In this document: positions 1-32,000 of the stretch, piece by piece
Layout: every line of letters begins with the position of its first letter
Position numbering within the stretch: position 1 is the first letter of the stretch
Source of the DNA: Aciduliprofundum boonei T469
GTDB lineage: Archaea; Thermoplasmatota; Thermoplasmata; Thermoplasmatales; Aciduliprofundaceae
Length of the DNA: 32,000 nt
Direction: 5' to 3'
Assembly (NCBI RefSeq): GCF_000025665.1
Contig: NC_013926.1
Location: forward strand, 180,001 to 212,000
Made by a program: the position numbers and the translations under genes
Notes under the pieces: generated by a model
What the model was told of the DNA's origin: nothing
The model's input: the letters and a program-made list of their open reading frames with translations, nothing else
Database searches by the model: none

Positions 1-61
1 TTATTCCTGGACCATCGTGAATAGCATATCTCTTTATATCAAAGATTACTCCTTCACTCAT
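1..61 (-). CDS. glycyl-radical enzyme activating enzyme (radical SAM), N-terminal fragment running off the window
   Basis: Minus-strand ATG at 61..59 overlaps the GRE stop codon (ATGA at 58..61). Hand translation to the window edge gives MSEGVIFDIKRYAIHDGPGI. This matches the conserved activase N-terminus (IFxIxRxxxHDGPGIR) that precedes the CxxxCxxC cluster. It is absent from the ORF track because it has no stop inside the window. Confidence 0.8.
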   Translation of the reverse strand, partial: MSEGVIFDIKRYAIHDGPGI

Positions 62-2493
62 ACCTCCTCATGCTCCGTCCTCTTTATTATCTCATCTTGA
101 AGTCCCTTAGGCAAATTGACAAAATAATCACTATAGCCAGCAACGCGAACCATCAAATCCTGAAACTCTGGAGGCTTCTCTTGGGCTTCCTTTAGAACCT
201 CGCTACTAACAACATTGAACTGCACATGATGGCCTCCCCATCTGAAGAAATTCCTTATTAAAGCTGCTAATTTCTTAATATTCTCCTCATTTTCCAAAAG
301 GTCACCAGTTAGCTTTTGATTGAGAAGTGCTCCTCCTGTCTTTGCCCAGTCACATTTAGCAACAGAACGGAAAACTGCGGCTATGCCTTTTCTATCCATG
401 CCCTGCACAGGAGATATACCTTCAGAAACGGGATATCCAGCAATCCTACCATCAGGCGTAGCTCCAGTAACCTTCCCAAAATAAACATGCGCAGTGGTAG
501 GTAGAAAATATGCCCTCTTTGAAGCTTTTCTAATTGGTGATGGAGGATAACTCTCAATCATATCAACCACAACATCCACAATTCTTTTTGCTATCTCATC
601 AGCGTAATCGTCATCATTCCCAAACTTAGGAGTCCTATTAAGGAATCTCTGGCGCATGAGCTCATAGCCCTTGAAATTATTATCTAGGGCTTTAATAACC
701 TCATCCATCTTGAAGAATTTCTTGTCAAACACATTGTATTTGATAGATACCAAAGAATCAGTCAATGTTCCCAGGCCCACAACTTGAATGTATTGGGTAT
801 TGTATCTAGCACCTCCTACATTGTAATCCTTTGCATTCTTCACACAATCTTCTATCCAGAGAGATAGAAAGGGCACAGGTAGATATTTTGCATATAGGGC
901 TTCAATTATATCGTTGCCCTTCATCTTTATATCTAGGAAATATTTAACTTGCTTTAAAAAGGCATCCCATAGTTCTTCAAAGCTTTTAAATTCCGTAACA
1001 TCTCCCGTTTCTATGCCAACTTTCTTTCCTGTACGGGGGTCTATTCCATTATGCAAGGTTATTTCCAAAATCTTTGGGAGGTTGAAGTACCCTGTTAAAA
1101 TATATGCCTCTTTTCCAAAGGCCCCACTTTCAACACATCCACTAACCCCAGAGGTGCGAGCATCCTCTAAGCTCTTTCCCTGTCTTAGCATTCTAACAAT
1201 GAGCTCATCATAGTTGAAAAATGGAGGCTCACCAAATCCTGGACCTACAACCTTCAATGCCTCTATGAGGAATCTGTCAGGATTTCTATTGCTTATCAAC
1301 ACTGCTGTATTTAGCTGCAATGTTCTCATCTCACTGAGAACTTCTAAGATTAAATAAGAAAGCTCATTAACACCATCGTAGCCATCCTCGGTCAATCCTC
1401 CCACATTCAACTTTGAAAAATCGTTATAGGTAAAGCTCTCTTCCGCCGTAACACCAACCTTTGGCACTGCGGGCTGATTATTAAACTTGAGCCAAAAAGC
1501 TTGAAACAGCTCCTTGGCTCTTTCTCTATTCAATCTTCCTTCTTTTACATCCTTCTCGTAAAATGGATATAGATTTTGGTCAATCCTTCCGGGATTGAAT
1601 GAATCCCATGGATTTGTCTCATAAGTTACTCCAACATGAATGAACCAGTAATGTTGAAGCGCTTCCCAAAATGTTCTCGGTGCATGCTCAGGAACCCATC
1701 TGCATATTTTTGCCATATCCTCCAGCTCTTTCCTTCTCCTCTCATCCTTCTCCTTTTTTGCCATACTTTGCAATTTCTCAGCGTACCTATGTGCGTAAAT
1801 CACTATTGCATCAGCCACGATATCCATTGCTTTTAGCTCTTCCATTTTCTCATAATACTCTGGATCCTCTGGCTTTAACTCTTGCATTTTCCTCTTTATC
1901 TCATTCTTTATGTCCAAAATTCCCATCTTAAATATTCTATCCCCTCCCGCAGTATGCCCAGGAGAGCGCTGCTCCATAAATTCTGTCCAGACCCCAGATT
2001 CATAGGCATCCATCCACTCTTGTGGAAGATTTTCAAAAATTATGTCTCTCATTGCACGACCTTTCCAGAAAGGTATTACCTCTTCCTTGTATATTTCTTT
2101 AGTCTCTTCATCCACCTTATAGGGCATATTTTCTCTTTCATTCAACAATTCCAAATCATCCAAAGAGTGAACATTTATCTCAGGATATGTGGGAACTTCA
2201 TTTACTCCCGTACCCCTTATTCCCACTATAAGCTGTCCATCCTCAACAGGCAAACTAACATTTTCCATTAAATACTTGAATGCTAAAGCCCTCTGCACGG
2301 GTATGGATTTCCCCTTACCCACTTCTTTCTTGTAGAATTCAGTTATCAACTTTGCCCTTTCCCCAGAGATTTTTACCTCGATATTCACACTTTCTTCCCT
2401 TAGCTTTGCAATTCTTTGATTGATAGGCCTTATGGTATTTCTTCTCTTTTCCATTTCGGTTTCTATCTTTCCTCTTACTAAAGCTTCACTCAT
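58..2493 (-). CDS. glycyl-radical enzyme, PFL2 / glycerol-dehydratase-like family (often annotated pyruvate formate-lyase)
   Basis: C-terminal glycyl-radical fingerprint RVAGYSDYF (Gly codon at 136..138). Catalytic loop SGCVESG has a single Cys (1135..1137) followed by x-Glu. Family blocks TEFMEQRSPGH and PTYPE are present. The ORF-track start at 2514 is GTG. ATG at 2493 (MSEALVRG...) lies 7 nt downstream of GAGGAGGAGG. Confidence 0.95.
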   Translation of the reverse strand: MSEALVRGKIETEMEKRRNTIRPINQRIAKLREESVNIEVKISGERAKLITEFYKKEVGKGKSIPVQRALAFKYLMENVSLPVEDGQLIVGIRGTGVNEVPTYPEINVHSLDDLELLNERENMPYKVDEETKEIYKEEVIPFWKGRAMRDIIFENLPQEWMDAYESGVWTEFMEQRSPGHTAGGDRIFKMGILDIKNEIKRKMQELKPEDPEYYEKMEELKAMDIVADAIVIYAHRYAEKLQSMAKKEKDERRRKELEDMAKICRWVPEHAPRTFWEALQHYWFIHVGVTYETNPWDSFNPGRIDQNLYPFYEKDVKEGRLNRERAKELFQAFWLKFNNQPAVPKVGVTAEESFTYNDFSKLNVGGLTEDGYDGVNELSYLILEVLSEMRTLQLNTAVLISNRNPDRFLIEALKVVGPGFGEPPFFNYDELIVRMLRQGKSLEDARTSGVSGCVESGAFGKEAYILTGYFNLPKILEITLHNGIDPRTGKKVGIETGDVTEFKSFEELWDAFLKQVKYFLDIKMKGNDIIEALYAKYLPVPFLSLWIEDCVKNAKDYNVGGARYNTQYIQVVGLGTLTDSLVSIKYNVFDKKFFKMDEVIKALDNNFKGYELMRQRFLNRTPKFGNDDDYADEIAKRIVDVVVDMIESYPPSPIRKASKRAYFLPTTAHVYFGKVTGATPDGRIAGYPVSEGISPVQGMDRKGIAAVFRSVAKCDWAKTGGALLNQKLTGDLLENEENIKKLAALIRNFFRWGGHHVQFNVVSSEVLKEAQEKPPEFQDLMVRVAGYSDYFVNLPKGLQDEIIKRTEHEEV

Positions 2494-2546
2494 ATCTCTT
2501 CCTCCTCCTCGCACCTATGAACACTGGGAATATAATACTTTCGTGG

Positions 2547-3056
2547 TTATTTACCCACTTCTTCCAAATCCTCATAACCTAAATGGTTGAAAAGATAGAG
2601 ATGACTCAATTCAGCCATATTAATTCCCCTTTTCTTCATCTCCAGAATATCCCTATAATATTTTTCTAAAGTGTATTTGGAGAATGTTAAAAGTTCACAT
2701 TTTAGATACCTCTCAAAATCTTCAATCTCATCCTTCACAATCCTTGGATATTTCCTCTTTAGCTCTTTCATCCATTCTACTTCTATTTTTACAATTTTAT
2801 CCGCTATTTCATCACTCATAAACCCAAATTCTATGCACTTATACTTCAAAGCGAGAAGGTTTTGAGAATGCATTAATGCAATTTCTAAATCTTGGATATA
2901 CGAGCTCAAAGTTTCCTCGGATAAAGGATAAAAACGGGCTTTTCTCATAAGCTTGAAAGTATTCTCTTTTCTGCACTCTTCATTTTTCATCTTTAACCTT
3001 TCAAACATCTCATACTCCAAGTTGGCTATCCTTTCAAGCATCTTTTCCTTGCTCAT
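2547..3056 (-). CDS. hypothetical 169-aa helical protein (pattern resembles my recollection of the DUF4125 family; unverified)
   Basis: Clean ORF whose ATG directly follows the upstream stop (TAAATG at 3059..3054). No TM segments and Lys/Glu-rich. The block EYEMF...TFKLMRKARF...LSSYIQDLEIA...NLLALKY recalls the DUF4125 consensus, from memory only. Confidence 0.65.
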   Translation of the reverse strand: MSKEKMLERIANLEYEMFERLKMKNEECRKENTFKLMRKARFYPLSEETLSSYIQDLEIALMHSQNLLALKYKCIEFGFMSDEIADKIVKIEVEWMKELKRKYPRIVKDEIEDFERYLKCELLTFSKYTLEKYYRDILEMKKRGINMAELSHLYLFNHLGYEDLEEVGK

Positions 3057-4082
3057 TTACGCCGAGCTCCAATCTTTCAATACTTTTTTCAAAATATCGT
3101 ACGCTTTATTCACATCTTTTATATTCACATGCTCGTCCTTCGTGTGCGCATATCTCAATTCCCCAGGTCCAAATACCACGGTAGGAGTACCCTTATCCAC
3201 CAAACTTTGAGCATCACTCCAGCTGCGGAATCCTCCGAGTTCGGCATACTTCAAAAATTCTTTAACCCTTCGTTTCCGAGAGGATATTTCAAAGGGAGGT
3301 GATAAATCGTAAATCATATGATTCACATTGTACTTTCTTCCAATTCTATTCACCTCGTCAATTATCTCAACAGCAGTTTGACCAGGCAGATAAACAAAAT
3401 CAACCAACGCTTTGGCACTCTCTGGGACCGCAAGAATATAATCCCCTCCATCAAACATTTCGACATTTATCGCTGGCTTCCCAAGCAATTTATGCTCCGC
3501 CTTCAGAAACTTTAATTTTTTCATCTCACTTATAAACTTTATACCTTGCCATATCGCATTTTCCTTCTCTTCTGCACAGGAGCCATGCATGGCCTTTCCC
3601 CAAAACTCAAATTCCAGCTCTAGACTTCCCGCCTCGGCCGTGCATACTCTTAGAGATGTGGGCTCCATGGTTATCGCAAAATCGTGCGCATACTTCTCAG
3701 CGTACTTCTTAGAGCCCTTTCCTTCCTCTTCCTCATCAACGAAGAAAACATAGCTAACGGGGAGAGAATCTTTAAATTCTTCTATGAGCTTGAGCATTAT
3801 AAGCACACCCGCCTTATCATCCATCACTCCTCTACCCCAGAGAATATCGCCCTCAATCTCTGGGGGGAAGTAATCACCAACGGTATCCACATGGGCGTTA
3901 ATCATAAATTTTTCCTCTGGATTGACAATTATATTGTACCTCTCTTCATCCACGGGCATACGCTCGTAATTCACACCCAGAGCTTCCAATTTCTCCTCTA
4001 TGTATCCAAGAATTTTCGCCTCGTATCCTGTCTCGCTCCTTATTTTTGAAAGCTCAACAAGCTCTTCAATCTTGATGTCCAT
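3057..4082 (-). CDS. M20 family metallohydrolase (ArgE/DapE/LysK-like deacylase or peptidase)
   Basis: Metal-ligand motifs in family order: HVDTV, GRGVMDDKAG, VDEEEEG, and C-terminal YAHTKDEHV. The 341-aa length is typical of short M20 deacylases. Confidence 0.88.
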   Translation of the reverse strand: MDIKIEELVELSKIRSETGYEAKILGYIEEKLEALGVNYERMPVDEERYNIIVNPEEKFMINAHVDTVGDYFPPEIEGDILWGRGVMDDKAGVLIMLKLIEEFKDSLPVSYVFFVDEEEEGKGSKKYAEKYAHDFAITMEPTSLRVCTAEAGSLELEFEFWGKAMHGSCAEEKENAIWQGIKFISEMKKLKFLKAEHKLLGKPAINVEMFDGGDYILAVPESAKALVDFVYLPGQTAVEIIDEVNRIGRKYNVNHMIYDLSPPFEISSRKRRVKEFLKYAELGGFRSWSDAQSLVDKGTPTVVFGPGELRYAHTKDEHVNIKDVNKAYDILKKVLKDWSSA

Positions 4083-4096
4083 AGTAAAGGTATTTC

Positions 4097-5083
4097 TTAA
4101 TCCTCATTAATACTTTGCCCTAAGAACTTGCGAAGCCATGGACCTAGAGCGTAGATAAGGAACATTATGTAGAATACTTGCAATATTGGCTTGAAGGATA
4201 GGGCAAATACAGTTAGAGGAGGAAATACAGTAGCTGCGAGGGAAAGAGATATAGCTTGAGAGCTTGCAGTGGCACCAAGTATCAGAATCATTCCCTGCTC
4301 ATATTTGAATTTTAGAGCTTTAGCTGCCAAAACAGAGAGGGTAGTTTGTATAAAGTAGTATGAGAATAGTGCAGCTAAGACAAGCAGGAAAATTTGCGGC
4401 TCCTCAATTACTTTGCGGGATACTTTTGCCACGGAGAAAAATACAATGAGGAGAATACCCAAGGCAGATATTCCCGGAAGGTACTTCTTTATACCCATAA
4501 AATACTCTCTTCCCTTCATCCTTATTATCTCCCTCCTCGTGAGCATCCCCAAAGCCAAGGGCACTAGGATGTAGAAGAGAAGAATTAACACAAGTTGTAG
4601 AACATTTATTGTGGCGAATATACCTCCGTTGAAGTAAATTAAAATGGGTGAGAGAATTGGAATGAGAAGCAGACCAATAACAGCTATTACCAAAGCATCT
4701 GCCACGCTCGCATCTGCTATCCCGCTCCATCCTATGAGCATGTTAGAGCAGGGAATTGCACCCACTAGAACCAAGGCAAGAGCGAGGTCATCGTAACCAA
4801 TCAAAAGGGTGCGGGTAAGGAAGAAGGCTGTGAGGGAGGCAATGAAGTAAGCAAATATCAGAGTTGATGAGATGAGCTTGTAATTCCTTCCAGCCCTTTT
4901 GACCTTTTCTACCTCCATTCCAGTTAGCATGGGGTAGAGCATGATAAACACGGCGGCAACGCTTACTAGCATTATATTCATCTTTGTGAAATCAATATAA
5001 TAGCCCAAAATTAGAGCAATTATAAACACAAGGGTCACATAGAGATACAGCCTTCGCTTGATATGAATAAGAATTTCAAGCAT
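4097..5083 (-). CDS. BASS/ACR3 superfamily (sodium/bile-acid symporter-like) transporter
   Basis: 328-aa polytopic membrane protein with about 10 hydrophobic segments. The segment GAIPCSNMLIGWSGIADASVADAL resembles the crossover-helix motif of SBF/ACR3 transporters. Substrate unknown. Confidence 0.65.
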   Translation of the reverse strand: MLEILIHIKRRLYLYVTLVFIIALILGYYIDFTKMNIMLVSVAAVFIMLYPMLTGMEVEKVKRAGRNYKLISSTLIFAYFIASLTAFFLTRTLLIGYDDLALALVLVGAIPCSNMLIGWSGIADASVADALVIAVIGLLLIPILSPILIYFNGGIFATINVLQLVLILLFYILVPLALGMLTRREIIRMKGREYFMGIKKYLPGISALGILLIVFFSVAKVSRKVIEEPQIFLLVLAALFSYYFIQTTLSVLAAKALKFKYEQGMILILGATASSQAISLSLAATVFPPLTVFALSFKPILQVFYIMFLIYALGPWLRKFLGQSINED

Positions 5084-5104
5084 ATGGGTATAATCTTGTG
5101 GATA

Positions 5105-5112
5105 TTATTTAA
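5105..5112 (-). promoter_or_regulatory. TATA box (TTAAATAA on the minus strand) for the transporter-to-activase operon; leaderless spacing
   Basis: The centre of the element lies 25.5 nt upstream of the ATG at 5083. No SD motif lies in between. Confidence 0.45.
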
Positions 5113-5134
5113 CTATTTCTGGATAAATTTGAGT

Positions 5135-5164
5135 AAAAAATAAAAATATTTATCAAAAATAAAA
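5135..5164 (-). terminator. oligo-T terminator region after the ABC-2 permease gene
   Basis: The minus strand reads TTTTATTTTTGATAAATATTTTTATTTTTT immediately after the stop at 5166. Archaeal termination typically uses T-runs. Confidence 0.45.
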
Positions 5165-5165
5165 C

Positions 5166-5879
5166 TTATTCCATTCCCCATCTCACCACACGAGAGGATG
5201 CAAGAATCCCAAGCACTACCCAGATTGTAAGAACTGCCACTGGATACCACAGATTATTCCAAGTACTTAATCCTGAAAGTTGCCTAGCAATCTCTGCCCC
5301 TGCTGCAGTAGGAATGAGCAAAACGATATATCTCAAGGTGCTAGGAAGAACGCTCGCTGGATAAAAAACAGGAGGAAGGATGATAAGCATCATCTGAATC
5401 GGGTTTGTTATCGCAGATATATTTGTAGGCTTTTTGATTCGCATAACTATGCTTAACCCCACGAGATTGCTTATTACCATCAATGGAGCTACAGCCACAA
5501 GGGATGCTAAAACTATAAGCCAAGCGTTTAGAAACATTATGAGAGGAAGCATGTATATAAAATCAGCAAGCATGAATACAAGGCCAGAAATAAAATATCC
5601 AAATATGTAATGAAATGGCTTAACAGGAGATGCAATAAACATATCCATAGTCTTCCCCTGCTTATCCCAGCCTATACTTTGAGCTACTAGGTTCACTCCC
5701 ATACTCCATCCTCCAGAAATGAACCATGCTACCAAAACATTTTTCAAACCAGTAATACCTCCCCAAACAAACATGAGTATTGCAAAACCTATGACAATGA
5801 ATAAATCTTGTACGAGCCATAGAGGTTGGCGCCGGATCCATCTACTTGTTAGATATACAATACCTTTAATTTTCCCCAT
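5166..5879 (-). CDS. ABC-2 type transporter permease
   Basis: Six-TM hydrophobic profile, and translationally coupled to the ATPase gene by a 14-nt overlap. The ORF-track start at 5897 is TTG. ATG at 5879 (MGKIKGIV...) lies 6 nt downstream of GGAGGTG. Confidence 0.85.
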   Translation of the reverse strand: MGKIKGIVYLTSRWIRRQPLWLVQDLFIVIGFAILMFVWGGITGLKNVLVAWFISGGWSMGVNLVAQSIGWDKQGKTMDMFIASPVKPFHYIFGYFISGLVFMLADFIYMLPLIMFLNAWLIVLASLVAVAPLMVISNLVGLSIVMRIKKPTNISAITNPIQMMLIILPPVFYPASVLPSTLRYIVLLIPTAAGAEIARQLSGLSTWNNLWYPVAVLTIWVVLGILASSRVVRWGME

Positions 5880-6756
5880 TTCCCACACCTCCAACAATGT
5901 ACAGATATGAATCCTCCAAACTTATCTCCTCTATCCCTATGCTCTTTGCGTCTATTTTCTCCGCTATTTCCATAGCTTCTCCTCTACTTTTTGCGTATAT
6001 TATCTTCCTGTCACCTAAATCTATATGCTCTTTAAGTGGGAGCTTTGAAGCATTTTTTACCACTATCTTATGCGTGTATGGTATCCTATCCTTCAATTCA
6101 TCCACTGTACCTTTAGCCACGCTTTTTCCCTTGCTTATCATAACTACATAATCCCCTAGGATTTCAGCTTCTTTCATATCATGGGTGGTTAGAACTATCG
6201 TCTTACCTCTGTTTGCCTCCTCTCGTAATGATTTCCATACAACATACCTGGCCTCTACATCAAGACCGCTTGACGGTTCATCCAAAAAAACTACAGGAGC
6301 TCCAGAAGCCAGAACCATAGCAACTGCCACTCTTTTTCTCTGCCCTCCACTTAAAGCTATTGCAGGAATATTTCTAACTTCCCACAAGTCAAGGAGCTTT
6401 AAATATTTCTCGCTTCTCTTGACCCCCTCTTCCTTAGAAATACCTCTAATCATAAGATAACCCTTCATAGCATCCAAAGGACTCCAATTATTATCCACAT
6501 GGATATCCTGCGGGCAGAGCGCAATGAGTTTTCTCACTTTCCACACATCTTCTACAGTGGATGAGCCCTCAACTATTGCTTCTCCCCGCGTTGGCTTCAA
6601 AAGTGTGGTGAGCATACCTATAGTTGTGGTCTTTCCTGCCCCGTTTGGTCCAAGAAGCACTGTTATCTTGCCCTGCTCTGCTTTGAAATTCACATCTCTG
6701 GCACCCCACACCCCATTACTGTATCTTTTTCCAAGATGCTTGGCAATGACGCTCAT
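5866..6756 (-). CDS. ABC transporter ATP-binding protein (ABC-2/drug-exporter type)
   Basis: Walker A GPNGAGKTT, signature LSGGQRKR, Walker B VVFLDEPSSGLD, H-loop TTHDM. The ORF-track start at 6762 is GTG. ATG at 6756 is preceded by AAGGTGGTG. Confidence 0.95.
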   Translation of the reverse strand: MSVIAKHLGKRYSNGVWGARDVNFKAEQGKITVLLGPNGAGKTTTIGMLTTLLKPTRGEAIVEGSSTVEDVWKVRKLIALCPQDIHVDNNWSPLDAMKGYLMIRGISKEEGVKRSEKYLKLLDLWEVRNIPAIALSGGQRKRVAVAMVLASGAPVVFLDEPSSGLDVEARYVVWKSLREEANRGKTIVLTTHDMKEAEILGDYVVMISKGKSVAKGTVDELKDRIPYTHKIVVKNASKLPLKEHIDLGDRKIIYAKSRGEAMEIAEKIDAKSIGIEEISLEDSYLYIVGGVGNGEN

Positions 6757-6768
6757 ATTCACACCACC

Positions 6769-6954
6769 TTACCACGAGTGCCATCCATCTTTGAGAATTA
6801 AAGCAATTCCAGCGATTATGAGCAGTATAGGCCCTATTATACATACATTGAATTTTATTATTCCCAGCATCTCTAGGAGCCACAAAACACCTATGATTAT
6901 GAGAAACACGCCACCCAGAACTGCTCCAACGGACATATAACCTTTATATCTCAT
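6769..6954 (-). CDS. 61-aa two-TM miniprotein, LiaI-LiaF-TM (DUF5668)-like
   Basis: Its ATG overlaps the upstream stop (ATGA at 6951..6954). The pattern GGVFLIIIGVLWLLEMLG...IIGPILLIIAGIALIL matches the two-helix LiaF-type TM pattern, judged by eye. Confidence 0.65.
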   Translation of the reverse strand: MRYKGYMSVGAVLGGVFLIIIGVLWLLEMLGIIKFNVCIIGPILLIIAGIALILKDGWHSW

Positions 6955-7910
6955 CTCCTAACCACCTCTTTAATCTTGGATTTCCTGCTTACTTTTAATT
7001 TCTCAGCTTCAATCTTATCTATATAACAATTATCCCCTACTGTCACCTTTTCACCCTTTATGAATTCGGCTCTAACACATTCCACATAAATTTCCTCACC
7101 GAAAATTTTGCTAACTTTCATAGTTCCTGTGAATTTTCTCAGAATTCCCCTCTTACTTCTTATCTCCACTCTTTCTGCCACAATTCTATCCAATGAACTC
7201 TTGCCATCAATTTTCATTTTTAACCCTTCTGCTTTCAAATAAGTTCCCTTTATACTCCCTTCAACGCTAATGCCTTCTCCTATAATCTCGTTGCAAACAA
7301 TAGCTCCACCAAGCCTAATTTTCTCACCTTTAACCCTATTCGCATGTAAAACTCCTCCACAACTTATACTTTCTCCAACCACATCTCCATTAATCTTAGC
7401 ACTACCACCAAAGCTTATGATATTCGCTCTTATAGTCCCTTCAGCATAGAGAGAGCCTGCCACGGATAATTTCTTCGCTCTGATATCCCCCTTTATCTTA
7501 ACACTCCCAGATGCTGATATGTAATTGTATCTCCCAGAAGGAATTGTACAGGCACCCGCGCATTTGTAATCTCTCCCACTCATATTCTCGGCTTTATTTT
7601 CAATTTCCTTGCTCTCTACCTTCTTAAACACTTTCTCTTCTACTTCCTCGGCAGTTGTTTTACTATCCTCTGGAAAAAATTTTTTTAATTCTTCATCCAT
7701 TTTTTTCATGGAGCGAGATAAGATATCATCTATTCCTCCCATAGTGGAATTTTCATATTCTCCCTCTTCTCTAATTTTCTCTGGCTCTTCTTCAATTCTT
7801 TCTTCTTCAACCTCATCCAAATATCTTCTCAAAATGTCCTCGTAAGTTTCCTTGCTTATCTCACCTTTCTCATACCTTTCCCTCAATTTTTTAATGAAAT
7901 CATCTTCCAT
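6951..7910 (-). CDS. SHOCT-like N-terminus + acidic linker + beta-helix repeat domain (Toastrack/DUF4097/bactofilin-like)
   Basis: The N-terminus KKLRERYEKGEISKETYEDILRRYL is SHOCT-like. The C-terminal ~200 aa show a short-period repeat of G/hydrophobic rungs (KIKGDIRAKKLSVAGSLYAEGTIRANIISFGGSAKINGDVVGESISCGGVLHANRVKGEKIRLGGAIV...), typical of single-stranded right-handed beta-helices. Confidence 0.7.
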   Translation of the reverse strand: MEDDFIKKLRERYEKGEISKETYEDILRRYLDEVEEERIEEEPEKIREEGEYENSTMGGIDDILSRSMKKMDEELKKFFPEDSKTTAEEVEEKVFKKVESKEIENKAENMSGRDYKCAGACTIPSGRYNYISASGSVKIKGDIRAKKLSVAGSLYAEGTIRANIISFGGSAKINGDVVGESISCGGVLHANRVKGEKIRLGGAIVCNEIIGEGISVEGSIKGTYLKAEGLKMKIDGKSSLDRIVAERVEIRSKRGILRKFTGTMKVSKIFGEEIYVECVRAEFIKGEKVTVGDNCYIDKIEAEKLKVSRKSKIKEVVRR

Positions 7911-7932
7911 AATTGGGCTATGGAGTGATGGA

Positions 7933-7940
7933 ATATAAAA
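7933..7940 (-). promoter_or_regulatory. TATA box (TTTTATAT on the minus strand) for the Toastrack-ABC operon; leaderless spacing
   Basis: Its centre lies 26.5 nt upstream of the ATG at 7910. Confidence 0.45.
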
Positions 7941-7970
7941 TTTTTTATAAAAATTTTAATTTAAAAATTC

Positions 7971-8006
7971 AACTTCTACTTTGAAGTTTCAACTTAAAAG
8001 TTGAAA
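7971..8006. promoter_or_regulatory. two adjacent palindromes (candidate operator) in the divergent promoter
   Basis: AACTTC-N6-GAAGTT spans 7971..7988. A perfect 9-bp inverted repeat TTTCAACTT-aa-AAGTTGAAA spans 7987..8006. The half-site TTCAACTT also occurs as a direct repeat at 7968 and 7988. Confidence 0.55.
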
Positions 8007-8029
8007 TAGAATAAGGGCATTATAGAACT

Positions 8030-8443
8030 ATGAATCCCAGTGAAAAAATATCCCTCATAGTATCACCTCTGCGCATTAAGCTCTTGGAGAGTTTGAGAGA
8101 TGAGAGACATCCGGAGGATTTAGCAAGGGAGTTTAAGATAACAAGACAAGCCGTTGATAAACACCTTTCTATCCTTTACAGATACGGATTAGTTGATAAG
8201 AGAATAAAGGAAGGCATAAGGCCCATGGTGTTTTACAGGATAACATCCGAAGGTGAAGAGTTTCTTCAGAACTTTGAAAATATGGCAGAAGGACATTTTA
8301 TAAGCGTGAGAAAAAGATATAAAGATGAGCTCTTAACCCTAGACAGGATGCTAGTGGATGGAGAGCTCAATGAGGGAGAGTATAAGAGGAGGAGAAATGC
8401 TCTTGATAAAAGGTTCAAATGGGTGATGGAAGGATGGAGATAA
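8030..8443 (+). CDS. ArsR-type winged-helix transcriptional regulator with a C-terminal SHOCT-like helical tail
   Basis: wHTH core RIKLLESL...EDLAREFKITRQAVDKHLSILYRYGLVDKR...FYRITSEG. C-terminal tail LDRMLVDGELNEGEYKRRRNAL. Confidence 0.85.
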   Translation: MNPSEKISLIVSPLRIKLLESLRDERHPEDLAREFKITRQAVDKHLSILYRYGLVDKRIKEGIRPMVFYRITSEGEEFLQNFENMAEGHFISVRKRYKDELLTLDRMLVDGELNEGEYKRRRNALDKRFKWVMEGWR

Positions 8444-8883
8444 GAAAAGGCAAAAGAGAGGATTTGCAGTATCTTCCATCCATACTTATGAAAGCATACA
8501 AGGGATTAGAGGAATATGGCGAGGAGGATATTAACAAGGCCAGAAAGTACATAGAGGACCTCTACGAGGAGGACCCAGAGTGCTTCTTTGTAGCCGAGGA
8601 AAATGGTGAAATAGCGGGATTCATATTCTGCAACCGCTTCTGGTATAGCAAGTTTGAGCATTCCCAAGTAGGTGCTATCCACGAAATCGTTGTATTGCCT
8701 TCTCATAGGCACGAAGGGATTGGAAAAATGTTGATCGAGAAAGCCATGGAAAAACTAAAGCCATCAAAGATTGAATTATGGGTTGGAGAGAAAAATGAAA
8801 ATGCCATAAAGTTCTACGAAAATTTAGGATTCAAAAGAAAAGAAAAAGCTGGAAAATGGGTTAGAATGATCTATATTGCATAG
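8434..8883 (+). CDS. GNAT family N-acetyltransferase (RimI/NAT-like)
   Basis: Acetyl-CoA motif A VLPSHRHEGIGKMLIEKA and the C-terminal block NENAIKFYENLGF. The ORF-track start is 8419. ATG at 8434 (MEIRKGKREDL) has GGTGAT upstream and overlaps the regulator stop. Confidence 0.88.
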   Translation: MEIRKGKREDLQYLPSILMKAYKGLEEYGEEDINKARKYIEDLYEEDPECFFVAEENGEIAGFIFCNRFWYSKFEHSQVGAIHEIVVLPSHRHEGIGKMLIEKAMEKLKPSKIELWVGEKNENAIKFYENLGFKRKEKAGKWVRMIYIA

Positions 8884-9002
8884 ACTATTTTCTTCATATT
8901 TGGGCGCTCTTTGTAAAACATTCTGCTGCCACATTCACATTCTAATTGTTGCACTCCAAGCTCACTAGTTAGTGGCCTCCCACACCTAACGCACCTATAC
9001 AT
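8871..9002 (-). CDS. rpoP: DNA-directed RNA polymerase subunit P (Rpo12/RpoP), 43 aa
   Basis: Hand translation gives MYRCVRCGRPLTSELGVQQLECECGSRMFYKERPNMKKIVYAI. This has the zinc-ribbon YRCxRCG...CxCG...K.RP layout of archaeal RpoP, in the expected position after eL43 in the exosome superoperon. It is below the ORF-track size cutoff. Confidence 0.8.
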   Translation of the reverse strand: MYRCVRCGRPLTSELGVQQLECECGSRMFYKERPNMKKIVYAI

Positions 9003-9249
9003 TTACCCTCACCTTTCTCCACTCTTTATACACATCGGGAGTGTAGGCACCACCTGCAAATTTGAGCCCACAATGGGTGCAAACCCAGATACCTGTAGAT
9101 ACTCTTTTAACAGAATAGTGATGGCATCTTGGGCATAGATGTTTTTTCTCCTTTTCTTTCATAACATCTGCCCAGCGATAGCGAAGTGAGATACCATATC
9201 TTGGGCCGAAGCGCCCTGCAATACCGACCTTTTTAGTCCTCTTTGCCAT
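8995..9249 (-). CDS. rpl37ae: 50S ribosomal protein L37Ae (eL43)
   Basis: [19 protein letters not shown] plus the zinc ribbon CPRC...CTHCG...FAGGAY. The ORF-track start at 9261 is TTG. ATG at 9249 lies 4 nt downstream of GGTGAT. Confidence 0.95.
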   Translation of the reverse strand: MAKRTKKVGIAGRFGPRYGISLRYRWADVMKEKEKKHLCPRCHHYSVKRVSTGIWVCTHCGLKFAGGAYTPDVYKEWRKVRVNV

Positions 9250-10045
9250 TTGAATCACCAAGAATGATCTCCCTGACTTTTCCGCCGATATTCATACTCA
9301 TATTTATAACTTTCTTAACTTCCTCATAGGTAAATGTACCAGAAAGTCCCTTCTGCATAGCGTTTATTTTTCCTTCTTCGTTAGTAGCCACTGTCAATCG
9401 GGCTGAAGCAATGCTCTCCTCATCAAGATTTGGATCTGCCACTATCCAATCTCCAATCTTTGCAAAGGTAACAGGTACTGGATAATGCTGCACAGGTAAC
9501 TTGAAATCCTCACCTAAATCGTACCTTGAGGCAGGAACAGTTGCATTAGTAAGAGCTGCAAGGGCACCATAACCAGCAGCATCAAAGAGATTTCCATCGT
9601 AATCAAGCACATGTATGTCGATGAACACAATCCAAACTTTTTCTCCTTCCTCTATCACCAATTTTTCAAGGTCGATGGCATGGCCCTCTCGTATACCCCT
9701 ATCCACAACACGAGCAAGTTCTATGGCTTCTTCTCCCGGAGGACCAGGTTCAAATGTAGGGGAGGCGAGGGGTGCAAGCTCAGCGTTGGTGGTGAGAATG
9801 CCCATATTAGGTGTATCAGGGAATGGAGTACCCGGCTCAATTTTAACACCCACAAGAACCCTAGTATTGCCTAAATTAACCAGAGCTGAGCCTTCGGCTC
9901 TGGGAATATAGCCCTTAGTAACTGTTAAATTTCTTATCTCATCAAAATGCCTTCCATCTACCCTTGTGCCTTTAGATGCAAGTTTGTGAATGTACTTTCT
10001 TTGCATCTCAGGTACCACACCAGCAGTGAATTTTGAGTTACTCAT
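9233..10045 (-). CDS. rrp42: exosome complex component Rrp42 (RNase PH-like, inactive subunit)
   Basis: RNase PH fold blocks (DGR...R...G.......GSALV..GNT.V) and its position after rrp41. ATG at 10045 (MSNSKF...) is preceded by GGAGGT and overlaps the rrp41 stop by 8 nt. The ORF track extends to 10063. Confidence 0.9.
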
Positions 10046-10775
10046 TCTCATCAACCTCCTCAATATACTTTCTCTTTAGTGCTTCAACCTGCATTTCATG
10101 AATCTTCTCGGCAGCATCCATAGCCATATCCATTGCGGTTGTTAGCTCCTCATAGCTCATATCTCCGTCCATCTGCAATAGGGCAATTTCCTTTGTGCGA
10201 GGCATTATAGCCATAGGAACATCTGCCTGTCCAAAATTGTCCTCTTCCTTGTTCAAATCTAAAACTACAACATCATCTATCTTCCCAGCTGCGCATCCAA
10301 CTATTAAATCCCGCATTGGTATGCCAGCATCTGCAAGCGCTAAAGATGCCACTGTTATACCTGCAACCCTAGTACCAGCATCTGCTTGAAGCACTTCTAT
10401 ATACACATCTATGCTTGTTCTTGGATATTTTTCCACAAATATAACGCTTTCAAGGGCCTCACTTATCACCTTGCTCAACTCAATAGCCCTTCTATCTGGT
10501 CCTGGTCTCTTACGCTCATCAACACTAAATGGAGCCATACTGTAGCGAGCACGTACTATGGCCCTATCAGCCTCCTGAACATGCTTTGGATATGCTTCGT
10601 GGGGCCCATATACAGCCGCTATTATCTTATTTCCACCCCACTCAATAAAAGCAGATCCATCAGCCCTTTTTAGTACTCCGACCTCCATTTTTATGGGCCT
10701 GAGTTGATTAGGTAAGCGTCCATCAATGCGGAGTCCATTATCATCTATGAGTTTGATATCACTCTTCATTCCCAT
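10038..10775 (-). CDS. rrp41: exosome complex exonuclease Rrp41 (RNase PH)
   Basis: LRIDGR...[36 protein letters not shown], with the phosphate-binding region [19 protein letters not shown]. The ORF-track start at 10784 is GTG. ATG at 10775 lies 5 nt downstream of GAGGTGA. Confidence 0.93.
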
Positions 10776-11451
10776 TGTTCTCACCTCTATTCTCTTCTAA
10801 AAATTCTTTAACTCTATCTGTAAGCCCGTAAGTGTGAGCCTCATTCTCAATCATTCTTATTGCCTTTATAACGGTTATTATCCCCTCAGGAGGTCCAGAA
10901 ATCCATATAACACCATTCTGTCCAACATAAATTCTGCACCCTGTGTAATCTTTCAGCATCTGAATCATACTTCCCCCTTTTCCTATAACACGGGGAACTT
11001 TAAACGGAGATATCTTTATTATATGACCTCCCTCCAGCTTGCGAAGTCCCTGCTCTTTCATAGTGATCCAGACCTGGCCTAACTCATTCACATTGCTTAC
11101 CTTGGCAAGTATAACATCACCTATGCTAAGATATCTCCCTGTATCTCCAAAGTCCACACGCCAAGGCACATCATTCACATGCAGAGGCGCATAATAGGGT
11201 GCGTTTATATCTACCACCCAGTTCATAGGTGCCAGGTCTATTATCTTTCCTATCACTTTGTCTCCCTTTTTCGGTACATAGCATCCTGAGAGAGGAATAA
11301 CATTCACATACCCGGCACGGATATCAACTATTCCAAGATAGGCAGAATAAAGCTTGCCATTCTCAACAAAAACTCCGTTACCGGGCTTACCCTTCTCATC
11401 AATTTCCTCTCCCGGAACAACAATTTTTCGTATAGCTATTTTTCCTTCCAT
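10759..11451 (-). CDS. rrp4: exosome RNA-binding subunit Rrp4 (S1 + KH domains)
   Basis: N-terminal domain VVPGEEI, an S1 segment ([11 protein letters not shown]...W.VDI) and the KH motif [13 protein letters not shown]. Operon position fits. Confidence 0.93.
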
Positions 11452-11456
11452 ACATA

Positions 11457-12155
11457 TTACCTCCTTAAAATCTTTGTTTGAATATTACCATGTGTTTTCT
11501 TATTCAACATATCTAAAAACTCACCCTGCATACCAGCAGGAATTTCAACAACACCAATCCAAGAGCCATCCTTCTGCCATTCTTCCTGAAGTATAGTGCC
11601 ACTCTTGCTCAACTCCCCATAAATCTTGCCATACATATCTCCACTTACCTTGATTGCAATCTTAACCTTTTCAAATCTTATTGGAATTATAGGACGCAAA
11701 GCTTTGAGCACAACGGGAACTTGCTCTTCAACAGATTTAAATGGATCTATATGCACTTTCGCCTCTTCCATAGCCAGTTCTATTCTCTGGGGAGGATGTG
11801 GGGCCCCTGTTTGAGGATTTATAGCGTTCCTGGCAATCTCTGCAATTATTCTCCTTTTCTTCTCTTCCAACATCTTGCGGCGCTGCTCTGTAGTGAGTTG
11901 AACCTGTCCCTTCTTGATTATCTCCTTAGCTACCTCGTTTACATCTGTAGTTCCAAAAACTTCTTTTATTAACTCCTCACTGGCTCTATCACCCTTATGT
12001 GCATCTTTGAAAATCTCATCTATGACCATATAATCTATTACATTCTCCACCTTTCCAGATTTTACATCATCTATAATGTTAGGATCTACAAGAATCTCAA
12101 ATCTATGCCCTGAGTGCTCGTACCTTGCTATTACAGCATCCTCAAGCCTTACCAT
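11457..12155 (-). CDS. SBDS-family ribosome maturation protein (Sdo1 homologue)
   Basis: N-terminal FYSH block [16 protein letters not shown]...VIDEIF.DA.KGDRAS. Canonical position between psmA and rrp4. Confidence 0.92.
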
Positions 12156-12157
12156 TT

Positions 12158-12889
12158 TTACTCCTCTTTCTTCTCACTCTTGTACTTTTCCAAATATTTT
12201 GCTACCTCTTCCTCACTCATAATGGTAAATTGCCCACCATTCCTTATGTATCCAATCTCCAAGGTTAAAGGAGTTATACCGTCTTCGCTAACTGCATCTA
12301 TTCCCTTCAAGCCAAGCATTATGGCTTCCTCAAAATCCATATCCTCTCTGTATTCATTCTCAAACAATTCCATAACGGTATCTCTTCCTCCACCTATACA
12401 ATCTGCCTTATAACCCATAATTGTGCCGCTTGGATCCGTTTCCATAAGATAAATTCCCTTTTCATCTATTCCTGCAATAAGAAGGGATGCACCAAAGGGT
12501 CTTACTCCCCCATACTGAGTATACTGCTGCTTGTAATCGCTTATCCTTTTAACAAGATGCTCTACAGAAATTCTCTCCCCATAGGTGACACGCTCAATCT
12601 GAGCTATAAGACGAGCATAATCCACTAGCACACGGGCATCTCCAACAAGGCCGGAGGTAGCACAACCGATATGCTCATCAATCAGGAATATCTTCTCCAT
12701 GCTCTTTGGGTCAAGCAATCTACTTCTTACCCTCTTATCAGCCATTAAAACTACTCCATCCTTAAATTTCAAACCTATGGTTGTGGTGCCTCTCTTTACA
12801 GCAGCCCTTGCATATTCCACCTGGAATAAGCGACCATCAGGACTGAAAACCGTTATTGCTCTATCATACGCCATCTGCGCTGGTTGCAT
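12158..12889 (-). CDS. psmA: proteasome subunit alpha
   Basis: [20 protein letters not shown] signature. The ORF-track start at 12895 is TTG. ATG at 12889 lies 5 nt downstream of GGTGAT. A TATA-like TTTTATAA (rc of 12931..12938) lies about 45 nt upstream. Confidence 0.95.
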
Positions 12890-12957
12890 CTTCAATCACC
12901 TCTCAACTTTTGATGTGATATACGCAAACATTATAAAACTTTATCCATAAGAAGGAG

Positions 12958-13074
12958 TCCCGGCTCCCGGATTCGAACCGGGGACCTGCGGATCTCTGCT
13001 GAGCGGCGTTTATGCCCGCCCCGGGCATATCCCAACTACAGTCCGCCGCTCTAGCCAGACTGAGCTAAGCCGGG
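12958..13074 (-). tRNA. tRNA-Tyr (anticodon GTA) with a 42-nt intron at the canonical 37/38 position
   Basis: Hand-folded cloverleaf. Acceptor CCCGGCT/AGCCGGG, D arm GCTC-AGTCTGGCTA-GAGC, anticodon stem GCGGA/TCCGC with loop CTGTAG^A, T arm CCCGG-TTCGAAT-CCGGG, discriminator A. Mature length 75 nt. No encoded CCA. TATA-like CTTAAATA lies about 28 nt upstream. Confidence 0.9.
12994..13035 (-). other. tRNA-Tyr intron with bulge-helix-bulge splice motif
   Basis: Intron sequence TTGGGATATGCCCGGGGCGGGCATAAACGCCGCTCAGCAGAG. The central 4-bp helix CTGT/GCAG is flanked by 3-nt bulges (AG^T and AG^A). The outer helix is TGGG/CTCA. There is also an internal 7-bp hairpin ATGCCCG-GGG-CGGGCAT. Confidence 0.8.
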
Positions 13075-13110
13075 TCAAAGAGGAGAAATGAGAATTGGTA
13101 TTTAAGATTT

Positions 13111-14571
13111 TCATCTTAAAAGGGGAGCGTTGCGAAGCCAGTCAATATCGCTGATGTACAATTCCCTTATATCCTTCAATCCCAGGGTTATCATTGCCAA
13201 TCTCTCCAGGCCCAGGCCCCAGGCGAGAACGGGGTATTCAATTCCCAATGGCTCTGTGACCTCGGGCCTGAATATCCCAGCGCCTCCAAGCTCAAGCCAT
13301 TGCCCATTATAATAAACTTCCACCTCCAAACTGGGCTCCGTGTAGGGGAAATAGGAGGGGCGGAACCTTATTTCCGGAAAGCCCATGAGAGAGTAAAATT
13401 CCTTGAGTATGCCTAGGAGAACTTGGAAATTGGCATCCTCGTCCATGTATATGCCTTCAATCTGCGTGAACTCGGGAAGGTGAGTGGAATCCATATTCTC
13501 CCTGCGGAAAACGCGCCCAATGGAGAACATCCGCACGGGCGGCTCGCGGTGCTCGTATAGGTAGCGTATGGAGTTCACCGTGGTGTGGGTGCGAAGCATG
13601 GCTTTCTGGGCGATTTCCTCGCTCCACTCGTACCTCCAGCCCCTGCTTATCCCGCCGCCCTTCTCGTGCATCTCCTTCACTTTCTCCATGTACTCTCTGT
13701 CCTCAACGGGTATCTTCGCGGGCCTTTTCAGATAGAATGTGTCCTGCATCTCCCTGGCGGGATGGTCCTGCGGGATGAAAAGCGCATCCATGTCCCAGAA
13801 GGCATTCACAACATAGGAGCCTTCAACCTCCTCGAATCCCATCATGAGGAATATTCTGCGTATCTTCTCAATTATCTGCGTTAGAGGGTGGAGCTTTGAG
13901 GTGTAAATCTTTGGGGCAAATAAATTCACATCATATCTCTTCAACTCATATTTTCTCCATTCCCCTGTTTGGATTAATTCTGGAGTGAGCTGAGTTATCT
14001 CTTCTTTTATTTCTATCCCCTGCTCTACAGTTCTTTTCCCAAGAGAGGTAAGGGATGCAAACCTGATTATTTTCTCCCTCTTCTTTATCATACCCTTTCT
14101 GTGCAAAAAGTCCTCAATTAGCTCTTTGTCAACCTCATCCTCCTTGAGGCATCCCTTCCTCAACCTTTCAAGCAGGGCTTTTCTTTTTTCAATTTCCTCA
14201 TCAATATTCCTATAAATCAACTTTCCATCTTTAAGCGGAATTCCTAATTTTTTGAGATGCCCCATTCCAACGCTAACAACATTCTTTGGAAAAATGCGAA
14301 AGAGTTCTTTTATCTCAACCTCTCCCCTTTCCCTGAGGACTTCGTAAATCTGCGCCTCTGGCAAATCCTCATCCCTGTTCAAGCAGTATTCCACATCAAG
14401 CTTCTCCCTAATTTTCACCAATCCCTTTACCTTGAGCCAAGAGAGTGCATTCATAACCTCAACTAATTGGGAGAATTTGCCAAGTTTCATAATTTCATCA
14501 ACACTCAAAACATCCTTATCGGAGGAGGACATTGCCAATAGAACTCTCTTCTCTAAATTACTGAGCTCCAT
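13111..14571 (-). CDS. pheS: phenylalanine--tRNA ligase alpha subunit
   Basis: Class II core motifs (HPLTQ..., FWDMDALFIPQDHPARE, RTHTT, FSIGRVFRRE, GAGIFRPEV..LGLERL). The ORF-track start at 14625 is TTG. ATG at 14571 (MELSNLEKRVL) has leaderless TATA spacing. Confidence 0.93.
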   Translation of the reverse strand: MELSNLEKRVLLAMSSSDKDVLSVDEIMKLGKFSQLVEVMNALSWLKVKGLVKIREKLDVEYCLNRDEDLPEAQIYEVLRERGEVEIKELFRIFPKNVVSVGMGHLKKLGIPLKDGKLIYRNIDEEIEKRKALLERLRKGCLKEDEVDKELIEDFLHRKGMIKKREKIIRFASLTSLGKRTVEQGIEIKEEITQLTPELIQTGEWRKYELKRYDVNLFAPKIYTSKLHPLTQIIEKIRRIFLMMGFEEVEGSYVVNAFWDMDALFIPQDHPAREMQDTFYLKRPAKIPVEDREYMEKVKEMHEKGGGISRGWRYEWSEEIAQKAMLRTHTTVNSIRYLYEHREPPVRMFSIGRVFRRENMDSTHLPEFTQIEGIYMDEDANFQVLLGILKEFYSLMGFPEIRFRPSYFPYTEPSLEVEVYYNGQWLELGGAGIFRPEVTEPLGIEYPVLAWGLGLERLAMITLGLKDIRELYISDIDWLRNAPLLR

Positions 14572-14592
14572 ACTTGGTATATGGGCAACTTC

Positions 14593-14600
14593 TTTAAATA
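14593..14600. promoter_or_regulatory. single near-palindromic TATA element (TTTAAATA / TATTTAAA) shared by divergent pheS and the phosphohexomutase gene
   Basis: Its centre is 25.5 nt from the pheS ATG (14571) and 23.5 nt from the second in-frame ATG (14620) of the plus-strand gene. The whole spacer is only about 42-48 bp. Confidence 0.4.
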
Positions 14601-14613
14601 ATTTGCAATATAC

Positions 14614-15939
14614 ATGCCTATGCAATTATTCGGCACTGCAGGCATAAGGGGGATAACAAATAGAGATATCACCCCCGAGCTCGCCTTGAAAATTGCCCAA
14701 GCATATGGCTCTGTATTCTCAGGAGATATAGCAGTTGCAAGGGACACAAGGTACGGAGCTGAGATGATTGAGCGTGCTGTGGTCTCAGGATTGCAGAGCA
14801 CAGGAAATAGAGTGCATCTCTTAGGCATCTTACCATTGCCCATATTTGCAAGATTTGTAGCCGATTTTATGGACGGAGGTATAATCGTAACGGGCTCTCA
14901 CACTCCACCTCAGATAATGGGCATAGTGCCGGTAGATGAACTTGGAAGGGATATTTACTGGGATAAGGCAAGAGAGATTGAAAAAATATACAATAATGGC
15001 AAGGAAAAAACTGCTACTTGGGATAGGATAGAAGATACAGTTTTTGAGGATGCAGTAGAGCACTATATGAAATTCATTGAGCGAAAGGCAAAGAACTTAT
15101 CTGGATTCAAAATTGCTGTAGACCCTGCAAATGGTTCTGGAGCGGGGATAATTGATAGAATTCTTGAGAATTTAGGAATGGATGTTTATTGCATTCATTG
15201 TGATAGGAGGCATGTTCCTGCAAGACCATCCGAGCCGAGAAAAGAAACGCTGCAAGAATTAAGAAAAATATCACCAAATTTTGATATTGGAATTGGCACT
15301 GATATAGATGCTGACAGAGTTTTATTTGCCTCTCAAGGGGAGATATTTTCAGAGGACACAATAGGGGCCATATTCGCAAAATTCTTTGCGAAGGAGAGGA
15401 TGGTTACGCCTATAAACTCATCCTCCCTAATTGAATATGTGGCAAAGAGAAGTGGATTTGAAGTCATATACTGCCCAGTGGGGCCTCCAGAGATAGCAGA
15501 GCATATCCTGCGTTATAAGGCCTCATACGGATACGAGGAGACAGGAAAATACATATTTCCCCCAAAAACACTGTGGGGCGATTCCATATTATCAACAATC
15601 AATCTCTTGAAAATAATTGACTCACAAGGAAAGAGTTTAAAAGAATTGGCAAGCGAGTTCCCCAGATATTACCAAATAAAAGATAAAATTGCTGTGGAGA
15701 GGGAGAAAAAGAGAAAAATTGTGGATAAAATAGGAGAGTTTCTTGAAAGAAATATGCCACCGGGTGCAAAAAATATAGTTAGAGTTGATGGCGTAAAGAT
15801 AATTTACGAGGATTCTTGGCTCTTGATTCGCGCCTCTGGCACGGAGGATGTTATTCGCATATTTTCAGATGCACCAAGTTTGGAAAAAGCTAAAAAATTG
15901 GTAGATTATGGGAAAAATTTGGTTAAAAATTTCATTTAG
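14614..15939 (+). CDS. phosphohexomutase family protein (phosphoglucosamine / phosphomanno / phosphoglucomutase)
   Basis: LFGTAGIRG, phosphoserine loop TGSHTPP, metal loop GTDIDADRV, sugar loop GYEETGK, phosphate loop RASGTEDVIR. The start may be the second ATG at 14620 (MQLFGT...). Confidence 0.9.
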   Translation: MPMQLFGTAGIRGITNRDITPELALKIAQAYGSVFSGDIAVARDTRYGAEMIERAVVSGLQSTGNRVHLLGILPLPIFARFVADFMDGGIIVTGSHTPPQIMGIVPVDELGRDIYWDKAREIEKIYNNGKEKTATWDRIEDTVFEDAVEHYMKFIERKAKNLSGFKIAVDPANGSGAGIIDRILENLGMDVYCIHCDRRHVPARPSEPRKETLQELRKISPNFDIGIGTDIDADRVLFASQGEIFSEDTIGAIFAKFFAKERMVTPINSSSLIEYVAKRSGFEVIYCPVGPPEIAEHILRYKASYGYEETGKYIFPPKTLWGDSILSTINLLKIIDSQGKSLKELASEFPRYYQIKDKIAVEREKKRKIVDKIGEFLERNMPPGAKNIVRVDGVKIIYEDSWLLIRASGTEDVIRIFSDAPSLEKAKKLVDYGKNLVKNFI

Positions 15940-16885
15940 AGCCAGCAAGGGTGAAATAGGCAAGCAGCGCGTCCAATTGGATTCTTTCGTTAGCTCCTTC
16001 AACTATTCTGAACTCTATCTCCCCAGTTTTATCCAAGAGTTCAACTTTCAATCTATCATCTATGGGTAAATCGTAAATAACACGATGAATCTGTTTTATA
16101 ACATCCTCTCCCGAGAGACCAAGCTCCACTAGCAGCTTATTCAATTTATTCCTTGCCTCTATAAAATCCCCTGCAAGGGCTTTTTTAAGAACATCTTCAA
16201 CATCCTCTCTCTTAGCTAGACCTGTAGCCTTGTAAACTACTCCTTCATCGATGGTATCTGATATTGCTGCAGACATTTGAAGTATATTTATGGCCTTTCT
16301 CATATCTCCACCGGAAATATAAACTATGGCATTGAGGGCATCTTCCGTTATTTTCTTTCCTTCGCTATCCGCTATGTACTTTAATCTCTTCTTTATGTCC
16401 TCCGATTTAAGAGGAGTGAAACGGAACACGGCACATCTTGACTGTATGGGCTCTATTATTTTGGATGAATAATTACAGGATAATATGAACCTGCAGGTAC
16501 GAGAATACATCTCCATGGTGCGGCGGAGAGCTGCCTGTGCATCTGGAGTGAGAGCATCCGCCTCATCCAAGAATATTATTTTGAAGCCAACATCATTTGG
16601 AGCTGCGGTTCTTGCATACTCTTTGATTTTTGTACGCACTATTCCTATACCACGCTCGTCACTTGCATTCAACTCATGAAAACTCGCTCTCCAATTCTCC
16701 CCAAACAATTCTCTTGCAAGGGCAATTGCGCATGTGGTTTTTCCCGTACCAGCTGGACCTGCAAAAAGGAGATGCGGCATGGTCTTTGCCTTAACATAGG
16801 ATTTCAATCTATCAACAATCTCATCCTGCCCAACAACTTCATCTAAGCTCTTGGGCCTGTATTTCTCAACCCAAACATCTTCCAT
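15932..16885 (-). CDS. rfcS: replication factor C small subunit
   Basis: WVEKYRP, Walker A GPAGTGKTT, DEAD box FLDEADALT, SRC motif QSRCAVFRF. Its 3' end overlaps the convergent phosphohexomutase gene by 8 nt. TTTTTAAA (rc of 16906..16913) lies 24.5 nt upstream of the ATG. Confidence 0.95.
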   Translation of the reverse strand: MEDVWVEKYRPKSLDEVVGQDEIVDRLKSYVKAKTMPHLLFAGPAGTGKTTCAIALARELFGENWRASFHELNASDERGIGIVRTKIKEYARTAAPNDVGFKIIFLDEADALTPDAQAALRRTMEMYSRTCRFILSCNYSSKIIEPIQSRCAVFRFTPLKSEDIKKRLKYIADSEGKKITEDALNAIVYISGGDMRKAINILQMSAAISDTIDEGVVYKATGLAKREDVEDVLKKALAGDFIEARNKLNKLLVELGLSGEDVIKQIHRVIYDLPIDDRLKVELLDKTGEIEFRIVEGANERIQLDALLAYFTLAGSK

Positions 16886-17005
16886 AGTTATGGTATGCCC
16901 TATGGTTTAAAAATTTTTGTCTCTGCAGGAGAGAAAGGAGGCATCGCTCTCTTCCAAGGCACTCGTGAACCTTCGCCTATTTAATTGAAAACAGTTCTAC
17001 AATCC

Positions 17006-17022
17006 AATACTCTCTCAGTATT
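17006..17022 (-). terminator. hairpin (AATACT-5nt-AGTATT) followed by a short T-run, downstream of the CPBP gene
   Basis: A perfect 6-bp stem lies 24 nt after the stop at 17046. On the minus strand it is followed by ...CTGTTTTC. Weak evidence. Confidence 0.3.
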
Positions 17023-17045
17023 ATCTACAAAGTATGACGGTTTCT

Positions 17046-17684
17046 TTATTCGGTGCTTGTTAATCTTTCAGCAATTTTGCCATTAAGATTGAATATTGCA
17101 TGAGTAGCGTATGCAGGAAGTAAAGAACCGCTGATGGCTCTGAAATAGCCCGCAAGTAATCCCAAAATAAAGGCAGAGATGAGAATAGTAGCCAAGAATT
17201 TACGCGGTGTGTTTTTGAAAGGCAAGATATGTATAAGAGAAAACAACAATGCAGGAACTACTATGGCAATTAGGGTACCATATTCAAGCAGGGAAGATTC
17301 GAGGATCCCTCTGAAAAGGAACTCTTCTCCCAGTGGAGCGAGCAAGAGAAGCAGAAATGAAAATTCAAGAATATTGAGATTGCCCAAATCAAAGGGACCA
17401 TTCTGCATATTGGTATTTTCCGCAACTCTAGACGCAATTAGTGAAAGAGGAAAAGCAATTATGAAAGCTGTGAAAATGGATATCACTGTGTAAAAAATGT
17501 CTATTTTCAATCCGTAGTATTCAAATCCACCAGTGAATTGAAAAACTATTAAGCTGAGTATTATGAAGACTGTCGATGTGCATCCAGCACCGATTTTTGC
17601 TTTTCTGGATGGGCACAATCCACCTACAATACTCCCACCCATAAACACTGCAAACCAGAGTAATATGCCCATCCATGGATTCAT
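17046..17684 (-). CDS. CPBP family intramembrane glutamic endopeptidase (CAAX protease/Abi-like)
   Basis: Family motifs in order: EEFLFRG (EExxxR), FSLIH (FxxxH), HAIFN (HxxxN). Polytopic membrane profile. Confidence 0.85.
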   Translation of the reverse strand: MNPWMGILLWFAVFMGGSIVGGLCPSRKAKIGAGCTSTVFIILSLIVFQFTGGFEYYGLKIDIFYTVISIFTAFIIAFPLSLIASRVAENTNMQNGPFDLGNLNILEFSFLLLLLAPLGEEFLFRGILESSLLEYGTLIAIVVPALLFSLIHILPFKNTPRKFLATILISAFILGLLAGYFRAISGSLLPAYATHAIFNLNGKIAERLTSTE

Positions 17685-17686
17685 AG

Positions 17687-17771
17687 CGCCGGGGGAGGGA
17701 TTTGAACCCTCGCACCCCTTAACGGAGTACAGGCTCTCCAGGCCTGCGCCTTACCACTCGGCAACCCCGGC
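17687..17771 (-). tRNA. tRNA-Ser (anticodon GGA), class II
   Basis: 85 nt. Acceptor GCCGGGG/CCCCGGC, anticodon stem CAGGC/GCCTG with loop CTGGAGA, long variable arm, T loop TTCAAAT, discriminator G. Confidence 0.92.
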
Positions 17772-17911
17772 TTAGGAACGGTTAATTATTTCTTTTATTT
17801 TATCTTTGTGGAATGCCCTCATATTCTTCCTCAAAAGTATTCCCATGATTTTATTTTCCTAAAGTATTATCTCCACAAACATTGCACCCACGAGGAGCAC
17901 TAAAACTGTTA

Positions 17912-19054
17912 CTATTCTATACTCACCTCCACATTGCCTAAATCGTTCCAAATATAACTCAGTTCTAGGCCCTTAAACGGAACATAACAGGTCTTGTAAG
18001 AATTCGCATTTGGTCTCACTGGTACCTCTACAGGTATTTTTCCAGAACCGTTATAGCTGTAGAACACCATAACCGGATATTTTCCCGGCTTTGTGTAGTT
18101 GTGCCATACTACCTTGCTTTTTGTGATTGTATAACTCCCGTCCATCCAGAATACATAAATGTTTGTGTAATTGTAAGGTGGTTGAATTTCTAATTTCACC
18201 TCTCTTTCTCCTATCTTTGCAATATTCACATTGGGAGTAGGAAGCGATGGAATATCCTCTTGTGGTATTATTTCGAGATTTACTATTGTGGAAAAGTCAA
18301 GAACATTTTTTCCATCTCTTATCCAGAATCCAAATTTCAAAGGTATGTGTGCGTAATCCAAAAGATAACTTACATTTATGTAATTAAACAAGATATACGC
18401 GGATGAGTAAATTCTAAGATTTTTCGCATTTGTAGTTATGTTATATGTAAGATTATCCCAAGGACCAAATAGACATACGAAAGAATTTGGAGATGCATAG
18501 TATACACCATCATTCTTCAACCATGTAGTATAATTGATAGTACTATTTCTATCCAACGAAATAACACTAGAGGACTTATCTACATCTAGAGATAGAGAGA
18601 TATCTGCATCATATTTCTGTGTCTGCACTTCAGGGAGATTATATCCAACATAATCCTCTGTGAATTTTGTGAGATTTCCACGAAAGCCATGATAGGTTAT
18701 ATTTACTAGAAAACTATGATAACTCTCGTCAAGAGTTTTGGGATATATGCTAACTGATATATTTGCATATTTTATCCCCTGATATTCTAAATTCTCTGTA
18801 AAATTATAAATATGGTGGCTTTCCCACAAATTTTCCCAATAATTGAAAATTCCATCATAATCACTTTTCAAACGATTCTGATAAGCTGAATTAATATTAT
18901 GGTACCTTGCAACCTTTTCTCCCATTGAAATATCTTTAATTTCCAAATGTGTTTTTTCTACACTATGATGTCCTGCAAGATAGTACCCACTTCCACCTAC
19001 AACAAGCAGGATGAGAAGCACTATAGCCAAGAGGATTTTAGTTTTCTTGAGCAT
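17912..19054 (-). CDS. N-terminally anchored extracellular protein, sequon-rich, with a C-terminal PKD-like domain
   Basis: Signal-anchor MLKKTKILLAIVLLILLVVGG. 12 N-x-S/T sequons by hand count. C-terminal VFWMDGSYTITKSKVVWHNYTKPGKYPVMVF resembles the PKD WxFGDG...HxYxxxGxYxV pattern. AAGGAGG lies 8 nt upstream of the ATG. Confidence 0.72.
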   Translation of the reverse strand: MLKKTKILLAIVLLILLVVGGSGYYLAGHHSVEKTHLEIKDISMGEKVARYHNINSAYQNRLKSDYDGIFNYWENLWESHHIYNFTENLEYQGIKYANISVSIYPKTLDESYHSFLVNITYHGFRGNLTKFTEDYVGYNLPEVQTQKYDADISLSLDVDKSSSVISLDRNSTINYTTWLKNDGVYYASPNSFVCLFGPWDNLTYNITTNAKNLRIYSSAYILFNYINVSYLLDYAHIPLKFGFWIRDGKNVLDFSTIVNLEIIPQEDIPSLPTPNVNIAKIGEREVKLEIQPPYNYTNIYVFWMDGSYTITKSKVVWHNYTKPGKYPVMVFYSYNGSGKIPVEVPVRPNANSYKTCYVPFKGLELSYIWNDLGNVEVSIE

Positions 19055-19114
19055 CTCCTATGCCTCCTTAGGGCAAATATATGATTTTCATCGTATATAT
19101 CATTTTCCTGCCTT

Positions 19115-19855
19115 TTATTCCCCTGCAACTATTTTCAAAACTACCTGCGTTTTCAACTCGTGCATATCCGTCCACCCCAGCAACGATGGATGGCCGTAAT
19201 ATGCTGCAACAGTGAGGATTATTGTGTGGTTGAGATGCTGTGATAGCGAATCATCAAGATTTATCTGGAGAGCAAAACTAACACCATAGAAATTCTCGTT
19301 TTTCCTGTCTTTATTCACGCCAATCAGAACATGTTTGTAAAGCCAGTTGTAATAATAAGTCTCCCCCATATAGTTAGGCGTGGGATTTGGTGTGGCATCA
19401 AACCACAGATTTGTGCTTTTAATTCTGTTCTTTATCACAGGAATATCAAGATGCACATAATCATCCTTTCCATAATCATATCTTATCACCAATTTCTGCA
19501 GTATGTAATCCCCGCTCAGGCGCTCTGCGTATGCAGTAAGGTTGCCGCCAAGTTCATCGTAGCTATTGATATCATATAGATATTCACTACATCTTAAAAC
19601 AATTCCAATCTCAAAATTTTTATTGGTGGAGAAATTCCCTGCATATTTGTTGATACCCAAAATATAATCTTCTTTGGAATAGTTTCTATAGACTGTGATG
19701 ATTGAGGGATAGCTATTCAACACGGGCTTTTCCATATCCTTCTCTGGTTTCCACCACTTCACTTTGGGTTGCGAGGCAAAATATGCGCCTAAAAGAATGG
19801 CTATCACTACAATCGCTCCAATTCCGAGTAGCAGAGCTTTCATTCTCTTGCTCAT
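19115..19855 (-). CDS. N-terminally anchored hypothetical extracellular protein
   Basis: The ORF-track start at 19882 is GTG. ATG at 19855 (MSKRMKALLLGIGAIVVIAILLGAYF) lies 5 nt downstream of GGAGGT. Single TM anchor, 4 sequons, Tyr/Asn-rich. Confidence 0.68.
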   Translation of the reverse strand: MSKRMKALLLGIGAIVVIAILLGAYFASQPKVKWWKPEKDMEKPVLNSYPSIITVYRNYSKEDYILGINKYAGNFSTNKNFEIGIVLRCSEYLYDINSYDELGGNLTAYAERLSGDYILQKLVIRYDYGKDDYVHLDIPVIKNRIKSTNLWFDATPNPTPNYMGETYYYNWLYKHVLIGVNKDRKNENFYGVSFALQINLDDSLSQHLNHTIILTVAAYYGHPSLLGWTDMHELKTQVVLKIVAGE

Positions 19856-20014
19856 CCTTTTACCTCCATGCATCATTCCCACATAGGCATTTCGTATTCT
19901 CTCAAATCAATAAAATGCATGTGAGTCGTTATATATATCCTTTATCACAACTATACAAAATTTCAAGATTGACTCAGAAATACAGAAAATTAGCTCATTC
20001 ATCTCAAAGAAAAA

Positions 20015-20022
20015 TTTATAAG
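20015..20022 (+). promoter_or_regulatory. TATA box (TTTATAAG) for tRNA-Thr
   Basis: Centre 28.5 nt upstream of tRNA position 1, preceded by the A-rich BRE-like AAAGAAAAA. Confidence 0.5.
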
Positions 20023-20046
20023 CCATACAATTATCCACTTCTTAGC

Positions 20047-20120
20047 GCCACCGTAGCTTAGCCCGGAAGAGCGGCTGACTTGTAATCAGCAGGTCGGGGG
20101 TTCGAATCCCCCCGGTGGCT
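20047..20120 (+). tRNA. tRNA-Thr (anticodon TGT)
   Basis: 74 nt. Acceptor GCCACCG/CGGTGGC, anticodon stem GCTGA/TCAGC with loop CTTGTAA, T arm GGGGG-TTCGAAT-CCCCC, discriminator T. Followed by CTTTTCTC. Confidence 0.93.
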
Positions 20121-20137
20121 CTTTTCTCGGAGCTAAA

Positions 20138-20145
20138 TTAATATA
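20138..20145 (+). promoter_or_regulatory. TATA box (TTAATATA) for tRNA-Ser(GCT)
   Basis: Centre 27.5 nt upstream of tRNA position 1. Confidence 0.5.
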
Positions 20146-20168
20146 CAAAATTTCCATACGCAATTACA

Positions 20169-20250
20169 GCGGGGATGGCCGAGCGGTACGGCGATGGCCT
20201 GCTAAGCCATTGGGCTATTGCCCGCGGGGGTTCAAATCCCCCTCCCCGCG
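20169..20250 (+). tRNA. tRNA-Ser (anticodon GCT), class II
   Basis: 82 nt. Acceptor GCGGGGA/TCCCCGC, anticodon stem ATGGC/GCCAT with loop CTGCTAA, long variable arm TGGGCTATTGCCCGC, T arm GGGGG-TTCAAAT-CCCCC, discriminator G. Confidence 0.92.
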
Positions 20251-20949
20251 CTATTTAATCTTTTGATACTTGGAAAAGAAAACATGGGCATTTGTAATAT
20301 AAAAGTTCCAGAGACTCGCAAAAACTATACCTACAAAATCAGCAATGATATAATTAATTCCCAAGCGATTGAGAACCCAGTATGTACCAACATTTATGAA
20401 AATCCCCATAATTAGTGTGAAATGATAGGCACCCATTCTCCACCATATAGAGCGTGTATAAACCCTATTTGAAAATACCCAATAATTGTTCATTAAGAAA
20501 GTGATTATTATACTTATCTCTATTGCAGAGACTAGAGATATTAAATCAGGAATTTTTAAAATTTTGAAAAGAATGACAAAGAATACCATATTGATGAGAA
20601 CTCCCGCAATACCTGTTGAGAAATATTTAACAACAACCCACATAACCTTATACTCCCTTAAAACTATGAGAAGATCCTTTCTTCTGCGCCTATTAGATTT
20701 AATTTTACTAGATATAACAGAGGCAGTTTTATAACTACCATTAACCAAGATTTCCGCTAAATTCCTATCTTTATCAATACCATAAATCTCACCATTATAC
20801 CCAAATATAGGTGCAAGGGGATTGTATTTTAAAGACGGAAAAAATACCTTAAGGATAAATATCAATAATCTTGTAATCCAATTATCATCATACACGAGCA
20901 CAAGATCATACTTCTTCATTTTTTCCCTAATTTCATCTTCTAACTCCAT
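20251..20949 (-). CDS. GtrA-family membrane protein with an uncharacterised ~110-aa N-terminal extension
   Basis: The C-terminal four-TM GtrA pattern has the two hallmark N(N/F)YWVF / WNFYITN...VFF motifs. The N-terminal region ends in a basic RRRRK stretch. The stop codon abuts the 3' end of tRNA-Ser(GCT). Confidence 0.78.
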   Translation of the reverse strand: MELEDEIREKMKKYDLVLVYDDNWITRLLIFILKVFFPSLKYNPLAPIFGYNGEIYGIDKDRNLAEILVNGSYKTASVISSKIKSNRRRRKDLLIVLREYKVMWVVVKYFSTGIAGVLINMVFFVILFKILKIPDLISLVSAIEISIIITFLMNNYWVFSNRVYTRSIWWRMGAYHFTLIMGIFINVGTYWVLNRLGINYIIADFVGIVFASLWNFYITNAHVFFSKYQKIK

Positions 20950-21014
20950 GCGTATAAGATAATTAGAATCTTGCTAATATAGTATTCTATCAAATCTATA
21001 ATAGAATCTTTGGC

Positions 21015-21881
21015 TCATCCCTTTTCCAGATACTTTATCATTTTATAGAGGATATACATGCATTTGCTGTTGGAGAATGGCTTTATTATATAATCTGCCT
21101 CCGTCTTTCTTCCTCTCTTAATATCCTGAAGCATACTGGACTCATTATCCCGAGTTTTTAAAACAACATCTTGAACAAGGGAATAAACATCCTCATTTAT
21201 TCCTTTTTTTTGAAGAAATAAAGATAATTCCTCAGACATGCACTTGGCTATTGATCTCAAATTATCATCGTTCCATATCTCCCCATTTTTAATCGAGAAT
21301 ATTGCTGTGAGCGGGTTTATAACAGCGTTTACTGCTGCCTTAACCCACCTTCTCTCCATTATATCATTAACCACCTCTGTTTTCAGTCCACTTTCTGTGA
21401 AATTTTTTGCAATTTCAAAAACTCTCTCTGTGAGTTCTCCACTTTTCTCTCCAATAAATGTATCTCCGTAACCGGCATGCTTAACTATTCCCGGAGAGAT
21501 TAGCATCGCTCCATGGGTCGTCACACCGGGTATAACATCAAAATCCTTCAGCATATCCACTATTCCCACGCCATTTTGGAAGGTTATCAAGATCTCATCC
21601 TTATACTCCATCTTTATCTCCCTTATTGCCTCTTCCGTTTGATATGCCTTTACAGCCAAGATTATAATATCATAACCTCCAGGATAATGCTCAGCCACAG
21701 GAATATTAAACAAACCTTCGGTAAATCCTTCAACCCTTAAACCGTTCTCTTTTATTGCTCTATAATGCTCTCCTCTTGTTATTAAAAGCACATCATTTCT
21801 TTTTGCCAGTATGGCTCCTAACACGCTTCCAAGAGAGCCTGCCCCGAAGACCGCGACTCTTATTTTTTTCACCTCCAACAA
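21015..21881 (-). CDS. panE: 2-dehydropantoate 2-reductase (ketopantoate reductase, PanE/ApbA family)
   Basis: Rossmann VAVFGAGSLGSVLGAILA, FQNGVG, WVKAAVNAVINPLTA, SSMLQDIKRGRKTEADYI. No ATG lies upstream of the Rossmann motif. The possible starts are TTG 21881, TTG 21878 or GTG 21872, so the start is uncertain. Confidence 0.85.
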   Translation of the reverse strand: MLEVKKIRVAVFGAGSLGSVLGAILAKRNDVLLITRGEHYRAIKENGLRVEGFTEGLFNIPVAEHYPGGYDIIILAVKAYQTEEAIREIKMEYKDEILITFQNGVGIVDMLKDFDVIPGVTTHGAMLISPGIVKHAGYGDTFIGEKSGELTERVFEIAKNFTESGLKTEVVNDIMERRWVKAAVNAVINPLTAIFSIKNGEIWNDDNLRSIAKCMSEELSLFLQKKGINEDVYSLVQDVVLKTRDNESSMLQDIKRGRKTEADYIIKPFSNSKCMYILYKMIKYLEKG

Positions 21882-22278
21882 ACACGGTTTTTCTGCTCAC
21901 AACATAATTCCAAAGAGCTGCGGCACCCACACCCATAAAATAAGCGGTTCTCATAGGGGTATGAATCAGAAGAAAGAAGGAAAATACTATCGTCTGTATT
22001 ATAAATCCTCCAAATAGGGCACCATGATAAGCGACCAATCTTTGCCAAACATTCAGCTTATACTTCTCTTCTCTAAAAACCCACACATCATTGGGATAGA
22101 ATGTAACCAAGATTCCTGCTTCAACAGATAACAGGTAAGGCACTATGTAAGCCAGAGGACTGGCATCTTCTGGAAGTTTGTGAGTAAAATAAGTAATTAT
22201 CGCCGAGCCAACTGCTGCACCTAAAACCCCAACAAGGGTGAACTTTACGAATGTAATTATTTCCTTTTTACTATTCAT
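21793..22278 (-). CDS. GtrA-family membrane protein
   Basis: 161 aa with four TM segments. Motifs FVKFTLVGVLG, NDVWVF and LWNYVVSRKTVF. Its ATG overlaps the TPR gene stop (ATGA). Confidence 0.8.
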   Translation of the reverse strand: MNSKKEIITFVKFTLVGVLGAAVGSAIITYFTHKLPEDASPLAYIVPYLLSVEAGILVTFYPNDVWVFREEKYKLNVWQRLVAYHGALFGGFIIQTIVFSFFLLIHTPMRTAYFMGVGAAALWNYVVSRKTVFVGGEKNKSRGLRGRLSWKRVRSHTGKKK

Positions 22279-23018
22279 TCTTCCAGCCCTTCCAACGCCT
22301 CTCTAATCTCCTCATCATCTGGGCTCCTGCGAAGCGCCTCTCTCAGCGCCCTTTTTGCTTCCTCCTTCATATCCATATTGGCATATGATATCCCCATAGC
22401 GTACCAAGCATCAGGGTCATCTGAAATTTCAATGCATTTCTTAAATGCCTTAATCGCCTCTTTGTACCTCTCCAAATAATGCAAAGCTAAGCCCTTATTG
22501 TACCACGCGTTGTCATAATCATCCTCTAAGGCAATAGCCCTTTCGGCAGCCTCCAGTGCTTTTTCATATTTCTCCTGAAACAACCTCGCTACAGCAAGAT
22601 TGTTCCACGCCTCTGCATCTTCTGGATTGATTTCCACCAGTTTAGAATAATACTTCTCTGAAATATCATACTTCTCCTGAGCGTCATAACAAGATGCAAG
22701 ATTATACCAAGCATCTATATTCTCGGGATTTATCTCTGTAACCCTCCTGAAGTATTTGGCTGCCTCTTTATAATTCTCGCTATCAAAAAGAAGCATACCT
22801 TTCAAGAGAAGCAAATCCTCATCCTCCTGCTCTTTAAGCAAAGTATCCACTATTTTAAGAGCTTCATCATCCTTCTCCATAGACCTGAGAATGTATGCTT
22901 TGTAGGTCATAGCCCTCCTATTCTCCCCTTTTTTCAGGATTTCATCAACGAGCTCTAAGGCCGGCTGATACAGGCCCATCTGCAAATATTTTTGTACATC
23001 TTCTTCCCATTGCTCCAT
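22275..23018 (-). CDS. tetratricopeptide (TPR) repeat protein
   Basis: Repeated 34-aa units with the W/Y-x-N-L/K-G/A...Y..A...F/Y..A....P pattern (for example AWYNLASCYDAQEKYDISEKYYSKLVEINPED). TTTTTTAT (rc of 23040..23047) lies 25.5 nt upstream of the ATG. Confidence 0.85.
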   Translation of the reverse strand: MEQWEEDVQKYLQMGLYQPALELVDEILKKGENRRAMTYKAYILRSMEKDDEALKIVDTLLKEQEDEDLLLLKGMLLFDSENYKEAAKYFRRVTEINPENIDAWYNLASCYDAQEKYDISEKYYSKLVEINPEDAEAWNNLAVARLFQEKYEKALEAAERAIALEDDYDNAWYNKGLALHYLERYKEAIKAFKKCIEISDDPDAWYAMGISYANMDMKEEAKRALREALRRSPDDEEIREALEGLEE

Positions 23019-23063
23019 AAAGATGGATTATCTCTTAGGATAAAAAAGTATTGTTTGGGAAGG

Positions 23064-23071
23064 TTTATTAA
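23064..23071 (+). promoter_or_regulatory. TATA box (TTTATTAA) for XPD; leaderless spacing to a GTG start
   Basis: Centre 25.5 nt upstream of GTG 23093. Confidence 0.45.
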
Positions 23072-23092
23072 TCTTGAGATTTTTGGCGCTTT

Positions 23093-24952
23093 GTGAGATT
23101 TCCATACAAGTATCGCAAAGGGCAAAAGGATATCGTCAAGGATATTGAAGAAGTCCTGGAGAATAGAATGCATATGGTATTTGAGGCCCCTACAGGCTCT
23201 GGAAAGACCATTGCCACACTATATCCCGCTGTAAAATACGCAATTAAGAACGATAAAAAAGTAATTTATTTGGTACATACAAATTCTCAAGAAAGGCAGG
23301 TAATAAAAGAAGCAAAGAAGCTCGAAATAAGGGCAATAGCCCTTCAAGGCCGTGCAAATCTATGTCCTCTTGCTAGGGAGAGAAACGAGTTGCAGCATGG
23401 CTCTCCAGATGAACTTGCTCTGCTTTGCAATAAATTGAAGAAGGATGTTAAAGAGGGAAATGAGAACGCCTGCATTTATTATGCAAACTATTTAAAAAAT
23501 GGAAATGATATAAGAAAAATTATAGAGGAGAACCCAACAGCAGAGGAATTTTTTGAAAAAGCTATGAATTTAAAAATATGTGCATATGAAGCCATAAAAG
23601 ATGCTCTACCAGATGCAACGGTGATAGTTTTCCCTTACATCTATTTTTTCTTTCCCTTTATAAGGCGTGGAATAATGGACAAAATTGGAGTGCCTATGGG
23701 GGACATTATTCTCATAGTTGATGAAGCCCACAATATTCCAGATTTCGCAAGGGAACTAAAAAGCATGGAGCTAAGCGTGAATTCATTAGAAAATATGGAA
23801 AAAGAGGCTCTGGATTATGGAAATCCACAAGTTTTGGGGCATAGTATAGCGGATATTGCAGAGTTCTTAAAAGAGGCAATCTACAAGATGCAAAAATTTG
23901 TTGAAGATGAAGAGGGAATAATACCACATTATGCCTTTGAAGAAGAGGTATCCAATGTTTTGGGAATTAGCATAAACGACTTTGACACTTTAGCCAAGGA
24001 TTTAATTTATTATGGTGAGATGGTGAGAGAGAACAAGGTAAAGCATAGGAAACTTCCAAGATCCTATATGTATCATACTGGCTCATTCCTGTATTTCTGG
24101 AGAGAAGCGTATTCTTACGAGTACATACGTCTAATAAAATGGGGCAAAACGCTATCTTTAGAGGTCTATTGCCTAGACCCTGCAACTGTTACGGATGCTT
24201 TGCTCAATGTTCATTCCTCCATCCATTTATCGGGAACTTTAGTGCCGAATGAGTACAAAAATATAGTTGCACTTCCAGATAATACAATAACAAAAAGGTA
24301 TCCATCACCCTTTCCCAAGGAGAATCTAAAAATTTTATATGTGGATGATGTCACCACAAAATACGGAGAGGTAGATGAAAACCTGCCCCGCATTGCCGAG
24401 CATCTAACAAAAATAATCAGCATCGGGAAAAACACCGCTATATTCTTTCCCTCATACTCGCTTCTATCAAAAATTAAAGAATTGCTTGATTCAAAAATTT
24501 TGAGCGAGGAGAGGGGCATGAAAACATACAGTCTGTTTCAGATGATTGAGAATTTCAAAGAAAAAGGTGGTTCTATTCTCTCAGTAATAGGTGGAAGAAT
24601 TTTTGAAGGTCTTGATTTTCCAGGCAAACTCTTAGAAATTGTTGTAATTGTAGGAATACCTTATCCAAAACCAACACCAAAAGTCAAAGCTCTTCAAAGA
24701 TACTACGACTCGAAATTTGGCAACGGATGGGAATATGCATTTAGAATGCCTGCTTTGATAAAAATGCGCCAGGCCATAGGTAGATTAATAAGAAGCGAAG
24801 AAGACAGGGGCATTGCCATAATATTGGACAAGAGAGCCGCATCATTCAAAGGGGATTTACCCCTGGAAAAGGCAGAAAATTTAGTGAAAGAAATAAGGGA
24901 GTTTTTCCAAGGGAATGAAAAAGGGGAGGAGGGGCGTCATCGTGAGCCATAA
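23093..24952 (+). CDS. xpd: XPD/Rad3-family 5'-3' DNA helicase with a 4Fe-4S domain
   Basis: Walker A EAPTGSGKT, DEAH box VDEAHNIP, four Cys between motifs Ia and II (LCPL, LCNKL, ACIYY, ICAYE), and C-terminal motifs GGRIFEGLDF and QAIGRLIRS. GTG start. Confidence 0.92.
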   Translation: MRFPYKYRKGQKDIVKDIEEVLENRMHMVFEAPTGSGKTIATLYPAVKYAIKNDKKVIYLVHTNSQERQVIKEAKKLEIRAIALQGRANLCPLARERNELQHGSPDELALLCNKLKKDVKEGNENACIYYANYLKNGNDIRKIIEENPTAEEFFEKAMNLKICAYEAIKDALPDATVIVFPYIYFFFPFIRRGIMDKIGVPMGDIILIVDEAHNIPDFARELKSMELSVNSLENMEKEALDYGNPQVLGHSIADIAEFLKEAIYKMQKFVEDEEGIIPHYAFEEEVSNVLGISINDFDTLAKDLIYYGEMVRENKVKHRKLPRSYMYHTGSFLYFWREAYSYEYIRLIKWGKTLSLEVYCLDPATVTDALLNVHSSIHLSGTLVPNEYKNIVALPDNTITKRYPSPFPKENLKILYVDDVTTKYGEVDENLPRIAEHLTKIISIGKNTAIFFPSYSLLSKIKELLDSKILSEERGMKTYSLFQMIENFKEKGGSILSVIGGRIFEGLDFPGKLLEIVVIVGIPYPKPTPKVKALQRYYDSKFGNGWEYAFRMPALIKMRQAIGRLIRSEEDRGIAIILDKRAASFKGDLPLEKAENLVKEIREFFQGNEKGEEGRHREP

Positions 24953-24957
24953 TAAGT

Positions 24958-24979
24958 GATTCGTATACGATTCGTATAC
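24958..24979. repeat. perfect tandem 11-mer (GATTCGTATAC x2) containing the 10-bp palindrome TCGTATACGA
   Basis: Read directly from the sequence, 6 nt after the XPD stop, in the 111-bp spacer between convergent XPD and Lhr. Confidence 0.7.
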
Positions 24980-25063
24980 CCTGTGTAGATGTATGCAAAT
25001 CCACTATTTAAAATATTCGCCATGCTATTTGATAGCAAATACCGTTATTTTCTATGTTTCCAA

Positions 25064-28000
25064 TTAAGAGAAATAATTTTTGAACAATCTTTTAGCTTCC
25101 TCTGTGGTGTATTTTTGTATTTTGACGCTTCTTTTGCGCATAATTGCCTTTACTATTCCTACAATTTCACCCTCTTTTATAACCATATATCCCTGAAAAT
25201 CCATGGGTTTTATGTATTGCCAGAGCATAGATACTGGGTCCTTTGGGTCAAGAATAATAACATCATCGTAAATTTCGATATTTTCAATATTCTCCATATC
25301 CTCATTTGGAATTCTATAAAGATTTCCATCGTTGAGAAATATACCCTTGGTCAAATTCATCCTGTTTAGAATTTCTGCAGATTCATAACTTGAAACATAT
25401 CCCCCACTCAAATGACAAACAATCTCGGGATTGACGAACCCTAAAATGTTAACCAAGTTCTCTACATATTTTTGAGAGGCATAATCCCTGGAGTATAAAG
25501 GCTTTATATAGATATAGCCTGAAGGATACTTTGCTATGTAATTTCCTGTGTAGAGAGATGTTAAAGCCCTCCTAGTTTTCTCACTTCCCAAAGGTGATTC
25601 TTCAATTATGCTGCGAACTTCCATCTTACCATACTTTTCAAGGATTTTCAATACAACTTCCATATCCTTATCTAAATGCATATTTTTCAAAGATTGGTAA
25701 ATACCAACATTCTCCTTGCTCGCATAAATAATATGTCCCTGCAAATCCAATGTCTCATAGAGAAGCTCAGAGTGGTAATACTTTTCAATCTCTATGGGCT
25801 TGTAAGCACGTACATTTTCCAATGAATTGTGTAAACCCATTAAGAATCTCGCAACATCAAGAGTGGTTTTTAACTTTCTTCCAGATATAACCCTGCTCTT
25901 CCAGAGGAGATAAGCAAAGATATCTTTAGGGGAAAATTGAATGGAACTTACATCTCCCGAAACATAGTAATCTCCTATTCTCCTATAGCTCTCATTTTTA
26001 GGATCATTTGAAGTTATTACAATACTCTCTTTTGCAAGAATTTCATAAGCATTTTTATTTCCCATAAATTCATTTACATAAATATGGTCTGAGTGTCTCT
26101 TTAATTCCATAATGCTTAGGAGTTTTCCATCCTTCACATAAACATGACTCAAAACTTCTCCAAAATGGTCATAGAGCTCATTCAATCTTGTGTATATATA
26201 AGGGTCATCCGATGGGATGATATACTCTCCCTTACCATCTCCCTCAATATTCCCCTCGGTATAATAGAATATTTTTCCTCCTGCACTTATCTTCTTGAAC
26301 TTCCCAAGATAATCTTTTGGATCCAGGGCCGTTATATTCTCAATATCTTTCTTCGTCAACGGACCATAGCCCTTCACTATTCTCTCAAAAAACTCTTCCA
26401 TACTTCCATTTGGCTGTATTTTCATTATTTTGAAAGGATAATCTCCGGGCTTTTTGTTTGGTAAAACTTTGCGATATATGTACAGATTATTCTCCAATTT
26501 CTCAATTATTTTCTTTATTTCATGAGGATACATGTTGCTCATTTCTTTAAGCGTGGAAAATGTGGCTCTATCTCCAAGCAATCCTATCTGAGACAGGACT
26601 TTGCGATCATTTTCATTTAGCCCTCTTTTTCTATACACTGCTATTAGTAGAGGCAAAGTTGCTCTGCTTGCATAGCACAGCCTACCTCTCATAAATCTTC
26701 CATAAAGTACCTCTTCCCTTCTCAAAGCCTCTGTAAATTGCTCATAGGCATTTCTTATACGCATAGAATCCTCATTAAAAAGTACCAAGAATTTTTCAAA
26801 ATACTCGTCCATGCCCATCTCTCTGACTATCTTTCCAAATCGATAGGCCTGCAAAGATTCTTCATCAATTCCTGATTCTTTCAAAATCTCGTTGTAATCG
26901 GAACGAAGCATGTACTGCTCTCCATAACCCACAAGAAACACGCCTTTAACAACCTCTCCCTCTTCAACCAAATATTTTAAAGCTTTCCTAATATCCTCCT
27001 CTGAAATATGCAGAGAATAAACTATCTCCTCAAAGGTTAGGGGAGCCCGGAAATAAAGGAGTTTTTTAATCAAAATCTCTAAAGCATAATTCCTTTCAAT
27101 TGTTATTCTTTCTCTCCTATACCAGTATGTCTTACCTTCCTTTATTTTGCGTCCTACAAGGTATGCTTTTTCCATACTTTTCAAAATTTCCAATACCTCT
27201 TGCACTTTTTTCTTTTTCTCCTTGGCAATCTCTTCGGCAGTTTTTAAACCTTCAAACTCCATTATGTTATCAGAATTCTTGGAGTAAAGAGTCGCAAATA
27301 TTGGATAATTTTGAGGTGTGGTCCAGAGAAGGCGTGTTGTGTAAACGGATACAATCTTATCATCCCAAATTAGTTCTTCAACCATCTTTTTGAGTTTATC
27401 GTTTGGTATCTCAGAGTAATCATAAATGTTTATACCCCTTCTCCGAAGTACATCAGTTCCGGGGGCTAAATCAAGAAAGCGCAAAATATCCTCTTTGCCC
27501 CTAACCTTTATCTTATTCTGAAAATAAGCACTTACTTGTGCCTCATCAAACATGGCAGCTAGTTCTTCCTTGGGTATCACTCTCTCCAAGAGTTTCATAT
27601 GCAGTTCCTTGAGCAATGCACTGCGGTCTTCCATTAAAACTATATCCGAAATACCCGATAGAATTATGCTATGAGCAAAGATGCTGGGTGTATCGCTATA
27701 TGGCACTATTTTAACTTCGATTTCACCATTTTCAATCTTCCTTAGAACTTCCTTTGCATGGGGCAAATCCATAACTATGTTGAATATCTCATTGTATGTC
27801 TCTTCCATAACTGGAAAATCCGGTATCTCGCTTAAAAGACGCAATATCTTATCGCTCCTAAGCTGCTGTCTTGCTACGGATATATCTCTTCCCTTGTATC
27901 TTCGCAGAACCATGAAAGAGCGAGATGCACAGTGTCTAAATCTCTGCTTGAAAAGCTCTGTATTAAATATGGCCCTCCGCAAGGCATCTTCAATCTCATC

Positions 28001-30130
28001 CGAACTTAAAAGATTCTTTATATCTTCAAGACGAATTCTACGCTTAAGGGTAAGCATAAAGGCATCATCGGTTATGCTTATACCAACATTTACACCATAC
28101 TTCTCGGTTATTTTGAAAGCGTAAGCTCTTGAAAGGGCATCATTGACCCTCCTCCCAAACGGATAATGGAAAATTATGTTGTGTTTCCCTGCAGGGTCCA
28201 CATACCCCTCTATCACAACCCTCTTGTGCGTGGGTACTATGTGGTGCATCCCCTGCTTTATATAAGATACGATACTTCTCGCACCCCTGTAATCCAGATA
28301 ATAATCCTTCATCAAAATCTCAATCGTCTTTTTCTCTCCTCTCTCCCTTATATTTTTCTCTACAAACTCTCTAAATTTTCCAACTTCAACACTTAGATCA
28401 AATGAGCGGGGGAGCATCTCGCCAACCCAAGAAGGAACTGTGGGTCTCTTACCTGTGGCATCTTTCACTACAACTTTCCCAGTTCTTATGCTCAGCACTT
28501 CATAGCTTCTCGCACCTAAAACAAAAACATCTCCTTTCTGCAATTTTTCTACAAATTTCTCGCTTAAGCTGCCCAATCTCTTCCCTTCGTGGTCAATAAC
28601 AAGATAATCTGCCTCATCTGGAATTGTACCCATGTTCATAAAATAAATCATTCTGCTACTGCGTTTCCTTCCAAATACCATGTCCTCCTCGTCAAACCAT
28701 ATCTTTGAATAAACTGTGTCCCCTAAAACATAGCCCCCGAGGTAGCGAAGCACTTGTATGAATTTCTCCTTGGGCAACTCGTGATAACAGTAAGAGGAGC
28801 GAATTATATTGTAGGCTTCATCCACATTCCACCTCTTCTCTATGCTCATACCCACTATGATTTGAGAGAGAACATCTAGAGAGTTCTTAGGAATTCTAAC
28901 TCTATCAATCTTGCCATCGTATGCGCATTTAACCAATGTGGTGCATTCTATTAGCTCATCATTATCAAAAACCAAGAATCTGCCTTTAGCCGTGGCACCA
29001 TAAGCATGTCCACTGCGCCCTATTCTCTGCAATCCCTTGGCGATGCTCTTTGGAGAGCCAATTTGCACAACCACATCAATGTACCCTATATCAATGCCCA
29101 ATTCAAGAGATGTTGAAGATATAACAGCCTTCAACTTCCCCTCCTTCAATGCTTTCTCAACTCTCAACCTCGTTTCTTTGCTCAAAGAGCCATGATGCGC
29201 TTCTAAATTTTCAATACCCTTCTCCTTAAGCTTGTAAGCCACATGCTCAGTTCCACTTCTAGTATTTGTGAAAATCAGCGTTGTACGATGCCTGTTTATT
29301 ATATCCACCAAAACATCGTACATCTTCTCATTTGCAACCTCGTAAGGCACGAGGGTTAAATCCTCAACAGGCGTTATAACCTTTAAATCAAGTTTTTTCC
29401 TCACCTCAACTTCAACAATACTCACATTCCTTGGCTCCTCCCCTTCATATCCAACAAGATACTTTGCAATCTCTTCTATGGGTGCTTGAGTTGCGCTTAG
29501 CCCTATTCGCTGAAAATTCTTGGCGAGATATTGCAACCTTTCAAGATTCAAAGATAGCATAACTCCCCTCTTATTATTTGCAAGCTCGTGTATCTCATCG
29601 ACAATTACATACCTAACATCCCTGAAACTCTCTCTAAACTTTGGGGCTGTGAGAACGAGGGATAGGGACTCAGGAGTGGTTATGAAAATATGAGGAGGCT
29701 TCCGAAGCATTTTTTGTCTCTCTGCAGTGCTCGTATCACCAGAGCGAACTGCTACACGAATCTTTGGAATTTTGACCCCTTTGCTCTTAGCCAGATCTTT
29801 TATCTCTTCCAAGGGCACTTCAAGGTTCCTATGTATATCATTTGCAAGGGCTTTGAGGGGGGATACATAAACGCAGTAGACCTTATCCTCAAGCTTTCCC
29901 TCTTTGGCTAAAAGAAATAATTCATTGATAATGGATATGAAAGCAGTCAGAGTTTTACCACTCCCTGTGGGTGAAGATACAAGAACATTCTTACCTGAAT
30001 GAATTAGGGGGATCGCATAAGCCTGAGGCTCTGTAAGCTCGGAATACTTGGAAGTAAACCACTCCCCTATAATCGGGTCAAAAAGCGATATCACCTCGTC
30101 CATGCTGTACATCTTAGTAGCTCTCTCCAT
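25064..30130 (-). CDS. lhr: Lhr-family ATP-dependent helicase, long form (1688 aa)
   Basis: SF2 motifs SPTGSGKT, VDEIHE, GLSATQ, LIFTNTRS, SSTSLELGIDIG, QRIGRSGH. An Lhr-specific DEAD-associated region follows (FHYPFGRRVNDALSRAYA). After that comes an extension of about 800 aa, rich in winged-helix-like segments. Confidence 0.92.
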   Translation of the reverse strand: MERATKMYSMDEVISLFDPIIGEWFTSKYSELTEPQAYAIPLIHSGKNVLVSSPTGSGKTLTAFISIINELFLLAKEGKLEDKVYCVYVSPLKALANDIHRNLEVPLEEIKDLAKSKGVKIPKIRVAVRSGDTSTAERQKMLRKPPHIFITTPESLSLVLTAPKFRESFRDVRYVIVDEIHELANNKRGVMLSLNLERLQYLAKNFQRIGLSATQAPIEEIAKYLVGYEGEEPRNVSIVEVEVRKKLDLKVITPVEDLTLVPYEVANEKMYDVLVDIINRHRTTLIFTNTRSGTEHVAYKLKEKGIENLEAHHGSLSKETRLRVEKALKEGKLKAVISSTSLELGIDIGYIDVVVQIGSPKSIAKGLQRIGRSGHAYGATAKGRFLVFDNDELIECTTLVKCAYDGKIDRVRIPKNSLDVLSQIIVGMSIEKRWNVDEAYNIIRSSYCYHELPKEKFIQVLRYLGGYVLGDTVYSKIWFDEEDMVFGRKRSSRMIYFMNMGTIPDEADYLVIDHEGKRLGSLSEKFVEKLQKGDVFVLGARSYEVLSIRTGKVVVKDATGKRPTVPSWVGEMLPRSFDLSVEVGKFREFVEKNIRERGEKKTIEILMKDYYLDYRGARSIVSYIKQGMHHIVPTHKRVVIEGYVDPAGKHNIIFHYPFGRRVNDALSRAYAFKITEKYGVNVGISITDDAFMLTLKRRIRLEDIKNLLSSDEIEDALRRAIFNTELFKQRFRHCASRSFMVLRRYKGRDISVARQQLRSDKILRLLSEIPDFPVMEETYNEIFNIVMDLPHAKEVLRKIENGEIEVKIVPYSDTPSIFAHSIILSGISDIVLMEDRSALLKELHMKLLERVIPKEELAAMFDEAQVSAYFQNKIKVRGKEDILRFLDLAPGTDVLRRRGINIYDYSEIPNDKLKKMVEELIWDDKIVSVYTTRLLWTTPQNYPIFATLYSKNSDNIMEFEGLKTAEEIAKEKKKKVQEVLEILKSMEKAYLVGRKIKEGKTYWYRRERITIERNYALEILIKKLLYFRAPLTFEEIVYSLHISEEDIRKALKYLVEEGEVVKGVFLVGYGEQYMLRSDYNEILKESGIDEESLQAYRFGKIVREMGMDEYFEKFLVLFNEDSMRIRNAYEQFTEALRREEVLYGRFMRGRLCYASRATLPLLIAVYRKRGLNENDRKVLSQIGLLGDRATFSTLKEMSNMYPHEIKKIIEKLENNLYIYRKVLPNKKPGDYPFKIMKIQPNGSMEEFFERIVKGYGPLTKKDIENITALDPKDYLGKFKKISAGGKIFYYTEGNIEGDGKGEYIIPSDDPYIYTRLNELYDHFGEVLSHVYVKDGKLLSIMELKRHSDHIYVNEFMGNKNAYEILAKESIVITSNDPKNESYRRIGDYYVSGDVSSIQFSPKDIFAYLLWKSRVISGRKLKTTLDVARFLMGLHNSLENVRAYKPIEIEKYYHSELLYETLDLQGHIIYASKENVGIYQSLKNMHLDKDMEVVLKILEKYGKMEVRSIIEESPLGSEKTRRALTSLYTGNYIAKYPSGYIYIKPLYSRDYASQKYVENLVNILGFVNPEIVCHLSGGYVSSYESAEILNRMNLTKGIFLNDGNLYRIPNEDMENIENIEIYDDVIILDPKDPVSMLWQYIKPMDFQGYMVIKEGEIVGIVKAIMRKRSVKIQKYTTEEAKRLFKNYFS

Positions 30131-30183
30131 TTATCTACCTCAGAATTGTAGGATTAGTGTATAAAAGCATAAAAGTTTTTGCC

Positions 30184-31035
30184 TCACAATTTTAAATTTC
30201 TCAGTATCCTTTTAGCAGTGGGGGTCGCAGCTATTCCCCCCTTCCCCGTCTCCCTTAAACTCTCAGGTAAAGCCCTACCGACCTTCTCCATTGCTTCTAC
30301 AACTTCATCAAATGGTATAACGCTCTCAATTCCAGCCATAGCCATCTCAGCACTAGCAATGGCAATATTCACCGCAGTTGCATTCCTCTTCACACAAGGC
30401 ACCTCCACAAAGCCCCCCACAGGGTCACATACAAGACCCATCAGAGATTTTAGAGCTATAGCAGCAGCGTGAGCGCATTTCTCCCCGTCCCCCGTGTAAT
30501 AATATGTTAGCATGGCAGCAGCCATTGCAGCTCCAGAACCTATCTCTGCCTGACATCCTCCCTCCGCACCTGCCAATGTGGCTTTCTTGGAAATTACATC
30601 CCCAATACCACCAGCCACAATAAAAGAATTAAGCAATTTATCAAAATCTTCTTCCTTACTCCACAATGCATAAACTATACCCGACATAACCCCACAGGCA
30701 CCAGCAGTTGGGCACGCTACGATTCTCCCCATTGCAGCATTACTCTCGGCAAAGCTCAAAGCGGATATCATTGCTACCCTGTTGAATTCGCTTATGAATT
30801 TTTGTTTGTAATTTTTCATCTTCCAAGCATTCGTACCTGTCATTCCCGTCAAGGTTCTCTGCTTCTTTCCAAAATTTCTGGCACCTTCTCTTATAATCGC
30901 TCTCAATATCTTAGCAGCTCCTTTCCTCGTAATTTCGGGTGGCACACCCATATTCTCATACTCAGTATCCAAAATTATCTCGTGCAAAGGCCTTTTTTTA
31001 TCCTTGCTTCTTTTAACCAAATCCCCAAAATTCAT
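30184..31035 (-). CDS. sdaAA: L-serine dehydratase, iron-sulfur-dependent, alpha subunit
   Basis: CPTAGACGV, GAEGGCQAEIGSGAAMAAA, DPVGGFVEVPCVKRN. The ORF-track start at 31041 is TTG. ATG at 31035 lies 2 nt after the sdaAB stop. Confidence 0.93.
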   Translation of the reverse strand: MNFGDLVKRSKDKKRPLHEIILDTEYENMGVPPEITRKGAAKILRAIIREGARNFGKKQRTLTGMTGTNAWKMKNYKQKFISEFNRVAMISALSFAESNAAMGRIVACPTAGACGVMSGIVYALWSKEEDFDKLLNSFIVAGGIGDVISKKATLAGAEGGCQAEIGSGAAMAAAMLTYYYTGDGEKCAHAAAIALKSLMGLVCDPVGGFVEVPCVKRNATAVNIAIASAEMAMAGIESVIPFDEVVEAMEKVGRALPESLRETGKGGIAATPTAKRILRNLKL

Positions 31036-31037
31036 CT

Positions 31038-31688
31038 TCAATCCCTCGGTATGTAAAATAACTCATAAACATAATCACATTCTTCCACTTTTTTTAAATC
31101 TTCCTTGGGCAAATTCTCATCCATTTCAATTATCCCTATCGCTATGTTCTCTGCAGCATTCACCCTGCGCATGTACAAATTCACGATATTCCTGGTGATA
31201 TTTTTCAGAATCTTGCTCATAGCTCCTACCTTGTCCTTCATAACTAGAACCAAGGTATTGTACTCCCAAGCAATATCGCATTCAACATCCTTGATTCTAA
31301 CTATCTTTATCTCTCCTCCCCCAATTGAAGAGCCCATCACATTGTAAATCTTCCCTCCTTTCCAAGTTTCAATAAGGACTGTGTTAGGATGCACATCTCC
31401 CAAATCCTCCTGGGCAAACTCATACTTGACTCCCAATTTATCTGCAATCTCATAGGCGTCCTTTATCCTTTCATCATTGGGCCTCATTCCCAAAATCCCT
31501 GCTAAAAGGGCTTTGTCAGTACCATGGCCTTTAAGGGTCTCCGCAAAAGAGCCATGAAGAGTGAACCTAACCTCCTCAGGAATACCTCCAGAAAATTTGT
31601 ATGCAAATCTTGCAATTCTCAGAGCGCCAAGAGTGTGTGAACTCGAGGGCCCAACCATAACGGGTCCAAGAACATCCAGTATTGCCAT
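31038..31688 (-). CDS. sdaAB: L-serine dehydratase, iron-sulfur-dependent, beta subunit (with ACT-like C-terminal domain)
   Basis: N-terminal GPVMVGPSSSHTLGA. Gene order beta-alpha with tight coupling. TTTATTCT (rc of 31710..31717) lies 25.5 nt upstream of the ATG. Confidence 0.93.
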   Translation of the reverse strand: MAILDVLGPVMVGPSSSHTLGALRIARFAYKFSGGIPEEVRFTLHGSFAETLKGHGTDKALLAGILGMRPNDERIKDAYEIADKLGVKYEFAQEDLGDVHPNTVLIETWKGGKIYNVMGSSIGGGEIKIVRIKDVECDIAWEYNTLVLVMKDKVGAMSKILKNITRNIVNLYMRRVNAAENIAIGIIEMDENLPKEDLKKVEECDYVYELFYIPRD

Positions 31689-31764
31689 ATCTACTCTATA
31701 AGATGCATAAGAATAAATCTTTTTCGTGAGGAAAATTTATCTATATGCTTGAGATTTGCTTACT

Positions 31765-32000
31765 ATGAAACCTCGCATAATTAAAGGAAGAATATGGATG
31801 ATAAGGGACAAAGATGGGAAAAGAATTGATAACATTGATACCGATATGATTTTTCATAATAAATACCTCTACATCACAGATTTGAAAGAAATGGGTAAGT
31901 ATGCGTTTTCCAATCTTCCAGGCTGGGAGGATTTTCCGAAAAAAGCTAAAGAAGGGGATATCTTGATCGTTGGTCGTAATTTCGGTGCGGGAAGCTCTAG
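31765..32000 (+). CDS. aconitase-family small subunit (LeuD / homoaconitase / methylmalate dehydratase small subunit), N-terminal fragment
   Basis: Hand translation gives MKPRIIKGRIWMIRDKDGKRIDNIDTDMIFHNKYL...GDILIVGRNFGAGSS. It contains the family blocks DNIDTDxI and GxNFGxGSS. TATA-like TTTATCTA (31736..31743) lies 25.5 nt upstream. The ORF runs off the window. Confidence 0.85.
   Translation, partial: MKPRIIKGRIWMIRDKDGKRIDNIDTDMIFHNKYLYITDLKEMGKYAFSNLPGWEDFPKKAKEGDILIVGRNFGAGSS

Follow-up and report, generated by a model that had tools for sequence, protein, structure and literature searches.

Bactofilins are filament-forming scaffold proteins. In Bacillus subtilis, the yhbDEF locus encodes the regulator BacR (YhbD, DUF4004) together with the bactofilins BacE and BacF, which bind BacR, lower its DNA binding and keep it at the membrane, from where vancomycin frees it (Velten et al. 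2026, PMC13649987). Archaeal members of the superfamily are represented by the halofilins HalA and HalB, and a 13-winding BacEF-like cluster described alongside them includes a Methanobacterium protein (Curtis et al. 2024, PMC11459167). Single-stranded beta-helices of other families occur in the PSP-Lia contexts surveyed by Ravi et al. 2024 (PMC11237479), in which bactofilin goes unmentioned.

The locus described here lies in a 32-kb window, the whole stretch of DNA analysed, which belongs to an Aciduliprofundum/DHVE2 archaeon, and comprises four minus-strand genes in one direction and a divergent gene for an ArsR-type winged-helix (wHTH) regulator, all five reading frames being present at the coordinates given in an earlier note on this DNA:

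8030..8443, plus strand: regulator, 137 aa
6951..7910, minus strand: SHOCT-bactofilin, 319 aa
6769..6954, minus strand: two-TM miniprotein, 61 aa
5866..6756, minus strand: ABC ATPase, 296 aa from the ATG at 6756; the mechanical ORF from the GTG at 6762 (5866-6762) has 298 aa
5166..5879, minus strand: ABC-2 type permease, 237 aa from the ATG at 5879; mechanical ORF 5166-5897
5135..5165, minus strand: T-rich tract GTTTTATTTTT...TTTTTATTTTTT after the permease stop, candidate operon end

The coordinates and a base-by-base reading agree with the four-gene operon that had been claimed: the miniprotein ATG (6954-6952) overlaps the TGA of the bactofilin gene (6953-6951) in an ATGA, the permease ATG at 5879 and the ATPase stop at 5866 define a 14-nt overlap, and just 12 nt separate the stop of the 61-aa gene from the ATPase ATG. 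For the ATPase, the ATG at 6756 is a more likely start than the mechanical GTG at 6762, because GGTGGTG is found 5-6 nt before it; the permease likely starts at the ATG at 5879. The exporter genes had been correctly recognized, the ATPase scoring 94.9 bits for ABC_tran and 218.9 bits for the drrA subfamily model TIGR01188 (under its cut-off of 312), and the permease 32.8 bits for ABC2_membrane (above the cut-off of 26.9). As judged from gene layout, the bactofilin and miniprotein genes of this genome share a transcription unit with this DrrA-type ABC-2 exporter, and the T-rich tract is likely to end the operon through archaeal oligo-T termination.

The 319-aa protein is a cytoplasmic long bactofilin of the BacE/BacF type, carrying an N-terminal SHOCT pair on a flexible acidic linker:

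nt 7824-7895, minus strand: SHOCT helix pair (Pfam SHOCT), residues 6-29
nt 7575-7823, minus strand: acidic low-confidence linker, residues 30-112, with 28 D/E against 14 K/R
nt 6954-7574, minus strand: bactofilin beta-helix of the BacE/F type, residues 113-319, about 12 windings

Both N-terminal parts had been anticipated in the earlier note, the SHOCT pair being matched with an E-value of 2.6e-5, at 24.2 bits and thus under the Pfam cut-off of 27. Bactofilin (PF04519) is the sole beta-helix match in Pfam (E 1.2e-3), with 19.5 bits for the window protein, under the cut-off of 27.9; eight relatives, checked singly, exceed this cut-off (31-51 bits), and PF04519 is matched by 43 of the 50 relatives from the profile search (best E 2.3e-13), which their sources name 'polymer-forming cytoskeletal protein' or 'CcmA (bactofilin family)'. 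The family profile matches only bactofilins among solved structures, namely BacA (2N3D, E 2.6e-5) and TtBac (6RIA, E 0.025), while direct hhalign to the 86-residue BacA stretch from this alignment reached a probability of only 32%, and a Foldseek search of the PDB with the 319-aa protein yielded nothing significant and, in the 50 matches listed, no bactofilin. The AlphaFold2 model has a pLDDT of 82.5 overall and >90 over residues 113-318, and the repeat period of 16-17 residues implies the roughly 12 windings. In BLASTP, the clostridial bactofilin P0068 aligns with the window helix end to end (29% identity, E 4e-24) and P0086 across the whole helix (E 5e-17); the P0068 gene sits in a DUF4004-bactofilin-bactofilin operon, with a second such pair in L107. 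Unlike P0068, its operon partner and P0179 (~224-240 aa), the window protein possesses the SHOCT pair and acidic linker. It also differs from HalA, which consists of two six-winding halves arranged head to head with a helical hairpin between them, and from HalB, which has 5 TM helices and whose bactofilin domain is extracellular; SHOCT, a paired regulator and operon context are absent from that paper (PMC11459167).

The 61-aa protein was rightly described as LiaI-LiaF-TM-like: it scores 31.9 bits for PF18917 (LiaI-LiaF-like_TM1) and 28.1 bits for PF22570 (LiaF-TM), both above the cut-off of 27, which its MAR08-339 ortholog also exceeds. It corresponds to only half of the LiaI-LiaF-TM unit, which has 4 TM helices, and its cytoplasmic tails are very short, with 8 and 7 residues. 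Its gene, translationally coupled to the bactofilin gene through the ATGA, follows the latter in 13 of the 15 DHVE2 loci able to show it (it is missing in L005 and cut off in L014), often being better conserved than the bactofilin, and was not found outside DHVE2. Some related bactofilins have a fused, C-terminal polytopic TM anchor, for which no LiaF-TM match was obtained. The miniprotein is thus likely to be the membrane tether of the bactofilin, in support of the earlier idea of a cytoplasmic beta-helix protein with a separate membrane partner. LiaF of Firmicutes likewise combines a LiaF-type TM hairpin with a cytoplasmic beta-helix, fused there and encoded by two coupled genes here, and the anchored relatives resemble it in being one polypeptide; the beta-helix of LiaF, however, belongs to another family, and the locus has no LiaS/LiaR partner.

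The divergent regulator, correctly assigned to the ArsR type, comprises three parts:

residues ~9-72, plus strand: wHTH of the ArsR/HTH_5 type
residues 73-109, plus strand: long helix of 37 residues
8324..8413, plus strand: SHOCT-like helix pair, residues 99-128, defined by invariant residues and a cross-HMM test

It matches HTH_5 (30.1 bits) and HTH_20 (29.8 bits), contains no cysteines, and is modelled by AlphaFold2 (pLDDT 94) as a wHTH, a long helix, a turn and a helix, with Foldseek returning ArsR/SmtB, HxlR and PadR wHTH folds. Its C-terminus forms another SHOCT-like helix pair, which matches the N-terminus of the bactofilin. Although Pfam SHOCT detects it only weakly and below cut-off (residues 99-125, E 0.043, 14 bits), L104, D105, L108, E115 and Y118 are invariant across five lineages, and an HMM built from the bactofilin SHOCT matches the C-terminus (residues ~105-134) of 46 of 58 unique regulators at more than 5 bits, while all 116 reversed or shuffled controls stay at or below 3 bits. 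Self-association of SHOCT has been examined in a single published test, with a negative result (PMC3581485).

Between the two divergent genes lie two TTCAAC-N6-GTTGAA palindromes and an A/T element:

7988..8005: candidate operator O1, perfect palindrome TTCAACTT-AA-AAGTTGAA, 24 nt upstream of the regulator ATG
7968..7985: candidate operator O2, imperfect copy TTCAACTTCTACTTTGAA of the O1 palindrome, beginning 20 nt before O1
7941..7953: conserved palindromic A/T element TTTTTTATAAAAA, centred ~37 nt from the ATG at 7910

An inverted-repeat search recovered O1 as repeats I7 and I3, and within the 32 kb the palindrome is restricted to this intergenic region (expected 0.13). Across 10 aligned DHVE2 loci, TTCAAC/GTTGAA is invariant and the inner arm positions change symmetrically (CTTTTAAG, CCTATAGG, CCTGTGGG); O2 is partly conserved, and the block TTTTTATAAAAA is near-invariant. 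The palindrome is documented in DHVE2 only, a quick scan of four other lineages having revealed no comparable inverted repeat. The A/T element probably acts as the TATA box for transcription of the bactofilin operon and might work in both directions.

The conserved core of the locus is the SHOCT-bactofilin and the divergent wHTH regulator with its SHOCT-like C-terminus, not the four-gene set. In Thermoplasmatota archaea the two genes nearly always adjoin: a divergent HTH_5 regulator of ~140 aa lies beside the SHOCT-bactofilin in 83 of 88 informative loci, which come from DHVE2, from other Thermoplasmata and from a soil lineage rich in GC, and across which bactofilin identity drops to 23-30%; L009 and L104 have a bactofilin without an adjacent regulator. 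The four-gene arrangement does recur in other genomes, but only within part of DHVE2: all four genes are present in L002, L007, L008 and L012, contig ends truncate the arrangement in L001, L006 and L009, and the ABC pair is missing from L003, L004, L010, L011, L013 and Aciduliprofundum sp. MAR08-339, whose genome is closed. The exporter slot may hold ABC-2, MFS, both or none. Since synteny in DHVE2 is strong overall, conservation within this group is by itself weak evidence.

That the neighbouring regulator has the same short SHOCT motif suggests a scaffold that holds and releases its own regulator. We therefore favour, tentatively and by analogy, the view that the locus is a self-regulated, membrane-associated bactofilin module in which the scaffold sequesters its regulator in a partner switch resembling that of BacR and BacE/BacF. 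The bactofilin would assemble beneath the membrane, tethered by the miniprotein, and capture the regulator by means of the SHOCT motif common to both, the two motifs either pairing directly or binding the same membrane site; this would keep the regulator off the candidate operators. An altered state of membrane or scaffold would set the regulator free to bind the palindromes and to reset the transcription of both units, its own gene and the operon of bactofilin, miniprotein and exporter. The exporter, which is ABC-2 in this genome and MFS or absent in relatives, would be a variable output outside the core. Membrane sequestration, weakened DNA binding and release upon envelope stress are also the elements of the published B. 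subtilis model, and both systems place the gene for a dedicated transcription factor beside that of a long bactofilin of ~12-13 windings. They differ in that the regulator here is an ArsR/HTH_5 wHTH protein with a SHOCT-like pair, whereas BacR belongs to DUF4004; its gene is divergent, whereas that of BacR lies inside the operon; the locus here adds a LiaF-like 2-TM miniprotein and exporters; and its archaeal host lacks peptidoglycan. The same partner-switch logic would thus have been built with an unrelated regulator family.

The strongest competing explanation, in our view somewhat unlikely, is a plain cytoskeletal scaffold, in which the SHOCT-bactofilin and its TM tether shape or stabilize the membrane, the unsequestered regulator only sets the expression level, and the transporters are unrelated neighbours. 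Halofilins and bactofilins are indeed scaffolds of shape and curvature, with archaeal members on record in the 13-winding BacEF-like cluster (PMC11459167), and the exporter slot is variable and empty in MAR08-339; yet this leaves unexplained both the SHOCT motif shared by most of the regulators (46/58) and the presence of long bactofilins beside a dedicated transcription factor in bacteria (DUF4004) and archaea alike.

The earlier note had proposed a Lia/Psp-like envelope module with a Toastrack protein that is separate from its LiaF-like TM partner. As an envelope-stress module, this protein would sense envelope damage and control the ABC-2 exporter through the ArsR-type regulator. The PSP-Lia contexts show the same combination of parts: a single-stranded beta-helix in the cytoplasm, a SHOCT-like pair, a TM protein of the LiaI/LiaF type (here above the Pfam cut-off), an HTH regulator ending in a SHOCT-like pair, and an ABC ATPase and permease. 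Bacteria have proteins joining SHOCT-like and Toastrack domains, HTH-SHOCT-like regulators (DUF2089) and Toastrack-ABC-HTH operons, with 'occasional transfers' of such domains to Euryarchaeota (PMC11237479), and sub-threshold DUF2807 matches in 10 of the 50 relatives indicate that the two beta-helix classes are not very distant from each other at the repeat level. The window protein, however, has no DUF4097, DUF2154 or DUF2807 match at E<=1 and DUF4097 is matched by 1 of the 50 relatives, so that the Toastrack name gives way to the bactofilin superfamily, to which the solved-structure matches and the end-to-end BacE/F-type alignments also point. The miniprotein has 2 TM helices rather than 4, no LiaS/LiaR is encoded in the window and, as had been stated, its 29 ORFs of at least 70 aa include no PspA/Snf7 (ESCRT-III), histidine kinase or PspC. 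What stands is a reasonable functional analogy; as a family assignment the proposal is refuted by the profile searches, and we regard such a module as improbable.

Comparably doubtful is a role as exporter accessory, with bactofilin and miniprotein scaffolding or gating an efflux pump of the ABC-2 or MFS type and reporting its activity to the regulator, in a one-component form of Bce-type flux sensing. Co-directional, tightly spaced ABC-2 genes follow the bactofilin-miniprotein pair in the window, L002, L007, L008 and L012, an MFS_3-type exporter fills the same slot in the five DHVE2 loci L003, L004, L010, L011 and L013, and in a second, distant lineage (L022/L103) the genes of an ABC-2 system come immediately downstream. 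Against this, most dyad-bearing lineages, including MAR08-339 and 80 soil loci, have no adjacent transporter, and the ABC systems of DHVE2 and L103 are built differently (one versus two permeases; ATPases 33% identical). That there is no functional unit at all, the gene order being inherited synteny in a small, close-knit order (the exosome, L37ae, RpoP, GNAT, SBF and peptidase region is syntenic across DHVE2) and the SHOCT-like motifs coincidental amphipathic helices, is highly improbable given the coupling overlaps, the conserved palindrome, the control-tested SHOCT similarity and the survival of the dyad in lineages without any other common neighbours.

The regulator-bactofilin dyad had not been singled out in the earlier note, which also missed the regulator's SHOCT-like C-terminal helix pair. 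The regulator gene itself has a peripheral neighbour downstream:

8419..8883, plus strand: GNAT acetyltransferase gene (Acetyltransf_1, 82 bits), overlapping the 3' end of the regulator gene by 25 nt

The GNAT gene adjoins the regulator in 10 of the 12 DHVE2 MAG loci in which the latter was found, being missing from L005 and L014, and does so in MAR08-339 too; by its position, it is predicted to share a transcription unit with the regulator in DHVE2.

Both the list of ORFs and the underlying nucleotide sequence bear out the gene layout described in the earlier note, namely four minus-strand genes with ATGA and 14-nt overlaps and a divergent regulator gene, to which we add the candidate regulatory elements between them.

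Genes and candidate regulatory elements of the locus
5166-5879, minus strand: ABC-2 permease gene, its ATG 14 nt inside the ATPase gene
5866 (stop) to 6762 (mechanical start, GTG), minus strand: ABC ATPase gene
6769-6954, minus strand: gene of the 61-aa miniprotein, its ATG overlapping the upstream TGA as ATGA
6951-7910, minus strand: gene of the 319-aa protein, a predicted SHOCT-bactofilin
7941-7953: conserved palindromic block TTTTTATAAAAA, some 37 nt away from the start codon of the bactofilin gene
7968-7985: imperfect palindrome copy (O2), starting 20 nt upstream of O1
7988-8005: perfect palindrome TTCAACTT-AA-AAGTTGAA (O1), candidate operator
8030-8443, plus strand: regulator gene (137 aa), 119 nt from the start of the 319-aa gene
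8419-8883, plus strand: GNAT acetyltransferase gene, with a 25-nt overlap with the end of the regulator gene

For the ATPase, the ATG at 6756, which lies 5-6 nt behind GGTGGTG, reads as a likelier start than the GTG at 6762; the permease stop is followed by a T-rich tract. By its related loci, the locus belongs to the Aciduliprofundum group of Thermoplasmatota (DHVE2), and it shows synteny with Aciduliprofundum sp. MAR08-339, whose genome is closed. While the observation in the earlier note is confirmed, its interpretation stands in part: Pfam supports the SHOCT, LiaI/LiaF-like TM, ABC, ABC-2 and HTH_5-type winged-helix (wHTH) assignments, and the stated absence of PspA, a histidine kinase and PspC holds across the 29 window ORFs of at least 70 aa, among which PspA/Snf7, LiaH, PspC, a histidine kinase and a LiaS/LiaR pair were all missing. 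What fell was the reading of the beta-helix as a Toastrack domain.

[quoted passage not shown] None of the three models matched the window protein in Pfam at E ≤ 1; its sole beta-helix match was to Bactofilin (PF04519; 19.5 bits, E 1.2e-3, cut-off 27.9). An exhaustive profile search seeded with the 21 closest homologs gathered 2,379 cluster representatives (threshold E ≤ 1e-3), and among 50 of these sampled for a Pfam scan, 43 matched Bactofilin (best E 2.3e-13), 10 FapA, 10 DUF2807 (all below cut-off) and a single one DUF4097 (E 1.3e-3). Eight relatives tested individually all scored above the Pfam Bactofilin cut-off (31-51 bits), and residues 114-301 of the window protein align at E 5e-17 with one of the eight, P0086, across the entire helix; P0086 itself reaches 50.7 bits against PF04519. 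Run against solved structures, a profile of the broader family (A2) retrieved BacA (2N3D, E 2.6e-5) and TtBac (6RIA, E 0.025), with no other beta-helix at E < 0.05 and no Toastrack chain. A DHVE2-only profile (A1) matched no bactofilin among the PDB sequences, only a SHOCT-like stretch in MetE at chance level, and hhalign against an 86-residue stretch of BacA (2N3D), taken from the A2 alignment, gave a probability of just 32%, so it is the broader profile, together with transitive homology, that carries the bactofilin link. On the Pfam and solved-structure profile searches, we rejected the Toastrack assignment.

In the AlphaFold2 model, a confident helix pair is followed by a low-confidence acidic linker and then, from residue 113 to 318, by a single continuous beta-helix (pLDDT >90), interrupted by nothing but a short loop at 253-262, which dismisses a HalA-like arrangement, in which a helical hairpin connects two half-domains. 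Invariant glycines at 135, 152, 169, 186, 202 and 218 and autocorrelation peaks at 16-17 and 34 mark a repeat period of 16-17 residues, corresponding to about 12 windings; bactofilins are single-stranded beta-helices whose windings count about 17 residues. Over the full length of the helix, residues 114-318 align with residues 7-223 of P0068 (29% identity, E 4e-24), a protein of 224 aa from the clostridium Oceanirhabdus named 'polymer-forming cytoskeletal protein', whose gene is the third in a DUF4004-bactofilin-bactofilin cluster, the yhbDEF/bacR-bacE-bacF arrangement; another DUF4004-bactofilin pair is present in locus L107. Curtis et al. (PMC11459167) had already set apart a cluster of BacEF-like bactofilins with 13 windings, an archaeal protein among them. 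From the profile, structure-model, P0068 and BacEF-cluster evidence, we identify the 319-aa protein as a long bactofilin of the BacE/BacF type to which a SHOCT and a linker are added at the N-terminus, and we hold the identities of the module's parts with high confidence. DHVE2 orthologs share an invariant YKCAGxC at the first winding (C117 and C121 in the window protein), and a Cys in G(D/P)xC close to the C-terminus (C295) is nearly invariant family-wide, bacterial BacE/F-type proteins included; these cysteines could form a disulfide or a metal site. Long bactofilin genes also occur in tandem, at 3816-4799 and 5001-5805 of a soil Thermoplasmata locus (L097) and at 3060-3875 and 4001-4717 of a Korarchaeota locus (L106), pairs reminiscent of the BacE/BacF pair of Firmicutes.

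The divergently encoded regulator matches HTH_5 in Pfam (30.1 bits, cut-off 22), and its AlphaFold2 model (pLDDT 94) runs from a winged helix through a helix of 37 residues and a turn to a last helix. Foldseek placed the N-terminal part with ArsR/SmtB, HxlR and PadR winged helices, the matches including SmtB, CadC and HlyU at E~1e-4; the match to NCBIfam HTH_metalloreg (33.8 bits) stayed below the cut-off of 55. There is no cysteine in its 137 residues, so that classical ArsR-type metal sites are absent and metal sensing is unlikely. Nor did Pfam find a DUF4004 (BacR) protein in the window, where the bactofilin's neighbour is instead this HTH_5/ArsR-type wHTH with its SHOCT-like tail.

To our knowledge, SHOCT has been without a known function since 2013, and no paper of the literature searched contains 'bactofilin' and 'SHOCT' together. 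On the window bactofilin, the SHOCT match (PF09851, residues 6-29) falls just under the cut-off of 27 (24.2 bits, E 2.6e-5); the ortholog P0003 has a precomputed PF09851 match, 14 of the 50 sampled relatives match SHOCT in Pfam, and AlphaFold2 places helices at 4-14 and 20-41 (pLDDT 81-92). The regulators can be aligned end to end and carry an invariant L-D-x2-L-x6-E-x2-Y close to the C-terminus. When an HMM built from the bactofilins' N-terminal SHOCT was run against 58 unique regulators, it matched their C-terminal ~30 residues with more than 5 bits in 46 and more than 10 bits in 41 of them, while all 116 controls, made by reversal or shuffling, stayed at or below 3 bits.

Between the two genes, the motif TTCAAC-N6-GTTGAA of the candidate operators occurs nowhere else in the 32 kb with one mismatch allowed (0.13 matches expected). 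When ten intergenic regions from DHVE2 are aligned, the outer half-sites do not vary, while the inner arms change symmetrically (CTTTTAAG, CCTATAGG, CCTGTGGG), the pattern expected of a dimer-bound operator. A strict-settings search of four lineages outside DHVE2 found no comparable palindrome. The TTTTTATAAAAA block is probably the TATA element of the bactofilin gene.

For the neighbourhood comparison we used 14 DHVE2 MAG loci and MAR08-339, and, outside DHVE2, four further Thermoplasmata lineages and 80 soil-metagenome loci of a GC-rich group (metagenome scan, A5 alignment), the latter being essentially one lineage and a phylogenetically narrow sample. The DHVE2 order leads from the exosome, L37ae and RpoP genes to those of GNAT and regulator on one strand and on to those of the bactofilin and miniprotein on the other. 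Even though bactofilin identity to the window protein drops to just 23-32% outside DHVE2, 83 of the 88 loci with sufficient upstream sequence have a divergent HTH_5 regulator of ~140 aa, located 150-360 nt upstream. Of the remaining five, three are truncated by contig ends, L004 has an inserted surface-protein gene, and L009 has a radical-SAM-like gene instead; in a further lineage outside the 88 (L104), a flavodoxin gene occupies the regulator's position. The regulator-bactofilin dyad is a conserved unit.

Several smaller features of these loci deserve mention. The insertion in L004 (3821-5782) encodes a 653-aa signal-peptide protein with NosD/parallel-beta-helix-like repeats and splits the regulator-bactofilin divergent promoter region. 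The GNAT gene adjoins the regulator gene in 10 of the 12 DHVE2 MAG loci in which a regulator was found and in MAR08-339 (it is absent from L005 and L014), and in none of the loci compared outside DHVE2; it may be a member of the regulator's regulon. Two other Thermoplasmata lineages carry, 5 nt upstream of the SHOCT-bactofilin gene, a conserved mini-ORF for a ~40-aa basic Cys/His protein (MLRTRRK..KC..CEHD..HAEL.E.HWV; L015 4871-4996, L018 2433-2555, also L016, L017, L019 and L020), where DHVE2 has no gene; its product has no Pfam match and could be a small zinc-binding partner.

The 61-aa miniprotein has two hydrophobic helices and exceeds the cut-off of 27 for both PF18917 (31.9 bits) and PF22570 (28.1 bits), as does its MAR08-339 ortholog (30.3 and 29.0 bits). 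It covers positions 50-95 of the 98-position LiaF-TM model and has two TM helices, whereas a LiaI-LiaF-TM unit has four (PMC11237479). It is often more conserved than the bactofilin (77% versus 33% identity in L011), and no LiaF-like miniprotein was seen outside DHVE2, in the four Thermoplasmata lineages and the 80 soil loci. Aromatic residues, Trp in particular, are kept in its short cytoplasmic C-terminal tail across orthologs (KDGWHSW, RRPWDMW, SRYRDWW), where the bactofilin could dock.

Nucleotide-independent polymerisation into filaments is a trait of the bactofilin superfamily. We picture that the window bactofilin would polymerise beneath the membrane, tethered by the coupled 2-TM miniprotein, a step supported by the fused C-terminal polytopic TM anchors of related bactofilins, and that it would hold the regulator via the SHOCT motif on each protein; freeing the regulator would then alter transcription of both units, including any attached exporter. 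The sequestration model is borrowed from B. subtilis, where BacE and BacF bind BacR, weaken its binding to DNA and retain it at the membrane, and where vancomycin sends BacR to the nucleoid (PMC13649987). By this analogy, sequestration of the regulator by the bactofilin is a plausible reading to which we lend tentative weight. The more specific idea that SHOCT acts as a docking code, by which a bactofilin polymer beneath the archaeal membrane captures its own wHTH regulator via matched SHOCT helix pairs and releases it on membrane or scaffold disturbance, strikes us as rather doubtful. The only published test of SHOCT self-association was negative (PMC3581485), which counts against the sequestration model. 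Also a point against the model, Ravi et al. proposed instead that SHOCT-like motifs are anchors to the inner membrane leaflet (PMC11237479), and if they anchor both proteins there, regulator and bactofilin would be brought together without direct SHOCT pairing.

The genes further downstream are less constant. The window ATPase matches ABC_tran in Pfam and, as its best NCBIfam match, TIGR01188 (DrrA; 218.9 bits and E 9e-65, short of its equivalog-style cut-off of 312), and the permease matches ABC2_membrane (32.8 bits, cut-off 26.9); the pair fits an ABC-2 exporter of the DrrAB type. The four-gene arrangement of the earlier note recurs in part: the ABC pair lies downstream in L002, L007, L008 and L012, and also in L001, L006 and L009, there cut by contig ends, but it is missing from MAR08-339 and from L003, L004, L010, L011 and L013; in these last five, the miniprotein gene is followed at 10-70 nt by the gene of a co-directional MFS_1/MFS_3 exporter. 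In L005 the MFS gene is present and the miniprotein gene absent, and in one distant lineage (L022/L103) an ABC ATPase and two ABC-2 permeases follow directly. A variable slot can be delimited between the miniprotein and SBF transporter genes (the 5083-5166 junction of the window; L002, L003, L004, L010, L011, L013 and L108), which within one genus is either empty or occupied by an ABC-2 pair, by an MFS_3-type exporter or by both, with L002 adding a fragment of a second SBF copy. Replacement of one exporter type by the other had to be softened as an explanation; because L002 has both exporters and MAR08-339 neither, differential loss or gain fits better, with exporter genes behind the module gained and lost within one genus. 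Membership in anti-phage defence was dismissed, the PADLOC matches reflecting generic ABC and wHTH similarity only.

Bactofilins are usually viewed as shape scaffolds. A study of B. subtilis from 2026 suggests a further role for the long ones, that of keeping a transcription factor at the membrane (PMC13649987). BacR-BacEF is the closest known system by mechanism and bactofilin subtype, from which the window module differs in regulator family, orientation, SHOCT pair, LiaF-like miniprotein and exporters; closest by domain vocabulary are the Toastrack/LiaI-LiaF-TM/SHOCT-like contexts of Ravi et al. (PMC11237479), in which the beta-helix family differs and bactofilin is never mentioned. The module is an undescribed, strongly conserved archaeal form and not a new principle. 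That the same bactofilin subtype is tied to another regulator family in those 83 of 88 archaeal loci, with SHOCT on both, points to a general principle of scaffolds that trap regulators, and the module offers a concrete two-protein route to SHOCT function. If the docking code were true, it would constitute a kinase-free, one-component signalling device for membrane state, and long bactofilins would be transcription-factor traps in bacteria and archaea alike, with the regulator swapped between DUF4004 in the former and wHTH-SHOCT in the latter. An annotation habit is corrected as well, in that archaeal long bactofilins are labelled 'hypothetical' or can be mistaken for Toastrack.

Elsewhere in the window, two adjacent minus-strand ORFs of 380 and 255 aa (17912-19054 and 19115-19882), without a Pfam match at E ≤ 1e-5, adjoin genes for two GtrA-like membrane proteins and for an Rce1-like protease. 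At 12958-13074 (minus strand), Rfam reports a 117-nt tRNA (55 bits), not reported by ARAGORN, which is probably an intron-containing archaeal tRNA.

Follow-up and report, generated by a model that had tools for sequence, protein, structure and literature searches.

The locus and its operator

The window analyzed here is a stretch of 32,000 nucleotides from the genome of Aciduliprofundum boonei T469, and the locus of interest in it is a pair of divergent genes. On the plus strand lies REG, a 137-residue ArsR-type winged-helix regulator (8030..8443; assigned with Pfam HTH_5, AF2 and Foldseek), and on the minus strand EFF, a 319-residue effector consisting of a SHOCT hairpin, an acidic linker and a bactofilin-like beta-helix (6951..7910; Pfam and AF2). 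Downstream of EFF on the same strand follow genes for a LiaI/LiaF-like membrane protein of 61 residues with two transmembrane (TM) segments (6769..6954), a DrrA-like ABC transporter ATPase (5866..6762) and an ABC-2 type permease (5166..5897), and downstream of REG a gene for a GNAT acetyltransferase (8419..8883, plus strand). The interval 5166..8883 codes for these six proteins only, and neither a LiaS/LiaR two-component pair nor a PspA-like LiaH is present in this span of operon and flanks.

The start codon of the LiaI-like gene overlaps the stop codon of the effector, and its product matches the Pfam models LiaI-LiaF-like_TM1 (PF18917; 31.9 bits) and PF22570 (28.1 bits), both with a gathering score of 27; 11 of 14 genome loci have the gene after that of the effector. 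The ATPase matches Pfam ABC_tran (E 8e-27) and the NCBIfam model drrA (E 9e-65), yet stays under the drrA cut-off, and the permease reaches 32.8 bits with ABC2_membrane (gathering score 26.9). Synteny is kept for the ATPase in L002, L006, L007, L008, L009 and L012 and for the permease in several loci, and the distant lineage L032 also has a DrrA-like ATPase and an ABC-2 permease downstream of its effector. The GNAT gene (Pfam Acetyltransf_1, E 5e-23) overlaps the 3' end of the regulator gene by 25 nt and comes after it in 10 of 14 genome loci. No GNAT homolog was detected across 73 metagenome loci with a REG–EFF pair, and in the distant loci L015, L018, L019 and L026 genes of other types were called 3' of the regulator; the acetyltransferase is a lineage-specific accessory outside the module core.

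In its AF2 model (mean pLDDT 94.3), the regulator folds into a winged helix-turn-helix (wHTH; residues 1-71), a long helix (73-109), a turn (110-114) and a last helix (115-133). The Pfam models HTH_5 (30.1 bits, gathering score 22) and HTH_20 (29.8 bits, gathering score 27) both match, and the structures retrieved by Foldseek are regulators of the ArsR/SmtB, PadR, HxlR and Phr types, including PH1932 as well as SmtB, CadC, HlyU and NolR at E ~1e-4. Regulators of the ArsR, PadR and Phr types commonly dimerize through their C-terminal helices, and in Phr, PH1932 and PadR-type proteins the long helices after the wing form the dimer interface. The 137 residues contain no cysteine by sequence reading; the protein thus has neither the classic ArsR thiolate metal site, which makes metal sensing of that kind unlikely, nor an N-terminal zinc ribbon. 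The score with the NCBIfam metalloregulator model, 33.8 bits, is short of its cut-off of 55. A role as Phr-type heat-shock regulator found no support (NCBIfam score 17.6 bits, cut-off 320), Pfam matches with E of at most 1 did not include DUF4004 (PF13171), and Pfam gave no match to DUF2089.

The effector model (mean pLDDT 82.5) shows a confident beta-helix of 17-residue repeats at residues 113-318 (pLDDT 94-98), preceded by an acidic, disordered linker at about residues 32-110. For comparison, bactofilins are right-handed beta-helices with windings of about 17-18 residues and polymerize into filaments. The linker carries a net charge of -14 in the window protein, where the aligned hairpin segment has -5, and it is acidic in all 45 homologs measured (-1 to -17). 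Pfam Bactofilin (PF04519; COG1664) matches EFF with 19.5 bits (E 1.2e-3; gathering score 27.9) and 13 of 21 effector orthologs at E <= 0.1, and the gathering score is passed by homologs linked to the effector via the family profile, namely P0058 (36.0 bits), P0064 (37.2), P0065 (50.3) and the L032 effector (49.5). Several homologs bear the JGI label 'cytoskeletal protein CcmA (bactofilin family)'. The Toastrack model DUF2807 matched three of the 21 orthologs at E <= 0.1 and a truncated relative, P0062, with 27.6 bits (gathering score 24.2), while DUF4097 and DUF2154 gave no matches; Toastrack domains are also marked by an intertwined N-terminal region of seven strands. By these profile scores the beta-helix appears to be more bactofilin than Toastrack; Foldseek returned generic beta-helices, all at E >= 0.1, among which the two types are inseparable, and a sequence-profile search of the PDB was uninformative for the same distinction.

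The two genes are separated by an intergenic region with two adjacent palindromes. Putative operator site 1 (7987..8006) is a perfect palindrome, TTTCAAC-N6-GTTGAAA, placed 24 bp ahead of the start codon of REG, and putative site 2 (7968..7985) is an imperfect copy, TTCAAC-N6-TTTGAA, with one mismatch to the pattern; their centers are 20 bp apart and together they span 39 bp (7968..8006). Within the window, TTCAAC-N6-GTTGAA palindromes are confined to this region, and the site 2-type pattern with one mismatch is expected by chance 0.13 times per window. Across 10 aligned intergenic regions, the site 1 sequence TATTTCAAC...GTTGA is invariant, and site 2 is partially conserved in orthologous loci. 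In L009, site 1 is kept upstream of the effector though the regulator is not adjacent, and in L004, where a gene is inserted between the pair, copies of the palindrome are found at both promoters. Between site 2 and the effector start lies a TATA-like palindromic element, TTTTTATAAAAA (7942..7953), nearly invariant across the same 10 aligned regions, which archaeal promoter geometry suggests is likely the core promoter of the effector operon. An earlier note on this DNA had taken the beta-helix operon as the putative target of the regulator, and their divergent orientation and common conserved palindromic operator show them to be one regulatory unit; the two are very probably coupled in regulation.

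Paired SHOCT hairpins and their distribution

The SHOCT hairpin of the effector occupies residues 6-29 at its N-terminus (7824..7895, minus strand; Pfam SHOCT, PF09851, E 2.6e-5) and scores 24.2 bits, just under the gathering score of 27. The SHOCT-like hairpin of the regulator is found at residues 99-125 at its C-terminus (8324..8404, plus strand; E 0.043, 14 bits against the same gathering score), and the structural hairpin reaches to about residue 133 (nt 8428). The sequences quoted in the earlier note were confirmed on both proteins: the effector contains KKLRERYEKGEISKETYEDILRRYL, with L9-L31 at nt 7818..7886, and the regulator LDRMLVDGELNEGEYKRRRNAL, with L104-L125 at nt 8339..8404. In the AF2 models, the N-terminus of the effector forms helices at residues 4-14 and 20-41 (pLDDT 81-92 over residues 1-30), and the hairpin of the regulator consists of the end of helix 73-109, the turn at 110-114 and helix 115-133. 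Both proteins thus have a two-helix hairpin at a terminus, as tested with the SHOCT turn motif G-x-I/L-[ST]-x-x-E-[FY], and the turns read GEISKETY and GELNEGEY in sequence.

The SHOCT profile matched all 21 effector orthologs (best E 4e-6) and 21 of 26 regulator orthologs (best E 4.3e-5) at E <= 0.1, and P0028 has a precomputed PF09851 match. The claim of a SHOCT-type motif on both partners therefore holds, with profile matches across the families and AF2 hairpins behind it. The hairpin is the best-conserved part of the effector, with L9, G16, I18, S19, T22, Y23, I26, R29 and Y30 invariant in 21 sequences, and it is kept in the distant homologs P0045-P0063. In the regulator, the motif L-D/E-x2-L-x2-G-x-I/L-x-E-x2-Y recurs in 34 diverse members of the family with identities as low as 24%, and the invariant polar residues include D105, E115 and R128; each motif is at or near the top in conservation within its own protein. 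An alignment of hairpin against hairpin with hhalign gave P 0.01 with shallow alignments and a local P of 1e-4 with deeper ones, over 20 columns with 20% identity. The two hairpins are of the same motif type and moderately similar, and are not near-copies.

The spacing L-x(4,5)-G proposed in the earlier note matches neither protein when taken literally, the true spacing being L-x(6)-G. The corrected pattern is found in exactly these two open reading frames of the window, against a mean of 0.013 in shuffled sequences, and none of 300 shuffles reached two. We also considered electrostatic complementarity, as in DHVE2 loci a basic hairpin on the regulator is paired with an acidic one on the effector and the opposite is found in the GC-rich clade (r = -0.77, n = 16). 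The charge swap was rejected as evidence since it amounts to a single event separating two clades and the shift extends across whole proteins.

Divergent REG–EFF pairs with both hairpins were found in 12 DHVE2/Aciduliprofundum loci (the window and 11 genome loci) and in six distant Thermoplasmata loci, where the effector is about 23-25% identical. Among metagenome loci, reached via the regulator, all 73 that were informative had both hairpins, in 46 distinct motif combinations. Every informative orthologous pair examined thus retains the motif on each of the two partners, in about 91 loci from several sublineages, a check suggested in the earlier note; tags on both neighbors in some 90 related archaeal loci indicate that the pairing is real. 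Two bactofilin homologs without SHOCT (P0064 and P0065) have no REG-type regulator beside them. The regulator hairpin is a family-wide feature, and in P0075 (locus L028) the canonical SHOCT is kept with no bactofilin gene within 3 kb on each side; three more distant regulators (P0069, P0080 and P0067) lie on contigs shorter than 700 bp. Two loci encode additional SHOCT-tagged proteins. In L038, the 3' end of the effector is overlapped by a protein of 198 residues that begins with a SHOCT-like segment and has a hydrophobic region, apparently multi-TM, and in L109 a 132-residue SHOCT protein (Pfam E 1.1e-4) is encoded between regulator and effector.

Comparable bacterial systems

The earlier note knew of no description of the arrangement. 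The REG–EFF pairing is new as an archaeal form, whereas similar bacterial systems are already known from two recent papers, each drawn on here in part. In Bacillus subtilis, experiments showed the bactofilins BacE and BacF to bind the adjacent regulator BacR, to lower its binding to DNA and to bring it to the membrane, where it is held until cell-wall stress sets it free (PMC13649987, 2026). BacR (YhbD, DUF4004) is likewise a small HTH regulator adjoining bactofilin or bactofilin-like genes; it is dimeric and affects their expression, and its mechanism is the one proposed below for the archaeal pair. The differences are that BacR has the DUF4004 fold and the archaeal regulator an ArsR-type wHTH, that the bacR and bactofilin genes of Bacillus are described as forming one operon while the archaeal pair is divergent, and that one system is bacterial and the other archaeal. 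SHOCT hairpins, carried by both archaeal proteins, are not mentioned in the abstract, section 2.1 or discussion of the BacR paper, and the parts drawn on report no specific operator for BacR, whereas the archaeal locus has a clear conserved palindrome (PMC13649987).

Ravi et al. (2024) list HTH regulators with SHOCT-like domains that adjoin SHOCT-like proteins (PMC11237479, Table S4 and Text S2.4). In their DUF2089-type regulators, a zinc ribbon (ZnR) and an HTH are followed by a C-terminal SHOCT-like domain, and the neighboring genes encode SHOCT-like+X, Toastrack or LiaI-LiaF-TM proteins (PMC11237479). The archaeal locus resembles these systems, as there described, in having a C-terminal SHOCT-like hairpin on an HTH regulator and an N-terminal one on its neighbor, and shares with them beta-helical proteins (Toastrack in theirs), LiaI-LiaF-TM proteins and ABC transporter genes; for the DUF2089-type systems, a Lia-like signaling from membrane to transcription has been proposed (PMC11237479). 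Those regulators are bacterial, with a GerE/DUF2089 HTH and an N-terminal zinc ribbon that the archaeal regulator lacks. The passages drawn on read SHOCT-like domains as membrane anchors and do not propose docking of SHOCT on SHOCT (PMC11237479).

Similar architectures are known from proteins with a SHOCT-bihelical or SHOCT-like domain fused to Toastrack, such as B. subtilis YvlB, in which an N-terminal SHOCT-type hairpin likewise replaces a TM anchor before a cytoplasmic beta-helix, and from the Streptomyces operon 'TM-TM-ABC-ATPase-SHOCT-bihelical+Toastrack', which likewise encodes an ABC transporter along with membrane proteins. Their beta-helix is a DUF4097/DUF2154 Toastrack and that of the archaeal effector bactofilin-like, and no cognate SHOCT-tagged regulator has been described for such operons, whereas the archaeal locus has one. 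With LiaIH-LiaGFSR, the locus has in common a LiaI/LiaF-type TM protein and a cytoplasmic beta-helical protein; as these are encoded by separate genes, they resemble a split LiaF. The logic of a scaffold restraining a regulator is also the same as in our proposal. Unlike LiaIH-LiaGFSR, the archaeal operon lacks a histidine kinase, a response regulator and PspA/LiaH, and their part falls to a one-component wHTH regulator.

A possible feedback circuit and its alternatives

We propose that the module may be a conserved one-component feedback circuit of Thermoplasmatota, an archaeal analog of the bacterial envelope circuits of the Lia/Psp type and of BacR and bactofilins. The ArsR-type regulator, probably as dimers, would bind the pair of neighboring TTCAAC-N6-GTTGAA palindromes that separates the divergent promoters. 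Autorepression is suggested by the overlap of site 1 with the promoter region of the regulator itself, and both palindromes lie a short way upstream of the effector operon's TATA-like element. The product of that operon would be a cytoplasmic, SHOCT-tagged, bactofilin-like beta-helix scaffold, made in this lineage together with the LiaI-like two-TM protein and the ABC-2 exporter. The scaffold would capture the regulator, with the SHOCT hairpins as likely docking elements and the acidic linker possibly helping, and how much regulator is free for DNA would depend on how much of the sub-membrane assembly there is or on what state it is in, perhaps under envelope stress, as in a partner switch. 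We put this explanation forward as a whole only tentatively. Direct binding of regulator and effector appears to us nearly an even matter, and binding by way of the hairpins rather more doubtful.

The hairpins may instead have independent roles, that of the regulator in homodimerization or tetramerization and that of the effector in polymerization or docking to the LiaI-like protein, with the operon answering another signal and the two proteins never touching. The hairpin is present throughout the regulator family, including the member with no effector gene nearby, and it is continuous in the AF2 model with the long post-wing helix, the dimer interface of related regulators; the two hairpins are weakly alike (hhalign P 1e-4), and regulation by itself accounts for synteny and operator. 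Counting against docking, a SHOCT peptide showed no self-association in size-exclusion chromatography, the sole such experiment found (PMC3581485). Independent roles would nevertheless leave unexplained why the regulator is missing exactly beside the SHOCT-less homologs P0064 and P0065, why further SHOCT-tagged proteins appear in L038 and L109, and why the same pairing of HTH-SHOCT and SHOCT-X recurs in bacteria, and we consider them somewhat less likely than the feedback circuit.

Improbable in our view is that the hairpins are peripheral anchors in the inner leaflet, co-localizing regulator and scaffold without binding until a membrane perturbation frees the regulator to DNA. Ravi et al., in the passages drawn on, predicted anchoring for SHOCT-like domains joined to Toastrack or other cytoplasmic domains (PMC11237479), BacR is described as peripherally membrane-associated (PMC13649987, in part), and the operon encodes membrane proteins, the LiaI-like one and the ABC-2 permease. 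The hairpin and linker of the effector are strongly acidic, however, which we judge unfavorable for a lipid surface, and in L038 the SHOCT-like segment belongs to an apparently multi-TM protein for which an anchor is superfluous, favoring a role in protein docking. Finally, a chance likeness of two short charged helical segments, functionally meaningless, could be read from the 20% or so identity over some 20 aligned positions and the weak SHOCT E-value of the window regulator (0.043). The conservation data refute it, as both motifs are retained in the roughly 91 paired loci and match the SHOCT profile family-wide, and the confinement of the corrected pattern to these two reading frames was equaled in no shuffle; we regard chance as extremely improbable. 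Returning to the docking proposal, its general form is that SHOCT hairpins act as heterotypic tags: by SHOCT–SHOCT contact, a bactofilin-like scaffold under the membrane would physically capture a family of archaeal one-component regulators and let them go again, with other SHOCT-tagged subunits, membrane-bound or small and acidic, joining in. We hold this broader reading less likely than the circuit itself.

SHOCT occurs in thousands of proteins and has no demonstrated function in the literature surveyed; the current view of it as a membrane anchor is, in the passages drawn on, a prediction (PMC11237479). The module offers a clean two-protein test case, with a regulator of 137 residues, an operator of 39 bp and a partner with a 30-residue hairpin, and about 90 natural sequence pairs are usable for covariation analysis or design. 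Even without docking, the locus is a well-defined archaeal set of regulator, operator and target tied to a LiaI-like protein and an exporter of the ABC-2 type. If docking is true, it would provide the first defined molecular function for a widespread orphan domain, extend the partner-switch idea of BacR and bactofilins from 2026 to archaea with an unrelated regulator fold, and give bactofilin-like proteins a role in Thermoplasmatota.

SHOCT-type hairpins and the architecture of the two proteins

The 137-aa regulator REG (8030..8443, plus strand) and the 319-aa effector EFF (6951..7910, minus strand) had been proposed in the earlier note to carry a common SHOCT-like motif, at the C terminus and N terminus, respectively. 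We found the quoted peptides in both proteins, and the Pfam SHOCT model (PF09851, a short two-helix hairpin) matched both: residues 6-29 of EFF at E 2.6e-5 (24.2 bits; gathering score 27) and residues 99-125 of REG at E 0.043, a value unconvincing taken alone. Among orthologues, 21/21 EFF and 21 of the 26 REG sequences matched at E <= 0.1. Hairpin positions rank among the best conserved in both alignments, with L9, G16, I18, S19, T22, Y23, I26, R29 and Y30 invariant in EFF and L104, D105, L108, V109, E115, Y118, R128 and W131 in REG. The common sequence pattern is real, although its L-x(4,5)-G spacing had been misread: both proteins have L-x6-G, and the corrected pattern matches only REG and EFF among the window ORFs (shuffle mean 0.013; two matches reached in 0/300 shuffles). 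In high-confidence AlphaFold2 models both segments form helix-turn-helix hairpins, and the two hairpin families, compared profile to profile, gave a local P of 1e-4 over 20 columns. The hairpins are the same kind of motif, far from identical. Their apparent charge complementarity was set aside as evidence, being confounded by phylogeny and whole-protein charge shifts. The C-terminal half of Pfam GvpG (gas vesicle protein G; positions 33-65 of 67) matched the REG hairpin (residues 98-128) in 25/26 orthologues, with a best E of 7.6e-4, and more weakly the EFF hairpin (residues 7-34), suggesting that the GvpG C terminus may itself be a SHOCT-like hairpin.

REG has an ArsR-type winged-helix fold (HTH_5 at 30.1 bits, gathering score 22); in the AlphaFold2 model the wing gives way to a long helix (73-109) that continues into the hairpin. 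Its Foldseek matches were SmtB, CadC, HlyU, PadR, HxlR and Phr-like regulators, and the classic ArsR thiolate metal site is absent, since the sequence has no cysteine. EFF consists of the hairpin, a net-acidic linker modelled with low confidence (23 to 119 residues among homologues) and a confidently modelled beta-helix of 17-residue repeats (AlphaFold2, residues 113-318). In Pfam the helix is nearest Bactofilin; the window protein scored 19.5 bits, under threshold, while homologues found via the family profile exceeded the gathering score (P0058, 36.0 bits; the effector of related locus L032, 49.5 bits). DUF2807, a Toastrack model, also matched, more weakly. EFF has conserved cysteines (C117, C121 and C295), a DYKCAGxC motif at the beta-helix start and a G-x-x-C-x-I/V motif near the C terminus, the latter kept in distant and SHOCT-less homologues (GPRCRI, GPHCKI, MQGCRV, ESGCQV); judged by sequence, the cysteines could form a redox or metal site.

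Locus layout and operator

The two genes diverge from a 119-bp spacer. EFF is the first gene of an operon followed by a 61-aa protein (6769..6954; its start overlaps the EFF stop codon) scoring above the gathering score for Pfam LiaI-LiaF-like_TM1, an ABC ATPase (5866..6762) and an ABC-2 permease (5166..5897). The 61-aa protein and EFF resemble a split LiaF, with a TM part and a cytoplasmic beta-helix. A GNAT acetyltransferase gene (8419..8883, plus strand) overlaps REG by 25 nt; its best NCBIfam similarities, RimI and spermidine acetyltransferase, were all under the cut-off. Directly downstream (8871-11451, minus strand) lies what we take to be a housekeeping cluster, its translations looking like RNA polymerase subunit P, ribosomal protein L37Ae and exosome Rrp42, Rrp41 and Rrp4.

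An invariant TATTTCAAC-N6-GTTGA palindrome lies about 22 bp from the REG start in all DHVE2-type spacers. It is accompanied by a weaker copy at a distance of 20 bp and, on the EFF side, by a nearly invariant TTTTTATAAAAA element. In the window, TTCAAC-N6-GTTGAA was found only at 7988-8005 (site 1, perfect) and 7968-7985 (site 2, one mismatch), with a chance expectation of 0.13 matches. The palindrome is tied to the REG–EFF pair by three related contexts: at L009, a locus without REG next to EFF, both sites remain at the EFF promoter; at L004, one copy stands beside each of two separated promoters; and a related palindrome, TTAACCTTAAGGTTGAA, occurs in the GC-rich clade. REG dimers would bind the palindromes and control both transcription units. 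We infer that site 1 would lie over REG's own promoter region and both sites upstream of the EFF TATA-like element; the sign of regulation by REG is likewise conjectural.

Conservation of the pair and its accessories

The motif is retained on both partners of orthologous pairs in genome, distant-clade and metagenome loci. In the window and 11 genome-collection loci, REG is divergent from EFF and both hairpins are present. The window falls close to Aciduliprofundum, in the DHVE2 group of Thermoplasmatota; the closest named REG homologue is from Aciduliprofundum sp. MAR08-339, and the recovered genome loci all come from DHVE2 or Thermoplasmata MAGs. At L004 a 653-aa surface-protein gene (4728-7000) is inserted between the pair; the protein is rich in NNT/SNN-type repeats and has hydrophobic segments at either end. 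A distant GC-rich Thermoplasmata clade, with EFF 22-26% identical, has a divergent wHTH regulator in 6/6 loci examined (L015, L018, L019, L020, L026, L027), with C termini such as LLVLDDDLSAGRLDEQVYEQRRESLEKQY. A regulator-started metagenome scan gave 80 loci, and all 73 with enough upstream sequence had a divergent EFF homologue whose N terminus bears the hairpin; 46 different motif combinations were represented. No such regulator adjoins P0064 and P0065, the two hairpin-less bactofilin-like homologues. The REG–EFF module is widespread and tightly conserved in Thermoplasmatota.

The LiaI-like gene, ABC-2 transporter and GNAT are present in DHVE2 loci, the GNAT being syntenic in 10/14 genome loci. 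In the metagenome loci no homologue of the GNAT was detected, nor, outside L032, any downstream homologue of the LiaI-like, ABC ATPase or ABC-2 permease genes; L032 has the ATPase and permease after the effector. The LiaI-like gene, transporter and GNAT are accessories outside the core module; the GNAT might act as a co-regulated output or as a modifier. In the GC-rich clade, a small ORF of 38-61 aa (L015 2424-2555; L018 3847-3996; L019 3880-3996; L026 2873-2995; L020 1414-1596; L027 679-864) sits immediately upstream of the effector gene, its product basic and with a Trp among the final residues (e.g., ...EVHWV*, ...AQNWK*, ...PRWNQ*). The ORF overlaps the effector start or stops 4-5 nt short of it, is kept within subclades with no Pfam match on record, and may be a third module component in these lineages.

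Contact between the hairpins and related systems

A specific contact between the REG and EFF hairpins is a hypothesis, less likely than not. It is favoured by the strict co-occurrence of the two, the hairpin-less homologues being without the regulator, by the same layout in bacteria and by further SHOCT-tagged proteins in related loci. At L038, a 198-aa protein (2409-3005, minus strand; its gene overlaps the EFF 3' end) has an N-terminal SHOCT-like segment (1e-5 with the EFF N-terminal HMM) before a hydrophobic, apparently multi-TM region (Pfam DUF2157, a LiaF-TM model, E 3.9e-4, under threshold); a hairpin on a seemingly membrane-embedded protein argues against its being a mere membrane anchor. 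At L109, a gene between REG and EFF (3310-3708, minus strand) encodes a 132-aa protein with SHOCT (Pfam E 1.1e-4) and an acidic helical region. Contact is disfavoured by the hairpin being family-wide in the regulator (about 45 representative clusters at 50% identity) and by P0075, a distant REG relative at L028 that retains a canonical SHOCT; in the 3 kb read to either side of it there is no bactofilin gene. P0075 is followed by a 238-aa protein (3564-4280) with no Pfam match, and an HsdM-type methyltransferase gene is nearby. The wHTH-SHOCT family seems to include members serving other, possibly defence-related, loci. Regulators of REG's class usually dimerize via C-terminal helices, which offers another role for this segment and also speaks against contact, as does the only published test we found, in which a SHOCT peptide did not oligomerize (PMC3581485).

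The earlier note took the arrangement to be undescribed; Ravi et al. 2024 (PMC11237479) already report bacterial counterparts, namely DUF2089 regulators (ZnR, HTH and a C-terminal SHOCT-like domain) adjoining "SHOCT-like+X" proteins. They also describe Toastrack domains preceded on the N-terminal side by SHOCT-like or SHOCT-bihelical hairpins, operons in which Toastrack genes accompany ABC transporters and HTH regulators, and occasional transfer of such domains to Euryarchaeota; they predict inner-leaflet anchoring of proteins by SHOCT-like domains and a role for Toastrack as a sub-membrane signalling platform. In the Bacillus work of Velten et al. 2026 (PMC13649987), the regulator BacR was shown to be bound by BacE and BacF, the bactofilins encoded beside it, which weaken its DNA binding and bring it to the membrane; vancomycin reverses these effects, and the authors name the mechanism a partner switch. 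The REG–EFF module may be likened to both systems and belongs to neither: unlike BacR, REG is not DUF4004, and unlike the DUF2089 regulators it is not DUF2089 and is without a zinc ribbon. A Pfam search found no two-component pair or PspA at the module.

The archaeal version is new, while the arrangement itself is not categorically so. The shared motif itself is confirmed, on far stronger grounds than the sequence alone could give. The proposed regulator–operon circuit is supported in part: the functional coupling of the REG and EFF genes is solid, given the conserved divergent pairing and the operator, and physical sequestration of REG by EFF is plausible by analogy and context.
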